This document shows, one piece after another, positions 1-64,000 of a stretch of 64,000 nt of DNA. Each line of letters starts with the position of its first letter. Position 1 is the stretch's first letter. The notes under the pieces were generated by a model. It ran no database searches, had not been told where the DNA came from, and saw only the letters and a program-made list of their open reading frames with translations. The position numbers were made by a program, and so were the translations under genes. The stretch comes from a bacterium (GTDB lineage Bacteria > Zhuqueibacterota > Zhuqueibacteria > Residuimicrobiales > Krinioviventaceae), in the NCBI GenBank assembly GCA_963675755.2, contig CAXXMD010000003.1:2816001-2880000 (forward strand). The letters run 5' to 3'.

Positions 1-939
1 CCGGAGGGGGGGCATGGTAATTTCTACATCCGCAAGCCTGTAAAATAAATCGTCCCTGAACTGGTTATCTTTGATCAGTTCTTTAATGTTTTTGTTGGAT
101 GCAGATATAAACCGAACGTCAACCTGGCGCACGGTTGTATCTCCCAGAGCTTCAACTTCCTGTTCTTGTATGGCGCGAAGGATTTTGGCCTGAGACGCAT
201 AACTCATATCTCCAATCTCGTCAAGAAACAGGGTGCCGCCATCGGCCTGAACGATTTTACCTTCTTTATCCCGCACTGCTCCGGTAAAGGCGCCTTTTTT
301 ATAACCAAAGAGCTCACTTTCCAGCAGCGTTTCGGGTATTGCCGCACAATTGATTTTGATAAATGGACCGGATGCCCGATTGCTTTGCATGTGTAATGCA
401 CGAGCCGCAAATTCTTTGCCGGTACCGGTTTCTCCTTTAATAAAGACTGTGCAGTTGATAGGTGCAACCTTGTCGATTTGATTGTAGATATGCTGCATTG
501 GAATGCTTGAACCTACCATTTTATAGCGCTCTAGAATGTCTTGAGAAAACCATTGGTTTTTCAATTCCAGATCGCGCTTTTCAAGTGCGTGCTCAACGGT
601 TATTAATAACCTGTCCAGACTTATGGGCTTTTCTATAAAATCATATGCACCAATTTGTGTAGCCTTGACCGCGCGTTCTATACTGGCATGCCCGGTGATA
701 ATAACCATAGGCAGCAATGGATAATGCTCTACACCAAACTCGAGTACCTGCATTCCATTAATACCCGGCATTTCAATGTCGAGCAGAGCAAGGTCTGTAG
801 GCTGTTCCTTGATCAAAGAGATTGCTTTTTTACCATCTGGCGCCCAGGTTACGTGATGGCCTTCACCTTCAAGGGTTTCAATGAGTTGTTTTGCAAAAGA
901 GGGATCATCTTCTGCTACAAGTATATTGTGTGTTTGCAT
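1..939 (-). CDS. Sigma54-dependent (NtrC-family) response regulator, runs off the left window edge
   Basis: Not in the ORF track. Manual translation from ATG at 939 gives a REC domain (ILVAEDD, DLALLDIEMPG, AYDFIEKP) and an AAA+ domain ([42 protein letters not shown]...MPPLR). Frame is open to base 1. Confidence 0.95.
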   Translation of the reverse strand, partial: MQTHNILVAEDDPSFAKQLIETLEGEGHHVTWAPDGKKAISLIKEQPTDLALLDIEMPGINGMQVLEFGVEHYPLLPMVIITGHASIERAVKATQIGAYDFIEKPISLDRLLITVEHALEKRDLELKNQWFSQDILERYKMVGSSIPMQHIYNQIDKVAPINCTVFIKGETGTGKEFAARALHMQSNRASGPFIKINCAAIPETLLESELFGYKKGAFTGAVRDKEGKIVQADGGTLFLDEIGDMSYASQAKILRAIQEQEVEALGDTTVRQVDVRFISASNKNIKELIKDNQFRDDLFYRLADVEITMPPLR

Positions 940-940
940 G

Positions 941-2422
941 CTAGTCACCATTTGTTTGTACAGGAAGATAAATGCTGGTGGTTGTACCAATTTCTTCCTT
1001 GCTGTTAATTTTTAAAGTGCCTCCATGATGTTCAAAAACACTTTTACTGATTGTTAACCCCATACCGGAGCCATGTTCACAAGTGGTATACCCCGGTTTA
1101 AAAATGTTCTTCAAGTTTTCCGCAGAGATACCCCGACCATTGTCTATGATTTGCAGCAATATCATATCTTTACCACCAAATTCATTTAACGGATGGCTGA
1201 CCAGGGTTAATGTGATTAATATGTTCCCTGAGCTCTGCATTGCATTGATGCTATTGTCAAGGATGTTATAAAATGCTTCTTTGAACTGATCCTCATCCAG
1301 CTTGATCTGAACCGGTATTTCATCCAGCTCTGTTTTTACATGAACAGTTTCAGGGATGCGTAATTCATATTCTTTGAGAAAACGAACAAGAGCGGGTTTA
1401 AACGCCATAATCTGAAAGAGAGGTTCTTCCAGTTTGGCAAATTTCATAAATGAATTGATATTCTTGCGTACTCTTTCAATCTCTTCAATTGCCGCATGTG
1501 TCAAAACATCGTACTTTTCAGCGTTTTGAGTGTCTGATTTGTGATATTCACGCTCTAGTCTTTGTATGGCCAGCAATATTGTTGCAAGTGGAGTTTTGAT
1601 TTTGTGGGCCACACGTTGTGCCATGGCTCCCCAAAGCTTGATACGTTCAGCCTGGTTGTCGTTTTTTAGATCAATTACAAGAATTTGGGTATAATGTTTT
1701 TGTTTTATGGAAATGAATTGCATCTCTAACGCATACTGGTTCGAGTTGTCATGGGTATTGATGGTTTCTTCAGGAGCATATTGTATATAATTGTTTTGAA
1801 TGTAATCATCATAATGCTGCAGCACCGTAATAAATTCAGTATGCGATAGTAATTGATATATGGTTTTGCCTGCTGTATTTGCATCGGGTGTACCTGCAAA
1901 AGTCAGAAATGTTTTGTTTACAAATAATACCTGAGAATTGGATGATAACAACAGACAACCTATGCGATCAGATGAGTATAATTTGTTAAACAGGGAAACG
2001 AGATGAAGAGGCTGCTTGAAATAGAGCAGGCTGAACAAAACTGTTATAATAATTATTGATATCAATACGGGAAACAAGGGGAGGGTATGGGTACTTTTGG
2101 GGAATACATCCTGAACATTGATAACGAGATGCAAAAATTTGTCACCTGACATGACTGCATAATGCCGTTGTTGATTATTGGACTGGTTCAAAACCTGTAA
2201 CGCATTTTTCAAGTGAAGGGCCGAGATGTTTATCCATGCCAGGGGGGTGAGTGTATGGTCTGTTATCCAGATTTTGTCTGGTTTCTCTGTCCGTATTAGG
2301 TATTCTCTGTATCCATCACCATTTATGTCATCGCTGCCGATAATGCATGGTTTTGCCTCAATTTCTACAATCTTTTTGATTGCAAGCTTGTACAATTCAA
2401 GATCATATTCAACCAATACCAT
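941..2422 (-). CDS. Sensor histidine kinase, C-terminal part (TM, PAS-like, HisKA, HATPase)
   Basis: H-box VAHKIKTPL, N-box NILDNSINA, G-boxes DNGRG and GSGMGL. In frame with the upstream ORF across a single TAG at 2492-2494. Confidence 0.9.
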   Translation of the reverse strand: MVLVEYDLELYKLAIKKIVEIEAKPCIIGSDDINGDGYREYLIRTEKPDKIWITDHTLTPLAWINISALHLKNALQVLNQSNNQQRHYAVMSGDKFLHLVINVQDVFPKSTHTLPLFPVLISIIIITVLFSLLYFKQPLHLVSLFNKLYSSDRIGCLLLSSNSQVLFVNKTFLTFAGTPDANTAGKTIYQLLSHTEFITVLQHYDDYIQNNYIQYAPEETINTHDNSNQYALEMQFISIKQKHYTQILVIDLKNDNQAERIKLWGAMAQRVAHKIKTPLATILLAIQRLEREYHKSDTQNAEKYDVLTHAAIEEIERVRKNINSFMKFAKLEEPLFQIMAFKPALVRFLKEYELRIPETVHVKTELDEIPVQIKLDEDQFKEAFYNILDNSINAMQSSGNILITLTLVSHPLNEFGGKDMILLQIIDNGRGISAENLKNIFKPGYTTCEHGSGMGLTISKSVFEHHGGTLKINSKEEIGTTTSIYLPVQTNGD

Positions 2423-2491
2423 ATGACTTGAATTATTGGAAATGATGGTTGGAGTGGTTTGAGCCGGGTTATCGTCTATTGTTAACGATTC

Positions 2492-3475
2492 CTAAAATAT
2501 ACCATCATTTTTTATTATGATACTGTCTAAAAGGGTTTTTGTTTTGCCATCTATTAGATATAAACCGGATTGTCGGGTTTCAATATCCATGGTGTTATAG
2601 ACTGAAAAAACAATGTCTTTTATATGGTCCTGGTTAAAATCTGCAACTGCGCTGAGGATATAGGATTTATAGCCGCTGAATGCCCATTTGTTTAATACTT
2701 TACCCCGGGCATTTAAAATGGCCAGGTACGTACTGTCACGATCAAATAGACCGAATTTTTCTCCGTACTCTGAGGCAGAGAGGCTTACAAGGAGTTCCGA
2801 TTCTCCATCATTTTCAAGATCAGTAATATTTAAAAAATGTACCAGTGGTGCAAATTCCAGATGGAGCAGCTCTTTTTGTGTTAATACATCATAACCTACA
2901 ATTGCACGTGGAGTTGCATCCGCGTTTGTGCGAAACATGGTGATAAAGTCTTTACGTTGATCATTATTTAGATCTACCCAGGAAGTGTTGGCGAATTGGG
3001 GACCACCATTCCAGATATTGTCCCCTGTTATATCGATTCCTCGAACAGTTTTACAAGTTGCTGCCAGCTGAAAATGATGATCATAAAAGTCGAAATAACC
3101 ATACTGTTCGTCAGTGCGATAAGCTGCAAAGCTATACCATGGATGGTTGTTGAAAAAGTTGATATAGGATTTTTGATTTTCGGTTTGAATGTTGATATTT
3201 GGCCCATAGTAAGTGTAACCCAGGGACATTACTTCTTTTACCACCCAAAAGCTGGGAAAACTTCCATCGTGCCTCAGGTAGCCTATTTCATCTTTGCCAT
3301 CCCGATCATAATCTGCGACCTGGAAGTTATGGACGGTATTGATAGTGTCTTCAATAAAAGTATAAGTCCCAATTTGTGGGACTGATAGATTTTGCCAGTT
3401 TAACGAGTCAGCCGGATTTGAGTATAGAGTAGTGGCAAATAAAAAGACAATGCTTGATATTTTAATGATTTTCAA
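2492..3475 (-). CDS. Exported FG-GAP/VCBS-like repeat domain, probably the N-terminal sensor part of the kinase at 941-2422
   Basis: Signal peptide (TTG start, MKIIKISSIVFLFATTLYS) and Ca-blade repeats DYDRDGKDEI, DLNNDQRKDF, DLENDGESEL, DFNQDHIKDI. Confidence 0.75.
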   Translation of the reverse strand: MKIIKISSIVFLFATTLYSNPADSLNWQNLSVPQIGTYTFIEDTINTVHNFQVADYDRDGKDEIGYLRHDGSFPSFWVVKEVMSLGYTYYGPNINIQTENQKSYINFFNNHPWYSFAAYRTDEQYGYFDFYDHHFQLAATCKTVRGIDITGDNIWNGGPQFANTSWVDLNNDQRKDFITMFRTNADATPRAIVGYDVLTQKELLHLEFAPLVHFLNITDLENDGESELLVSLSASEYGEKFGLFDRDSTYLAILNARGKVLNKWAFSGYKSYILSAVADFNQDHIKDIVFSVYNTMDIETRQSGLYLIDGKTKTLLDSIIIKNDGIF

Positions 3476-3507
3476 TATTCAAATTTTCCAACATACGTAT
3501 CTAATTA

Positions 3508-3543
3508 ACAAAACGGCAATGACTCCACTCAATCATTGCCGTT
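3508..3543 (-). terminator. Intrinsic terminator-like hairpin upstream of the kinase gene
   Basis: 11-bp inverted repeat AACGGCAATGA (3512-3522) / TCATTGCCGTT (3533-3543), followed by a T-rich tail on the minus strand. Confidence 0.65.
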
Positions 3544-3597
3544 GATTAATAAGCACATTTCAGTGCGCTTACCCCCCATCCCTTTCCTTACCCTGCT
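3508..3597 (-). ncRNA. Candidate ~90-nt sigma54-dependent small RNA or leader, containing a 16-aa ORF (3579-3529)
   Basis: Lies between a -24/-12 motif and a terminator. Has a purine-rich 5' segment and hairpin UAAGCGCA-CUGAAA-UGUGCUUA. Confidence 0.4.
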
Positions 3598-3604
3598 TGG
3601 TGAT

Positions 3605-3620
3605 TACAAATGTTATGCCA
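3605..3620 (-). promoter_or_regulatory. Putative sigma54 -24/-12 promoter
   Basis: Minus strand TGGCATAACATTTGTA versus consensus TGGCACNNNNNTTGCW. Spacing is correct, but -12 is GT rather than GC. Confidence 0.55.
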
Positions 3621-3694
3621 GGTATGGATGAATCCAACTCTATTGTTTTTTATAGACTTGGAGGTGTTATTTTATTTGATGGATGAAGGAAAAG

Positions 3695-3739
3695 TGCAAT
3701 GTTTGCAATATATTGATGGAGAATGATGCAAATTTTGCA
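3695..3739. promoter_or_regulatory. Pair of palindromic enhancer-like sites (TGCA-N5-TGCA)
   Basis: TGCAATGTTTGCA (3695-3707) and TGCAAATTTTGCA (3727-3739), 32 bp apart and about 75-120 bp upstream of the sigma54 motif. Confidence 0.55.
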
Positions 3740-3803
3740 ACATTTATAATATAAGAGATATCTGTTAATGTGCAAATTTTTTATTTATTCAAACGGATTT
3801 AAC

Positions 3804-3832
3804 TTGACAATGAATAAATTATTTATTATAAT
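3804..3832 (+). promoter_or_regulatory. Consensus sigma70 promoter with palindromic operator in the spacer
   Basis: TTGACA (3804-3809), 17 bp, TATAAT (3827-3832). Perfect palindrome AATAAAT-T-ATTTATT at 3813-3827. Confidence 0.8.
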
Positions 3833-3886
3833 CGTATGCGTTCACTGATAATTATTTTTACTCAAAAGTATACGTAAAGGTATAGT

Positions 3887-4609
3887 ATGGAGCCAAAGGC
3901 ATATCTATTGAAAGAATTTATAGAAATTACCGGGGCGGAACAGGATGATCTGGAGCTTTGGGAAAAATTAAAATTAATTAAACCTATTGGGTTTACTGAA
4001 GACAAGGTAGCATTTTACTCACACGAAACCTTGAAGCAGGTCAAAGATATTCAAAAACTCCTGGATTTAGGCTATCAACCGGAAGATATTCAAAAGATCA
4101 TAAAAAAAATCGGATTACCCAATAAGGATAAAAAGCCAAATAACAAGCTAAAAAAAGACCAGTTTTTGACGGTAGGGCAGCTGGCTGAAAAAGTGGATGT
4201 AAGTCCGCGCACTTTGAAGCATTGGGAAGATAAGGGTATTCTTATCGCAGATATGCGAAGTGAAGGCGGCTTTCGCATGTATGCGGAATATTATGTCTAT
4301 ATCTGTAAATTGATATTGGATTTGCAATTGTTTGGGTATTCTCTGGACGAGATCAAGACCATATCCGATCATTTCAGGGATTTTATTGTCATCCAGGAAG
4401 AGATTACAACCTTTCCGAAAAGTGATACTGCAGAGAGGTTGGACGTGATGGATGATGCCATAGCGCGCTTGTTGGATAAAACAGGTTTACTGAAACAGGG
4501 TATTCAGCGCTGGGAAGATTTATTAAAGAAAAAGAAAAAAGAATTATCTGCTTTAAAAAACCAAAATTTGAAACGAGAGGAACCGAACGAGGGGACAGAC
4601 AATGCCTAA
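3887..4609 (+). CDS. MerR-family regulator with two tandem HTH domains
   Basis: Canonical LTVGQLAEKVDVSPRTLKHWEDKGIL...SEGGFRMY, a degenerate N-terminal copy (LLKEFIEITG..LELWEKLKLI) and a C-terminal coiled coil. Confidence 0.85.
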   Translation: MEPKAYLLKEFIEITGAEQDDLELWEKLKLIKPIGFTEDKVAFYSHETLKQVKDIQKLLDLGYQPEDIQKIIKKIGLPNKDKKPNNKLKKDQFLTVGQLAEKVDVSPRTLKHWEDKGILIADMRSEGGFRMYAEYYVYICKLILDLQLFGYSLDEIKTISDHFRDFIVIQEEITTFPKSDTAERLDVMDDAIARLLDKTGLLKQGIQRWEDLLKKKKKELSALKNQNLKREEPNEGTDNA

Positions 4610-6056
4610 AATTACCTTTATTGAACCCAAGGCACCCAATTTACACATTTTTTCAATGTTCAAGCTGCCCAGGCTTGGCAGTTTAATTTTGGGGACTATG
4701 ATGAAAGACAGAGGTTGGCAGGTTGATATTATTGTAGAAGAAAAGCGGGATATTGATTTCGAGGTATTAAGAGATTCAGAACTGGTAGCCATTTCTACCA
4801 TTACATCTACAGCGCCTCGGGCATATGCTATTGCAGACCGGGTACGCGATGATGGCGGCACTGTTTTGATGGGTGGACCGCATGTTACTTTTTTAACCGA
4901 TGAAGCCCTTGATCATGCTGATTTTGTAATTCGGGGTGAGGGAGAGCAAGCCCTGATGGAGTTTGTAGATGCATGGGAAGGTAATATGGATTTTTCACAG
5001 GTTTCCAACTTGTCATATCATTCACCATATGGAACTGCGCACAATCCACTCGCTTGTCATGTGGCAGATTTGGATGCAATCCCTTTTGCGGATTTATCTT
5101 TGATTAAAAACCAGATGAACCGGGTGGCGGGGAAAATGATTATCCCTATGCAATTATCGCGCGGCTGTCCGTTTGATTGTTCATTCTGTTCAGTAACCGG
5201 AATGTTTGGAAAGAAATACCGCTATCGTTCAAATGAATCTATTCTGGACCAGTTGGCCAGGTATGACAGTCGTAAAAATTTTATATTTTTCTATGATGAT
5301 AATTTTGCGGCGAATCCCAAACGTACCAAAGAATTGCTGCGGGGCATGATCTCTCGTGGATTCAAATTCAAATGGTCTACCCAGGTACGCGTAGATATTG
5401 CCAGAGACCTGGACCTTGTTCGATTGATGAAACAAGCCGGCTGTCATACCCTGTTTATAGGATTTGAATCTGTAAATCCAGACAGTTTGGAAGAGATGAA
5501 GAAAAAGCAGACAGTTCATGATATGTTAAAAGCAGTCAAAGTTTTACGCAAGCAAAAGATCAATGTACATGGAATGTTTGTATATGGATTTGATAATGAT
5601 ACGGTAAAAAGCGCCCGTGAAACTGTAAAATTTGCAAAGCAGGCAAAACTTATGTCCGCTCAGTTTTTAATTCTAACTCCGTTGCCAGGCTCAGACTTTT
5701 ACAAAACATTGGATGATGAAAAACGGATATTGTTCAAAGACTGGTCGCTTTATGACGCACACCATGCGGTTTTTAAACCTAAAAATATGACTCTGTCTGA
5801 ATTGCAGCAATTGCAAATTTACAGTCATCGCGCATTTTATTCACCCTTGCAAACGTTGTTTAAATTTTTACATGCCAAATGGGAAGATGTTGGTTTGGCG
5901 CATTATGCACGTCGTTTAAATATCTTGTGGCAAAAACGGAATTTGAAATTTGTTAAAGTAATTGATCTGCTGACACCAAATGCTGATGCAGATATTAAAG
6001 TGGAATATAAAACGATAATACGACTTGATAAAAAGAAAACGATTTTTAATACCTAA
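4602..6056 (+). CDS. B12-binding-domain radical SAM protein
   Basis: GGPHVT B12-domain motif, SRGCPFDCSFC (CxxxCxxC), FFYDDNF, IGFES. Confidence 0.92.
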   Translation: MPKITFIEPKAPNLHIFSMFKLPRLGSLILGTMMKDRGWQVDIIVEEKRDIDFEVLRDSELVAISTITSTAPRAYAIADRVRDDGGTVLMGGPHVTFLTDEALDHADFVIRGEGEQALMEFVDAWEGNMDFSQVSNLSYHSPYGTAHNPLACHVADLDAIPFADLSLIKNQMNRVAGKMIIPMQLSRGCPFDCSFCSVTGMFGKKYRYRSNESILDQLARYDSRKNFIFFYDDNFAANPKRTKELLRGMISRGFKFKWSTQVRVDIARDLDLVRLMKQAGCHTLFIGFESVNPDSLEEMKKKQTVHDMLKAVKVLRKQKINVHGMFVYGFDNDTVKSARETVKFAKQAKLMSAQFLILTPLPGSDFYKTLDDEKRILFKDWSLYDAHHAVFKPKNMTLSELQQLQIYSHRAFYSPLQTLFKFLHAKWEDVGLAHYARRLNILWQKRNLKFVKVIDLLTPNADADIKVEYKTIIRLDKKKTIFNT

Positions 6057-6066
6057 GGAGATGATT

Positions 6067-6717
6067 ATGGCAAAACCTGTTCGAGAATTATATATTGGCT
6101 TGACACATGTTGTGGGTGCGGCATTGTCTATTGCTGGTTTGGTCTTACTTGTAGTCCGCGCTAGTCTGCAAGGAACGGCCTGGCATGTTGTATCTTTTGC
6201 AATATTTGGTACCGGTCTGGTACTGCTCTATACATTCAGTTCATTGTATCACTGGTTAAATTTATCAGAAAAGGGTATAAAGTTCTGGCGGATTATGGAC
6301 CATGTTATGATCTATTTTTTAATAGCCGCAACTTATACCCCAATTTGCCTTGTTCCGTTACGTGGCGGTTGGGGATGGAGTCTGTTCGGTATTGTGTGGG
6401 GGTTGGCTATTGTTGGAATCCTTTTTTCCATTTTCTGGATACATGCACCACGTAAATTTTATACGGCTTTATATATTCTGTTAGGCTGGATGGTTGTTAT
6501 TGGTTTGGTGCCTTTGAATAAAGCGATGCCTGTGGGTGGTATGCTGTGGCTTTTTGCTGGTGGTTTGTTGTATAGTATTGGTGGTGTGATCTATGGATAC
6601 AAAAAGCCAAATCCTTTTCCTGTCAAGTTTGGCTTTCATGGGATATTTCATATATTTGTGCTATTGGGCAGCATGGCCCATTTTATTGTTATTTATGAAT
6701 ATATAATACGATTATAA
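6067..6717 (+). CDS. Hemolysin III / PAQR (TrhA-like) membrane protein
   Basis: LTHVVG, SSLYH, DHVMIYFLIAATYTP, FHGIFHIFVLLGSMAHF and 7 TM segments. AAGGAG RBS favours ATG at 6067. Confidence 0.9.
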   Translation: MAKPVRELYIGLTHVVGAALSIAGLVLLVVRASLQGTAWHVVSFAIFGTGLVLLYTFSSLYHWLNLSEKGIKFWRIMDHVMIYFLIAATYTPICLVPLRGGWGWSLFGIVWGLAIVGILFSIFWIHAPRKFYTALYILLGWMVVIGLVPLNKAMPVGGMLWLFAGGLLYSIGGVIYGYKKPNPFPVKFGFHGIFHIFVLLGSMAHFIVIYEYIIRL

Positions 6718-6743
6718 GCAACTCTGGGGGAGTTGCTTTTTTT
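6716..6743 (+). terminator. Intrinsic terminator
   Basis: AAGCAACTC-TGGGG-GAGTTGCTT followed by a T-run, between convergent genes. Confidence 0.8.
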
Positions 6744-9584
6744 CTATGATTGGGATTTATGTTGTGTGTCTTTGAATGATATTGACCACTCTACTCCGGA
6801 ATCGAGTTTTGTTAGCTCTGCTTTTCCCTTTAATTGTTTTTCAGCTATTGCATAGATGAGCTGTATCCCTAACGATTCTTTACTCAACTGTTCAAGATCA
6901 CCAGTCAGTCCTACTCCGTTATCTGATATAACAAGATTTAATATATCATTCTCGTTTCGATAGAATTCTATTGTTATAGTACCTGGCCTGTTGTCAGGAA
7001 AGGCGTGTTTAAATGCATTAGAAATAATCTCGTTTACCAGCAGTCCGCAAGGAATCGCTACATCCAAAATTACCGGTATGGGGTGCAGTTTAAATTTGGT
7101 ATGAACATTGGGTGTGTAAATTGAATAGCTATTTATTAACAAATGTGTTAATTCGCTGAGATAGTCAGCCATATTTATACTGGCAAGATTTTCTGATTGA
7201 TATAATTTTTGGTGAACCAATGCCATTGAATAAATGCGGTTTTCTGTCTCCGTAAAAATTGTTTTCAAAGATTTATCCGTTATAGAGGCTGATTGCAAGG
7301 CCAGCATGGATATTATGACCTGCATATTGTTTTTCGTCCGGTGATAAAGTTCTTTTAACAAGGCTTCTTTTTCTGTCAAAGAGTCTTTTACCTTTTGTTC
7401 AGCCTCGACTCTTGCAGTAACATCATTCATGATCCATATCTCATAAGGATCGTTACGGTAACCAATGAACTCGATCTGTTTTACTGTTTGATTTTTACAA
7501 TATATTGGGACTGTGTATGGTTTATTGAAATTATCATCACGGTCATTCATGTAGAGTTGATAATAATTTTCATGATCCTGGGGGTGAACTTTGGTAAACC
7601 AGTCTTTTTTGGTGTTAATTTCGGCATTAGAATATCCTACAAGCTCTTCTGCTTTGGGATTTAGATAAAACATTTGTTCTTCAATAAAGACAGCACCTGA
7701 TGGAAGGTTTTCTACCATGAATTTTAATCGTAGTTCGCTTTCTTTCAAGGTTTTTTCGAAAGCAAATCTGGCTATGGTATCTCCAATTTGAGCTGTGAGT
7801 ATTTCAATGACTTGCTGCGTGAAATCTGATAGATTTTCAAATTGATGTGATGCAAGATGTATGCTGCCAAGTGTTTGACCTTTGTGTTTGATTGGAATTA
7901 TACTAAAGGACTTTATGCCTTCATTTTTAAGCACAGTTTTAAAGGGCTCTTGCATATTATTTACATGGGCAAATATCGAATTACCGTTATTGATCATGAT
8001 GTGAAGGGGTGAACCAGGTTCTAATAAACTCACTTTTTCCAGAAATTCTTTTCCAACACCTATATTGTTAAATAAATTTAGATTGCCGGTTTCAAAATCG
8101 AATAAATATATTCCACCTGAATCCATATCTGATAGTTGGATTATTGAATTTAAAAACAATTCTAGGCCAGAATCAATATCTGTTATGCCGCATAATTGAA
8201 TTACGAGTTCACGACTGGCATAAATAATTTTTTGCAATTTTTTATGCTCTGTCAGATCCTGAACTGTACAAATCATTCCATTAAAAGTGTTATTTATAAG
8301 TAATGGTATTAGCCACCCCGATTGGAATGAACTTTTATTCGAAGGTGTTATAAGCTCAATATCATAAAATACTGGTTTTTGGGTGGTCTTTGCTTCAAGA
8401 TAATGTTTTTTAAATTCTCCAATCGTTTTGTTTTCAAAGTCTTGAAGAATATTTTGACCGGTAATTTGTTCTATAGGAATACCTGCTATTTTTGCCATAC
8501 CTGTATTTGAATAAATGATATAGTCGTTTGCATCAGATACCCAGATCCCTTCATGAACAGTTTCGAGAATTTTTTCATAAAACTGTTTTTGATTATTGAG
8601 CTCGTTTTGCATTGCATGCAATTCAGTAACATCCAGCCCAACCGCCCATGTATGCCAATCTGAAATTGGGAAAACGTCTGATTGGTTAGACCATGAAATG
8701 AGGCGTTTTTTGCCATCTTTACGTGTCAACTCTAGTTTCCAGTTTCGGAAGTTAAATATTTTGGATTCGAGTCCTTCCATGAGTTGGTATCTGTATTCAT
8801 CATCCGGATAAAGTAACTCGAATGCTTTGGCATTATTAATGATTTCATTTGCTTTATAACCTGTTACCTGTTCACATTCACGATTCCAGGCAATAAAGTT
8901 ATTGTCCTCATCCAACGCATTCAGCATTACCGGCATATTTTGAATTATATGTGATAGTTTTTGTTCATTTTTTTTCAACTCGGTATGCATACGTTCAAAA
9001 AAGAGGATGAGGAATCCCATTGCTGCCAGAACCGCCAATATTGCTCCAATCAGGAAGCCCCACGGTGCGAACCATTCTGCATTACGGAGAAAAGGGTAAT
9101 CAAGTTTATGTATACCCCAGATTATAAAGGTGTAAACAATAAATTGTTTTAAACCGCCTGAAACAAGTTTGGATTTGTAAATATATAAAGCTGTTATAAA
9201 ATATATAACTGCTACAAATAAAAAAACCGGTATGGTGAGTTTAGTAAAAGAGATCCCCAATAGCGTAGCTGAAATGATCCAAAGGATTAAAAACATCCAC
9301 AAATAAAACCAGGATTTGTGTGTTTTTTTGTTCAGGAATTCCATTGTGCCCCATAGCAGGAAAAAGCTGCTTGTGAGGGTAATGGCCTGGATGACAGGTG
9401 TAAATATTGGTAACGTACTGTAAAAGGAGGCAATTACAAAAATAAACCGGGTAGAATAAATAGCCCAACTGATGGTCCAAATTCCAAGAAAAGAGTATTT
9501 GTATTTATAATAGAGATAAAAAAATACAAGGGTTAAAATGAGTGAGCCGGATAGCGTTGCAATAACAGAGGGTAACATCCACAT
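6744..9584 (-). CDS. Membrane PAS/GAF sensor histidine kinase (HisKA_2 type)
   Basis: N-terminal multi-TM domain, three PAS-like repeats, GAF, ELYHRTKNNMQVI, NEIISNAFKHAF, DNGVG, SLGIQL. Confidence 0.9.
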   Translation of the reverse strand: MWMLPSVIATLSGSLILTLVFFYLYYKYKYSFLGIWTISWAIYSTRFIFVIASFYSTLPIFTPVIQAITLTSSFFLLWGTMEFLNKKTHKSWFYLWMFLILWIISATLLGISFTKLTIPVFLFVAVIYFITALYIYKSKLVSGGLKQFIVYTFIIWGIHKLDYPFLRNAEWFAPWGFLIGAILAVLAAMGFLILFFERMHTELKKNEQKLSHIIQNMPVMLNALDEDNNFIAWNRECEQVTGYKANEIINNAKAFELLYPDDEYRYQLMEGLESKIFNFRNWKLELTRKDGKKRLISWSNQSDVFPISDWHTWAVGLDVTELHAMQNELNNQKQFYEKILETVHEGIWVSDANDYIIYSNTGMAKIAGIPIEQITGQNILQDFENKTIGEFKKHYLEAKTTQKPVFYDIELITPSNKSSFQSGWLIPLLINNTFNGMICTVQDLTEHKKLQKIIYASRELVIQLCGITDIDSGLELFLNSIIQLSDMDSGGIYLFDFETGNLNLFNNIGVGKEFLEKVSLLEPGSPLHIMINNGNSIFAHVNNMQEPFKTVLKNEGIKSFSIIPIKHKGQTLGSIHLASHQFENLSDFTQQVIEILTAQIGDTIARFAFEKTLKESELRLKFMVENLPSGAVFIEEQMFYLNPKAEELVGYSNAEINTKKDWFTKVHPQDHENYYQLYMNDRDDNFNKPYTVPIYCKNQTVKQIEFIGYRNDPYEIWIMNDVTARVEAEQKVKDSLTEKEALLKELYHRTKNNMQVIISMLALQSASITDKSLKTIFTETENRIYSMALVHQKLYQSENLASINMADYLSELTHLLINSYSIYTPNVHTKFKLHPIPVILDVAIPCGLLVNEIISNAFKHAFPDNRPGTITIEFYRNENDILNLVISDNGVGLTGDLEQLSKESLGIQLIYAIAEKQLKGKAELTKLDSGVEWSISFKDTQHKSQS

Positions 9585-9675
9585 AATTTTTACTCTTGAT
9601 TTAATACAAATACGATATTACGTCGGATTACCAATTTTGTAATTAAAAAATAATTTGTTAATAAAACAAGAGATT

Positions 9676-12516
9676 TCAGGATTCTTTACATCTGTTTCTT
9701 GCCATTTCTTTTTTCAAATACTGACCGGTAAAAGATTTAGAGTTTTCTGCAACAACTTCGGGTGAACCCGTTGCAATGATCTGTCCGCCCTCGTCTCCAC
9801 CTTCCGGACCCAGATCAATTATATGGTCAGCTGTTTTTATTACATCCATTTGATGTTCAATGACAATGATTGTATTGCCTCTGTCAACCAGACGATTTAA
9901 AACTTTTAACAGCATATTGATATCTTCAAAATGTAATCCGGTTGTGGGTTCGTCCAGGATGTAAATCGTTTTACCGGTACTTCTTTTTGATAATTCTGTT
10001 GCAAGTTTTACACGTTGAGCTTCACCACCAGAGAGAGTAGTGGCTTGCTGGCCTAATTTAATGTAGCCAAGGCCCACGTCATAAAGGGTTTGTAATTTAT
10101 TGCGAATTGGGGGGATTTTGTCGAAAAAGTTGAGAGCCTGTGAAACAGTCATTTCCAAAATGTCTGCAATGGATTTACCTTTATATTTGATTTCCAAAGT
10201 TTCACGATTGTATCTATGGCCCTTACAAACTTCACAGGTTACATATACATCCGGCAAAAAGTGCATTTCAATTTTTAAAATACCGTCACCTTCACAGGCT
10301 TCACACCTGCCGCCTTTGACATTAAAACTGAATCGACCGGGTTTGTATCCATGAATTTTTGACTCGGGTAATTGTGTAAAGAGCTCCCGAATATGGGTGA
10401 ATACACCTGTATAAGTAGCAGGATTTGAGCGCGGTGTTCTACCTATGGGTGACTGGTCGATATCAATAACCTTGTCGACATGTTCAAGGCCGGTAATGCT
10501 TTTGAATGGCAGGGGATTGGCTTTACTGCCGTAAAAATGTTTCTGTAAAACGCGATAAAGGGTTTCGTTGATAAGTGAAGACTTGCCGCTTCCGGAAACC
10601 CCGGTAATTGCAATGAATATACCTAAAGGTATTTCCAGTTCTACACTTTTTAAATTATTACCGGTTGCTCCCTGCAATTTAATAGAATTACCATTACTTT
10701 TACGACGCTCCTCGGGAATGGGTATGCATTTACGTCCGGACAGATATTGACCTGTAATTGAATTGGCATCATTGGTTACCTGTTCAGGGGTTCCCATAGC
10801 TACTATTTCACCGCCATGTTCACCAGCACCGGGACCCAGATCAACCAGAAAATCTGCACATTCAATGGTTTCCTGGTCATGCTCTACTACGATTACCGTA
10901 TTTCCGAGGTCGCGCAGTTTTGTCAGAGTGTCGATTAGTTTTACATTGTCTCGCTGATGAAGTCCTATACTAGGTTCGTCCAGAATATAGAGTACTCCTA
11001 CAAGTTGAGAGCCTATCTGGGTTGCCAAACGGATACGCTGGGCTTCGCCGCCGGAAAGCGTTCCTGAAGCTCTGTCAAGCGTGAGATAATTGAGACCTAC
11101 GTTTTTCAAAAATCCAAGTCGTTCACGGATCTCTTTGAGAATCTGGTGGGCTATTTGTTTCTCACGATCATTCAGTTTTACATTGTTAAAAAATGCATCA
11201 GACTCTTTGATGGACATAGAGGTAACATCCTGAATGGAATATTTACCTATTCTTACAGAGCGGGCCTCTTTGCGCAGGCGGGCACCACCACATTCGGGAC
11301 AAGGGACAACGTTCATGAATTTTTCAATCCATTCTCGTACACCCTGCGAGTCTGTCTGATGATAGCGTCGCTCAAGATTGTGGATTACACCTTCATACTT
11401 GTGGCGAAAGACGCCTTCATGATTGCCTGAACGGGATTTATAATCAAATGAGATTTGTTCATCGGTACCATGCAGTAATTCATTCTGGCATTGTTCCGGC
11501 AGGTCCTGGAATGGTGTGCTGATTTTTTGTCCGTGTTTTTCCAACACTCCTTTAGCAAGCGTAATGTACCACCCGTCTTTGAGCTGACCCCATGGGACCA
11601 GTGCGCCATCACTCAAGGTCTTTGTTTTATCTGGCACAACCAGGTCGGGATCGATTTCCATGCGCGTCCCCAAACCGTTACAGGATGGGCATGCACCATA
11701 GGGAGAGTTGAATGAAAACATGCGGGGTGCAAGTTCTTCGTATGATATGCCGCAGTCGATACACGCATAGTTTTCACTAAACAAGTGCTCATCACCGTCA
11801 ATTTCACTGATAAGTAAAATTCCGTTACCCAGTTTGAGTGCGGTTTCTACAGAGTCGGTCAGGCGTTTCTGGATTTCCGGCTTTATGATCAAGCGGTCAA
11901 CAACAATTTCAATATTGTGTTTTTTATTTTTATCGAGTTTGATTTCCGATTCAAGCTCAAGATTTTCACTGTCTACACGAACACGTACAAATCCGTCTCT
12001 TTTGGCTTCTTCAAATACGTCTTTATATTCGCCCTTACGTCCACGGACAATGGGGGCCAATACCTGAATTTTAGTGCCCTGAGGTAATGATAATATCCGG
12101 TCAACCATTTGCTGAACGGTTTGACGCTCAATTTTTTTGCCGCAATTATAGCAATAGGGGATACCAACCCGGCTGAAAAGTAAACGAAGATAGTCATATA
12201 TTTCGGTTACGGTACCCACGGTTGAACGTGGATTCTTGCCGGTCGTTTTTTGTTCAATGGAAATTGCTGGGGATAGACCTTCTATATAGTCTACATCCGG
12301 TTTTTCCATAAGACCCAGAAACTGACGAGCGTATGCAGACAAGGATTCAACGTATCGTCGTTGACCTTCTGCATAGATGGTGTCAAAAGCAAGTGAGGAT
12401 TTTCCTGAGCCGGAAAGACCGGTAATAACAACAAGTTGATTTCTGGGTAATTCAATATTGAGGTTTTTTAAATTGTGCTCTCTGGCACCTTTTATAATTA
12501 ATTTATCTTTTTCCAC
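9676..12516 (-). CDS. uvrA: Excinuclease ABC subunit A
   Basis: [32 protein letters not shown], two LSGGEAQR signatures and zinc-finger cysteines. GTG start. Confidence 0.99.
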
Positions 12517-12619
12517 GATACTACCATTTTTTTATTCAGGTGAATAATAACAATCTCTTAATATAATTATTCCCCTGTTCAATATAAAGTAAATTGTATG
12601 TAAAAAAATGAAAAATTAT

Positions 12620-12648
12620 TTGACATTTTGCAAAAAAACGAGTAGTAT
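12620..12648 (+). promoter_or_regulatory. Sigma70 promoter for the TPR protein gene
   Basis: TTGACA (12620-12625), 17 bp, TAGTAT (12643-12648). Confidence 0.6.
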
Positions 12649-12682
12649 ACTGAAACCCATTCATGTTAATAAGGAGCAAGGC

Positions 12683-13444
12683 ATGAAACATCTGATTTTG
12701 GCAGTACTGTTTATTTCAGTTAGTTTGGCAGCACAGGATCTTTCAGTCCAGGATTTACTGAAGCAAGGTGATGACGCTTTTGATGCGTTTGATAATGAAC
12801 GCGCAATGGTTTCTTATTTGAAAGCGTATGAAGCAGACAATTCCAATTGTGAAGCATTGTGGAAGATAACCCGGGCGTATGTTGATCTGGGTGAAGAACT
12901 TGATGGCGATGAACAAAAAGAACATTATAAGAAAGCGGACGAATATGCGGACCTGGCGATTACAACGTGCCCCGATGATGCTGATGCGCATTTATTCAAG
13001 TCTGTCGCTTTGGGCCGTGTTGCCCTTGTATCCGGGAAAAAAGAACAGGTACAGATGTCTGCTACTGTCAAAGCGGAAGCAATGAAAGCGCTGGAACTGG
13101 ATCCTAATAAAGATGTTGCGCATCATGTGCTTGCCCGTTGGCATCGCAAAGTTGCGAACTTGGGTGGTCTGCAAAAAACTTTTGCCAAAGTGTTGTATGG
13201 CGGTTTGCCGGATGCCAGTAACGAAAAGGCAATTGAGCATTTTAAAAAGGCTATAGAGTTGAATCCCACATTTGTAAATCATTACCTGGAACTGGGTTTG
13301 ACCTATGAAGAGACTGAAGAATGGCAAAAAGCCAAAGAGCAATATGATAAAGTTTTGGAATTGCCTGCAACATCTTCAGATGATAAAGAACACAAGAAAA
13401 CAGCCCGGGAACGGTTGGAAAAAATAAGTAAAAAGCTGGATTGA
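12683..13444 (+). CDS. Exported TPR-repeat protein
   Basis: AAGGAG RBS, signal peptide MKHLILAVLFISVSLAA, TPR patterns (AMKALELDP, FKKAIELNP, YLELGLTY). Confidence 0.85.
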   Translation: MKHLILAVLFISVSLAAQDLSVQDLLKQGDDAFDAFDNERAMVSYLKAYEADNSNCEALWKITRAYVDLGEELDGDEQKEHYKKADEYADLAITTCPDDADAHLFKSVALGRVALVSGKKEQVQMSATVKAEAMKALELDPNKDVAHHVLARWHRKVANLGGLQKTFAKVLYGGLPDASNEKAIEHFKKAIELNPTFVNHYLELGLTYEETEEWQKAKEQYDKVLELPATSSDDKEHKKTARERLEKISKKLD

Positions 13445-13481
13445 AAAATTTCTGCATTATTGTAAATGTAGAAAAAAGTTA

Positions 13482-13510
13482 TTGAATTTAATACTTTTTT
13501 TAATTATAAT
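13482..13510 (+). promoter_or_regulatory. Sigma70 promoter upstream of gltBD
   Basis: TTGAAT (13482-13487), 17 bp, TATAAT (13505-13510). Confidence 0.65.
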
Positions 13511-13511
13511 T

Positions 13512-13563
13512 AGATCAGGATGTACTGAAAGAGCAGTGGTGCAGTGTATCCTGATCTTTTTTT
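13512..13563 (+). terminator. Terminator hairpin in the TPR-gltB intergenic region
   Basis: 16-bp stem AGATCAGGATGTACTG / CAGTGTATCCTGATCT with two G-U pairs, ending in a T7 run. Confidence 0.75.
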
Positions 13564-13831
13564 GATCTATCGATGAACGGATTTGACATAGAATTCCAAT
13601 CCGCTATTGAGAAGAAATGAAAACGTATATGATTCGATTCAAATTGAAACGTATCCGCTCAATTTGATGCACTCCTTTTCATCACATTCCAAGTGACATG
13701 ACATAAAGGCTGTATCAAGTTGGTGCGGTCTATAAAAAATGAAATTGGGTTGGACTCCCTTTGAGGAACACCTATCTTTAACCCGGATTTTTTTAGCATG
13801 AAAAAGCCAGTAAAAGAACTAGAGGTTTAGC

Positions 13832-16800
13832 ATGAAAAATAACAGTCACACATTACCCCTGAATGCAGCAGGACATCCACTACATCCACAGGGCTTGTAT
13901 GACCCCGCATTTGAACATGATGCATGTGGTGTAGGATTTATTGCCAGGTTAAATGGAATTCCAGATCACTCGTTGGTTTTAGATTCTATTAAAATTCTGG
14001 TAAATCTGGAGCATCGCGGTGCTATAGGTGGTGACGCAGGTACCGGTGACGGAGCCGGTTTGTTGCTGCAATTGCCTGATGCTTTTTTTCAATCATCTGA
14101 CAGTGGTATCAGTTTCAAGCTTCCGAAAGCAGGTGAATACGCGGTTGCTATGATTTTTTTACCCAAGGATGCCGATGTTCGAAAACGATGTGTGAAAACA
14201 TGCGAATCAATTGTTGAAAAAGAAGGCTGCAAAGTACTGGGATGGAGAACTGTTCCTGTACATAATGATCACCTTGGAGTTTTGGCCAAGTCCACACAAC
14301 CCGAAATTGTACAGTTGTTTGTACATGGATGTAAATTAGCCGGTGAGGCATTTGAAAGAAAAATGTATGTTATGCGCCGGGTTATGGAAAAAGAAGTGCT
14401 TGGTTGGAAAAATGTTGATGCCAGCCAGTTTTATGTTGCAAGTTTTTCTGCAAAAACAATAGTATATAAAGGCTTATTAACCGGTACACAGTTGTCTACT
14501 TTTTATCCTGATTTGAGCAGCAAGAATTTTCTTAGTGCGTTTTCTATTGTTCACCAGCGATACAGTACCAATACCTTGCCTACCTGGAAGCTGGCCCAGC
14601 CCTTCCGTACGCTTGCGCATAATGGAGAAATCAATACCCTGCGTGGTAACATTAACAGGATGCGCTCCCGTGAGGCAAAAATACAATCCGAGTTTTTTGG
14701 TAAAGATATTAATAAACTCAAACCCATCCTGATTGAAGATGGTAGCGATTCTGCTATATTTGATAACGGTCTTGAATTGCTGATTATGGCGGGACGTTCA
14801 TTACCACACGCCGCTATGATGATGGTTCCTGAGGCATTTGGTCCTAAAATTAAAATGAGTGAAGATAAACGTGCCTTTTATGAATATCACTCTGCACTCA
14901 TGGAGCCCTGGGACGGTCCCGCAGCTTTGGCCTTTACGGATGGTCGTTATATTGGCGCAACCCTTGACAGAAATGGATTACGTCCTGCGCGTTATACGGT
15001 TACCAAAAATGGACTTGTTATTATGGCATCCGAAACCGGTGTTTTGGATATAGAGCCTGAAAATATTTTACAGCGCGGCCGTTTACAGCCGGGCAAGATG
15101 TTCCTTGTGGATTTGGTACAGAATAGAATTGTACCGGATAATGAAATTAAAGCCAAGATATCCCGTCAAAAACCATATCGTCGTTGGGTGCGCGAAAACC
15201 ACTTGCAGCTCCGTGGATTGTTTAAACCGTCACAGATCCCGGAATCTGATGCTGAAGTTGTGCGCAGAAGACAGCATGCATTCGGCTATACGGATGAAGA
15301 ACTGAAAATGATCATCAGCCCTATGGCTTCTCGTGGTCAGGAACCGGTAGGTTCCATGGGTAATGATGCTCCGCTGGCTGTATTGTCTGAGAGACCCCAA
15401 CTGTTATTTAATTATTTTAAACAATTGTTTGCGCAGGTGACAAATCCGCCAATTGACCCCTTGCGTGAAGAGCTGGTTATGTCACTTGAAAGTTTTGTGG
15501 GTCGAGAGAAAAACTTTTTGGAAGAAACACCAGAACATTATCGTGGTCTTAAATTGAGCCACCCCATTCTGACTCCTGAAGATATGGCTCTGATCCGTGA
15601 ATCAGGGCATCCGGATATTGATGCGAGAAATATCGACATCCTTTTTTCTATCAAGGGTGGTGGCAAAGCTCTGGAAAAAGGTTTGAATCAGGTCTTTGAA
15701 ACAGCCAAAAAACATATTGAAGATGGTGCTACCTTGTTGGTATTGACAGACAAGAATATGGATGCGGACCACGCACCTATTCCTGTTCTGCTTGCGGCTT
15801 CTGGTTTGCATCATTATCTCATTAATAGTGGGATACGTAACAGTGCAGGTATAATTGTAGAGACTGGTGAAGTTCGTGAAGTTATGCACTATTGCTTGCA
15901 GGTTGCTTTTGGTACGGATGCAATTTGTCCTTACCTGGCTTTTCATACTGTTCGCGAATTATCAGAGTCTGATTTGTTAGAACAGAGTGTGCCTGCCGAA
16001 GAGGCTATGGACAATTACATACAGGCAATTAAGAAAGGCTTTTTAAAGACCCTGAGCCGTATGGGTTTGTCAACCTTGCACAGTTTTTTTGGTTCACAAA
16101 TATTTGAAGCTATTGGTATTCATAAAGATGTGGTTGACAAGTATTTCTGTAATACCGCATCGCGAATTGGTGGTGTGGGGCTGGAAGAGATTGCGCTGGA
16201 AGTTTATGCTCGTCATGCAAAGGCCTTTCCCGAGCACAGAAATCCGGAATCTTTACTTGATCCGGGTGGTAACTATCATATCCGTATCAATGGTGAAAAA
16301 CACATGTGGTCAACTGAAGCTATTTACAAGCTGCAAATGGCTACCCGAAATAATGATTATTCAATTTTTAAAGAATATACAGCATTGCTGGATGATGCAT
16401 CCAAGAACCGTGCTACGTTGAGAAGCCTGTTTTCATTTAAAAAGGGCACCCCAATACCAATCGATGAGGTGGAACCGGTAGAAGAAATTACCAAGCGTTT
16501 TGTTGGCGCGGCAATGTCTTTTGGTTCTATCAGTCGTGAAGCACATGAGGCTATTGCAATTGGTATGAACCGTTTGGGCGCAAGAAGCAATTCCGGAGAA
16601 GGTGGTGAAGATCCGGCACGCTATATTCCGCTTCCCAATGGAGATTCCAAAAAGTCACGCATTAAACAGTTTGCATCAGGTCGTTTTGGTGTAACCACAG
16701 AATACGCGATAAACGCCGACGAGCTTCAGATCAAGATTGCCCAGGGTGCAAAACCGGGTGAAGGCGGTCAGTTGCCGGGCCATAAAGTCAGTGAAGATAT

Positions 16801-18421
16801 CGCACGCGTGCGTCATACAACTCCCGGTGTAACTTTGATTTCACCACCGCCGCATCATGATATTTATTCTATTGAAGATATTGCACAATTAATTTATGAT
16901 ATGAAATCAGTAAATCCCAAGGCGCGTGTATCAGTCAAGCTGGTTTCCGAAGTGGGTGTTGGTACCATTGCTTCGGGTGTAGCCAAAGCAAAATCTGATA
17001 CTGTGTTGATATCCGGTCATGACGGTGGCACAGGTGCTTCTCCATTGACATCAATTAAACACGCCGGTCTGCCATGGGAACTTGGACTTGCAGAGACACA
17101 GCAGTCACTGATATTTAATAAACTTCGTGATCGTATCCGTGTTCAGACTGACGGACAATTAAAAACCGGACGTGATCTTGCAATTGCAGCGTTATTGGGT
17201 GCGGAAGAATATGGTTTTGGTACCTCAATGCTTATCACCCTGGGATGTATTATGATGCGTAAATGTCATCTCAATACATGCCCTGTAGGTGTTGCAACCC
17301 AAAATGATACTTTGCGTTCAAGATTTACCGGCAAGCCGGATTATGTAGAACGTTTTCTGCGGTTTATTGCCCAGGAATTGCGTGAACATATGGCCGAGTT
17401 GGGCTTCCGTACCATTGATGAAATGGTGGGACGTGTAGATATGCTCGATTTTCAACCGGCTATTGATCACTGGAAAGCAAAAAATGTTGACCTGACCCCG
17501 TTATTACAACAGTTTAATACAGATGGACAAAATGTGGCGTTGCGTTGCATTCGTCCCCAGGACCCGGATGAAAATGAAGTACTGGATCTGAAACTGATTG
17601 AACTGGCTAAACCGGCTATTGATAATATGAAACCGGTTGATATTCACCTGCCCGTCCGCAATATTCACCGTACTGTTGGTGCGCGGTTGAGCGGTCTGGT
17701 TACTGAAAAACATGGCGCTAAAGGATTGCCCGAAAATACCATCAATATTAAACTGGAAGGTTCAGTAGGCCAGAGCTTTGGTGCGTTTTTGGCACCGGGT
17801 GTAACTATTCGTGTTGAAGGTGATGCGAATGATTACCTGGGTAAATCCATGTCTGGCGGTCGTATTGAACTGGTTCCACCAGCCAAAGCTACTTTTCAAC
17901 CCCACAACAATGTGATTGTTGGTAATGTGGTCCTTTATGGGGCAACCGGAGGCGAAATTTATATTAATGGTATGGCAGGAGAGCGTTTTGCTGTTAGAAA
18001 TAGTGGTGCCAAAGCCGTGGTTGAAGGTGTTGGTGATCATGGATGTGAATACATGACAGGCGGAACCGTGGTTGTAATTGGTTCAACCGGACACAACTTT
18101 GCGGCCGGTATGAGCGGTGGTATCGCTTATGTTTATGATGAAAACGAACTTTTTGATACCAAATGTAATCTGGATATGGTTGATCTGGAAAGCGTTTGGC
18201 ACAAGGAAGATAAAAAAGTATTAAAGAGCATGCTTGAAGCTCATTACAAATATACAAACAGTCCACGGGCAAAAGCTTTACTTGATGACTGGGATACCCA
18301 TTTACCCCTGTTTGTTAAAGTTATGCCTATTGATTATCGCAAGGTGTTGGAACGTATGAAACTTGAAGAAGATACAGCCCGGGACACCGTATCTGCTACT
18401 GAGGAGGTTTTCGATGGCTAA
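13832..18421 (+). CDS. gltB: Glutamate synthase large subunit
   Basis: EHDACGVGF Ntn cysteine, HQRYSTNT, AHNGEINTL, KIAQGAKPGEGGQLPG, CIMMRKCHLNTC, GXGXG C-terminal domain. Confidence 0.99.
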   Translation: MKNNSHTLPLNAAGHPLHPQGLYDPAFEHDACGVGFIARLNGIPDHSLVLDSIKILVNLEHRGAIGGDAGTGDGAGLLLQLPDAFFQSSDSGISFKLPKAGEYAVAMIFLPKDADVRKRCVKTCESIVEKEGCKVLGWRTVPVHNDHLGVLAKSTQPEIVQLFVHGCKLAGEAFERKMYVMRRVMEKEVLGWKNVDASQFYVASFSAKTIVYKGLLTGTQLSTFYPDLSSKNFLSAFSIVHQRYSTNTLPTWKLAQPFRTLAHNGEINTLRGNINRMRSREAKIQSEFFGKDINKLKPILIEDGSDSAIFDNGLELLIMAGRSLPHAAMMMVPEAFGPKIKMSEDKRAFYEYHSALMEPWDGPAALAFTDGRYIGATLDRNGLRPARYTVTKNGLVIMASETGVLDIEPENILQRGRLQPGKMFLVDLVQNRIVPDNEIKAKISRQKPYRRWVRENHLQLRGLFKPSQIPESDAEVVRRRQHAFGYTDEELKMIISPMASRGQEPVGSMGNDAPLAVLSERPQLLFNYFKQLFAQVTNPPIDPLREELVMSLESFVGREKNFLEETPEHYRGLKLSHPILTPEDMALIRESGHPDIDARNIDILFSIKGGGKALEKGLNQVFETAKKHIEDGATLLVLTDKNMDADHAPIPVLLAASGLHHYLINSGIRNSAGIIVETGEVREVMHYCLQVAFGTDAICPYLAFHTVRELSESDLLEQSVPAEEAMDNYIQAIKKGFLKTLSRMGLSTLHSFFGSQIFEAIGIHKDVVDKYFCNTASRIGGVGLEEIALEVYARHAKAFPEHRNPESLLDPGGNYHIRINGEKHMWSTEAIYKLQMATRNNDYSIFKEYTALLDDASKNRATLRSLFSFKKGTPIPIDEVEPVEEITKRFVGAAMSFGSISREAHEAIAIGMNRLGARSNSGEGGEDPARYIPLPNGDSKKSRIKQFASGRFGVTTEYAINADELQIKIAQGAKPGEGGQLPGHKVSEDIARVRHTTPGVTLISPPPHHDIYSIEDIAQLIYDMKSVNPKARVSVKLVSEVGVGTIASGVAKAKSDTVLISGHDGGTGASPLTSIKHAGLPWELGLAETQQSLIFNKLRDRIRVQTDGQLKTGRDLAIAALLGAEEYGFGTSMLITLGCIMMRKCHLNTCPVGVATQNDTLRSRFTGKPDYVERFLRFIAQELREHMAELGFRTIDEMVGRVDMLDFQPAIDHWKAKNVDLTPLLQQFNTDGQNVALRCIRPQDPDENEVLDLKLIELAKPAIDNMKPVDIHLPVRNIHRTVGARLSGLVTEKHGAKGLPENTINIKLEGSVGQSFGAFLAPGVTIRVEGDANDYLGKSMSGGRIELVPPAKATFQPHNNVIVGNVVLYGATGGEIYINGMAGERFAVRNSGAKAVVEGVGDHGCEYMTGGTVVVIGSTGHNFAAGMSGGIAYVYDENELFDTKCNLDMVDLESVWHKEDKKVLKSMLEAHYKYTNSPRAKALLDDWDTHLPLFVKVMPIDYRKVLERMKLEEDTARDTVSATEEVFDG

Positions 18422-19841
18422 GCCTACAGGGTTTTTAGAATATACACGAGAGGATGCACCAAAAAGACTGGTGCATGAGCGTGTTAAAGATTATCGTGAA
18501 TTTGAAACCATGCTGCCACCGGAAGGCATTCATAATCAGGCAGCACGCTGTATGGATTGTGGTGTGCCTTCGTGCCATGCGTTTGGATGCCCTACTCAGA
18601 ACCGGATACCGGATTGGAATGATCTGGTATATCGTGAACAGTGGCAAAGAGCGTTGGATGTGTTGCATTCTACAGATAATTTCCCGGAATTTACCGGGCG
18701 TGTTTGCCCTGCTCCCTGTGAAGCGGCATGTACATTGGGTATTAATCAGCCAGCGGTAACCATCCGTCAGATTGAATTACAGATTATAGAAAGAGGATGG
18801 AAAGAAGGATGGGTTATTCCACAGCCTTCTGAATATAAATCCGGTAAAAAAGTGGCAATTGTTGGTTCTGGTCCTGCCGGTATGGCGGCTGCTCAGCAGA
18901 TTGCCCGCATGGGACACGAAGCAATTCTTTTTGAAAAATCTGATCGAATTGGTGGATTGCTGCGTTATGGAATTCCGGATTTCAAGCTTGATAAAAGTGT
19001 GATTGACCGTCGATTGAAACAACTGGAAGCAGAGGGTGTTATCTTTGAAACCGGTGTAGATGTTGGCGTAGACATTTCTGTACGATATCTGCAGCGTACT
19101 TTTGATGCGGTTGTGATTACTGCCGGTTCAACAGTACCCCGTAATCTGGTTGCTCCCGGTCGTGATTTGGATGGGGTTTATTACGCAATGCAGTTTTTGA
19201 CCCAGCAGAATAAATTGAACGCCGGTGATGAAATTCCCGCGGACCAGTTGATCTCTGCCAAAGACAAACATGTTCTGGTTATTGGTGGCGGTGATACCGG
19301 TTCGGATTGTATTGGTACCAGCATTCGTCAGGGTGCACGCCATGTAACCCAGATTGAAATTATGCCCAAACCACCGGCAGAACGCACGGCTGATAATCCC
19401 TGGCCATTGTGGCCCAACATTCAGCGCACATCCTCTTCTCAGGAAGAAGGTTGTGATCGTGACTGGTCTGTTTTGACAAAGGAATTCGTTGGCAAGGATA
19501 AAGTGGAAAAAGTTAAAGCTGCAAAGATAGAATGGTCAGAACCGGACGAGAATGGTCGTCGTAATTTTACTGAAATTGCCGGTTCCGAGTACGAGATCAA
19601 AGCAGATCTGGTCTTGCTGGCAATGGGTTTTATACACGTAGAGCATGGTCCGTTGGTTACTGATTATGAGCTCAAATGCGATGAACGTAATAATATTATT
19701 GTAGACAAGAACTTTATGACTAATGTGCCGGGTGTTTTCGCCGCAGGTGACAGTGTTTTAGGCGCTTCACTGGTTGTACGTGCTCTGCATCAGGGGCGTA
19801 AAGCCGCAGAAGGTGTAGACAAGTATTTGCAAACACTCTAG
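18414..19841 (+). CDS. gltD: Glutamate synthase small subunit
   Basis: Start MAKPTGF overlaps the gltB stop. RCMDCGVPSC, GRVCPAPCE, GSGPAG, IGGGDTGSDC. Confidence 0.98.
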   Translation: MAKPTGFLEYTREDAPKRLVHERVKDYREFETMLPPEGIHNQAARCMDCGVPSCHAFGCPTQNRIPDWNDLVYREQWQRALDVLHSTDNFPEFTGRVCPAPCEAACTLGINQPAVTIRQIELQIIERGWKEGWVIPQPSEYKSGKKVAIVGSGPAGMAAAQQIARMGHEAILFEKSDRIGGLLRYGIPDFKLDKSVIDRRLKQLEAEGVIFETGVDVGVDISVRYLQRTFDAVVITAGSTVPRNLVAPGRDLDGVYYAMQFLTQQNKLNAGDEIPADQLISAKDKHVLVIGGGDTGSDCIGTSIRQGARHVTQIEIMPKPPAERTADNPWPLWPNIQRTSSSQEEGCDRDWSVLTKEFVGKDKVEKVKAAKIEWSEPDENGRRNFTEIAGSEYEIKADLVLLAMGFIHVEHGPLVTDYELKCDERNNIIVDKNFMTNVPGVFAAGDSVLGASLVVRALHQGRKAAEGVDKYLQTL

Positions 19842-19865
19842 TCGTTAAAAAATATACATCAAACA

Positions 19866-19904
19866 GGGCCCCTTTTTTACATCATGAAAAAGGGGCCTTT
19901 TTTT
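19866..19904 (+). terminator. Intrinsic terminator after gltD
   Basis: GGCCCCTTTTT ... AAAAAGGGGCC followed by a T-run. Confidence 0.85.
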
Positions 19905-20017
19905 ATATGTAAAATTTAAATATTGCTTAATATTAAAAAAAATGTAAATTGATATAAATTCGGGTGGTACATCGGGGACTTGTAATATATTAAATCTGTA
20001 CTTGTTTCAAGGGGAAA

Positions 20018-20962
20018 ATGATGAAGAATAAATCCTTTTATTTGTATTTGCTGGCAATTGTATTTTTATTAAATGTCTCGGTTAATTACGCGCAAAATAA
20101 TTACATGGCCGGGTATGTGAACAATACACGCTCTATTGCAATGGGGCATACTGCTTCTACCGCTTTTTCTGATGTTTTTTCAGGGTATTTGAATCCTGCA
20201 TCTCTTTCGCAAGCCGAAGCTATAACATCATCACTATTTTACACCTCATTTAAAGATGATAAAAGTTTCAAGGGGGGCGGGATCGCAATCCCGGTACCGG
20301 ATTTTGGTACTTTGGGGATCAGTTATATTGACAATACCGCACAACTCAATGTAACGTTTGCTGATAACGCAGGATTTAATTTGGAAGAATATAAGGAACA
20401 ACAATTTTTATTATCCTATGCCAGATCACTGGGATATAATCTCGCATTGGGTATGAATGTAAAATATGTTGCCTGTGACTATCAAAATTATTATGACAGC
20501 AATATGGACTATTCCGGGATTGATTTCAGCTTGCAATACAAACCAGATATAAGTAATGTTGTTTTTCGAAATACTGCAATAGGTTTTGCTGTAAATAACG
20601 CACTGGAACTTGCTGTACCAACTGAACAAAGTTTATTGAAACATTACAATATTATTGTAGACAAGAAAATTTCAAACGGGAAAAATGTTTTGTCTTTGAT
20701 AGCGAATGTTGTTTTCCATGAGCAATATGTCCATGAAAATCAATATAGCGTAGAAATGGTGAAAAAAGTGAGCAAACCCCGGTTTTTCTGGGGTGCCGAG
20801 TACAGAATGTCACATTTCTATTTTCGGGCGGGACATGCAATCAGTTCTTTGTCCGGGGGAATGGGCGTTTTCTACAAATCATTCAGATTCGAATATTCTT
20901 ATGGTCCACTTGCCATTGATTCTTTCAAGGCGAATAGCTTTTCTGTCAGTTATGGATTCTAG
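20018..20962 (+). CDS. PorV/PorQ-like outer-membrane beta-barrel protein
   Basis: Signal peptide, RSIAMG...YLNPASL N-terminal motif, amphipathic beta-strands, C-terminal SVSYGF. Confidence 0.65.
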   Translation: MMKNKSFYLYLLAIVFLLNVSVNYAQNNYMAGYVNNTRSIAMGHTASTAFSDVFSGYLNPASLSQAEAITSSLFYTSFKDDKSFKGGGIAIPVPDFGTLGISYIDNTAQLNVTFADNAGFNLEEYKEQQFLLSYARSLGYNLALGMNVKYVACDYQNYYDSNMDYSGIDFSLQYKPDISNVVFRNTAIGFAVNNALELAVPTEQSLLKHYNIIVDKKISNGKNVLSLIANVVFHEQYVHENQYSVEMVKKVSKPRFFWGAEYRMSHFYFRAGHAISSLSGGMGVFYKSFRFEYSYGPLAIDSFKANSFSVSYGF

Positions 20963-20969
20963 TTTATAA

Positions 20970-22040
20970 TTATTTTTCTCCAAACCGTTTTCGTACCGGG
21001 GTGCGTTTGTAATCTGAGCGGTTCAAATTCACATCCGTACGGGGATCATACGATTCATTGTCCGTATAGATCACATCCCCATTGGGATTCGTCCAGCGAT
21101 AGTGCCACTGGTTTGAGCCGGTTTCTACTTTGTTGGTAAAGGGATTGACATATTCTTCCTGATCGGTCAGGGTGAGGAACATGTCGTTATGGATTTCCGC
21201 GTTCATTTTCTGTCGGTGGTCTACAATAGCCTGCTCAATTTTCTGTGTATCCCGCAATACCTCTATCATGGTGGCGCTACGCTGTGATTGTCCGCGAATT
21301 TCACCTTTTAACCATTGCGCGTCGAGCTGTACCGAGTTTTGTATTACGCTGAGCAGAGGCTGCCATTGGTCGAACGCGTTAGCGGGGGCTCTGATTAGAA
21401 GGGTTTCCTTGTTGCCCCAGAGACCGGCACCCAATTGTCCCCAGTTTTCGATCACGGTTATGATTTTTTCTTTATATTGGGTACCATTTTCAGTATAGAT
21501 CAAAGTTGCTAAACATGCATCATAACTCATGGTGAGTTGCGGCATATAGGTTTGCACGTGTTTGAGAAATGCCTGTTCGAGATCTGGCAGCGGTTTTTGC
21601 TCTGTGATATTGTAATTTGATAATCCGGGATGCGCGTATGGGATAACCTGGCCTTGGATAAATTGCTCTGCGGTCATAACCGGGAAAACACTCATGCCGT
21701 TATAATTACTTCCATTTGGGAACAGCCCCATTTGCCCTGCGGGAGAATAGCGCATGTCGAAATAGAGCATATCCGGCAGCCAGCGGATCATGACGGTACC
21801 TTGATTGTTCTTGACAGTAAAATCCACTTTGGCGGCAATGGCGTTACCGGCCCCGCCAATCTGGTTGGGATCGAGCCTGAAAATGCCGCCATCTGTTTGC
21901 CAGCCCTGCGGTACCAGCAAGGTAAAGGCTTTTTCGTTTGGCTCTGTTTTTTGTTGTAATAACAGTGTGTTGTTTGTGGAAGAAAATAAAAGCGCGGGCA
22001 GCAGAATCACACTCGTCAGGAATATTGAAAAATTTTTCAT
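20970..22040 (-). CDS. Exported hypothetical protein
   Basis: GAGGTG RBS overlapping the upstream stop, signal peptide MKNFSIFLTSVILLPALLFS. No domain recognised. Confidence 0.8.
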   Translation of the reverse strand: MKNFSIFLTSVILLPALLFSSTNNTLLLQQKTEPNEKAFTLLVPQGWQTDGGIFRLDPNQIGGAGNAIAAKVDFTVKNNQGTVMIRWLPDMLYFDMRYSPAGQMGLFPNGSNYNGMSVFPVMTAEQFIQGQVIPYAHPGLSNYNITEQKPLPDLEQAFLKHVQTYMPQLTMSYDACLATLIYTENGTQYKEKIITVIENWGQLGAGLWGNKETLLIRAPANAFDQWQPLLSVIQNSVQLDAQWLKGEIRGQSQRSATMIEVLRDTQKIEQAIVDHRQKMNAEIHNDMFLTLTDQEEYVNPFTNKVETGSNQWHYRWTNPNGDVIYTDNESYDPRTDVNLNRSDYKRTPVRKRFGEK

Positions 22041-22048
22041 AATACACC

Positions 22049-23557
22049 TCAATTGTTGAGAGGTAATTCAATTTTAAAAGTGCTTCCTTTGTTTAGTTCT
22101 GATGAAACCGTCAGGTTCCCCTTGTGTTCCTGTATGATCTGGTAACAGATTGACAGGCCTAACCCCACGCCAACCCCAACGCTCCAGTTTGTAAAACCCG
22201 GTTCAAAAATATGAGCTAAATCTTTTTCTGCAATACCTTTTCCCGAATCTGCAATTTCTATGGTTATATATGAATCGTGTACTGCTGTTTTTATTTGTAT
22301 TTCACCAGTTCCATTCATTGCTTTTTTAGCATTATCAAACAACTGCCAATAGACCTGGTTAAGTTTGGCAGGGTAACAGGCAATCTGCGGAAGGTCTGCA
22401 TAATCTTTGATAAATTCAAGTTGATTATCTGACCTGGCTGTAAACAATTCTATGGTAGTATCAATACCTTCGTGAATATCAATGCGCTGGAGTTCACCTT
22501 CATCGAGCTGGATAAATGATTTCATTTTTTGCACCATATCTCCAACCCGTTTTGCACCTTCACTGTTTACTCTTACCAGGTCGTTCATTACAGTTAATAA
22601 TTTCTGCAGTTGCGCGGTTTTTGAATCCGAGTCTGGCTCTGTTAATGTGTTGTTGAGTTTAGTTATACTGGATGATAGAGTAGAATTGGTGCTTTGTACT
22701 GCGCCAATGGGATTGTTAATCTCGTGAGCGAATCCTGCAATTAACCGGCCCATGGATGCCATTTTTTCGCTTTGAACAAGCCGGGCCTGGGCTTCGTGCA
22801 GATGTCTGGTGCGGTCTACAACCTTTTGCTCAAGGCTGACGTTCAGCTCGGTAATGGTATTGTATTGATATTGGTTTATTGACAGGTAAAAGATAACCGA
22901 CGCCACTATTATGGATACATCTACAAGGGGACCACTTTCAAATCCGGTTAATGGCAAAAGAATACCCAATACAGGGCCAGCGGAAAGAATAATAAACAGT
23001 CCAATTGAAATAGTTTTTAAAAATTCTTTATAATGTCCGGTGGGGGCACTTTTAATAGCTTTATAGAGTAGGATCAAAACAAAAATAACAAATAGGATGG
23101 CAATGCTTTCAATCGGATACATCCAGGAAGAATATGCGATACCGATGCTGCCATCCGGATTTTTATAAATATTTGAAACAAATTTATCACTTAGACCCAG
23201 AAATACTGCAGACGCAAAAAGTGCTATAGGCATGGTTCTGAAATAAAATTTTAAAGAGATACCCGAAATTTTCTCATCCTGACGATCAATAAAACCGGTC
23301 AAAACCATAATAAAATAGACAATGATGAAAAATTCGGAACTGTTGAGAAAGATAGCAAACTTTAGCCATTTACCATATGTTGAGATATCTGTAATTTGCT
23401 GCATGAAAAAGCTGTTCAAGCTTGCTGCAGAAAGCGAAAGCATGAGCAAACTCAGCGCGGTTTGCATGCGTTTTTGATAATTACGATTGAGCCAGGCCAT
23501 AAGAGCCAGCACAAAGGTCATAAAAGAGGCAATTACTGATGTAAATTCAAGTTGCAT
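22049..23557 (-). CDS. 7TM sensor histidine kinase (NtrB-like)
   Basis: Hydrophobic N-half, LVQSEKMASMGRLIAGFAHEINNP, DSGKG, IFEPGFT, GVGLGLSI. Confidence 0.92.
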   Translation of the reverse strand: MQLEFTSVIASFMTFVLALMAWLNRNYQKRMQTALSLLMLSLSAASLNSFFMQQITDISTYGKWLKFAIFLNSSEFFIIVYFIMVLTGFIDRQDEKISGISLKFYFRTMPIALFASAVFLGLSDKFVSNIYKNPDGSIGIAYSSWMYPIESIAILFVIFVLILLYKAIKSAPTGHYKEFLKTISIGLFIILSAGPVLGILLPLTGFESGPLVDVSIIVASVIFYLSINQYQYNTITELNVSLEQKVVDRTRHLHEAQARLVQSEKMASMGRLIAGFAHEINNPIGAVQSTNSTLSSSITKLNNTLTEPDSDSKTAQLQKLLTVMNDLVRVNSEGAKRVGDMVQKMKSFIQLDEGELQRIDIHEGIDTTIELFTARSDNQLEFIKDYADLPQIACYPAKLNQVYWQLFDNAKKAMNGTGEIQIKTAVHDSYITIEIADSGKGIAEKDLAHIFEPGFTNWSVGVGVGLGLSICYQIIQEHKGNLTVSSELNKGSTFKIELPLNN

Positions 23558-23654
23558 AACTTCTCAAAATTAATTCTTAAGAAATTAGCATTTTTTTAGG
23601 TGGGATGCAATGGGGAATTTGAATAGAGGGAATTTATATTAAAGATGATATTGT

Positions 23655-24122
23655 TTATTCCTTTTTTAAAGATTTTAAACCGAATCCACTTCCTAGACCA
23701 CCAACAAAAGCTATAAAAATCTTAATAATGTCAAGTAATAATTCATTGTTTCTAGGCAACAAAAAAATTACAAGAAATAAAAATACAGAGATCCCCAATA
23801 TTGTATAAACTAATACAAACCAACGATTTGAACTTTTTAACTTATAATCATTTTCGTCATCTTTTTGAGTGTAATCTAGGAATTTATCAATATGTTCTTC
23901 CGTAAATTTTTCAAAAAGAGGGTGCCCTATTCCACTTCCTCTTAAAGATGTTTGCATTAATGACATGCTTATAGAATTTCTTTTCTCTTGCGGCATGTCC
24001 TCAAATATTTCAGTTAAAAAGTCTGGGAAATCTTGTGTTTCTTTTTCTTTAGTCACCTTTGTAGGGTGTTCAGAAGTAGTGTTTTTTTGTTTCTTGTCTT
24101 TACTATCTTGATCATCAGTCAT
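23655..24122 (-). CDS. Hypothetical protein with two C-terminal TM helices
   Basis: 155-aa ORF with a charged N-terminus and two hydrophobic helices, in very AT-rich DNA. Confidence 0.7.
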   Translation of the reverse strand: MTDDQDSKDKKQKNTTSEHPTKVTKEKETQDFPDFLTEIFEDMPQEKRNSISMSLMQTSLRGSGIGHPLFEKFTEEHIDKFLDYTQKDDENDYKLKSSNRWFVLVYTILGISVFLFLVIFLLPRNNELLLDIIKIFIAFVGGLGSGFGLKSLKKE

Positions 24123-24135
24123 TTTGTATCCTGAA

Positions 24136-24378
24136 TTATTTGTTTAAATTCGATTCGATTTTTTTGTCAAATTGTTCAAGTTTTCTTATATACTTTATAT
24201 TTATTTGTTGTTCAAATGATGAGATAATGAATAGTTTAATGAACTGATTTAATGTTTTATCTGAAATAGCATTTTGATGATAAAAGTTGAGTAATTTCTT
24301 TGTAAAATCACGAGTATTGATTTTATATGAATCCTCTGAATTTAATAATTGATTTATTAACAACGAATAATTGTTCAT
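24136..24378 (-). CDS. Small hypothetical protein
   Basis: 80-aa ORF in AT-rich DNA, ending 13 bp before the next gene. Confidence 0.55.
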   Translation of the reverse strand: MNNYSLLINQLLNSEDSYKINTRDFTKKLLNFYHQNAISDKTLNQFIKLFIISSFEQQINIKYIRKLEQFDKKIESNLNK

Positions 24379-24576
24379 CTTTATACTCTTAGTTTATATT
24401 AAGTTTATGTATTAAGGTTCAAAAAAAATATATGAAAATCAAGCAATTTTTTATTGATAAATAAAAACCATAATTGTTAATTTTATTAAACAATTAATTG
24501 ATTTATTATATGTTTTATCTAATAAAAATTATACAAGTTCCCGTTTTGGCAAAAAAAATATCTTGTATTTTAATGA

Positions 24577-24747
24577 TTATTTTAAAACCACCCATAATCC
24601 ATGGATAATACCCGGAATAAAGAACAGGAGACAGAGCAGGATATTGATGATCAGATCTTTGCCCACCCCTTTTTTCATAAATACACCCACAGGTGGAAGG
24701 ATAAGAACCAGGATGATCTGTAAGATTTTTTCAGTTTTTTTAGTCAT
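24577..24747 (-). CDS. YqaE/Pmp3-family small membrane proteolipid (56 aa)
   Basis: Below the ORF-track cutoff. MTKKTEKILQIILVLILPPVGVFMKKGVGKDLIINILLCLLFFIPGIIHGLWVVLK has the LPP-GV and IPGIIH-LW hallmarks. GAGG RBS. Confidence 0.9.
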   Translation of the reverse strand: MTKKTEKILQIILVLILPPVGVFMKKGVGKDLIINILLCLLFFIPGIIHGLWVVLK

Positions 24748-24798
24748 TATATATCCCTCTGTTTTTTTTATTGTTCTACAGTTTTGTGTTGTTACAGT

Positions 24799-26265
24799 TT
24801 ATAGCGGTTGTTCCAGGGCCGGTTTGACGGTCCATAATTGCATTTTGGTCATTTCTGCCAAATTTGTCATGTCCAGATCGGGACGATGAACAATCCAGTG
24901 TTTAAAATCCATAACTTCTTTAATAATTGCTTCTTCATTTTCTACTGGATATGGATCAAAAGAGATTATTGAATATTCCTGTTTGGGACTGTTTGATAAA
25001 AGATCGAGATACACTGAGCTGAACAATTGTAATAAAGAACCGGTGCCAATTTCCCGGCCATCTGTCATTAATCCTGCCGGTAGGTTGTTATATTCATTAA
25101 TAAATGCTGAAGCCTGGCTAGCAATCAGTAATGCATCCTCAAGTGTTATGTTGTCAATTTCCGGTGTTTCAATGGGCATTTGCAAGGGCCCAAAAACACT
25201 CTGACGCTGAAGAGTAGGAGCAAGTGAATTGTTGATTTTATACAAGCTGAGAGATTGTGCCAGCGCTGTGAATATCTCTGCAGGAGTAAAATAATCGCTA
25301 ATTATTACCTCTTGTTTTGCCAATATCTCTTTGGCGATGGCGCTCAACTCGTCTTGTGTGATTTCCTGCTTTTGCCAGGAAAATTTTTGAATCAAATCCC
25401 GATAAGTGGCAAATTCCACATAATCATGACTTTTTACAAACTGCATTAACCGGCCAAAGTTTTTTTGCGCGGTTTTCATGGTTTCCCGGGGGCGCAATTC
25501 TGGTGCTTTCCATTCACTGGCTGGAGGATTGGCTCCTTCATAGAAATTAAAATCCCAGAATTGTTCACTGCGAACTTTGCAGGGATGACAGGCAAAAAAC
25601 GAAACAACATCTTTGTTTTGAATGTCGTTATCAAAACGTTCTTTTAAACTGGCTAATGCGGGTTCAAATAATTCATCTTTATAGTAAGTGTTGTCAAAAC
25701 CACCATACTCGCCGTGAAAATTAAGGGCATTGCAGAACCAGGTTGCGTTTCTGTTTTCGAGATGGATGGGGGAATAGATATACGCTTTACCCATTTCACC
25801 CAATGCGCGAACAAGCTGGGGGCCGTAACTCCCTCCGTGACGGGCCAATGCACTAACCGGGACCTTAAAGATCCGTTCAAGTTCATTAAAACCTACGGAT
25901 TCGTTTTTAATCATTGCCTCATAACCGGATTGCCAGTCAGCGTTTTCTAAAATTTCTGTCACTGTTGGGTGTATGGAACCCATATTGGTATGGCTGCCAA
26001 TATCGTGACTGGCCATGGCGGCAATAACGTCAGTACGTCCACGTGCTTCAAACGATCTTGCTTTTTCACCAATTACAAAAAAAGTACCGGTTGCTCCTTC
26101 TTTTGTCATAATTTCTGCAAGCCATTTGGGGATATTGTCTATACCTTCGGATTCAGGGGTAATATAATCTTCAACATCGAATACAACAACGACATAAGTT
26201 TTATCTCTGGCAAAAAGTATAGTTGTTGTGAGGATGAAAAGGGTGATCAGGGTTTGGATTTTCAT
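24799..26265 (-). CDS. Exported polysaccharide-deacetylase-like (NodB fold) protein
   Basis: Signal peptide, FDVED, GTFFVIGEKA, HDIGSHT. GGAG RBS favours start at 26265. Confidence 0.65.
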   Translation of the reverse strand: MKIQTLITLFILTTTILFARDKTYVVVVFDVEDYITPESEGIDNIPKWLAEIMTKEGATGTFFVIGEKARSFEARGRTDVIAAMASHDIGSHTNMGSIHPTVTEILENADWQSGYEAMIKNESVGFNELERIFKVPVSALARHGGSYGPQLVRALGEMGKAYIYSPIHLENRNATWFCNALNFHGEYGGFDNTYYKDELFEPALASLKERFDNDIQNKDVVSFFACHPCKVRSEQFWDFNFYEGANPPASEWKAPELRPRETMKTAQKNFGRLMQFVKSHDYVEFATYRDLIQKFSWQKQEITQDELSAIAKEILAKQEVIISDYFTPAEIFTALAQSLSLYKINNSLAPTLQRQSVFGPLQMPIETPEIDNITLEDALLIASQASAFINEYNNLPAGLMTDGREIGTGSLLQLFSSVYLDLLSNSPKQEYSIISFDPYPVENEEAIIKEVMDFKHWIVHRPDLDMTNLAEMTKMQLWTVKPALEQPL

Positions 26266-26375
26266 GATTTTCTCCATATTGAACCGGGTATTCATGGAAT
26301 GTTTTACATTTTTCAAATATTGATATTAGAAAAATAAATGCTTTTCAGTATAAAAGCAAAGACTTTTTCTGATGG

Positions 26376-27092
26376 CTAATGTTCTGTAGAGAAAAGGTAG
26401 CCGGCGCTTCTTACGCTTTTGAATATTTGGGGAGATTTGGGGTTGGTTTCAAAATATTTTCGAAGTCGTGCCATGAAAATATCAACCGTTCTTGTTTCAA
26501 CCGGTTTGTCAATCTGCCAGACATTTTCAAGCAATTCCTGCCTGGAGACGACGGTGTCTTTATGATCAATCAAGTATTTTAACAGCATGGCTTCGTGTGG
26601 AGTTAACCGAAACTCATTCTTGGCGGATACACAATGAAGATTATTAAAATTAACCGTGTAATTACCAATGACAATGGTAGGATTTTCATTGGATGTGGAT
26701 TTGTACCATGCTTTGCGCCTCAGCATGCCTTTTACCCTGAGTAACAATTCCTCAAGATGAAAGGGTTTGGCAATATAATCATCAGCGCCGGTTTCAAGCC
26801 CTTTAATCCGGTCTTTAATGCCTGTACGGGCCGTAAGCATCAGGATGGGGATTTGCGGATCAGACTGCCGCATGTGTTCAGCTACTTCATAACCATTCAA
26901 ATAGGGCAGCATAATGTCCAGTATTACAAGATCAAACTGCTCTTTATCAAATTGATCAATTGCTTGCCTGCCATCCGGTGCTATAGATACCTGATACCCC
27001 TCTTCATTCAGGTTAAACTCTAATCCTACAGCGAGGGATTCTTCATCCTCAACAATCAGAATGCGGCTGCCTTTAAAATCATGATCACTCAT
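26376..27092 (-). CDS. OmpR/PhoB-family response regulator
   Basis: ILIVEDE, LDIMLP, GADDYIAKPF, winged helix TRTVDIFMARLRK...SVRSAGY. ATG overlaps the kinase stop. Confidence 0.95.
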   Translation of the reverse strand: MSDHDFKGSRILIVEDEESLAVGLEFNLNEEGYQVSIAPDGRQAIDQFDKEQFDLVILDIMLPYLNGYEVAEHMRQSDPQIPILMLTARTGIKDRIKGLETGADDYIAKPFHLEELLLRVKGMLRRKAWYKSTSNENPTIVIGNYTVNFNNLHCVSAKNEFRLTPHEAMLLKYLIDHKDTVVSRQELLENVWQIDKPVETRTVDIFMARLRKYFETNPKSPQIFKSVRSAGYLFSTEH

Positions 27093-28107
27093 TGATTTCT
27101 TCCTGTCTATTTTTGCGTTTTTGGGCAAGCTTTAACAAGTTGTTGATATAACGTTGTTTTACTGCCTGGTATATGGGCAATTCTATCCGAAATGTGGTTC
27201 CTTTTCCAATACCTTCGCTTTGTACGGTTACTCTACCGCCATGTGTTTTAATAATTTCCTTGACAAAATAGAGTCCCAGGCCGGTCCCTTTGACATTCGG
27301 TACTGAACGGTTATAAACACGATGGAATTTTTTGAATATGTGTTTCTGTTCTTCCTGATCGATACCTATTCCATTATCAATAAACTTGACAACAACATGG
27401 TTTCTGACAATAGACAGATCCATGGTTATTTGAGGAGAGGATTGAGAATATTTGATTGCATTATCAACCAAATTATCAACAACCATGCGCATTGTATTGG
27501 GATCAATTACGCAGGAATATGGCGCGTTTCCTGTAATAGATACGGATTCAGCCCCCAGTTTGAGCTGACTTGTGCTTTCTCTGAACAGCCGCTGAAAGGT
27601 TTCTCCGGCATCTACCAACTGGTAATCAAAGGGGATTTTTTTTAATTCCATACCTGAAATTGAAAGTATAGACTCGATCAGGTTTTTTAACCGTGCCGCG
27701 TCTTTGATCATTATATTTACAAATTCTTTTTGTTTTTCAGGTGTAACGCTTCTCGTATTCAACGTCTCCAGATAGAGTTGTATGGATGATAATGGAGATT
27801 TAAGTTCGTGGGTCACATTTGCGATAAAATTGTCATACATGATGGTTATTTTTAACTGGCTGGTAAGATTCCTGAAAATTAATGCCATAGCAACGGATAC
27901 AGTAATCATGAGAATCAAACCACCTACCAATGCAACTACATTGGCACTTTTTGATACGATCTGTATGGAATAGTGTTCACCCACATATTCAGAAATCATG
28001 TTGCTGGTAATATACCTGTAAATCCACAATCCCACCATTACAAACCAGGCGAACTGGGCCAATACAAAAATAAATATGGGGTAAAACAGGGTACGGCTTT
28101 TTTTCAT
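27085..28107 (-). CDS. Membrane sensor histidine kinase
   Basis: 2 TM, NVTHELKSPL, NLVDNAIKYS, DNGIG, GTGLGL. Confidence 0.95.
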   Translation of the reverse strand: MKKSRTLFYPIFIFVLAQFAWFVMVGLWIYRYITSNMISEYVGEHYSIQIVSKSANVVALVGGLILMITVSVAMALIFRNLTSQLKITIMYDNFIANVTHELKSPLSSIQLYLETLNTRSVTPEKQKEFVNIMIKDAARLKNLIESILSISGMELKKIPFDYQLVDAGETFQRLFRESTSQLKLGAESVSITGNAPYSCVIDPNTMRMVVDNLVDNAIKYSQSSPQITMDLSIVRNHVVVKFIDNGIGIDQEEQKHIFKKFHRVYNRSVPNVKGTGLGLYFVKEIIKTHGGRVTVQSEGIGKGTTFRIELPIYQAVKQRYINNLLKLAQKRKNRQEEINE

Positions 28108-28170
28108 GCTTGAAATCCGCTTTTTGAGTGCTATACCAAAGTAAAGGTTTTTTATAAATTATAAAAGAGG

Positions 28171-28192
28171 TTTTACACTACTTTTACAGTAC
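28171..28192 (+). promoter_or_regulatory. 11-bp direct repeat, candidate OmpR-family binding site
   Basis: TTTTACACTAC / TTTTACAGTAC (10/11 identical), 17 bp upstream of a TATATT -10-like hexamer at 28210-28215. Confidence 0.6.
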
Positions 28193-28241
28193 TCTTGATT
28201 ATTAATGTTTATATTTAAGGGAATAAGTGAAAGGGTATGGT

Positions 28242-29720
28242 ATGAAAATATTATTAATTTATCCAGAAACGCCCACAACCTTTTGGAGTTTCAGGCATGC
28301 CCTGCGGTTTATTTCAAAAAAATCAAGTGAACCGCCTTTGGGTCTGGTTACGGTTGCGTCATTGCTCCCAAATGATTGGGAGAAAAAACTGATTGATATG
28401 AATGTTACAACCCTGAAAGATAAGCATCTGCTTTGGGCAGATTATGTTTTCCTGACGGGGATGAATGTTCATCTGGAATCATTTAAAAAAGTAGTGAATC
28501 GTTGTAATGTTCTGGGAGTCAAGATAGTTGCCGGTGGCCCCATGTGTACTACGGATTATGAACAATTTCAGGGTATTGATCATTTTATTTTAAATGAAGC
28601 AGAAATTACATTGCCCATGTTTCTCAATGATCTCGAGCAAGGTATTCCCCAGGCAATATATAAATCGGATGAATTTCCGGATTTGAGTAAAACCCCGGTC
28701 CCGGACTGGAGTTTGCTGGATATGAAAAAATACGCTTCAATGAGTGTGCAGTATTCTCGTGGATGTCCCTTTAACTGTGAATTTTGCAGTGTTACCATGT
28801 TAAACGGCCATAAACCTAGAACAAAATCGGTCTCGCAATTTATTGGCGAACTAGATTCTTTATATTCAGCAGGTTGGCGGGGCGGCATTTTTATTGTAGA
28901 CGATAATTTTATTGGCAACAAGCACCGGGTAAAAACAGAATTACTGCCGGCATTAATTGAATGGCAGGAAATACATGATCAACCCTATGAGTTTTTGACC
29001 GAAGTCTCTATCAACCTTGCAGACGATGAAGAACTTGTAATATTACTGGTAAAAGCCGGTTTACGGACGGTTTTTATTGGTATTGAAACCCCCAATGAAG
29101 CCAGTTTGAACGAATGCGGAAAAGGACAAAATTTAAAACGGGATATTGTAGAATCGGTTAAAACCCTGCAGCGTCTTGGACTTGTGGTGCATGGTGGTTT
29201 TATTGTCGGTTTTGACAATGATCCTCAAACCATCTTTGAAGATCAGATAACATTTATACAAAACAGTGGTATTGCCACTGCAATGGTTGGGCTGTTAACA
29301 GCATTATCCGGTACCAAATTATTCAAACGTTTAAAGTCAGAAAATCGATTGTTAAATCTCTCATCCGGTAATAATATGGATGGTTCTTTGAATTTTGTAC
29401 CGACTATGAATTATACAAAATTGGTCAAAGGGTACAAATCACTGTTAGATACGATATATTCTCAAAAAGCATATTATGAACGGGTAAAGATCTTTTTAAA
29501 TGAATATCATATGCCGGAACGGCAAAAAATAAGAATTTCTTTTTACGACATTCGTGCCTTTTTCAGATCCATGATTGTATTGGGTATATTTGAAAAGGGG
29601 AGAAGTTATTATTGGCGATTACTTTTTTACACAATTGTAAAATATCCCAGAAAATTATATTTGGCAGTTACGCTGGCAATATATGGTTTTCATTTTCGGA
29701 GAATTGTTAAAACAGTCTAG
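28242..29720 (+). CDS. B12-binding-domain radical SAM protein (DUF4070-type C-terminus)
   Basis: MKILLIYP..FWSF, PPLGL, VAGGP, SRGCPFNCEFC, IVDDNFIGN. Confidence 0.92.
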   Translation: MKILLIYPETPTTFWSFRHALRFISKKSSEPPLGLVTVASLLPNDWEKKLIDMNVTTLKDKHLLWADYVFLTGMNVHLESFKKVVNRCNVLGVKIVAGGPMCTTDYEQFQGIDHFILNEAEITLPMFLNDLEQGIPQAIYKSDEFPDLSKTPVPDWSLLDMKKYASMSVQYSRGCPFNCEFCSVTMLNGHKPRTKSVSQFIGELDSLYSAGWRGGIFIVDDNFIGNKHRVKTELLPALIEWQEIHDQPYEFLTEVSINLADDEELVILLVKAGLRTVFIGIETPNEASLNECGKGQNLKRDIVESVKTLQRLGLVVHGGFIVGFDNDPQTIFEDQITFIQNSGIATAMVGLLTALSGTKLFKRLKSENRLLNLSSGNNMDGSLNFVPTMNYTKLVKGYKSLLDTIYSQKAYYERVKIFLNEYHMPERQKIRISFYDIRAFFRSMIVLGIFEKGRSYYWRLLFYTIVKYPRKLYLAVTLAIYGFHFRRIVKTV

Positions 29721-29756
29721 TTTAGCAGGTGAATAAGGAAAAGAAAGTAGGAAATT

Positions 29757-30899
29757 ATGATAATTAACCATTTCCCAGAAATGCAAATTGGTAATTTAAA
29801 AATAAAAACTCCAATCATACAGGGAGGAATGGGTGTAGGTGTATCTCTGGCAGGTTTGGCTGCAGCGGTTGCAAATGAAGGCGGAATAGGTGTAATTGCC
29901 ACGCCCGGTATTGGTTTATTTGAAGCGGATTTGAGAAAAAATTATAAAAACGCAAATGCCCGTGCTTTAAAAAAAGAGATATTAAAAGCCAAGAGTATGA
30001 CATCTGGTGCAATTGGCGTAAATATAATGATTGCTTTAACAGATCATGAAACCCTGCTGCACGCGGCACTCGATGCCGGTGCGGATGTGGTTTTTATGGG
30101 TGCGGGATTGCCATTAAAGGTCCCGCAGATGATAACGCCTGAACGTTTGCAACTTGAATCCACCCGAATTGTTCCTATAATCTCTTCTGCAAGAGCAGCG
30201 CAGGCCATTTGTAAAGCCTGGGCTAAACATGATTGTGTGCCCGATGCCTTTGTAGTAGAAGGGCCTATGGCTGGCGGACATTTGGGGTTCAAGAAAGAAC
30301 AGCTTGATGATCCGGATTTTCAACTTGAAAAATTGGTTGCGGAAACTCTGGAGGCATTAAAACCCTTTGAAGAAAGTACGGGTAAAAAAATACCGGTTAT
30401 TGCTGCCGGCGGAATTTTTACCGGTGCGGATATTAAACGGTTTCTCGATCTGGGCGCGGCAGGGGTACAGATGGCAACCCGGTTTGTTGCTACACACGAA
30501 TGTGATGTGGATGACAGCTTTAAGCAGGCTTATGTGAATGCAGGTAAAGAGGATGTAATGATTATTGACAGTCCGGTAGGGTTACCGGGACGTGCAATTC
30601 GTAATCCGTTTTTAACCCGGGTAGAGGCAGGCGAGCATCCTTCATTCAAGTGCCCATGGAAATGTCTGCGAACCTGTGATTTTAGAACTGCACCATATTG
30701 TATTGCCGAAGCATTAACTAATGCGAAAATGGGCAAGCTTGAAGATGGATTCGCATTTGCAGGAGCAAACGCCTGGCGGGTTAACGAGATTGTATCGGTT
30801 AAGGAATTGGTTGATACGCTGGCAAAAGAGTATGATGCGGTTTGTGATAACAATGCTTCTCAAGCCGGTTTGAATTCGATCAGTGCGGATGCTGCTTGA
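29757..30899 (+). CDS. Nitronate monooxygenase-family flavoprotein (FabX/FabK-like)
   Basis: PIIQGGMGVGVS, VEGPMAGGHLG, VIAAGGI, GVQMATRF, C-terminal CPWKCLRTC...YC cysteine cluster. Confidence 0.88.
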   Translation: MIINHFPEMQIGNLKIKTPIIQGGMGVGVSLAGLAAAVANEGGIGVIATPGIGLFEADLRKNYKNANARALKKEILKAKSMTSGAIGVNIMIALTDHETLLHAALDAGADVVFMGAGLPLKVPQMITPERLQLESTRIVPIISSARAAQAICKAWAKHDCVPDAFVVEGPMAGGHLGFKKEQLDDPDFQLEKLVAETLEALKPFEESTGKKIPVIAAGGIFTGADIKRFLDLGAAGVQMATRFVATHECDVDDSFKQAYVNAGKEDVMIIDSPVGLPGRAIRNPFLTRVEAGEHPSFKCPWKCLRTCDFRTAPYCIAEALTNAKMGKLEDGFAFAGANAWRVNEIVSVKELVDTLAKEYDAVCDNNASQAGLNSISADAA

Positions 30900-30910
30900 T
30901 ATATATTATT

Positions 30911-30934
30911 ACCCGGAATTTAGAAATTCCGGGT
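30911..30934. terminator. Hairpin between convergent genes, probable bidirectional terminator
   Basis: ACCCGGAATTT-AG-AAATTCCGGGT perfect inverted repeat. Confidence 0.7.
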
Positions 30935-33900
30935 TTATTTTTCTTTGCTCATCGCTTCCTGAATTGCTATGAGCAGACCTGACTGGTCAAAGGGTTTTCT
31001 TACCAACCGGTATCCTTCTTCGGGTAGATGGCCCGTATCCAGCATGTCATGACTGTAACCACTTGCAAAGACAATGGGAAGGTCGGGGTGTGTTTTCCGT
31101 ATATGGTCATGTACCATTCTACCGCTTTTTTTCGGCATTACAACGTCTAATATAACCAGATCAAGATCTTTATTGTATTTTGAAAATTTTTCTATTGCGT
31201 TTTCGCCGTCAACAGCAGTAATGATATTGTATCCTGCTTGTTCTAATATGAGTTCTGCGAGTTCACGTACCTGTTCATCATCTTCTGCTAAAAGAATTGT
31301 TTCACCGGCACCTTTTAATTCTTTGTATTGTCTTTGTTTTTCTGCTTCAATGGTACTGTTTTGGTCTTTATTGGCGGGCAGATAGATTTTAAAAACAGTG
31401 CCCATACCTTCTTCGCTATAAAGATTAATAAATCCACCATGTCGTTTGGTTATTGCATACACAGTTGACAAGCCAAGGCCCGTACCTTCACCAACCGCTT
31501 TGGTGGTGAAAAAGGGCTCAAAAATACGGTCTCTAATATCTTTGGGAATTCCTTTACCAGTATCGCTCACATTTATTGCTACATAGTTACCTTCCTGTGC
31601 TTCTGCATGGATTTGACAATATTCTTTTGATAACTGCATATTTTCAGTTTCTATAGACAGTTTGCCTCCCTCGGGCATGGCGTCTCTGGCATTTACACAA
31701 AGATTGAGTAAAATTTGCTCTACCTGTCCGGGATCAGCTTGTAATATTTGTAGATCAGCACCGGGATGAAAACTCAACTCTATATGTTCACCAATAATCC
31801 TGCGAATCATTTTTAACAGACCGCTGGTAAGGTCATTTAGATCGATTTGTTTCAACTGCAAGGTTTCACGTCTGCTAAAGGCAAGCAATTGGCGTACGAG
31901 CGCAGTTGCCCGCTCAGAGGCTTTGGCTACATGGTCCAGCGTTTTTCTGGCGGGATTACCTTCTCCCAATATATCCTGGGTCAGCTCTGTGTAGCCGGCA
32001 ATGACCTGAAGCATGTTATTAAAATCATGGGCCACACCTCCGGCAAGCTGGCCAATGGCTTCCATCTTTTGGGATTGGCGGATTTGGCCCTCTAATTCCA
32101 ATTCACGAGTAATATCATGATTTACGCTGACAAAGTTTGTAATATTACCATCTTCATCGCGGATTGGTGATATCTCTACTTCTTCTGTGTACAATGTACC
32201 ATCTTTTTTCTTGTTTATGACCTGGGATTTCCAGATTTTACCGGATAAAATGGTGTTCCATAATGCCTCGTAATATTCAGGTTCATGTTCACCACTTTTT
32301 AATATTCTTGGGTTTTGTCCAATTGCTTCTTTACGACTGAATCCGCTCGTTTTTTCAAATGCCGGATTCACATACTGCATGGTGCCTTCAATATCCGTAA
32401 TAATGACAACTTCAGACGCTTGCTCAATTGCTCTGGCAAGGCGAGTATTTTCTTCAAGGGCTTTTTTCTGGGCGGAAATATCTACCAGTATACCATCAAC
32501 ATAGTTTATAGTTGGTCCTTTTACCAATGTTGCCCAGATTTTGCAATACAGGGGAGTCCCATCTTTTTTCTTTAATGGCAGATCAAAGTTGTCTACCTTA
32601 CCCTGCTCTATCAATAATTTGTTAAATTCTTTGAATTTTGATGGATCTAAATAGAAATTAGGTAACGGATTTCTTGCAAATTCTTCAAAGGTATCATAAC
32701 CAAACATTTTGTAAACAGCAGGATTAGCGAGTATCATTCTCCCGTCTTCCTGGAATTGTCTGCGATAAATTCCAACGGGAAGTTGATTCAATAAGGAACG
32801 GTATTTATTTTCACTTTCGAGTAATGCCTTTTCTGAAATTTTTCTTTCCGTTATATCTCTGGCAACAACTACGATACGATCAATTCCTGCAATATGAACT
32901 TTTTTCATATTGACTTCAATCCAAAATATCTTGCCGGATTTGTGCTTTGCCTGCCATTCAAAAACAGATACTTCTTCACTTAATGCTTTCTTTAAAAGAA
33001 TTCCAGCTTCTTCAAGTGTATATGGTGGGACCCCTGAACTTATATCCTTGAGAGTGATGTTTTTAATTTCATCTTGTTCGAAACCATACATTTTACACAT
33101 GGTATCATTCACTGTAAGAATTTCGGCTGTATCAATATCGTGTATAAATACTGCATCACTAACACCATTAAAGATTGCTCTAAACTTTTCTTCACTTTCA
33201 CGCATATGTTGTTGTGCAAAATGTCTTGATTCTTCAACATTTAGTCCGGAAGAGATGATGCCCAACATATTTTTATCATAATCGTTTGGTTCGTATGGCT
33301 TGTTGTGAAAAACACATAAAATACCAACTTTTTCACCCCCTTGTTTAATGATGTGTCCAAAATAGGATTTGATGGATAGTTGGTGTATAATTGTATTTTC
33401 TATGTAATTTTGCGGATCAATTTCGGGAATGAATAACCAGTCTTTATTGCTGTTTGCAACCTGGCTGCATATACTACCTTCTAATCGGAATTTTAATGGA
33501 ATTGTTTTCGGGAGGTTCCAACTGCCAATTATTTCAAGTTGATCTTTATTAATGCGACTATAAATACAACAAGCTGCTCCAAGAATGTTTCCACAGAGTT
33601 CGGTTAGATTGTTAATATTTGCTTTAAAATCTGAGCTTGAATTGAGTAAAGTTTTGTTTATTGTTTCAAGACTTGCTGTAATTCTTTTTCTTTCCGAAAC
33701 ATCTCTTACAATGGCTAGGAGGAGTTTTTTGTCTGATATTGTTATCGAGTTCAGGCTTACTTCGGCAAAAAATGCTTTACCACCAAATGTTACATGAAGC
33801 CATTCAAAATATTGGGGTACACCGGCAAGTGCCTTTGTAACATTTTCTATTGATTTCTCTTTTGATTTATCGCCGTTGGGTTGATTATCCGGAGATAAAT

Positions 33901-34672
33901 CCCATGGATGCGCATCCAGAATTTGATCACGAGTACAATCAAACAATTCAAGAGTTTTTTGGTTGCAATCGATAAATTGATTTCCCTGCATGATTAAAAT
34001 TGCATCACTGGCATTTTCAATAAGCGATCTGTACAACTTTTCGCTCTCACGCAAGGCGGTTTCCTGTTTCTTTGTTTCCGTTATATCCCTTATTACACTG
34101 TGAATCTGGTCAAGTTCTCCTAAATTGTTCGTGCTGGGTCTGCTTTCCAATTCAATTATTAGAATATTTCCATTATTGCTACGAATTTCCAGTTCTGTTG
34201 TAATATTATCAATATTATTTTTTAGATTTTGGACATGTTGCTCTAGCAGTTTGATGGATTTTGAAGGGAGGAAGTCTGAAAAATGGCGTCCGATAACATC
34301 ATAACGGGTATATTCAAAGCTATCAAGCCAGGTATGATTTACATCAACAATAACTCCATTGGGGTCCATACTTTGATAGGCAATGGGTGCTTTTTCAAAC
34401 AGATCCTGAAATCTTAATTCACTGAATTTTAGTTTTTGAGCATAAATTTGTATACGCTTGAGTAATAATCCCGTGAGTAAACCTGCAGTGCCGCCAACCG
34501 TAATTGGTATAAGATACCATTTGGGCTCAATTGGTATTTTGAATAGAGTACGTTGCAAGGTAGCGATAACAGCCAAGATGATTGAACCAAGTAGGAAAGA
34601 AAAAATACCTCGTTTTATCCAGGGAAGCAGCGGATATAATGATTTTGAATTTTTGAGTGCATTTTGGTTCAT
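30935..34672 (-). CDS. Hybrid multi-PAS/GAF sensor kinase with C-terminal receiver
   Basis: 2 TM, five PAS-like repeats, [40 protein letters not shown] (ILLAEDD, LDVVMP). GGAG RBS favours 34672. Confidence 0.93.
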
Positions 34673-34856
34673 TGACTGTCTCCTGTTACAATAGAAATCT
34701 ATTATGTTCGATTGGAGGCCAATAAATTTTACAAGCAATTCCCATTATTGCATGTAAAGGTATGCCTTGCTATTTTTGTCCCATGGCCTTGTTATATAAT
34801 TATATGATTTTCTTTGATTGTGTGCAAGTTAAATGTTTGTTTTTTATAAAATATGC

Positions 34857-34889
34857 AACCATGTCCGGCAATTGGAGCCGGACATGGTT
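34857..34889. terminator. Strong hairpin downstream of the 103-aa gene
   Basis: 13-bp perfect inverted repeat AACCATGTCCGGC / GCCGGACATGGTT. No clear U-tract. Confidence 0.55.
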
Positions 34890-34895
34890 TGCATT

Positions 34896-35207
34896 TCAGG
34901 ACGAAAACGCCTGATGTGCATCAATACAGCCAAGCTCTACAGCCTCCTGCAAAATATCAATGTGTCCCAATCGTTTGAAATAGAGGGACGCATAATTGCG
35001 CTGTACCAGGCTGCCTTGGAATAGATAGTAGCGAATTCTTGCACGGCCTTCCTGTGAGTCAACCAGTCCCAGCGCGTAATCAAGAATTTTATAGCTGCCA
35101 ATTCCCTTGGCGTCGTTCAGATACTGCATCAATATGTCAATATTTTCGGCAGTGCCTGATTTTGCTATCTGGCTGAGTTTGTCCATGGTTAACAGGTGGG
35201 TCGTCAT
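34896..35207 (-). CDS. Hypothetical helical protein (103 aa)
   Basis: Strong GGAGGTGG RBS before ATG. No domain recognised. Confidence 0.75.
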   Translation of the reverse strand: MTTHLLTMDKLSQIAKSGTAENIDILMQYLNDAKGIGSYKILDYALGLVDSQEGRARIRYYLFQGSLVQRNYASLYFKRLGHIDILQEAVELGCIDAHQAFSS

Positions 35208-35241
35208 TTTACCACCTCCCTTTCTTGAGTTAGGTTATATC

Positions 35242-35278
35242 AAAAAAAAAGCCCCGTTCTTTTCGGGAACGGGGCTTT
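35242..35278 (-). terminator. Attenuator terminator 2
   Basis: GCCCCGUUC-CCGAAAA-GAACGGGGC followed by U9. Confidence 0.9.
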
Positions 35279-35299
35279 AATGGATAGATAAAAGTGCCT

Positions 35300-35470
35300 T
35301 TACGGCCCCGTTTTGTTCATAATAGTATCAGTGCAATCAAAATCATCATTCATGGTATCTACAGCATAGAATACATCAAACGCATTGGAACAAACTGGCT
35401 GAGTTCCATTGCAGATGGCTTTATACATGATATCCATAATGTTGATGAAAATAGTTGATTTGTATTGCAT
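35300..35470 (-). CDS. Putative leader peptide 2 (56 aa, Asp and aspartate-family rich)
   Basis: AAGGA RBS. MQYKSTIFINIMDIMYKAICNGTQPVCSNAFDVFYAVDTMNDDFDCTDTIMNKTGP. Last codons contain the antiterminator strand. Confidence 0.65.
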   Translation of the reverse strand: MQYKSTIFINIMDIMYKAICNGTQPVCSNAFDVFYAVDTMNDDFDCTDTIMNKTGP

Positions 35471-35492
35471 GATTATTCCTTGTTTATAAATG

Positions 35493-35529
35493 AAAAAAGC
35501 CCCGCTCCTTATTGGGAACGAGGCTTTTT
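35493..35529 (-). terminator. Attenuator terminator 1
   Basis: GCCUCGUUCC-CAAUAA-GGAGCGGGGC followed by U6. The two G-U pairs form only on the minus strand. Confidence 0.88.
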
Positions 35530-35548
35530 AAGTTTATTTATAAATCTT

Positions 35549-35662
35549 TTATTGCCTCAATCCCGACGGTGCATCATCATCAATATCAAAATCAACAACA
35601 TCAAAGCAGACCGGTGCCCAAGCTTTGATTATAATGTTGAGATATGTTGTTGTTGTTTTCAT
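35549..35662 (-). CDS. Putative leader peptide 1 (37 aa; Thr, Ile and Asp runs)
   Basis: AAGGA RBS. MKTTTTYLNIIIKAWAPVCFDVVDFDIDDDAPSGLRQ, similar to peptide 2. Confidence 0.65.
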   Translation of the reverse strand: MKTTTTYLNIIIKAWAPVCFDVVDFDIDDDAPSGLRQ

Positions 35663-35699
35663 ATTGATTTTTTATTTCCTTAAAATTTAATGAGCAATA

Positions 35700-35727
35700 A
35701 ATATAGCATTTTTTCAGATTAATGCAA
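35700..35727 (-). promoter_or_regulatory. Putative promoter for the leader cassettes
   Basis: Minus strand TTGCAT, 16 bp, TATATT with an extended -10 TGn. Confidence 0.5.
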
Positions 35728-35739
35728 CAATTTTTTGTT

Positions 35740-38562
35740 TTATTTTAACAAAACCATCCTCTGAATGGATGAATATTTATCTGCTTTTATATTTAACCAA
35801 TAAATTCCGGAACTGACGGGTAAATTTGATTGATTGGTCCCGTTCCAGAAAAGTTGATGACTTCCCAAAGACATATTCCTGTTTATTAATTCTTTAACAA
35901 CTCTGCCATAAACATCATAAATTGTTAGTTTTACTTTTGCAGGTTTTGGCAGGTCAAAGCGGATGCTGGTTCCTGCATTAAATGGATTGGGAAAATTGGG
36001 GTAAAGTTGAAACTCAAGTGGCAGTTTTTCATTGCCATCATCAATTCCTGTACCTTTTTGTATAGAGAAATTAAAGGCTTGTTCGCATTCAGTCAAATGT
36101 CCGTCCAGGTCAATTGCAGTAACGTTCCATTGGTAGCTGTCACCTGCTAAAAGATTTGTATTGATCTGAAAAGAATTACCTACAACATATTGGTCAATAA
36201 TTACTGTTTCAATTCCTGTCATTTGTTTTACAACAAGATGATAAGTAATGTTATCACCGGGATCATTATCGTCGGCTTTTTCCCATTTTAATTCCGGAGT
36301 CAATGTAGAAAGGGTGCTTTTGTCTTCCGGTGACATGAGCCGAAAAGTATCAGGAGCCTGATTGTCGATAAACATTGCTCCCAGATCCCAATTGCCGGAT
36401 GTTTGACGTTCATTGCCATAATAATCGGTTGTAAACCAATCAAGTGCCGGGCCATTTTGGCGGGCAGGAGAAAGCGTTAACAGGTAAACGTCAGATACCA
36501 TGTTGGGCATATTGTTACCATATACTATTAATGGATCACCGTCGAGTGAACCTGATGCGTTAAGGGTATTGTTTTTATTGTCCCAATATTCCTGGAACAT
36601 CTCAATGGTTGTAAAATCTCGTTCATACGTGGGCAGTTCTTCATCGCGATAATGAATGATAGCATTGTTAACCGACAAAGGGCCCGTACCATATAAATTA
36701 TGATGCATAATATGTGAATGCCCGGCAACATCTGCAATGCTGAGCTGGAATTCGGCATTGTTGTAAATTATATTGCCTATAATGGTTTCAGCTTCAATCT
36801 GTCGGGACCCTGAAATTGTAGTTACCAAAGCCAGGCCGGCTTTGTAACCCGCATGCTCACTTGATCCATTTGCAATGATGGTATTATAAAGAACCTGGCA
36901 ATATTTACTTGCAGTAATGGCGATCCCCGCTCCTTCATTACCGAAACAGATATTATTATAAATCCAGGTGCTGTCTGCACCCTGATCAGCAATAATGCCA
37001 TTGCCGTCGCTCCACCAGTCGGCACCCACAGTGCCGGCAGTTCCCTGATTGTTATTACTGCTAACATTCCGCTTGACGATATTTCCTATACTTGATCCAT
37101 GAATGTTTATTCCACTGCATCCGCCATGCATCCAACCATTGTTCCAGACCGAGTTATGTTCAACAATATTGTGTGAGCCATTCACACTGATTCCCCAGGC
37201 ACCATTGTTCAGGCTTTGATTATGAGAAACACTACCTTCATTTGAATTGGATAACGAGATTCCCGAAGCACCGCAATCCTGGACCACATTGTTTTCAATA
37301 ACAATACCGGAAAGGGGAGAATCTTCCGAATATACATAAATACCATGTCCGGCACGACCGCCGTCTTTGGGATATTTGATCCATGAACTGTCGTATTCGG
37401 TTTTATCGATAGTAGCCGGGTAGCTGATTTTACTGATTGTATTTTCATTGATTGTTATGTCGTTTGTGTTTTGGACATGAATTGCAGAATAACTGTTTAC
37501 AATTTCAAAAGTCGATTCATCAGGATCACCTGAAATGTTATTAAGGATGATCTGGTTTCCGGAACCGGCATTTGTAACCGCAATATGTGAAGAATGTTGT
37601 TCAGTTGGGGAACCGTTTTCCCAAAATGTGCATGACTGAACAAGATTGTCTGTTGAATTGCTACCAATTATGGAAAGGGCTGATTCTCCCATATTATTGG
37701 AAAAATTGCAAATGTTAATTCTGGTTTTATTGGCATGACTTATTAAACAGCTAATCCCTGAATTGTTGCTAAAACTATTGTCAAAAACACTGTTTTCAAT
37801 GGGTATGGAATCCGATTCCTTGAGTTCATCCGGTTCGATGCCAATGGATAATGCAATGCCTGAAAGATTGGAAAATTCGTTATAGGAGATATCGGTAAAT
37901 GATGTTCGTGAACACCACACACCGCGTTCGGTTATGGTATCTGTCTGTGTTAAAGTATTCTGCAGGATGCGATTATAGTCTCCTGCCGTATCAAGGTAAA
38001 TATGGGCATCCCATATTCTTTCAGCATTACCCGTATTGGTAAAGGTGCATTCAGAGATTTCATTGTACGATGATGTGTTAAAAACATGGATTGCAGCAGA
38101 ACCTTGATTATCTGAAAATGTACAGTTGGTTATTTTATTATAATGCGAGTTATCAAGTAAAATAGGTTTACGATTTTCAGCACAGTTTGAAAATTCTAAA
38201 TTCTGTATATGAACAAAAGATACGCCTGTTAGATCCAGTGCGTATGTACCATCCCATGAATCCGCTGTCAGGATCGGTGTTTCGTTTTCGTAAGCCATGA
38301 TAACGATGGGATCAAGGGCGGTGCCAGATGCATGAACCTCTATTTTTTCAGAATAGGTGCCGTAACGAATGAAAAGCGTATCGCCGTGAACAAGGTATGG
38401 CACTGCATGAGATATTGTTTTGAACGGCCCATGATTGTCGGTTACAACCGGTGCAAGGCCATCAAAAGCATCGTTGCCACCGCTTTGAGCGACATACCAG
38501 GTTTCGGAATAGAGTGAGGCAGAAGAGATGAGCAGTAAAATGAGCAAGAATTGTTTTATCAT
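35740..38562 (-). CDS. Secreted right-handed beta-helix (pectin-lyase-like) protein with C-terminal FlgD/T9SS-type sorting domain
   Basis: Signal peptide, WYVA..GND..DG...PFKTI..A, many Asn-ladder PbH1-like repeats, WDLGA, C-terminal LYPNFPNPFN...QRMVLLK. Confidence 0.88.
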   Translation of the reverse strand: MIKQFLLILLLISSASLYSETWYVAQSGGNDAFDGLAPVVTDNHGPFKTISHAVPYLVHGDTLFIRYGTYSEKIEVHASGTALDPIVIMAYENETPILTADSWDGTYALDLTGVSFVHIQNLEFSNCAENRKPILLDNSHYNKITNCTFSDNQGSAAIHVFNTSSYNEISECTFTNTGNAERIWDAHIYLDTAGDYNRILQNTLTQTDTITERGVWCSRTSFTDISYNEFSNLSGIALSIGIEPDELKESDSIPIENSVFDNSFSNNSGISCLISHANKTRINICNFSNNMGESALSIIGSNSTDNLVQSCTFWENGSPTEQHSSHIAVTNAGSGNQIILNNISGDPDESTFEIVNSYSAIHVQNTNDITINENTISKISYPATIDKTEYDSSWIKYPKDGGRAGHGIYVYSEDSPLSGIVIENNVVQDCGASGISLSNSNEGSVSHNQSLNNGAWGISVNGSHNIVEHNSVWNNGWMHGGCSGINIHGSSIGNIVKRNVSSNNNQGTAGTVGADWWSDGNGIIADQGADSTWIYNNICFGNEGAGIAITASKYCQVLYNTIIANGSSEHAGYKAGLALVTTISGSRQIEAETIIGNIIYNNAEFQLSIADVAGHSHIMHHNLYGTGPLSVNNAIIHYRDEELPTYERDFTTIEMFQEYWDNKNNTLNASGSLDGDPLIVYGNNMPNMVSDVYLLTLSPARQNGPALDWFTTDYYGNERQTSGNWDLGAMFIDNQAPDTFRLMSPEDKSTLSTLTPELKWEKADDNDPGDNITYHLVVKQMTGIETVIIDQYVVGNSFQINTNLLAGDSYQWNVTAIDLDGHLTECEQAFNFSIQKGTGIDDGNEKLPLEFQLYPNFPNPFNAGTSIRFDLPKPAKVKLTIYDVYGRVVKELINRNMSLGSHQLFWNGTNQSNLPVSSGIYWLNIKADKYSSIQRMVLLK

Positions 38563-38671
38563 GGTTCCTTTCCGGTAATAGTTAATGCTGATAGTATACA
38601 AATTGTGTGCCAAATTCCAAATGTTAAAGTGTTGTGAAAATGAAACATTTTTATTATACTGTCGTATATTT

Positions 38672-38688
38672 ACTGACTATTAGTCAGT
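38672..38688. promoter_or_regulatory. TetR-type operator
   Basis: Perfect palindrome ACTGACTA-T-TAGTCAGT, 34 bp upstream of the tetR start. Confidence 0.8.
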
Positions 38689-38722
38689 TGTTGTGTTGTC
38701 GTTTAATTGATTTGAGGAATTC

Positions 38723-39379
38723 ATGGGAGTACAGGAACGCAGAGAACGTGAAAAAGAACAGCGTCGCAATGATATTTTAGATGCCGCTGAGCAGGTTTTC
38801 TTTGAAAAAGGTTTATCCTTGTCAACAATGGATGATGTTGCAGAGGCAGCAGAATTGAGTAAAGGTACATTGTATTTGTATTTCAATAGCAAGCAGGAGC
38901 TTTACCTGGGAATACACCAGCGTGGATTTGCGAAAATGCATGAAATGTTTACAACTGCTGCGGGAATGCATAAACAGGGTGTAGACAAGATCCGTGCAAT
39001 TGGAAATGCGTATTACGAGTTTTCAAAAAAGTATCCGGATTATTACAAGGCGATTATGTATTTTGAAGGTTCTGTTCTGGATTTTACTTCTGACAGCGAA
39101 ATGATAGAGCTATACCATCGAGATGGTAAGCAGGTTATGCAGTTTGTCCAAAATGTATTGAGTGAAGGTATTGATGATGGCACTATTGTTACAGATTTTC
39201 AGGTAGAACGGCTGGCTTTTATCTTGTGGGGACAAATCTCCGGAGTAATTCAGATCATTTCAAAAATATCGCAACATCCGGATAAACAAATCCAGTTTAA
39301 TCCTTTTGATTTGTTTGATGACTATATGCAATTTATGGGTAAATTGCTCATTAATCCTGGCAAGGAGGATAAATCTTGA
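38723..39379 (+). CDS. TetR/AcrR-family regulator
   Basis: ILDAAEQVFFEKG..TMDDVAEAAELSKGTLYLYFNSKQEL. Confidence 0.95.
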   Translation: MGVQERREREKEQRRNDILDAAEQVFFEKGLSLSTMDDVAEAAELSKGTLYLYFNSKQELYLGIHQRGFAKMHEMFTTAAGMHKQGVDKIRAIGNAYYEFSKKYPDYYKAIMYFEGSVLDFTSDSEMIELYHRDGKQVMQFVQNVLSEGIDDGTIVTDFQVERLAFILWGQISGVIQIISKISQHPDKQIQFNPFDLFDDYMQFMGKLLINPGKEDKS

Positions 39380-40440
39380 GAATACGATTAATTTTTGTAA
39401 ATATAATTCTAGTGGTCCTTTTATCATTTCTTTTGTCCAGTTGTAACCGACAGCAGGAAATTGTAAAAGAGGATTTGACAGTACCAGTAGAGACAGCTTC
39501 AATTCAACAGCAACATGTACAGGAAACACTGCATGCATCGGGGACGTTGCAATCGGGGCAGATCAGCAAACTTTCTTTTAAAATAGGCGGTATTATCAAA
39601 GATATACGTGTGGATGAAGCCGAGTCTGTGAAAAAAGGACAGATCCTGGCCGAGTTGTATCCTGACGAGATAGAAGCGCAATTGAAAAACGCGCGAACCC
39701 AATTTGAAAAAACCAAACGTGATTTTGAACGGGCCAAAAATCTGATAAAAGACAATGCAATATCTGTTCAACAGCGCCAGGATGCGGAATCGGCTTTTGA
39801 TGCTGCTACTGCAACATTACAGATTGCAGAGTTTAATGCCAAACATGCCAGGATAATTGCCCCTTCTTCCGGTAAAATATTGAAAATTATTGCTGAAGAA
39901 AATGAAATGACTGGTGCAGGAACACCTGTGCTGGTGTTTGCCTCTACCAGCAGTGCATGGCTGGTCAAGGTAAACATGTCTGATAAAGATGTGGTCAAAC
40001 TCTCAATGGGTGACCCGGCAGATATTCGGTTTGATGCATTTCCCGGCAAGGTATATAAAGCACATATCAGCGAAATTTCAGAATCGGCAGACAGTATGAC
40101 TGGTTTGTATGCGGTAGAATTGCAGCTGGATGACGAATTGGCTCGAAAGATCAATGGGCTGGTTGCTTCAATAGATATTATTCCGCAGCAAAAAACACAA
40201 TGTTTTCTTTTACCAACCAGTGCAATAGTCAGCGCGGTTGGTCAATCCGGATATGTTTATAAATTAGATGAATCCAATAACGCTGTCAAAGTCTCCATTA
40301 ATATATTGGGATTTTACAAAGATCAGTTGATGGTTGCCGGAGATTTATTAGATGGGGACAAGATCATTACAACCGGTGCCGCATACCTAAAAGAGGATAG
40401 CAAAATAGTGGTTTCTTCCAATGCGGAGGTCGGAAAATGA
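39376..40440 (+). CDS. RND efflux periplasmic adaptor (lipoprotein)
   Basis: Lipobox LSSC, LSFKIGGII..V..G, coiled hairpin, IIAPSSG. TTG start overlaps the tetR stop. Confidence 0.92.
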   Translation: MRIRLIFVNIILVVLLSFLLSSCNRQQEIVKEDLTVPVETASIQQQHVQETLHASGTLQSGQISKLSFKIGGIIKDIRVDEAESVKKGQILAELYPDEIEAQLKNARTQFEKTKRDFERAKNLIKDNAISVQQRQDAESAFDAATATLQIAEFNAKHARIIAPSSGKILKIIAEENEMTGAGTPVLVFASTSSAWLVKVNMSDKDVVKLSMGDPADIRFDAFPGKVYKAHISEISESADSMTGLYAVELQLDDELARKINGLVASIDIIPQQKTQCFLLPTSAIVSAVGQSGYVYKLDESNNAVKVSINILGFYKDQLMVAGDLLDGDKIITTGAAYLKEDSKIVVSSNAEVGK

Positions 40441-43400
40441 ACATTTCCCGGTTTTCTATAGAGAACCATCATTTTACGCTCATGGTGGTTTTGCTGTTGA
40501 TGCTGTATGGTATCTTTGCGGTAGTTGATATGCCAAAATCCGAGAATCCTGCTATTGAACCTCCGGGAGCATCGATAATCGCGCTTTATCCCGGTGCTAC
40601 TCCTCAGGATATGGAAGAGCAGGTGACCTCTATAATTGAAGAAGAGGTGAACAGTATATCTGATGTTGCAGAAATTTATTCGATAAGCGGTAATAGTTAT
40701 TGCAATATTACGGTAGAATTTGATTTTGGTGTAGATATTGATGAAAAGTATTCGCTGCTTGTTGAAAAGGTCAATCGGGCTAAAAATGATCTTCCTGATG
40801 ATATAAGCAGTCTGGATGTAGTTAAATGGGATATTAATGCGGTTAATATTTTAGAACTGGCTCTGGTTTCAGAAACAGCAGAATATGTGGACATGGAGAC
40901 CGAGCTTGAAAAGTTAAAAGATGTTATTGAAAAAATCGAGGGTATTCGCGGTGCCGAGATTGTAGCTTATCCTGAACAACAGGTACGTGTTTCATTGAAT
41001 CTGGAAAAAATGGCGCAAATGCATATTCCTGTTGATCGGGTGATTGGGGTGATTCAATCGGCCAATGCCAATATACCTGGCGGCAAGATTGACATAGGCG
41101 GCAAGAATTTTAATATCAATACTAGCGGTTCTTATGAAACATTGGATGATATTCGAAATACAACCATTCCCATGGGTAACGGATCAATTATTTATTTAAA
41201 AGATATTGCAACGGTCCAATATGATTATGAAGACCTGGAGCATTATGCCCGGTTTAATGGAAAACGGGCTGTTTTACTAGCGGCGAATCAGAAAAATGGT
41301 ACCAATCTTTTTCAAATTATTGATGAAATTAAAGCGGCTGTTGCTGATTTTAATAAAGATCTGCCGGATAATATGCACGTTGCTTTTGTTTATAACCAGT
41401 CTGAAAGTGTGGGCGATTTTGTTGTAGAGTTTTTGATCAATCTGCTTGAGGGGATTTTACTGGTAGGTATTGTAGCCTGGCTGGGGATTGGAACACGTCC
41501 TGCTTTGTTGGTAATATTTACTATACCCGCATCTATTGCCATTGCATTGGGATTTTTAAAACTGAGCGATTATGGTATACAGCAAATGACTATTGCCGGC
41601 TTGGTTATTGTGCTGGGTATTCTTGTAGATAATGCTATTGTTGTTACAGAAAATGTTAACCGCTTTTTACGTATGGGCAAAGACCTTAAAGAAGCATCTG
41701 TACGTGGAGCAACGCAGATTTCCGGTTCCATAACCAGTGGTACAATAACAACCTGTCTGGCATTTATGCCCATATTGTTGATGAGTGATGTTGCCGGTCA
41801 ATACGTGCGCAGTATGCCGCTAACGGTTATTTTTACTTTGCTTGCGTCTCTGTTTCTGGCCCTTACTTTTACTCCGTATTTGACCAGTCGATATCTGTCT
41901 GTCAAGTCTGCATCAAATACAAGTTTAATGCAAAAAACATTGCAGAATTTTATAGAAACCCATTACCGCAGGGTTTTGAAATTCGCATTGAAACGTCCTA
42001 AAACTGTGCTCTTGCTCAGTATTCTGATATTTTTAATCAGTGTGGGACTGGTGCCTTTTGTAGGGGTAAGTATGTTTCCCAAATCGAACAAGCCCATGTT
42101 TTATATCAATGTCTCTACACCGGAGGGAACCAATCTGCAGGTTACGGACCATGTTGTAACCCAGGTAGAAGAGTTGCTTGATGAAAAAGGGTTTGTAAGA
42201 CATTTTGTTGCCAATATTGGCGGTGATAATCCTCGTATATATTATAATGTTATACCAAAGCAGAACCATGCCAATATTGGGCAGGTATTTGTTGAAGTGT
42301 ACCCGGATTATTCGCGGCAGGTGGGCGAGATTGTGAGCGGGATGCGGGAAGAGTTGAAAGAAATTCCCGGCGCTAAATTTGAGGTCAAGCAGTTGGAACA
42401 AGGTTACCCCAATGACGCGCCTATTGCAATCAAGGTTGTAGGTAAAGATATGGATATCATTAAAGACTTGTCAGCGCAGGTAGAATCTGTTTTTCGCAAC
42501 ACCACAGGTGTAATAGAGATTGATGATCCTTTGGGTAATGAGAAAACAGATTTAAAAATTGATATCAATCGGGAAAAGTGCGCCATGCTGGGATTGACCC
42601 TGGCAGAGGTGGACAGAGCCATACGTATTGCATTGTCCGGTTATGATGTGTCTACATTCAGGAACCGGGATGGAGACCAGTTTGATATTATTGTACGGTT
42701 ACCTGTGCACGAATCCCCAAGGATTTCTGATTTTGAGCGGATTTATTTGACAACACCGGCGGGCTCGCAGGTCCCCTTGAAACAGGTAGCGAGTATTGGA
42801 TTTGAATCCAGTCCGCTAAATATTTATCGATATCAACTCGAGCGGAGTAATACCGTGACCGGAGATGCTGCTCCCGCTTATTCTGTTGATCAACTGACTG
42901 GTGAGATTATTGAAAAGCTGGATAATATGGACTGGCCTGCCGGATATGGTTACCATGTCAGTGGTGAAAAAGAAAGCCAGGGTAAGGCGTTTGGTGGATT
43001 GGGTAACAATTTTATCATTGCAATTATAGGTATCTTTTCCGTACTTGTGTTCCAATTCCGTTCGTTTCGCCAACCGTTTATTATCTTTTCATCCATACCG
43101 CTGGCAATTATTGGATCTATTTTGGCGCTGCTGATTACAGGCAATACTTTTTCTTTTACGGCCATGATTGGACTGACGAGTCTGGCCGGAATTGTGATCA
43201 ATAACGCAATCATTCTGGTGGATTATGCCAATGAGTTGCGTAATGAAGGAAAGGATTTGGACACGGCTGTGAGCATATCCGGTGAAACAAGGTTTACTCC
43301 AATCATCTTGACCGTTGCGACTACTATTGGTGGATTGTTGCCATTGACCTTGTTTGGTGGATTAATGTGGGCGCCTATGGGATGGGCCATTATCGGCGGA

Positions 43401-43484
43401 TTGATGACATCCACCTTTTTAACACTGGTGGTTGTACCGGTCTTGTACAAGGTGTTTACGCCGTCCATACCAGTAACTGAATAA
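40437..43484 (+). CDS. AcrB/AcrD/AcrF-family RND permease
   Basis: YPGATP..MEEQV, GILVDNAIVVTEN, GIVINNAIILVD, RFTPIILT; 1015 aa. Confidence 0.96.
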   Translation: MNISRFSIENHHFTLMVVLLLMLYGIFAVVDMPKSENPAIEPPGASIIALYPGATPQDMEEQVTSIIEEEVNSISDVAEIYSISGNSYCNITVEFDFGVDIDEKYSLLVEKVNRAKNDLPDDISSLDVVKWDINAVNILELALVSETAEYVDMETELEKLKDVIEKIEGIRGAEIVAYPEQQVRVSLNLEKMAQMHIPVDRVIGVIQSANANIPGGKIDIGGKNFNINTSGSYETLDDIRNTTIPMGNGSIIYLKDIATVQYDYEDLEHYARFNGKRAVLLAANQKNGTNLFQIIDEIKAAVADFNKDLPDNMHVAFVYNQSESVGDFVVEFLINLLEGILLVGIVAWLGIGTRPALLVIFTIPASIAIALGFLKLSDYGIQQMTIAGLVIVLGILVDNAIVVTENVNRFLRMGKDLKEASVRGATQISGSITSGTITTCLAFMPILLMSDVAGQYVRSMPLTVIFTLLASLFLALTFTPYLTSRYLSVKSASNTSLMQKTLQNFIETHYRRVLKFALKRPKTVLLLSILIFLISVGLVPFVGVSMFPKSNKPMFYINVSTPEGTNLQVTDHVVTQVEELLDEKGFVRHFVANIGGDNPRIYYNVIPKQNHANIGQVFVEVYPDYSRQVGEIVSGMREELKEIPGAKFEVKQLEQGYPNDAPIAIKVVGKDMDIIKDLSAQVESVFRNTTGVIEIDDPLGNEKTDLKIDINREKCAMLGLTLAEVDRAIRIALSGYDVSTFRNRDGDQFDIIVRLPVHESPRISDFERIYLTTPAGSQVPLKQVASIGFESSPLNIYRYQLERSNTVTGDAAPAYSVDQLTGEIIEKLDNMDWPAGYGYHVSGEKESQGKAFGGLGNNFIIAIIGIFSVLVFQFRSFRQPFIIFSSIPLAIIGSILALLITGNTFSFTAMIGLTSLAGIVINNAIILVDYANELRNEGKDLDTAVSISGETRFTPIILTVATTIGGLLPLTLFGGLMWAPMGWAIIGGLMTSTFLTLVVVPVLYKVFTPSIPVTE

Positions 43485-43485
43485 T

Positions 43486-43522
43486 AAAAAAAGCATGCAG
43501 TATTTAACTGCATGCTTTTTTT
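43486..43522. terminator. Bidirectional intrinsic terminator
   Basis: A7-GCATGCAGT-ATTTA-ACTGCATGC-T7 between convergent genes. Confidence 0.9.
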
Positions 43523-43551
43523 ATATATTAATTCCAGTTGTAATGAATTGT

Positions 43552-44169
43552 TCAAGCATTGCTTGCTTGCGCGGCAAGACCTTTGATGAGTACAAATCGT
43601 GTTAGATAGTATTGGCAGATAACTAGCCCCACTGTACCAAAAATGATTGTGATAAGTACCGTTGCATTTGTGATTTGAAAATCCAGTTGCAACATGTTTC
43701 TCAACTCTTCTCCAATATTTTCATGCAAGAGTGCAATTACCGCAGTCATCACGCAAAACAAGAGTGTAACCAGGGCTGTAAAGGCTGAAATTTTAATAAT
43801 CATAAACGCATATTTTTGTAAAGAAACCTTGTTAACGCGCATACGTCTGCTGTAATAGTACCCTGCAAGCACACCCATTAACAGGTTAACAATGGGCAAA
43901 CCCATAAAAAATCCATAGATATTGATACTGTAAAACATGTAAAACGCAACAAGCAGCCAGATGGGCAAAGTATATATTTTCCGGATCAACTTTTTTAGTA
44001 ACAACAGATTGAGTATTATACCCAATATAATGCCAGAAACCAGATAATAGATTACAATGGATTCGTTGCGATTGGTATAAAACCAGATCAAAAATGAACT
44101 CATTGCCAATAATAATGGAAATGAACTTCCCATTATAAAACCGAAAATAATCTTGTCGAATCGCTTCAT
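43552..44169 (-). CDS. Hypothetical polytopic membrane protein
   Basis: 205 aa with about 6 hydrophobic helices. Confidence 0.75.
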   Translation of the reverse strand: MKRFDKIIFGFIMGSSFPLLLAMSSFLIWFYTNRNESIVIYYLVSGIILGIILNLLLLKKLIRKIYTLPIWLLVAFYMFYSINIYGFFMGLPIVNLLMGVLAGYYYSRRMRVNKVSLQKYAFMIIKISAFTALVTLLFCVMTAVIALLHENIGEELRNMLQLDFQITNATVLITIIFGTVGLVICQYYLTRFVLIKGLAAQASNA

Positions 44170-44406
44170 AGTTTTACTGCTAATTTAGATGAGATATTTT
44201 AATACTTTATTCAAAGATCCATTTTGAGAGATTTTTTATAATCCTTGCTAAATAGATCTTTGGTGGCAACAACCCCGATTGTTATACGACAAAAGAAAAC
44301 ATCTAAACATCTGGGATTTTAATATAAAGATTCAACGAGTCTATTGCAATAAAAATTATTTGGGGTGAGGGGAGAGGCGATGCACTCCGGTTGGAGAATA
44401 TTTTTT

Positions 44407-46092
44407 TTATTTCCTCCCCATCAACGGATTTAGAATAACCGCTATGCCTACCAGTACTACACATCCGATAACGTTGAACCACAGATAAGGGATTTCGGTG
44501 AACTGGTAGCTTGCCAGCACAACGCCTTCCGCAATGATTGCTGCGATGAATGTTGCCGAAGACCCGATACGTTTGAAATAAAACGCTACCAGAAAAATAC
44601 CCAGTATGGTGCCGTAAAAGAGCGAACCGAGAATGTTCACCGCCTCGATCAATGAGCCCAACCGATTTGCAACGAGCGCAAAAAAGATAGCAATGAGACC
44701 CCAGAACAGGGTGGCAACTTTGGATGCAATGAGATAATGTTTTTCAGATGCCTGCTTTTTTAACATGCGTTTGTAAATATCCACAACCGAGGTTGAGGCA
44801 AGGGCGTTCAACTCGGCTGAAGTGGAGGACATGGATGCCGACAGGATCGCCGCCAGGATCAGGCCTACCAGACCGACGGGCAGAAAATTGATCACAAAGC
44901 TTAAAAAGATATAGTTGGTATCGTTTATGTCTGCATCAGGGTTAGCCTGTGCGATAACGGATTTGGCGTTTTCGCGGATTCCAAGTTCAGACTGGCGCAT
45001 TTTCATCAGCTCTTGTCTGCTCGATTCCAGTTGCGCGGGATTATCGCCATGCAGGGCATCGAGCATGTTGCGGATTCCCTGTTGTTTTTCAGTGTGGACT
45101 GTTTGGAAATCCTGCTCTAGCTGATTATATTGTTCGGCATAAGGACTGCTCTTGACCTCATCGGTAACAACCGGATTAAATACCAGCGGTGGCATGGTAA
45201 ACTGGTAAAAGACAAAAATCATAGCGCCAATAAACAGAATAGAGAATTGCATGGGGATCTTGACCATACCGTTTGCCAGTAGTCCCATTCGGCTGGAAGC
45301 AACGGATTTTCCGGAAAGGTAGCGCTGTACCTGGGACTGGTCCGTACCAAAGTACGAGAGCGCCAAAAAGGTGCCGCCAATCAATCCGGACCAGATGTTA
45401 TATCGATCCCGCCAGTCAAAGTCGAAAGTTATAGCATTGAGCTTGCCCATTTTACCGGCTACGTGTGCGGCATCCAGAAAAGAAATATCCGGGGGTAGCA
45501 GGCGAAAGATCATGATAAACGCGGAAAGCATGCCCGTGGTAATAATGAGCATTTGAAGCAGATGGGTCTTGTTGACCGCGTCGGTCCCACCTGATGTAGT
45601 ATAGAGTATCACCACTCCGCCTATCATAAATATAGTCATGCGTATGTCCCAGCCCAGCAATACGGAAAGAATCAGTGCCGGTGCAAAAATGGTAAATCCG
45701 GCTGCAAGTCCGCGCTGGATGAGAAAAAGAATGGCACCTAATGCCCGGATTTTGAGATCAAAACGTTGTTCCAGGTATTCATAGGCTGTATAAACATTGA
45801 GTCTGTGAAAAATTGGTACGGCTGTAACGGACAAAATAATCATGGCAATGGGAAGTCCCAGGTAAAACTGCACAAAACGCATTCCGTCAACAAATGCTTG
45901 TCCCGGTGTAGAGAGAAAGGTGATTGCACTGGCCTGGGTTGCCATAATAGAGAGGGTAACCGTATACCAGGGGGTAGAACGGTTTGCCAGCAGATACTCT
46001 TGAATATTTTTTTTGCCGCGTGTTTTCCAGATTCCGTAACCGGCAACAAATACTAAAAAAGAAAAAAGGACGATCCAGTCTATTTGGGTCAT
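44407..46092 (-). CDS. Sodium:solute symporter
   Basis: SIMATQASAITFLS.PG, TAYEYLEQRFD, GTDQSQVQRYL, ASMSSTSAELNAL. Confidence 0.95.
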   Translation of the reverse strand: MTQIDWIVLFSFLVFVAGYGIWKTRGKKNIQEYLLANRSTPWYTVTLSIMATQASAITFLSTPGQAFVDGMRFVQFYLGLPIAMIILSVTAVPIFHRLNVYTAYEYLEQRFDLKIRALGAILFLIQRGLAAGFTIFAPALILSVLLGWDIRMTIFMIGGVVILYTTSGGTDAVNKTHLLQMLIITTGMLSAFIMIFRLLPPDISFLDAAHVAGKMGKLNAITFDFDWRDRYNIWSGLIGGTFLALSYFGTDQSQVQRYLSGKSVASSRMGLLANGMVKIPMQFSILFIGAMIFVFYQFTMPPLVFNPVVTDEVKSSPYAEQYNQLEQDFQTVHTEKQQGIRNMLDALHGDNPAQLESSRQELMKMRQSELGIRENAKSVIAQANPDADINDTNYIFLSFVINFLPVGLVGLILAAILSASMSSTSAELNALASTSVVDIYKRMLKKQASEKHYLIASKVATLFWGLIAIFFALVANRLGSLIEAVNILGSLFYGTILGIFLVAFYFKRIGSSATFIAAIIAEGVVLASYQFTEIPYLWFNVIGCVVLVGIAVILNPLMGRK

Positions 46093-46101
46093 AGTTTAAC
46101 C

Positions 46102-46227
46102 TTAATTGAAATAAATTGTAAACAGGTAATATAAAATGATCAATGCCACCAGGTGCAAAAACACAAATGTATAAAGCTGCTTCCATGATTTTAAAACCGG
46201 TGGTTTTTCTTGTACGTTTTTATTCAT
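46102..46227 (-). CDS. 41-aa single-TM protein preceding the symporter
   Basis: Below the ORF-track cutoff. GGAG RBS, MNKNVQEKPPVLKSWKQLYTFVFLHLVALIILYYLFTIYFN. Overlaps the PIG-L stop and ends 9 bp before the SSS start. Confidence 0.75.
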   Translation of the reverse strand: MNKNVQEKPPVLKSWKQLYTFVFLHLVALIILYYLFTIYFN

Positions 46228-48694
46228 GAGATGCTCCTGCGGATAACAGGTTCACAAACAAACGGTATGCACCGGGTACTCCTGCGGGGAGCTGCCGGAA
46301 CCATGAATATCCTGTGTAAATGAAAACTCCTTTGCCATAGCGGGTATATAGTAATCCGCCATTTCTTTCCGGTTCACCCGGATCGTGACTGGATAGAACG
46401 GCTTGATAGCGATCATCCCATTCCGAGCAGAAATAGAGTCCCCGTTCCTGTACCCAATTCTCAAAATCCTTTTGTGTGATCTTGTTGGGATCGTTCAACA
46501 GAGGATGGTTGGGATCAAGCAGTGTAATAGCAGCGGTTTCATCGCTGACGCGGTCACGGCTGATAGTAAAGGGATAGGGACCAATCACTTCTGTCTGCAA
46601 TCCCCGGTTGACATTATACTGCACCAAAAGGGTGCCTCCATTTTGCACATATTGCATCAGTTTAGGCTGGATATATTTTAAACGTTCTTCAGTGTTCCAG
46701 GCCCGAACCCCGGTTATAATGGCATCATATTCGGCAAGAGAGCCGTTTTCCAGCATCCCGTTGCTTAATACCTCAATGGAATAACCCAGTTGAGTCAGGG
46801 CCTCGGGGATCTCGTCTCCAGATCCCATTATATAGCCAATGCGCTCACCGATTCTTTGGATGTCAAGATTAACGACTTTGACCGAGCTCTCGGGAAACAA
46901 CACCAACTCGTCGATATGGGGATGAGAGATTTCGACCAGGGATTTGGAATAGTTTTGTCCATTGATTTCAGCTATAGCGGTTAGCGTTGCTTCATCAGCA
47001 TCAGCGGGGGGAGTGATTTCGAACATTATCGTTTTTTCATCGTGCTTGTTTGCAAGTGAAAATGGCACCTTTGCGGGAGTGATCTTCCAATTTTGGGGAG
47101 CATTGATGCGGAGTATGCCGGCCTGGTTGTCTGCACTACTTTTGAGTTTTACCGGTATGGTTTTGGACCCATTCGAGAACATGAGTACTCGGGTGTCGAA
47201 ATTAACCGTTACCGGGGGTCTGATCTCCAAAGGACGATACAACTCGCCAATGGCGCGGTCGGTCCAGCGATAGTGAACCGGCAGCGTGTATACCAGTTCC
47301 TGTCCGTTTGCTTTCAGGGTTATAGAGACAGTCAGCGCTGGCGGATTTTCCGCAAGGCCAATCTCTTGCTGGTCTGGAACAACAAATGCCCCGAATTCGG
47401 CTGGCTCTCTCAGCCAGTAGGGTTGAGAGATGGAAAAGTCCTTTGGCAGTTGAACGGAATGGGTTTGATTTTCTGTTTGATTGTTTTTCAATTGAACGGA
47501 AAATAGTTTTTTATAGCTGGCTGCCTGAATGCTGATATCCTCGAGCGTAAAAGGGAAATCGCATCGGTTGACCAATGTTGTTTGCAGGGACAATGGACTG
47601 CCCGGAGCGGCATCATAATCCTGTGCAATGGCTTCCATCCAGAGTCCGGCGCAGCCTTGAATAACGGATTTCAGCTCCTGTAATTTAAGGCTCGTCCAGT
47701 CATTCTGAGGCAGCGAATTCATTTCGGCATAAAGGTTGATCAGCGCCGGCAGAGATTTTTCCGGTTGCCGGGGATCGAAAGCTGCATTGATCTCTTTAAG
47801 CATGGCACCAATCTTTTTACCGCCCGGGATCCGGCCCCAGGAGGTGTCAATGTTTTCCATAATATCTGTTGCTGCGGATTCACCAGCCAGCAGGTCAAAA
47901 TATTCAAAACTCTCGCCACGTCTACCCGCGGCACCAAAACCCTGGCTTTTGTGCATGGATCGGCTTTCTGCGGCAATTTCTGTGTAGGATTTTCCCAACA
48001 AGGGATTAAATACGCCAATATCAATTCCCAACAGGGTTTGTGCCTGCTGCTGATTGGGACGCCAACTGTTCCAGAACATCCGTTTGGGCTGCCAGGTATC
48101 CACATATTTTAACTGTTCCGGAAAACGACTGGCATCACCGGCAGCTTTGAACGCATCCATAGCCAGTAACGCGGAAGCGGTGTGATGACCATGACCGCTG
48201 TAGCCATCCGGGGTAAAACGGGTAATGATAATATCGGGTTTGAATTTACGGATGACCCAAACCACATCCGCTAAAATTTTTTCACGTCCCCAAAACTCGA
48301 ATGTCTCTTCCGCAGTTTTAGAGTACCCAAAATCCACAGCGCGGGTAAAGTACTGTTCAGCACCATCAATTTGCCGGGCTTCCAGCAGCTCGTGAGTACG
48401 GATGAGCCCAATCTCGCTGCCTTTTTCAGGACCGATGAGGTTTTGTCCGCCATCTCCGCGGGTAAGCGAAAGATAAGCTGAGCGGTATTTTCTACCTTTG
48501 GAGAGGTAGGCAAGCAGTCCGGTGTTTTCATCATCCGGGTGGGCGGCAAGATAGAGCACACTGCCCAGTACATTTAGTTTTTGCAGCGCGATTTGTAAAT
48601 CCGCTGAAGTTTGGGTATGTACCGGTTCAACTTTTGAAAACAAACAAGTGGATAATGTCAGAACCAGCAAAATAGTTGATATAGATTTTTTCAT
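46220..48694 (-). CDS. Exported PIG-L/LmbE-family deacetylase, multidomain
   Basis: Signal peptide, AAHPDDE, TRGDGGQN, HGHH, RSMHKSQGFG, C-terminal GATase-like domain (GYIMGSGDEIP). Confidence 0.92.
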   Translation of the reverse strand: MKKSISTILLVLTLSTCLFSKVEPVHTQTSADLQIALQKLNVLGSVLYLAAHPDDENTGLLAYLSKGRKYRSAYLSLTRGDGGQNLIGPEKGSEIGLIRTHELLEARQIDGAEQYFTRAVDFGYSKTAEETFEFWGREKILADVVWVIRKFKPDIIITRFTPDGYSGHGHHTASALLAMDAFKAAGDASRFPEQLKYVDTWQPKRMFWNSWRPNQQQAQTLLGIDIGVFNPLLGKSYTEIAAESRSMHKSQGFGAAGRRGESFEYFDLLAGESAATDIMENIDTSWGRIPGGKKIGAMLKEINAAFDPRQPEKSLPALINLYAEMNSLPQNDWTSLKLQELKSVIQGCAGLWMEAIAQDYDAAPGSPLSLQTTLVNRCDFPFTLEDISIQAASYKKLFSVQLKNNQTENQTHSVQLPKDFSISQPYWLREPAEFGAFVVPDQQEIGLAENPPALTVSITLKANGQELVYTLPVHYRWTDRAIGELYRPLEIRPPVTVNFDTRVLMFSNGSKTIPVKLKSSADNQAGILRINAPQNWKITPAKVPFSLANKHDEKTIMFEITPPADADEATLTAIAEINGQNYSKSLVEISHPHIDELVLFPESSVKVVNLDIQRIGERIGYIMGSGDEIPEALTQLGYSIEVLSNGMLENGSLAEYDAIITGVRAWNTEERLKYIQPKLMQYVQNGGTLLVQYNVNRGLQTEVIGPYPFTISRDRVSDETAAITLLDPNHPLLNDPNKITQKDFENWVQERGLYFCSEWDDRYQAVLSSHDPGEPERNGGLLYTRYGKGVFIYTGYSWFRQLPAGVPGAYRLFVNLLSAGASHE

Positions 48695-48917
48695 ACGTTT
48701 TCTTTTCCGGAAGATAGATTGCAATTCGTTTGATATTCAATGAATATTTATGATATATAATAAAATAATGGGAGTAATTATTTCAATAAAATGATAGTGT
48801 TGTTCAGGAAAAAAGTATATTAAAATCTCATCTTTTTTTAATTCTGATTAAACGATTTTCTTATATTGCAGTATTACTAATAAACAATGAACAATAATAT
48901 ATAAAGAGCCGGGGATT

Positions 48918-49496
48918 GTGGGAAAAAAGCAATACGCCGAGATAGAAACAGATATTCTTGTAAAAGCTCAAGCGGGTGATGTTGACGCGTTCAGGATTAT
49001 TTATGATTTTTATTTTGAACGGGTGAATCATGTTGTCATGCGAATGATAGGAGAACACTGGCGAAAAGACGCGGTACAGGAGGTGTTTATTCGTGTTTTC
49101 AAATCCATGCATCAGTTTAATACGCAAAAAAAGTTTTTTACCTGGTTGTATAAAATAACAATGAATGTCTGTTTTGATTATTTAAAAAAGAACCGGCACA
49201 TCTCTAATAATGACACCCTAGAGTCAGAAAATTTAGATGAGATAGCGTCTTGTTCAATTGGTAATCAGGTTTTTTATCAGGATGATGAATTGTTTGGAAT
49301 TGTGAATGAATTGATGAAAAGGCTGGGACCCAATCAAAGAGCGGTATTTATGATGCGAGATATTGAAGGATTTGAGATTAGTGAAATTTCTCAGATTATG
49401 AAATGCACAAAATCTACTGTGCGAGCGCAGCTTCATTTTGCCCGAAAAGCTGTACGGAATTGGCTGCTTGAAGAATATCCCGAATACAAAAGGTGA
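48918..49496 (+). CDS. ECF sigma factor
   Basis: DAVQEVFIRVFK, FFTWLYKITMN, EISEISQIM..TKSTVRAQLHFARK. GTG start. Confidence 0.93.
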   Translation: MGKKQYAEIETDILVKAQAGDVDAFRIIYDFYFERVNHVVMRMIGEHWRKDAVQEVFIRVFKSMHQFNTQKKFFTWLYKITMNVCFDYLKKNRHISNNDTLESENLDEIASCSIGNQVFYQDDELFGIVNELMKRLGPNQRAVFMMRDIEGFEISEISQIMKCTKSTVRAQLHFARKAVRNWLLEEYPEYKR

Positions 49497-50029
49497 TGAA
49501 TATGGATTGTAATCATATAAAAGATAAATTGTATCTCTATATCAGCAATGATCTGCCTAAAAGAGAGAACAAGGCAGTTCAGCAACATTTGCGCATATGC
49601 GAGACATGCAGGTTAGAACTGAACGATATCAGAGATACTATAACAGAAATTGCTGCATTAGACAGACCGGTTGTATTGGATGATGAAAAAGAACAGGTCT
49701 GGAACAACATGTTACCGGAACTTAATTTAGTTAAATCCCCGGTAAAGAGACAATACAATCCATTTTTAATGAACCGGAAACGTGTACCGGTTTATGGCTG
49801 GCTTGCGGTAGCAATGCTGTTAGTGATCATTGCAATCGTATCAGAACAGGGCAGAGAAGGGAATGATACAGCTTTACAAATACCAGCCCTAACGGAAAAT
49901 GATGTTGTGCATGCTGAAAATGAGGTTACGGTAGTCAATTTTCAGACCAGTGATCCGAAAATCCGGATTGTCTGGTTTTTTGACAGTGATTTTTCACTGG
50001 ACGCAGAAGCTTTGAAAACATTGAAATAA
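49493..50029 (+). CDS. Zinc-binding (zf-HC2/ZAS) membrane anti-sigma factor
   Basis: HLRICETC (HxxxCxxC), one TM, overlaps the sigma stop. Confidence 0.85.
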   Translation: MMNMDCNHIKDKLYLYISNDLPKRENKAVQQHLRICETCRLELNDIRDTITEIAALDRPVVLDDEKEQVWNNMLPELNLVKSPVKRQYNPFLMNRKRVPVYGWLAVAMLLVIIAIVSEQGREGNDTALQIPALTENDVVHAENEVTVVNFQTSDPKIRIVWFFDSDFSLDAEALKTLK

Positions 50030-50050
50030 CGATTATAAAGGAGCTCGATC

Positions 50051-51226
50051 ATGAGATACAGGTTAATTACAACGGTATTGCTGGTGTTGTTGTCAGGTTG
50101 TATGGTATTTGCCGAGGGAACTGGTCGGTTGAGTGGTAAAATTGTCAAGATTGATGATGGTAAACCTGTACCTTTTGTGAATATCAATTTAATCGGGACT
50201 AGTTTTACTGTACAATCTGATGTGGATGGTAATTACATGATTGAAAATATTCCAGAGGGAAAGTACAATTGTGTAGCAAAAAGTGCTCTGCTTGGAGGCG
50301 GAACACATTTTCAGGTTGAAATTAAAAAGAATAAAATCAAAAATAAAAATGTTGTTTTAAATTTTCCAATAGATACAAATCCGGTCAAGGTCAAAGGAAA
50401 GGTGATTGACCACAAAACACAATTGGGAATCAAGGATGCCAAAATTATAATAGAGAATTCGGACCAGGGCGTTGTAACGGATGAGAACGGCTATTTTGAA
50501 TTTCCACCTGTGCTGTCAAAAATATATACATTCAAGATAGCGGCAGACGGTTATGAAACTGAATTTGCACATGATATAGTTCTGGGACCGGAAGCAATAA
50601 AGGAAATGGACTTTTATTTAAAACCGCAGCCGGTCCTGATCAGCAATACTTTTGTATTGAAACATAAAACCATACACAATCTCTATCAAAATTTTGAAGT
50701 GCTAATGGATGAGGGAATGGTCTTTTCACGCCAAAGTGATTACCGTTTTACTGTAAAATGCACAAAAGAGAATATGAAAAAGATCGCAAAATTGGTAGAG
50801 CAATACGATGTACCGCTAAAACAAGTCTGGATTGAAGTTCGGCTGGTACTGGCATCTATGGAAAAAAAGGCGGGTAGCACGCTTCCGCAGGAACTCAAGG
50901 CGGTAGAAGAACAGTTCAAATCCCTGTTTCGTTATCAGAATTACGAGATACTTGATGATGCAAAGGTTATGGTGGTTGAAGATAATGGTTGTTTTCTTAC
51001 AATTGGGGGCGGTAAATTTGCAGTAAATGTTTCCAAAGTTGAAATACATAATGATATTATCAATTTGAACAATTTTACACTTGAACAAACCGGTAATGAA
51101 GCGAAAACCATTTTATCGACTTTTGTAAATCTTCCAATCGGGGATACCGTGGTACTGGGCGCTTCCAATGTAGATAACAGCAAATACGCGCTTATTGTTA
51201 CAGTTAATGCAAATGCGGTTAAATAA
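50051..51226 (+). CDS. Exported protein with two carboxypeptidase-regulatory-like domains and a secretin-N-like C-terminal region
   Basis: G.LSGKIV...DVDGNY and VKGKVID...TDENGYF repeats, then FVLKH...IAKLVEQYDVPLKQVWIEVRLV. Confidence 0.7.
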   Translation: MRYRLITTVLLVLLSGCMVFAEGTGRLSGKIVKIDDGKPVPFVNINLIGTSFTVQSDVDGNYMIENIPEGKYNCVAKSALLGGGTHFQVEIKKNKIKNKNVVLNFPIDTNPVKVKGKVIDHKTQLGIKDAKIIIENSDQGVVTDENGYFEFPPVLSKIYTFKIAADGYETEFAHDIVLGPEAIKEMDFYLKPQPVLISNTFVLKHKTIHNLYQNFEVLMDEGMVFSRQSDYRFTVKCTKENMKKIAKLVEQYDVPLKQVWIEVRLVLASMEKKAGSTLPQELKAVEEQFKSLFRYQNYEILDDAKVMVVEDNGCFLTIGGGKFAVNVSKVEIHNDIINLNNFTLEQTGNEAKTILSTFVNLPIGDTVVLGASNVDNSKYALIVTVNANAVK

Positions 51227-51242
51227 TATCTATTCTTAATTT

Positions 51243-51270
51243 TACCCTCTGGTTATGCCGGAGGGTAATT
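51243..51270 (+). terminator. Terminator-like hairpin after the ECF operon
   Basis: TTACCCTCTGG-TTATG-CCGGAGGGTAA. Confidence 0.65.
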
Positions 51271-51373
51271 CTCATTTATTAAAATTCCAATCTTTACATT
51301 TTTCATTGATTTTCTTCTGAAATTTGTGTATTAATCAATACACAGAAATAATATCAGTATGAGGATGGATTTA

Positions 51374-53785
51374 ATGGAAAATTTTGAAAAGCTGGGTGCG
51401 TTTTACCTGGGTAAAAATATGGGGCTTGATCAGAAACTAAGCGATGAATTGTGCCTGCTGGATTCCAAAGACCTGACCACGCATGCCGTGTGTGTAGGCA
51501 TGACCGGCAGCGGTAAGACCGGGCTTTGCGTGTCGCTTTTAGAAGAGGCAGCAATGGACAATATCCCTGCGCTGATTATTGATCCCAAAGGCGATATGAC
51601 CAACTTGCTGCTCAATTTCCCGGATTTGTCACCGGAAGAATTCCTGCCCTGGATCAACGAGAGTGAAGCCAGCAAAAAGAATTTATCCCCCGAAGAATAT
51701 GCCGCCAAACAGGCAGAGCTCTGGAAAAACGGTCTGGCGCAGTGGGGCCAGTCCGGTGAGCGGATCCGTGCCATGAAAGACAAAACCGAATTTTCCATCT
51801 ATACACCTGGCAGTACAGCGGGACTGCCGGTATCCATACTCAGTTCTTTTGCCGCACCGGATGCGGCCATTCTCAATGATATGGATGCCTTTGGTGATCG
51901 AATTGAAGCTACTGTCAGCAGTTTGCTGGGATTGCTGGATATCGATGCAGACCCCATCCAAAGCAGGGAGCATATACTGCTTTCTACCATCCTGAAACAT
52001 TTCTGGCAGCAGGGCAAAGACCTTGACCTGCCAACACTGATCCTTTCTGTGCAGAAACCACCTTTTAAACAGGTGGGTGTATTTGATATTGAACAGTTTT
52101 TCCCCGCAAATGACCGGTTCAAGCTGGCCATTACCATGAACAATTTGATGGCCTCACCGGGATTCCAGAGTTGGCTGCAGGGAGAGGCGCTGAATATTGA
52201 CCGGATGCTCTATAATCAGAACGGCAAACCCCGTCACTCTATATTTTACATCGCCCATTTGTCAGATACGGAACGCATGTTTTTTGTATCGCTGCTGTTG
52301 AATCAGGTCTTGTCTTGGGTGCGCAGTCAGAACGGTACCTCCAGCCTGCGGGCGTTGCTCTATTTTGACGAGCTGTTTGGCTATCTGCCGCCCATTGGCA
52401 ATCCCTCTTCGAAAAAGCCATTGATGACATTGTTAAAGCAGGCGCGTGCCTTTGGACTGGGTGTGGTCATGGCAACGCAGAATCCGGTTGATCTGGATTA
52501 TAAAGGCCTGTCGAATACCGGCTGCTGGTTTATTGGCAGACTGCAAACTGAGCGTGATCGCGAGCGTGTAATTGACGGATTGCTCTCCGCCGGCGGAGAA
52601 AAAGCGGGATTTGATAAAAAGACTTTGAATGCAACCATTGCGGGACTGGACAAGCGCGTGTTTCTGCTTCACAATGTGCATGAAGATGCTCCCGTATTGT
52701 TCCATACCCGCTGGGCCATGTCATATTTATGCGGTCCACTCACAAGACCGCAAATTCAGAAACTGAAACAGGGGCCGGCAGCGGCTTCCGCTCCGGCCGA
52801 ACCTGTCAAAACAGCCGCCAAGGCAGAGAAAGCACCGGCACCTCCAATGTTTGATCCGGATGTTACGGTCTTGTATGCGCCGGTTCGTAAAGCAGTTGCA
52901 GAGACTGAAAAAATAGAATATCGCCCCTGTTTATGGGCGGGCGGTAGCGTGTCGTATTCCAGTAAGAAATATGGTATTGAGCACCAGCAAACCCTGCGGA
53001 ATGTATTCATGATACAGGATGCAATCGTTCCGGTCAATTGGGAACAGGAATACGTGCCGGATCTGGATGAAAATTATCTGCTGCGTGAACCGGATGTGAA
53101 TGCAGGCTTTGCGCAGGTACCCGCAAAAGCAAAAGATGGAAAACAATATACCGCATGGAAACGCGAGTATACCGATCATCTCTATAAATTCATCAAGCTG
53201 GACCTGTTCAAGAGCCCTACTTTGGATATGGTATCGAATCCCGGAGAGAGCGAGCGGGATTTTCGCATCCGGTTGTCACAAGTAGCGCGGGAACAGCGGG
53301 ACGAATGGACAGAGCAGCTCCGTGACAGTTATGCGAAAAAAATCGAAACTCTGGAGAAAAAGCTGGACCGGGCCAAAGATAAGGTTGCCCGTGAAGAACA
53401 GCAGGCCAGTCAGCAAAAACTGCAAACCGCAATATCCATTGGTACAACACTGCTGGGTGCGTTTATGGGGCGTAAAAAAATATCGAGTACTACGGTCAGC
53501 CGCGCGGGTACGGTCGCACGGCAGGCCGGGCGATCCATGAAAGAAAGTCAGGACATCAAGATGGCTGAGGAAATCGTCCGTGAGCTTGAACAGGATTTAC
53601 AGGACCTGCAGGAAGAGTTTCAATCCGAGCTCGACGAACGCGAAGCACAGCTCGATATGCTGAACGAAAAGCTTGAAACAGAAAGTATCAAACCCTTTAA
53701 AAAAGATATTCTGGTACAGTTGATGACATTTGTCTGGGTGCCATGCAGAATTACTCCGACCGGAGATGCGGAATTGCTGGTTTGA
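51374..53785 (+). CDS. HerA/FtsK-superfamily ATPase (DUF87/DUF853-like) with C-terminal coiled coil
   Basis: THAVCVGMTGSGKT Walker A, IIDPKGD, LYFDE Walker B, KQARAFGLGVVMATQNPVDLD. Confidence 0.88.
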   Translation: MENFEKLGAFYLGKNMGLDQKLSDELCLLDSKDLTTHAVCVGMTGSGKTGLCVSLLEEAAMDNIPALIIDPKGDMTNLLLNFPDLSPEEFLPWINESEASKKNLSPEEYAAKQAELWKNGLAQWGQSGERIRAMKDKTEFSIYTPGSTAGLPVSILSSFAAPDAAILNDMDAFGDRIEATVSSLLGLLDIDADPIQSREHILLSTILKHFWQQGKDLDLPTLILSVQKPPFKQVGVFDIEQFFPANDRFKLAITMNNLMASPGFQSWLQGEALNIDRMLYNQNGKPRHSIFYIAHLSDTERMFFVSLLLNQVLSWVRSQNGTSSLRALLYFDELFGYLPPIGNPSSKKPLMTLLKQARAFGLGVVMATQNPVDLDYKGLSNTGCWFIGRLQTERDRERVIDGLLSAGGEKAGFDKKTLNATIAGLDKRVFLLHNVHEDAPVLFHTRWAMSYLCGPLTRPQIQKLKQGPAAASAPAEPVKTAAKAEKAPAPPMFDPDVTVLYAPVRKAVAETEKIEYRPCLWAGGSVSYSSKKYGIEHQQTLRNVFMIQDAIVPVNWEQEYVPDLDENYLLREPDVNAGFAQVPAKAKDGKQYTAWKREYTDHLYKFIKLDLFKSPTLDMVSNPGESERDFRIRLSQVAREQRDEWTEQLRDSYAKKIETLEKKLDRAKDKVAREEQQASQQKLQTAISIGTTLLGAFMGRKKISSTTVSRAGTVARQAGRSMKESQDIKMAEEIVRELEQDLQDLQEEFQSELDEREAQLDMLNEKLETESIKPFKKDILVQLMTFVWVPCRITPTGDAELLV

Positions 53786-53900
53786 TTTATTATAACAAAT
53801 ATAGATGAAAAACGATCCCCGCGCTCGACTTACTAATTAATGAATCGAATACTAAGGATCTTAATATTTTGATATTGTACAAAACAATTTTGGAGAATAT

Positions 53901-54779
53901 ATGGAACGTATAGGATTTGTAGGCCTGGGCATTATGGGACTGCCCATGTGCAAGAACCTGCTCAAAGCAGGATTTACCGTAACCGCGTGGAATCGTACTG
54001 CGTCAAAAATAGATGAGGTTGTGGCCGCGGGCGCGGCAGCAGGTGAATCTCCAGCGGATGTTGCGGCAAAATCAGATGTTATCATTACCATCGTTTCAGA
54101 CACCCCGGATGTTGAGGCAGTTATTTTGGGAGAGAACGGTGTTATCAATGGAGCCAAACCCGGCAGTGTGGTGATCGATATGAGTACTATATCTCCGGCA
54201 GCAACCAAAGAAATGGCCAAAGCCCTGAAAGAAAAGAGCATAGATATGCTGGACGCCCCGGTCAGCGGTGGCGATACTGGCGCTATTGCCGGTACACTGG
54301 CGATTATGGTCGGTGGAGATAAATCGGTTGTAGAACGTTGTTTGCCGGTGTTTGAAGCCATGGGTAAAAGTATAACCCATGTGGGTACAAATGGTATGGG
54401 CCAGACCGTCAAACTGTGCAACCAGATCCTGGTATCTGTTACCAATATGGCAGTGTGCGAAGCGGTTACCTTTGCAAGACGGGCCGGACTTGATCCGCAG
54501 ATCATGATAGAAGCCGTGAAAAACGGTGCGGCGGGCTCTTGGCAGCTCTCAAATCTGGGGCCTAAAATGGCGGACCGCGATTTCGCTCCAGGATTCATGA
54601 TTGATTTGCAGCAAAAGGATCTAAGATTAGCGCTGGAAGCGGCAAGAGATTCTCAAACCGCATTACCCGCATTAGGCTTGGTATACCAGTTGTTTACCGG
54701 CTGTCAGGCAAACGGTCAGGGAAGTGAAGGTACCCAGGGTTTGATCAAGGCTATTGAAAGACTGGCTGGTGAAATGTAA
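53901..54779 (+). CDS. 3-hydroxyisobutyrate / tartronate semialdehyde reductase-family NAD(P) oxidoreductase
   Basis: GFVGLGIMG, DMSTISP, DAPVSGG, KLCNQ, F.PGF...KDL. Confidence 0.95.
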   Translation: MERIGFVGLGIMGLPMCKNLLKAGFTVTAWNRTASKIDEVVAAGAAAGESPADVAAKSDVIITIVSDTPDVEAVILGENGVINGAKPGSVVIDMSTISPAATKEMAKALKEKSIDMLDAPVSGGDTGAIAGTLAIMVGGDKSVVERCLPVFEAMGKSITHVGTNGMGQTVKLCNQILVSVTNMAVCEAVTFARRAGLDPQIMIEAVKNGAAGSWQLSNLGPKMADRDFAPGFMIDLQQKDLRLALEAARDSQTALPALGLVYQLFTGCQANGQGSEGTQGLIKAIERLAGEM

Positions 54780-54809
54780 TTGTACATTCATGAGGGAGAG
54801 GTTTTTATT

Positions 54810-55943
54810 GTGCGTATTCACAAATTCATCATCTTGATTTTGTTGTCGTTTGCTGTTTGGGCTTTAGGAGCGGATCTTGAGCTAGAGTTATCAGGCCGGG
54901 TCATTAACCGTGAAACACAAGAGCCGGTGTTCTTTGTTCAGGTGTTTCTGGCTAACACAACTATTGGCACAACAACAGACAAAGATGGAAATTTTAAGAT
55001 AAAGCGGGACCATTTTTCTCCCGGTACCTATCAGTTGATTGTTCACCATGTAGCATTTGAAATGCAGACTATAGAGCTTGCGGTTTTCCAAAACACAAAA
55101 CAGGAAATAACTGTTGAGCTGGCCCCCAAAGTGTGGGAGGGTGAGCAAGTTGAAGTGACCGCAACTGATCCTCATGAGTGGAAGAACCGTTTAGAGCGGT
55201 TTCTGGACATTTTCATCGGGCAATCGGATAATACGAAATATACAACGCTCAAAAATCCCCAGGTGCTGGATTTTTATATGGATTCCAAAACCAATGAAAT
55301 GGTAGCGAGAACAGATAGTGTATTGAGGATTGAAAATATGGCATTGGGTTATGATCTGGAGATTGTTTTGCATGATTTTCGATGTTCAGATTATTCTCAA
55401 GAGTATTTGTGTTATCCTCGTTTTATTGAAAAAGAGCCGGCTAATGATAAAGTGCACAAGAAATGGATAGAAAATCGTGAGAAAGCCTGGTATGGTTCAT
55501 ACCGACATTTTTTACGTACTGTTGTATTTACGGCGAATCCCAATAGAAAAAATCAATCAAAACGTTTGATTAAAAAATGGGAAATGCCTACCGAATCCAC
55601 TTTTAATATTTTTGATGTGTATAATAAAGATAAAAAGTTTATTGTTTATCCCGGTTTTATAGATGCCAATAAAGATTTTCGACATTCATATACCAACGCA
55701 CCTGCACCATTCGAAATAGACGAGTTGGAGAACCAATATTCGCTGGGATTCAATGGCTGGCTGCAGGTATTTTATAACTATGAACGTTTGCCGGAAGCGA
55801 GCTATATTCGTTTGCTTGATGGGCTCAGCTTTACCCTGCTTGATACGTTGGGGAATGAAACCAGTCGTGCAAGTATCATGAAAGGGGGACGTTGGCTGCG
55901 TGAAGGTATGGGTGATCTTTTACCACGAGATTACCTGCCATGA
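54810..55943 (+). CDS. Exported carboxypeptidase-regulatory-like domain protein
   Basis: GGAGAGG RBS and GTG at 54810, signal peptide, LSGRVIN..T.EP..VFLANTTIGTTTDKDGNF. Confidence 0.8.
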   Translation: MRIHKFIILILLSFAVWALGADLELELSGRVINRETQEPVFFVQVFLANTTIGTTTDKDGNFKIKRDHFSPGTYQLIVHHVAFEMQTIELAVFQNTKQEITVELAPKVWEGEQVEVTATDPHEWKNRLERFLDIFIGQSDNTKYTTLKNPQVLDFYMDSKTNEMVARTDSVLRIENMALGYDLEIVLHDFRCSDYSQEYLCYPRFIEKEPANDKVHKKWIENREKAWYGSYRHFLRTVVFTANPNRKNQSKRLIKKWEMPTESTFNIFDVYNKDKKFIVYPGFIDANKDFRHSYTNAPAPFEIDELENQYSLGFNGWLQVFYNYERLPEASYIRLLDGLSFTLLDTLGNETSRASIMKGGRWLREGMGDLLPRDYLP

Positions 55944-55997
55944 TTGTAAGAAAAAAGAAAAAAATGTATGAAAAATTGAACCGGTTCAGAAAAATGC

Positions 55998-56026
55998 TTG
56001 ACATTGTTGTCTGAAAAGTATAAACT
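55998..56026 (+). promoter_or_regulatory. Sigma70 promoter
   Basis: TTGACA (55998-56003), 17 bp, TAAACT (56021-56026). Confidence 0.6.
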
Positions 56027-56066
56027 ATGATAATTAGTAATTGGGTAATTAAATAAAGGGTTAATT

Positions 56067-57395
56067 GTGGAAAAAACAAATCAAACCAGAAGAGAATTTG
56101 TAAAAACCGCAGCAACCGGTGCTGCCGCTGCTGCCATGTTTTCAACCGTGCCTGCAAAAGTATTGGGCGCCAATGATAAACTGCGTGTAGCAGTTATGGG
56201 AACACGTAGTCGTGGTCGTGCATTGTATACTGAATTTGCAAAATCTCCCCATACCGAAGTTGCATATGTATGTGATGTAGATTCACGCGTTATTGAAAAA
56301 TCTGTCAAAGATTTGGATGAAATGCAGGGCAAAAAACCAAAAGGTGTTGAAGATTTTCGTGAAGCACTGGATGACAAGGATGTAGATATTCTTGCAATTG
56401 CTGCACCTGACCATTGGCATGCTCCTGCTGCTTTGTTGGGTATGAAAGCGGGAAAACATATTTATGTTGAAAAACCATGTGGTCATAATCCTCATGAAGG
56501 CGAATTGCTGGTTGCCGCACAGAAAAAATACAACAAGGTTGTGCAAATGGGTAACCAACAACGTTCATCAATTCAAACCATTCAGGCTTTGAAAGAATTA
56601 AAAGAAGGTATTATCGGTCGTCCCTATTATGCTAAAGCATGGTATACAAGCGATCGTGGTCCTATTGGCAATGGCAAAATTGCACCTGTTCCGGAATGGC
56701 TAAACTGGGAACTGTGGCAGGGACCTGCACCACGTGTTCCGTTTCGCGACAATGTTGTGCATTACAACTGGCATTGGTTCTGGCGTTGGGGTACCGGTGA
56801 AGCATTGAACAATGGTACCCATGAAGTTGATGTTGCACGTTGGGCTTTGGGTGTAGATTTTCCACTTAAAACCACTTCTGCTGGCGGTCGTTTGCATTAT
56901 GAAGATGACTGGGAATTTTATGATACTCAGAACATTATGTACGAGTTTGAAGGCGGAAAAGCGATCAACTGGGAAGGCAGAAGCTGTAACGGTTTTAACT
57001 TTTATGGACGTGGTCGCGGAACCATTATTTCCGCAACCGAAGGTACCCTGATTGTAGATCGTAATGGTCACGAGTTTTATGACAAGAAACATAAACTCAT
57101 CAAAGAATACAAAGATAGTGCTGAAAATAATACCATGGGCACCACCGGTTTGGGCGATCCTTTGAATGAATTGCATGTTGGAAACTTTATTGACGCCATC
57201 AAAAACGGCGCAAAACAGAATTCACATATTGCCGAAGGTTACAAGAGTGTTCTGCTTTGTCAGCTCGGAAATATTTCTCAAAAAATGGGTCGTACCCTGT
57301 ATACTGATCCTCGTAACGGCCGCATTGTTGGCGATCCTGAAGCCATGACCATGTGGGGACGTGATTACGAACCCGGTTGGGAAATGCGCATCTGA
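56067..57395 (+). CDS. Tat-exported Gfo/Idh/MocA oxidoreductase
   Basis: TRREFVK twin-arginine motif, APDHWH, YVEKP, QMGNQQRS, HYNWHWF. Confidence 0.95.
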   Translation: MEKTNQTRREFVKTAATGAAAAAMFSTVPAKVLGANDKLRVAVMGTRSRGRALYTEFAKSPHTEVAYVCDVDSRVIEKSVKDLDEMQGKKPKGVEDFREALDDKDVDILAIAAPDHWHAPAALLGMKAGKHIYVEKPCGHNPHEGELLVAAQKKYNKVVQMGNQQRSSIQTIQALKELKEGIIGRPYYAKAWYTSDRGPIGNGKIAPVPEWLNWELWQGPAPRVPFRDNVVHYNWHWFWRWGTGEALNNGTHEVDVARWALGVDFPLKTTSAGGRLHYEDDWEFYDTQNIMYEFEGGKAINWEGRSCNGFNFYGRGRGTIISATEGTLIVDRNGHEFYDKKHKLIKEYKDSAENNTMGTTGLGDPLNELHVGNFIDAIKNGAKQNSHIAEGYKSVLLCQLGNISQKMGRTLYTDPRNGRIVGDPEAMTMWGRDYEPGWEMRI

Positions 57396-57425
57396 TAGTA
57401 AATAAAAGATAATAATAGTTATTTT

Positions 57426-57457
57426 GCCCCGGTGTGTTATCATATCGGGGCTTTTTT
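57426..57457 (+). terminator. Intrinsic terminator
   Basis: GCCCCGGTGTG-TTAT-CATATCGGGGC followed by T6. Confidence 0.85.
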
Positions 57458-57631
57458 GTTAGCAAGTTTTCAGTTGTCAGTATTCAGTTATTAGAATATA
57501 TCCTTTATCTATTTTTGTAATAATCAACACCAAGAGAATCCATTACAAAAAAAGTATTTTCTGTTTTTATTTTGAGAAAATTTTTGTTAAACTCTATTTA
57601 TTGAACTGGAATCTGATCAGTAAGGAGTGCC

Positions 57632-57919
57632 ATGGGGCTGTCATTTAAATCGGGAATTCTTTATCAATTAAAACGGATCATCAGGCTGGTATTGGGTTTT
57701 ATTTTTTTGATTTTGGGGATATTGGGATTGTTTTTACCCATTTTACAAGGGATTCTATTTCTCGTTATTTCCGCGTTACTGCTTGCACCGGACGTACCTT
57801 TTATACGTCGTCTTCTCAAAAAGCTGCGAAAAAGATATCCCCGGGCTGTTCGTATAGCCGAATCCATTAGCGGTACATTGGATAAAGAAGAAGAGAATGG
57901 TGAAAATGCTGATAAATAA
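57632..57919 (+). CDS. Small PGPGW-like membrane protein
   Basis: GILGLFLPILQGILF hairpin TM and basic C-terminus. AAGGAG RBS. Confidence 0.75.
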   Translation: MGLSFKSGILYQLKRIIRLVLGFIFLILGILGLFLPILQGILFLVISALLLAPDVPFIRRLLKKLRKRYPRAVRIAESISGTLDKEEENGENADK

Positions 57920-57935
57920 ATTTAAGGGAAGTAAG

Positions 57936-58940
57936 ATGAAAAAGCTGCTTTTGTTGTTCGTGTTGACATTAATTTCCTGTACTGGGACGGAACAGTTTCC
58001 CCAACTCTCTGGTGCGTACCTGGGACAAACGCCACCCGGAAACACTGCTGAATTGTTTGCGCCGGGTATTGTATCTACCGGTATGTATACACGTGACATG
58101 AGCATAATGCCGGATGGAAACGAGATTTATTACAGCGTGATACTGGGACAATACAAATACACTGCAATTATGGTAACCAAACTGGTAGACGGTATCTGGA
58201 CAAAACCGGAAGTGACGTCATTTTCTGAAAATCCGGATTGGATGGATATTGAGCATTGTATCTCCGCTGACGGTAAGCAATTCTTTTTCATGTCTAATCG
58301 ACCTGACAGCGCGGCAGGAGAGACGGTACCGGGCGATCCTGATATCTGGGTAATGGACCGGCAGGGAGATGGCTGGAGCGCACCCCGTAACCTTGGTGTT
58401 CCTGTCAATAGTGAGGATGAAGAATTTTTCCCGTCAGTTACTCAAGACGGTACTCTTTATTTTACCCGGCAGGGTAAAGGGAACCCTCTTGGTATTATCT
58501 ATCGTTCACGCCTTGTGGATGGCAAATACACAGAGCCAGAAGCATTGCCCGAGCAGGTCAATTGCGGCCGAAACCGTTTCAACTCTTTTATTGCTAAAGA
58601 TGAAAGTTATATCATTACTCCTGTAGTTGGAACCGATGATAGTTACGGTGGCATTGACTATTATATTACATTTTGCAACGAAAATGATAACTGGAGCCAA
58701 CCCTTGAATATGGGCCCCCAGGTCAATTCTGCAGACCGGAATGAATACTCGCCTTTTGTATCTCCTGATGGTAAATACTTTTTCTTTATGTCGGGACGGG
58801 CCAATCCAGCAGCAGAACCGAAAAAGCTGGACGCTGAAATTCTACAATCAATTCAAAGCTCATCTGATAATGGGAATCCCAGTATCTTTTGGATCCGTAC
58901 AGATGTGATAGATTCTTTAAAAAACAAAGCAATTTTTTAA
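57936..58940 (+). CDS. PD40/TolB-like beta-propeller lipoprotein
   Basis: Lipobox LISC, YLGQTPPG..AELFAPGIVS, SADGKQFFFMSNR, SPDGKYFFFMS. Confidence 0.88.
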   Translation: MKKLLLLFVLTLISCTGTEQFPQLSGAYLGQTPPGNTAELFAPGIVSTGMYTRDMSIMPDGNEIYYSVILGQYKYTAIMVTKLVDGIWTKPEVTSFSENPDWMDIEHCISADGKQFFFMSNRPDSAAGETVPGDPDIWVMDRQGDGWSAPRNLGVPVNSEDEEFFPSVTQDGTLYFTRQGKGNPLGIIYRSRLVDGKYTEPEALPEQVNCGRNRFNSFIAKDESYIITPVVGTDDSYGGIDYYITFCNENDNWSQPLNMGPQVNSADRNEYSPFVSPDGKYFFFMSGRANPAAEPKKLDAEILQSIQSSSDNGNPSIFWIRTDVIDSLKNKAIF

Positions 58941-59029
58941 TATTAGCGGATTACCACTCATCGGGGGCTTTTCTTTTAAATGTTAAATTGTCGTTAATTA
59001 TTTGACACCTGCGTCAAATTTTAAATTAA

Positions 59030-59045
59030 TGGCATTAACATTGCT
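59030..59045 (+). promoter_or_regulatory. Sigma54 -24/-12 promoter
   Basis: TGGCATTAACATTGCT, exact GG-N10-GC spacing. Palindrome ATTTGAC-N6-GTCAAAT at 59000-59019. Confidence 0.7.
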
Positions 59046-59249
59046 TTATTTCCAATATCTTTAAAATTTTATTTTTTGGGTCAGGGTGCAAGTAATTGAA
59101 ATATAATAGCTTAATTCGATTATTGCGTTGTGCGGTGATTTTTTCTGGTAACTTTTTTTTCTTTTTGGTATATATTTTTTCCCAATAAGCAACATCAGAT
59201 TATTAGTAATATTTTTGAATTATCATAATATACGTTAAAAGGAAGTGAA

Positions 59250-61403
59250 ATGAAAAGTCTTGCTGCAGTAATTGATGTTATAGCTGAAAAATGTAAAAAT
59301 TGCCACGCATGCATAACTGCCTGCCCTGTTAAATATTGTAATAATGCCAATGGAGACCACGTACAGGTAAATCACGATATGTGTATTGGATGTGGTTCCT
59401 GCATCAAGGCTTGTACACATGGGGCCCGTACAATTATTGATGATTTTGATTTATTTTTGAAAAATGTAAAAAACGAAAAAGTAGTAGCTATTGTGGCTCC
59501 GGCGGTTGCTCCCAATTTCCCTGAAAAGCATTTGTATTTTAACGGTTGGTTAAAATCGTTGGGAGTTGATGCCATTTTTGATGTAAGCTTTGGGGCGGAA
59601 TTAACTGTAAAATCTTATCTGGAACATATAAAAACTAATCAGCCTCAGGCTGTAATTGCTCAACCATGCCCCGCAATTGTTTCCTTTATTGAAATTTACA
59701 AGCCCGAGTTGCTCAACGTCCTTGCTCCGGCTGACAGCCCCATGATGCATACATTGAAAATGATTAAGCAATTTTATCCTGAATTTAAATTTCACAAAAC
59801 CGTTATTATTTCTCCGTGTGTTGCTAAAAAACGCGAGTTTGATGACTGTGGTATTGGCAACTATAATGTAACTTTTGCAGCCATTGATGATTATTTCATG
59901 CAAAAAGGTATTCGTGTTGACAGTTATCCGAAAATTGAATTTGATAATCCACCGGCAGAGCGAGCTGTTTTATTCTCCACACCGGGCGGATTAATGCGGA
60001 CCGTTGAACGCGAGTTCCCTGATGTAAATAATATTGCAAGAAAAATTGAAGGCCCTGAGATCATTTATGATTATCTTGAACATTTACCTGAAATGATGCA
60101 GCGCAAAATGAATCCATTGTTAATTGATTGCTTGAATTGTGAAGCGGGTTGTAATGGAGGTACCGGTACACATAATCATGAAAAATCTTTTGATGAACTG
60201 GAATTTTGGGTAGAAAAACGTAACAAAGAAATGCAGGAGAAATATGCTCAAAAAGGATTACTGGATAAAAATAAAGGTAAAAAGCAGCTCGAAAAAGCTA
60301 TAGACAGCCACTGGAAACCTGGCCTTTATGACAGAAAATATAATGACCGTTCACAAAACAATACAGTGAAAAAGCCCAATTCACAAGAGCTGAAAGAGAT
60401 TTACAAACAAATCAGTAAATTCAGCGAGGATGATATTTATAATTGTGGTGCTTGCGGTTATGGCGATTGCGAGTCTATGGCAGTTGCTCTGTATAATGGA
60501 TTAAATATACCCGAAAACTGTTTGCATCACCAATTTGCAATTCACAAAGAATTTCATTCGCGGCTTGCAAGCTCATCTACTCAACTTGAAGGAATGGCGC
60601 ATTCAGTAACAAATCAGTGTTCATCTATCAAAGATCGTACAGATAATGTATCTACTAATATTGATGATCTGCGATTATTGTTACACCGTATTCTGGAAAA
60701 TTCAGAAGAAAACAAGAATGTAATTAACAATATATCAACCTCAACAGAAGAAATGAGTGCGACTATTCAGGATATATCTGATAACGCCGAAAAAACACGC
60801 AGTATTACTCAACATGCGGTAGAGAATGTCCGTAATATTCATGAAAGGGCACGGGACCTGAATGAAGCAACGGCAGATATTCAATCTGTTATAAAATTAA
60901 TTTTTGAAATTGCAGATCAAACCAAACTGCTGGCAATCAATGCAACCATTGAAGCTGCAAGAGCAGGAGAGGCCGGCAAAGGTTTTGGTGTTGTTGCAAA
61001 TGAGGTCAAGCATCTTGCAGACCAAACCAATGAAGCCACCCGAACCATTCGGGAAAAAGTGGCAAGAATCTCCAGTTCCGCAAATGATACATTGGGTGAA
61101 GTAGGTAATATTAATGAGATTATTGAAAATATTAATGATATGATTACCTCCATTGCAACAGGAGTAGATCAGCAGTCGCAAACTACCAAAAACATGTCTA
61201 TGGATATAATGCAATTCTCACAAAGGATAGAAGAGATCAGTAATCATTTAACGAATTCTTCAGAAAAAGCCAATTCTGTCAGTCATGATGTATTTCAGGT
61301 AAATCAGGTTGTAGGAAATGTAGACTTGTCTGCATCTGAGCTCAAGGTAAATTCAGATCAGCTTTCAAGTTTATGTAGTAAATTATCGAATAATGGTCAC
61401 TAG
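59250..61403 (+). CDS. Soluble chemoreceptor: 2[4Fe-4S], [FeFe]-hydrogenase-like, FeS and MCP signalling domains
   Basis: [90 protein letters not shown]. Confidence 0.9.
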
Positions 61404-62755
61404 TTCACGCTTCCCGGCAAGAGACGTTCCATTTTCGAGTACAGTTGACGCCGGGTAATGCCCAAAAGTTCGGCCGCTTTTGTTTTGTTTCCTTCAGCTT
61501 TTGCAATTGCCCGTTGGATCATACGTATTTCCATCTCGTCCAGTGTCATAATATCTTCATCATGGCTTTGCAGGTCAATGGGCATTTCCGCTTCTCCGCG
61601 AATATAAGGGGGTAAATCCTGCACAGAAATGGAACTGCCTCCGGCCATAATCAAAGCTCTTTCAATTACATTTTCCAGTTCACGCACATTTCCCGGCCAT
61701 GCAAACGCTATCAAGAGTTTAATGGCTTTGGGATCAATCTTTTGCGGATCAACCTGCTGAAGAGTCATAAAATGTTCAATCAGTTCAGGTACATCTGTTT
61801 TTCTGTCCCGGAGGGGAGGAATAGTGATTGGAAAGACATTGATTCTATAATAAAGATCCTCACGAAATGATTTTTCTTTGACCATTTCTTCCAGATTGCG
61901 GTTTGTTGCTGCAATAGTTCGTGCATGTATTTTTATTGCCTGGGTTCCGCCTACCCGAATAACTTCTTTGGCTTGTAAAGCACGCAAGAGTTTAACTTGT
62001 GTTGCGGGAGTCATGTCACCAATTTCATCCAAAAAGATCGTGCCATTTCCTGCAACTTCAAACAGTCCGGGTTTTTGTTTATCTGCTCCTGTAAATGCCC
62101 CTTTTTCGTATCCAAACAGTTCACTTTCTAACAATGTTTCGGGCAATGCGCTGCAATTAACAGCAATAAATTGATTGTCTTTGCGTGGGCTGCAGTGATG
62201 AATGGCATGCGCTACCAGTTCTTTACCGGTACCGCTTTCTCCACGGACCAGAACCGTTGCATCGCTTTGAGCAACTTTTTCCACCAGTTCGTATACCTGT
62301 TGCATGGCCCCGCTTTTCCCAACCATATTGTCCAGCGAGTATTTGTTTTTCAGCTTCTTTTTTAGTGTTCTGTTTTCCTGTTTTAGATCGTGTTTGTCGA
62401 GTATATGTTTGACCTTGTGGCGTAATTCATCAATCTCAAAAGGTTTAATAACATAATCATATGCGCCGTTTTTCATGGCATCAACTGCGGTTTTTGCATC
62501 GGCATAGGCTGTCATTAACAAAACTTCGGTTTCAGGATAGGAGGATTTTACTTTTTCGAGCAGATCCAGTCCGCTCATGCCCGGCATTTTTATATCAGAC
62601 AGGATGACATCAAAAGTATCTATGTCCATTGCAGCAATTGCAGCTTCGCCACTGTTGGCTGTGGTGACAGAAAGACCAATATTTTCAAAAGCGGCTTTGA
62701 GCACAATACACATTTTACGCTCATCATCCACTATTAAAATTTTTCCATTACTCAT
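61400..62755 (-). CDS. Sigma54-dependent NtrC-family response regulator
   Basis: REC (ILIVDDE, SDIKMPG), [24 protein letters not shown], Fis-type HTH. Confidence 0.97.
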
Positions 62756-62769
62756 AAAATCCCTCAAAT

Positions 62770-63999
62770 TTAATGTGCCGGTAATGTAAATGTTATTGTT
62801 GCACCTTTGTCCTGATTATTCATAGCAGTGATTTTACCGCCATGTTTTTCAATAATTGTTTTGCTTACAGCGAGTCCTAAACCGGTTCCACGGGTTTTTG
62901 TTGTAAAAAATGGATCAAATATTTCCTCCGGTTCACCCTGAATACCTTGTCCATTGTCAATAACACTAATACGTGCATATGTCTTACCGCGACTATTTTC
63001 ACGATTGACATTGATTTGAATATCGGCTGTTTCTTCTTTAACTGCCTGACGTGCATTGATCAATAGATTCAATAATACCCTATGGATTGTGTCTCTGTCA
63101 CAGTCGGATAAAAGTTCATCTTGTTCTATATTGACTGTAAGATGAGCTTGCTCAAATTGTTCCGCGTTAAAAGAAGTAACAGCATCCTGAACTATGCTTG
63201 AAATATTCTGTTGGGCAATGGTTAGTTTGGGTTCTCGCGCAAATGATAAAAAATCGTTAACCAACCGGTTTAAACGTGCAATTTCTTCGGTGATAAAGTC
63301 AAACATCTCATTCGGCTTTTCAGGGTCCTGATAGGTTTCTTTGATAACATCGCTGGTGCTTTTTATGATGCCAAGAGGATTGCGGATCTCGTGTGCTACC
63401 GTTGCAGCCATTTGTCCCATGGCGGCCAGTCGCTGCGATTGCTGCAGATCGGCCTCGGTTTTTACAAGCAGGCGTGTGGCCCAGGTAACAAAAAAGACAA
63501 TTAGGCCTAGTACCAGAATACTGATCAGGCTGCCAAGGTACATTCCCCGTCTAAAAAATTGTATGGTATTAAATGAGCGGGCGTTGGCTTCCATTACCAG
63601 TATTACGGGATTCGCATAAGTATCATAAAGCATTGCATAGGCGTTTTTAAAATAATTACCTTCCAGCAGATGCATTTGCGAAGTTGCAATTTCATCGATC
63701 TCTATTTTCTTTAAAGCCAGGCTGTCTTCTGCCAGATACCCACGGCTTATCATTTCCAGTTCAGGCCTTGCATCTACAAGCACATCCAGCCTGACATTTA
63801 TCATATAAACCGCTTCAAGCGAGTTTTGTCTGCGGAGCATATCTAAATTTCTGCGTAAATGTGGATATTCAGATGTGTTGTAAATATCGACCAAATCGGG
63901 TTCAATTACACGGATAGCCATTTGGGCTGTAGAGCGAAGCCGGGCATCCAGTTCCTGTTCCAGGAAATTACCAATCTGATGGATAAACCAGTATGCACC
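62770..63999 (-). CDS. Membrane sensor histidine kinase, 5' end beyond the window
   Basis: VAHEIRNPL, NLLINARQA, FDPFFTTK..GTGLGL. Frame stays open upstream of 63921 to the window edge. Confidence 0.93.
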   Translation of the reverse strand, partial: GAYWFIHQIGNFLEQELDARLRSTAQMAIRVIEPDLVDIYNTSEYPHLRRNLDMLRRQNSLEAVYMINVRLDVLVDARPELEMISRGYLAEDSLALKKIEIDEIATSQMHLLEGNYFKNAYAMLYDTYANPVILVMEANARSFNTIQFFRRGMYLGSLISILVLGLIVFFVTWATRLLVKTEADLQQSQRLAAMGQMAATVAHEIRNPLGIIKSTSDVIKETYQDPEKPNEMFDFITEEIARLNRLVNDFLSFAREPKLTIAQQNISSIVQDAVTSFNAEQFEQAHLTVNIEQDELLSDCDRDTIHRVLLNLLINARQAVKEETADIQINVNRENSRGKTYARISVIDNGQGIQGEPEEIFDPFFTTKTRGTGLGLAVSKTIIEKHGGKITAMNNQDKGATITFTLPAH

Positions 64000-64000
64000 C

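Follow-up and report, generated by a model that had tools for sequence, protein, structure and literature searches.

Tandem candidate leader-ORF attenuators upstream of a gene for a HEAT-like repeat protein in a member of the Zhuqueibacterota

The window (the whole 64,000-nucleotide stretch of DNA analyzed here) carries on its minus strand two leader cassettes in series upstream of a 103-aa gene. Each cassette comprises a short open reading frame (ORF) and an intrinsic terminator whose 5' arm is complementary to the end of that ORF, an arrangement that recurs upstream of orthologous genes. The cassettes are likely to be ribosome-dependent attenuators. Our preferred reading of the locus as a whole, in which a monocistronic gene encoding a HEAT-like protein sits behind two such transcription attenuators in series that report general translation status, stands at about an even chance of being correct.

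Locus architecture and pairing of leader ends with terminators

Read along the minus strand, the locus comprises ORF1 (37 aa), terminator 1, ORF2 (56 aa), terminator 2 and the 103-aa gene. This is the layout given in a preliminary description of the region and it is borne out here, with the promoter standing as a motif only. The motif (35700..35727) consists of TTGCAT, a 16-nt spacer and a TG-extended TATATT (TGnTATATT); it is a candidate that falls below the thresholds of a consensus scan, which lists no minus-strand site there, and related genomes G005 and G014 carry TTGCA(T/A), 16–17 nt and an A/T-rich hexamer at the matching place. ORF1 (35549..35662) has an AAGGA-type ribosome-binding site (RBS) ~12 nt upstream, and ORF2 (35300..35470), which includes three Cys codons, has an AAGGA RBS. 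The Asp codons previously noted as clusters upstream of the antiterminator strands are indeed located there; they account for 6 of the 37 codons of ORF1 and 7 of the 56 of ORF2, with GAU used for all 13. At the genome's GC content of 39–40%, RBS-preceded open frames of 37 and 56 codons stand out.

Terminator 1 (35494..35529) has a 15-bp stem, a 6-nt loop and a U tract, and terminator 2 (35248..35278) a 12-bp stem, a 7-nt loop and nine U. The 103-aa gene (34896..35207) is preceded by the strong RBS GGGAGGTGG, and a further terminator with a 13-bp stem (34857..34889) closes the unit on its 3' side. Between 34600 and 36000 there are 7 terminator-like sites, against 1.3 ± 1.4 in shuffled sequences. 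Because only 24 nt separate terminator 1 from ORF2 and 40 nt separate terminator 2 from the gene, space for a promoter is lacking, and expression of the gene would require read-through of both terminators. A search of sequencing runs located this stretch in two runs of a single study and in no RNA run. Neither terminator has a second copy in the genome (blastn of the cassettes), tblastn found no further genomic copies of ORF1 or ORF2, and neither ORF matches any Pfam or NCBIfam family. Paralogy between the two ORFs was considered and set aside, as BLASTP aligns them with E = 0.035 across 16 residues.

In each cassette the last leader codons can pair with the 5' arm of the cassette's own terminator, as claimed in the preliminary description and confirmed on reading the sequence. 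Antiterminator strand 1 (35554..35564) ends 2 nt before the ORF1 stop codon and forms 10 of 11 pairs with 35524..35514, one of them G-U. Antiterminator strand 2 (35297..35312) abuts and overruns the ORF2 stop codon and pairs with 35283..35268; in its core (35312..35305), 8 of 8 bases pair with the terminator-2 arm. The covariation described between the two copies, U-A in cassette 1 and C-G in cassette 2, is likewise seen. Chance complementarity was assessed by pairing the 5' arms of 397 strict terminators from the whole genome with the 8–75 nt upstream of each, which gave a background mean of −6.8 kcal/mol (sd 2.5). The duplexes of cassette 2 (−15.9 kcal/mol) and cassette 1 (−14.5 kcal/mol) rank second and third of the 397, and the complementarity between ORF end and terminator is thus beyond chance.

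Minimum-energy folds of the transcript truncated at the terminator loop contain the antiterminator in both cassettes. Footprint folding with the 5' arm and loop exposed and no ribosome present leaves 9 nt of the arm paired with the antiterminator; this pairing stays with a ribosome placed at any of the tested Asp codons and is lost with a ribosome at the stop codon, where the 5' arm still has 7 nt in cassette 1 and 4 nt in cassette 2 paired with other upstream bases. The antiterminator is left free whenever a ribosome stalls before the last ~5 codons, and equally when there is no ribosome. The expectation that a ribosome at the stop codon would mask the antiterminator is therefore upheld in these folds, whereas stalling at Asp codons gives the same outcome as no ribosome at all. 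With the whole hairpin exposed, the terminator wins in every case at equilibrium, so the antiterminator, like those of classical attenuators, would have to work through kinetics. Neither window cassette has a predicted 1:2 anti-antiterminator hairpin, and folding of the ORF regions leaves the antiterminator strands with few or no paired bases.

The leader start codons lie in predicted helices of their own. In cassette 1 a 20-bp helix (35579..35668) joins the start region, including the AUG (35668..35648), with GAU-rich codons (35600..35579); the ORF1 region has a folding energy of −32.3 kcal/mol (z = −3.13; 1 of 200 shuffles equal or better), and the helix is also predicted in the same-genus genome G001. 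In cassette 2 a 14-bp helix (35327..35473) joins the start region with its AUG (35473..35459) to an Asp-Cys-rich segment (35341..35327). Support for the ORF2-region fold is modest (z = −1.78; 7 of 200 shuffles fold as well), and the helix is kept in G001, where changes in both strands preserve pairing. The GAU-rich codons thus form the 3' half of a helix predicted to sequester the start codon, which gives an RNA-level reason for their presence. G005 and G014 show no evident counterpart of this helix. In G022 the partner of the start region is the sequence past the stop codon, and a 1:2-type pairing is predicted in that genome alone.

From these features we propose the following sequence of events. 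Transcription would start upstream of ORF1, and in each cassette the last leader codons, at the stop codon, would serve as the strand that sequesters the terminator 5' arm. If a ribosome stands at the stop codon while RNA polymerase makes the hairpin, the antiterminator strand would be covered and the terminator would form; a ribosome that stalls upstream, drops off or fails to initiate would let the antiterminator form first, and the polymerase would read on. The helix between the start codon and downstream codons could block initiation, and two cassettes in series would multiply stringency. Since the window has no predicted anti-antiterminator, an untranslated leader would leave the gene "on" and efficient leader translation would keep it off; the device would therefore most likely report leader translation, that is, initiation or elongation capacity or translation stress. 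This default may fail in some members, given the missing start helix in G005 and G014 and the different pairing in G022.

Conservation of the layout in relatives

Orthologues of the 103-aa gene are encoded in 6 of 167 genomes of the phylum and on one metagenome contig (L123). Leader cassettes precede all seven orthologous loci, and in each of the 11 cassettes a 7–11 bp core complementary to the 5' arm lies against or across the stop codon, with the qualification that these cassettes are not independent, as the lineages are few and include two pairs of same-genus genomes. Four covarying antiterminator/terminator pairs were identified: GAGGC/GCCUC, ACGGGGC/GCCCCGU, GGAACGGG/CCCGUUCC and a fourth in L123. 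At the level of sequence, the predicted attenuator layout and its covarying pairing are conserved upstream of the orthologues. The leader peptides themselves cannot be aligned across relatives, while the pairing of ORF end with terminator is kept, and no arrest motif common to the KSB1-type leaders was found.

Comparison with G001 bears on whether the leaders are translated. ORF1 is identical at 107 of 114 nt, with three amino-acid changes. ORF2 is identical in 140 of 175 aligned nucleotide columns and matches in 43 of 58 amino-acid columns; its only indels between G000 and G001, of 3 nt and 9 nt, are both in frame. The 103-aa gene matches at 290 of 312 nt, its 22 changes altering two residues. 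A fast-changing ORF2 beside a near-constant 103-aa protein fits a regulatory ORF rather than a functional small protein. The RBSs, the in-frame indels and this pattern of divergence together suggest that ORF1 and ORF2 are translated.

Conservation of the Asp clusters is restricted to G001 (5 of 37 and 8 of 54 residues). The other seven cassettes hold one to three Asp each: 2/43 and 2/61 in G005, 2/41 and 2/48 in G014, and, at the single-cassette loci, 3/27 in G022, 3/41 in G079 and 1/37 in L123. Every leader examined has at least one Asp codon.

A single-cassette form is present upstream of the gene in about 50 Chloroflexota-type loci, and 49 of 104 loci with a stand-alone homologue pass an automated test for a leader ORF plus terminator. 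Among 25 cassette-less loci scanned for the upstream frame, the immediate upstream neighbor is a PadR-type regulator in 13 and a cNMP-binding (Crp/Fnr-like) protein in 4, suggesting that the gene is inducible and tightly controlled in other lineages too. In the Chloroflexota-type alignment the Asp codon is mostly GAU and in a few leaders GAC. Two sub-families read the 3' half of the leader in different frames, with nucleotides rather than residues conserved there, and several frames are open in the GC-rich leaders. RNAalifold recovered little from the Chloroflexota-type leaders except the terminator, and a column-pair covariation scan was too noisy for use. By eye, a long-range helix joins the first codons with the region past the stop codon, and in one sub-family a G-C pair joining antiterminator and terminator is replaced by A-U through compensatory change. 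Leader-peptide homology across phyla gained no support: with a hidden Markov model of 41 Chloroflexota-type peptides, the window ORFs (−1.4 and −1.7 bits) fall outside the 15 best of 46,777 small ORFs of the genome. By the same profile scores (9.5 bits, E = 2, for G022; 2.5 bits for L123), a "Ser-Asp-Cys" resemblance in G022 and L123 has no statistical support.

The signal and competing readings

Four alternatives to our preferred reading were weighed. The preliminary description proposed an aspartate-sensing double attenuation system, in which scarce charged tRNA(Asp) would stall ribosomes at the GAU clusters of two Asp switches in series. Of this, the two leader-ORF/antiterminator/terminator units in series stand; aspartate as the signal is poorly supported, and we consider the sensor unlikely. 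The exclusively GAU runs upstream of both antiterminator strands and their retention in G001 speak for it, as do the free antiterminator after a stall at each tested Asp codon and the presence of at least one Asp codon per examined leader, where the GAU/GAC mix of the Chloroflexota-type sequences would fit a role for the residue or its tRNA. However, the folds are identical for any stall or for no ribosome, so a stall at Asp has no distinctive effect; no genome beyond the genus has the clusters; the GAU runs form one strand of the predicted helix over the leader start codon; and the regulated gene is HEAT-like, with no Asp-related gene nearby and no link to Asp metabolism. The same Asp runs could instead act in the nascent peptide. 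Ousalem et al. 2024 describe acidic patterns that pause ribosomes within the first 30 residues, with pausing at acidic residues modulated by EttA, and drop-off on MgtL that remodels the leader RNA; MgtL combines an acidic/proline motif with a Rho-dependent terminator and a downstream Mg2+ transporter gene (PMC11282234). By analogy, an Asp run that destabilizes or pauses the ribosome would tie read-through to Mg2+ or to ABC-F rescue-factor activity rather than to Asp supply. The acidic run of ORF1 (residues 21–30) does lie within the first 30, and the footprint geometry fits drop-off as well as stalling; but the run of ORF2 comprises residues 38–48, neither has interspersed prolines, relatives hold just one to three acidic-run residues, the terminators are intrinsic rather than Rho-dependent, and the downstream gene does not encode a transporter. 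We judge this reading quite improbable.

Two further alternatives dispense with attenuation by a translating ribosome. A translation-independent RNA switch (a riboswitch, or an antiterminator controlled by a protein or sRNA), with the ORFs incidental, would be consistent with the strong predicted structure in the ORF1 region, with the nucleotide-level conservation of the Chloroflexota-type 3' half read in different frames by two sub-families, and with the several open frames of GC-rich leaders. We regard it as very unlikely in view of the two RBS-preceded frames that stand out at the GC content of this genome, the in-frame indels, the position of a stop codon at the antiterminator in 11 of 11 cassettes of differing sequence, and the lack of a match to any Rfam family. 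The remaining possibility, to which we assign a still smaller probability, is that ORF1 and ORF2 are independent small-protein genes whose peptides might work with the neighboring HEAT-like protein. Each ORF has its own RBS and terminator, small-ORF synteny with the gene is conserved, and HEAT/ARM repeats generally bind peptides. Against this, the ORF2 peptide diverges much faster than the neighboring protein, neither peptide has genomic paralogues or a Pfam or NCBIfam family, the peptides become unalignable across relatives that keep the ORF-end/terminator pairing, and the space before the 103-aa gene is too short for a separate promoter.

Thus, we favor ribosome-dependent attenuation for the cassettes. 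As its signal we propose the general state of translation over any one amino acid, with a probability that we place near the midpoint.

Comparison with known leaders and the regulated gene product

In the E. coli trpL, thrL and hisL leaders, a short translated ORF precedes an intrinsic terminator and an antiterminator whose formation depends on ribosome position, and a ribosome at the stop codon favors termination. The window cassettes resemble these in having a leader ORF with its own RBS, probably translated, upstream of the regulated gene, and an intrinsic terminator with a mutually exclusive antiterminator overlapping the ORF end; to this extent the trpL/thrL-type geometry claimed previously is retained. 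They depart from it in lacking a predicted 1:2 anti-antiterminator, so that the untranslated leader would form the antiterminator, in that the run of putative regulatory codons is not conserved across homologues, and in that the regulated gene is for a HEAT-like repeat protein rather than a biosynthetic operon. The Rfam Thr_leader model (RF00506) scores 27.8 bits on cassette 2 and 23.4 bits on cassette 1, below its gathering threshold of 55, and 18 related loci gave no Rfam family at threshold. In ermC-, vmlR-, bmrCD- and lmo0919-type systems, impaired leader translation blocks terminator formation and switches on a non-metabolic gene. The window architecture fits this class, and its regulated gene is likewise non-metabolic; unlike those systems, no drug, arrest motif or resistance function is assignable to it.

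Two leader ORFs in series also occur in one leader RNA of the Salmonella mgtCBR operon, where mgtM and mgtP sense ATP and proline-charged tRNA, respectively, an arrangement that the authors term a singular example (Lee and Groisman 2012, PMC3641672). The window cassettes differ in that both share one build with canonical intrinsic terminators, and in the class of gene regulated. The likeness to MgtL is that acidic residues early in a leader may affect ribosome progress and hence the leader-RNA fold and downstream transcription; unlike MgtL, the window leaders combine Asp runs free of Pro with intrinsic terminators and a HEAT-like gene, and relatives do not conserve the runs.

Leader-peptide attenuation is known mostly from amino-acid operons of Proteobacteria and resistance genes of Firmicutes. 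The window adds a well-supported, covarying example from barely studied phyla, doubled in series and absent from Rfam, and a compact natural design of two terminators in series. As far as the evidence goes, the window cassettes do not provide a first aspartate attenuator.

Turning to the regulated gene, a profile built from 38 homologues gave PDB matches to alphaRep chains (best E = 2e-16) and to the "HEAT repeat domain-containing protein" 6veh (E = 3.2e-06), and an AlphaFold2 model of the 103-aa protein is all-helical, with seven helices and a mean pLDDT of 92.3. Judged by this model and the profile similarity, the product is a HEAT/alphaRep-like helical-repeat protein and not an amino-acid enzyme. 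Direct searches with the 103-aa protein gave no match in Pfam (including its HEAT models), NCBIfam or PADLOC, and Foldseek of the model against the PDB gave none at E ≤ 0.001; a word-based homologue search returned two proteins only, and an Atlas search returned "hypothetical" and HEAT clusters. No defense island surrounds the gene in the window, and no conserved downstream partner was found among the 49 leader-bearing loci.

In other bacteria the ~100-residue module is fused to TIR, caspase, KAP-NTPase and Ser/Thr-kinase domains. The putative attenuators precede the gene for a small HEAT-like protein whose module recurs with immune-type effector domains. If the switch reports translation status, it would help to show which conditions call for this protein family. 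A more speculative extension, to which we give only a slight probability, is that the leaders gauge translation capacity. Should ribosomes not load onto them or not finish them, for example during phage takeover, toxin action, starvation or exposure to ribosome-targeting drugs, both terminators would be bypassed and the HEAT-like adaptor would be made; on this view the stand-alone, attenuator-controlled form could be a switch-on partner or decoy of conflict systems that carry such fusions. If true, translation shut-off would be linked to an immune or stress response via a family of leader-peptide attenuators common to KSB1-like bacteria and Chloroflexota. Among the weak structural matches of the 103-aa model are designed armadillo-peptide complexes.

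Architecture of the tandem leader and its antiterminators

The layout previously described for the minus strand of 35730-34850 was borne out by the sequence. A promoter-like motif (TTGCAT, 16 nt, TG-extended TATATT; 35727..35700) precedes two cassettes, each comprising a leader ORF, an antiterminator strand and a terminator, and a HEAT/alphaRep-like helical-repeat protein gene of 103 codons (35207..34896), all on the minus strand. ORF1 (35662..35549; 37 codons) has an AAGGA-type ribosome-binding site (RBS) and is followed by terminator 1 (35529..35494; 15-bp stem). ORF2 (35470..35300; 56 codons) has its own RBS and starts 24 nt past this terminator; terminator 2 (35278..35248) combines a 12-bp stem with nine U, and the 103-codon gene begins 40 nt beyond it, behind a strong RBS. 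A third terminator (34889..34857) ends the unit. A consensus scan gave seven terminator-like sites in 34600-36000, versus 1.3 ± 1.4 in shuffles. The consensus promoter scan gave nothing above thresholds at the proposed place, and the promoter is therefore assigned as a motif only; promoter-like motifs occur at the corresponding place in relatives.

The antiterminator pairings given in the preliminary description proved correct, covering 10 of 11 positions in cassette 1, with one G-U, and 8 of 8 in cassette 2, as did the U-A (cassette 1) versus C-G (cassette 2) difference. Both antiterminators are present in the minimum-energy fold of a transcript ending at the terminator loop. One U of the cassette 1 5' arm pairs Watson-Crick with the antiterminator and as a G-U wobble with the 3' arm, as expected of a strand under two constraints. 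As background, 397 strict terminators from the whole 6.48-Mb genome were scored for the best pairing of the 5' arm with the 8-75 nt upstream. Upstream complementarity averaged -6.8 kcal/mol (sd 2.5), and the two cassettes, at -15.9 and -14.5 kcal/mol, ranked second and third; their sequences are unique in the genome and do not form a repeat family. The first-ranked terminator, outside the window (G000:C3:3091717..3091691, minus; upstream complement of -17.4 kcal/mol), may be another attenuator.

Conservation of the cassettes

The 103-codon gene is rare and patchy, with homologues of its protein in 5 of 41 near relatives and 6 of 167 phylum genomes, its own included. Leader cassettes lie directly upstream in all six. 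Two cassettes each are found in this genome, in the same-genus genome G001 and in G005 and G014 from elsewhere in the phylum; G022 has a single cassette, and G079 has one together with a second terminator without a matching ORF end. A metagenome contig (L123) supplies one further cassette. We refer to these leaders as KSB1-type, purely as a label, one contig with a G022-type leader being titled 'candidate division KSB1'. In the G079 locus (L167), cassette 1 is separated from the gene by the second intrinsic terminator (~1835-2010, minus); no leader ORF was found ending there, and the sole long frame crosses the terminator into the gene's start region.

In all 11 cassettes, the sequence complementary to the 5' arm adjoins or overlaps the stop codon of the leader, with a core pairing of 7-11 bp and a computed duplex end between 2 nt before the stop and 11 nt past the stop's start. 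Antiterminator and terminator covary in four types: GAGGC/GCCUC, ACGGGGC/GCCCCGU, GGAACGGG/CCCGUUCC and a fourth in L123. Since the cassettes come from few lineages, including two same-genus pairs, they represent fewer than 11 independent events, though no fewer than four or five.

Proposed mechanism and rival readings

Folds were computed for transcripts whose 5' arm and loop had left the polymerase, with or without a 28-nt ribosome footprint. Without a ribosome, the antiterminator formed and engaged 9 nt of the arm. It also formed with the footprint centred on any tested Asp codon, in keeping with the proposed read-through on stalling there, but this result was the same as with no ribosome. 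With the stop codon in the A site, the antiterminator pairing was lost, leaving 7 or 4 nt of the arm paired with weaker partners. After emergence of the entire hairpin, the minimum-energy fold was the terminator in every case, so the antiterminator has to work kinetically, like those of known attenuators. No anti-antiterminator was predicted in either window cassette; one was predicted in G022. We propose that translation of a leader up to its stop codon would permit termination, and that failure to reach the stop in time, through a stall, drop-off or lack of initiation from a folded-away start codon, would lead to read-through, with two gates in series both having to be passed. The tandem cassettes thus most likely sense translation status rather than one amino acid.

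The preliminary description had instead read the cassettes as an Asp-tRNA sensor. Asp codons, all GAU, occupy 6 of 37 codons in ORF1 and 7 of 56 in ORF2, and the counts are similar in G001 (5/37 and 8/54). Elsewhere they are 2/43 and 2/61 (G005), 2/41 and 2/48 (G014), 3/27 (G022), 3/41 (G079) and 1/37 (L123). At least one Asp codon is always left, but the clusters are lost outside the genus, an outcome that the preliminary description had itself named as refuting and that, for the clusters, therefore tells against aspartate sensing. In the window, the GAU-rich codons are predicted to pair, as the 3' strand of a helix, with the start region of their own leader. The cassette 1 helix spans 20 bp (35668..35648 with 35600..35579), in a region folding better than 199 of 200 shuffles (z = -3.13); that of cassette 2 spans 14 bp (35473..35459 with 35341..35327), with modest support (z = -1.78), and is kept in G001, where the strands still pair despite a U-to-G change in the 3' strand and an inserted stretch in the 5' strand. 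The GAU runs thus have an RNA-level explanation without tRNA(Asp). Nothing in the gene's neighbourhood concerns aspartate. Support for aspartate sensing is weak, and experiments are needed before the idea is taken further. A sensor of the acidic peptide itself would have precedents in PMC11282234, which describes acidic-residue pausing and MgtL drop-off remodelling a leader RNA; the loss of the Asp clusters outside the genus weighs against this reading too.

The start-region helices could also belong to a switch operating at the RNA level independently of translation. Indirect evidence favours translation of ORF1 and ORF2: each is preceded by an RBS, a genome GC of 39-40% would not by default give open frames as long as 37 and 56 codons, and the sole length differences in ORF2 between this genome and G001 are 3 nt and 9 nt. 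The position of the stop codon at the antiterminator is likewise kept despite sequence divergence between cassettes. Less probably, the translated frames could be plain small-protein genes. Between the same two genomes, ORF2 keeps 43 of 58 aligned residue columns, and the 103-codon gene carries 22 nucleotide changes and just 2 residue changes. ORF1 and ORF2 have no paralogues in the genome, no Pfam or NCBIfam family and no significant similarity to one another, and the leader peptides are unlike functional small proteins in their behaviour.

The leader was originally likened to classical (trpL/thrL-type) amino-acid attenuators, and it would work alike, but it does not show two defining features of that class, namely the 1:2 hairpin and regulatory codons that are conserved and match the pathway under control. 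Stalling-dependent attenuators of resistance genes share their logic with the window cassettes. A tandem arrangement of leader-ORF attenuators is known from the Salmonella mgtCBR leader (PMC3641672). A few searches of an incomplete literature library returned neither this leader family nor an aspartate attenuator; in Kaur et al. 2020 (PMC7159879), 'attenuat' and 'leader peptide' are absent, and HEAT appears once, in general terms. Judged from sequence, the window system, which precedes the gene for an uncharacterised HEAT-like protein, appears to be a real, conserved leader-ORF attenuator doubled in series; the kind of switch is known, the family new.

The HEAT-like gene and its wider control

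Searched with a profile of 38 homologues, the PDB yielded alphaRep/HEAT-like repeat chains (best E = 2e-16), and the AlphaFold2 model of the 103-residue protein has seven helices (mean pLDDT 92.3). Foldseek gave weak matches only, including alphaRep, and an Atlas search returned 'hypothetical' and HEAT-repeat clusters. The family is small, with 125 representative clusters at E <= 0.001 among 1.84 billion. In longer members (P0027, P0039, P0063, P0064, P0031, P0057, P0060, P0017, P0030 and P0073), the ~100-residue module is the C-terminal domain; among 15 scanned, it follows TIR, caspase, KAP-NTPase, Ser/Thr kinase, GNAT and alpha/beta hydrolase domains, in at least one protein each, and a NACHT-HEAT protein is also a match. 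The TIR, caspase, KAP-NTPase and kinase partners match PADLOC defence models; the GNAT and alpha/beta-hydrolase fusions gave no PADLOC match.

The window gene's neighbours are ordinary: a T9SS beta-helix protein, a hybrid histidine kinase, and TetR with an RND pump. The upstream neighbour (35740..38613, minus) encodes a 957-residue right-handed beta-helix protein with a C-terminal type IX secretion sorting domain, and has its own weak terminator-like hairpin (35772..35754). On the plus strand, 38723..43484 and 28227..29720 hold a TetR-family regulator followed by a membrane-fusion protein and an AcrB-type RND pump and, further along, a B12-binding radical SAM protein with DUF4070.

Turning to the wider family, 158 loci comprised 104 stand-alone homologues, which were examined, and 54 that were fused, truncated or short of upstream sequence. 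An automated test, requiring a short ORF followed by a terminator with an energy of -13 kcal/mol or lower, was passed by 49 of the 104, and at least seven further loci are similar by eye (L074, L076, L103, L111, L128, L146 and L158). Most leader-bearing loci are on GC-rich contigs whose titles name Chloroflexota or Anaerolineae. A single, well-conserved leader ORF with a GC-rich terminator, here termed Chloroflexota-type, occurs at L013, L023, L037, L041-L043, L050, L054, L059, L060, L064, L084 and about 35 more. Among 47 distinct leader sequences, 46 align well, with a -10-like box, a start codon a few nt on, a hydrophobic stretch, Ser-Asp-Cys and the terminator-arm complement in that order, which suggests a leaderless or near-leaderless transcript from a start codon a few nt past the box. 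Two sub-families use different frames in the 3' half, their stops within a few nt of one another. The best antiterminator lies 20-33 nt before the ORF end in most members, so that the KSB1-type is built differently in its details. Homology of the two leader types is not supported by a profile of 41 Chloroflexota-type leader peptides, which did not find the window ORFs, and Rfam gave no family match in 18 related loci.

At 25 scanned loci without a cassette, the frame upstream of the gene encodes a PadR-type regulator (13), a cNMP-binding (Crp/Fnr-like) protein (4), a stand-alone alpha/beta hydrolase directly before the stand-alone module (4) or DegV (2), with two lacking any match. In many lineages, the gene is thus subject to dedicated regulation, achieved in different ways. 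Long perfect AT-rich palindromes, operator-like, lie upstream of the gene at three cassette-less loci (L139, L142 and L067). At L135, a 48-codon ORF directly after a promoter-like motif, with no canonical terminator, lies upstream of the gene and may be a third kind of leader for this family.
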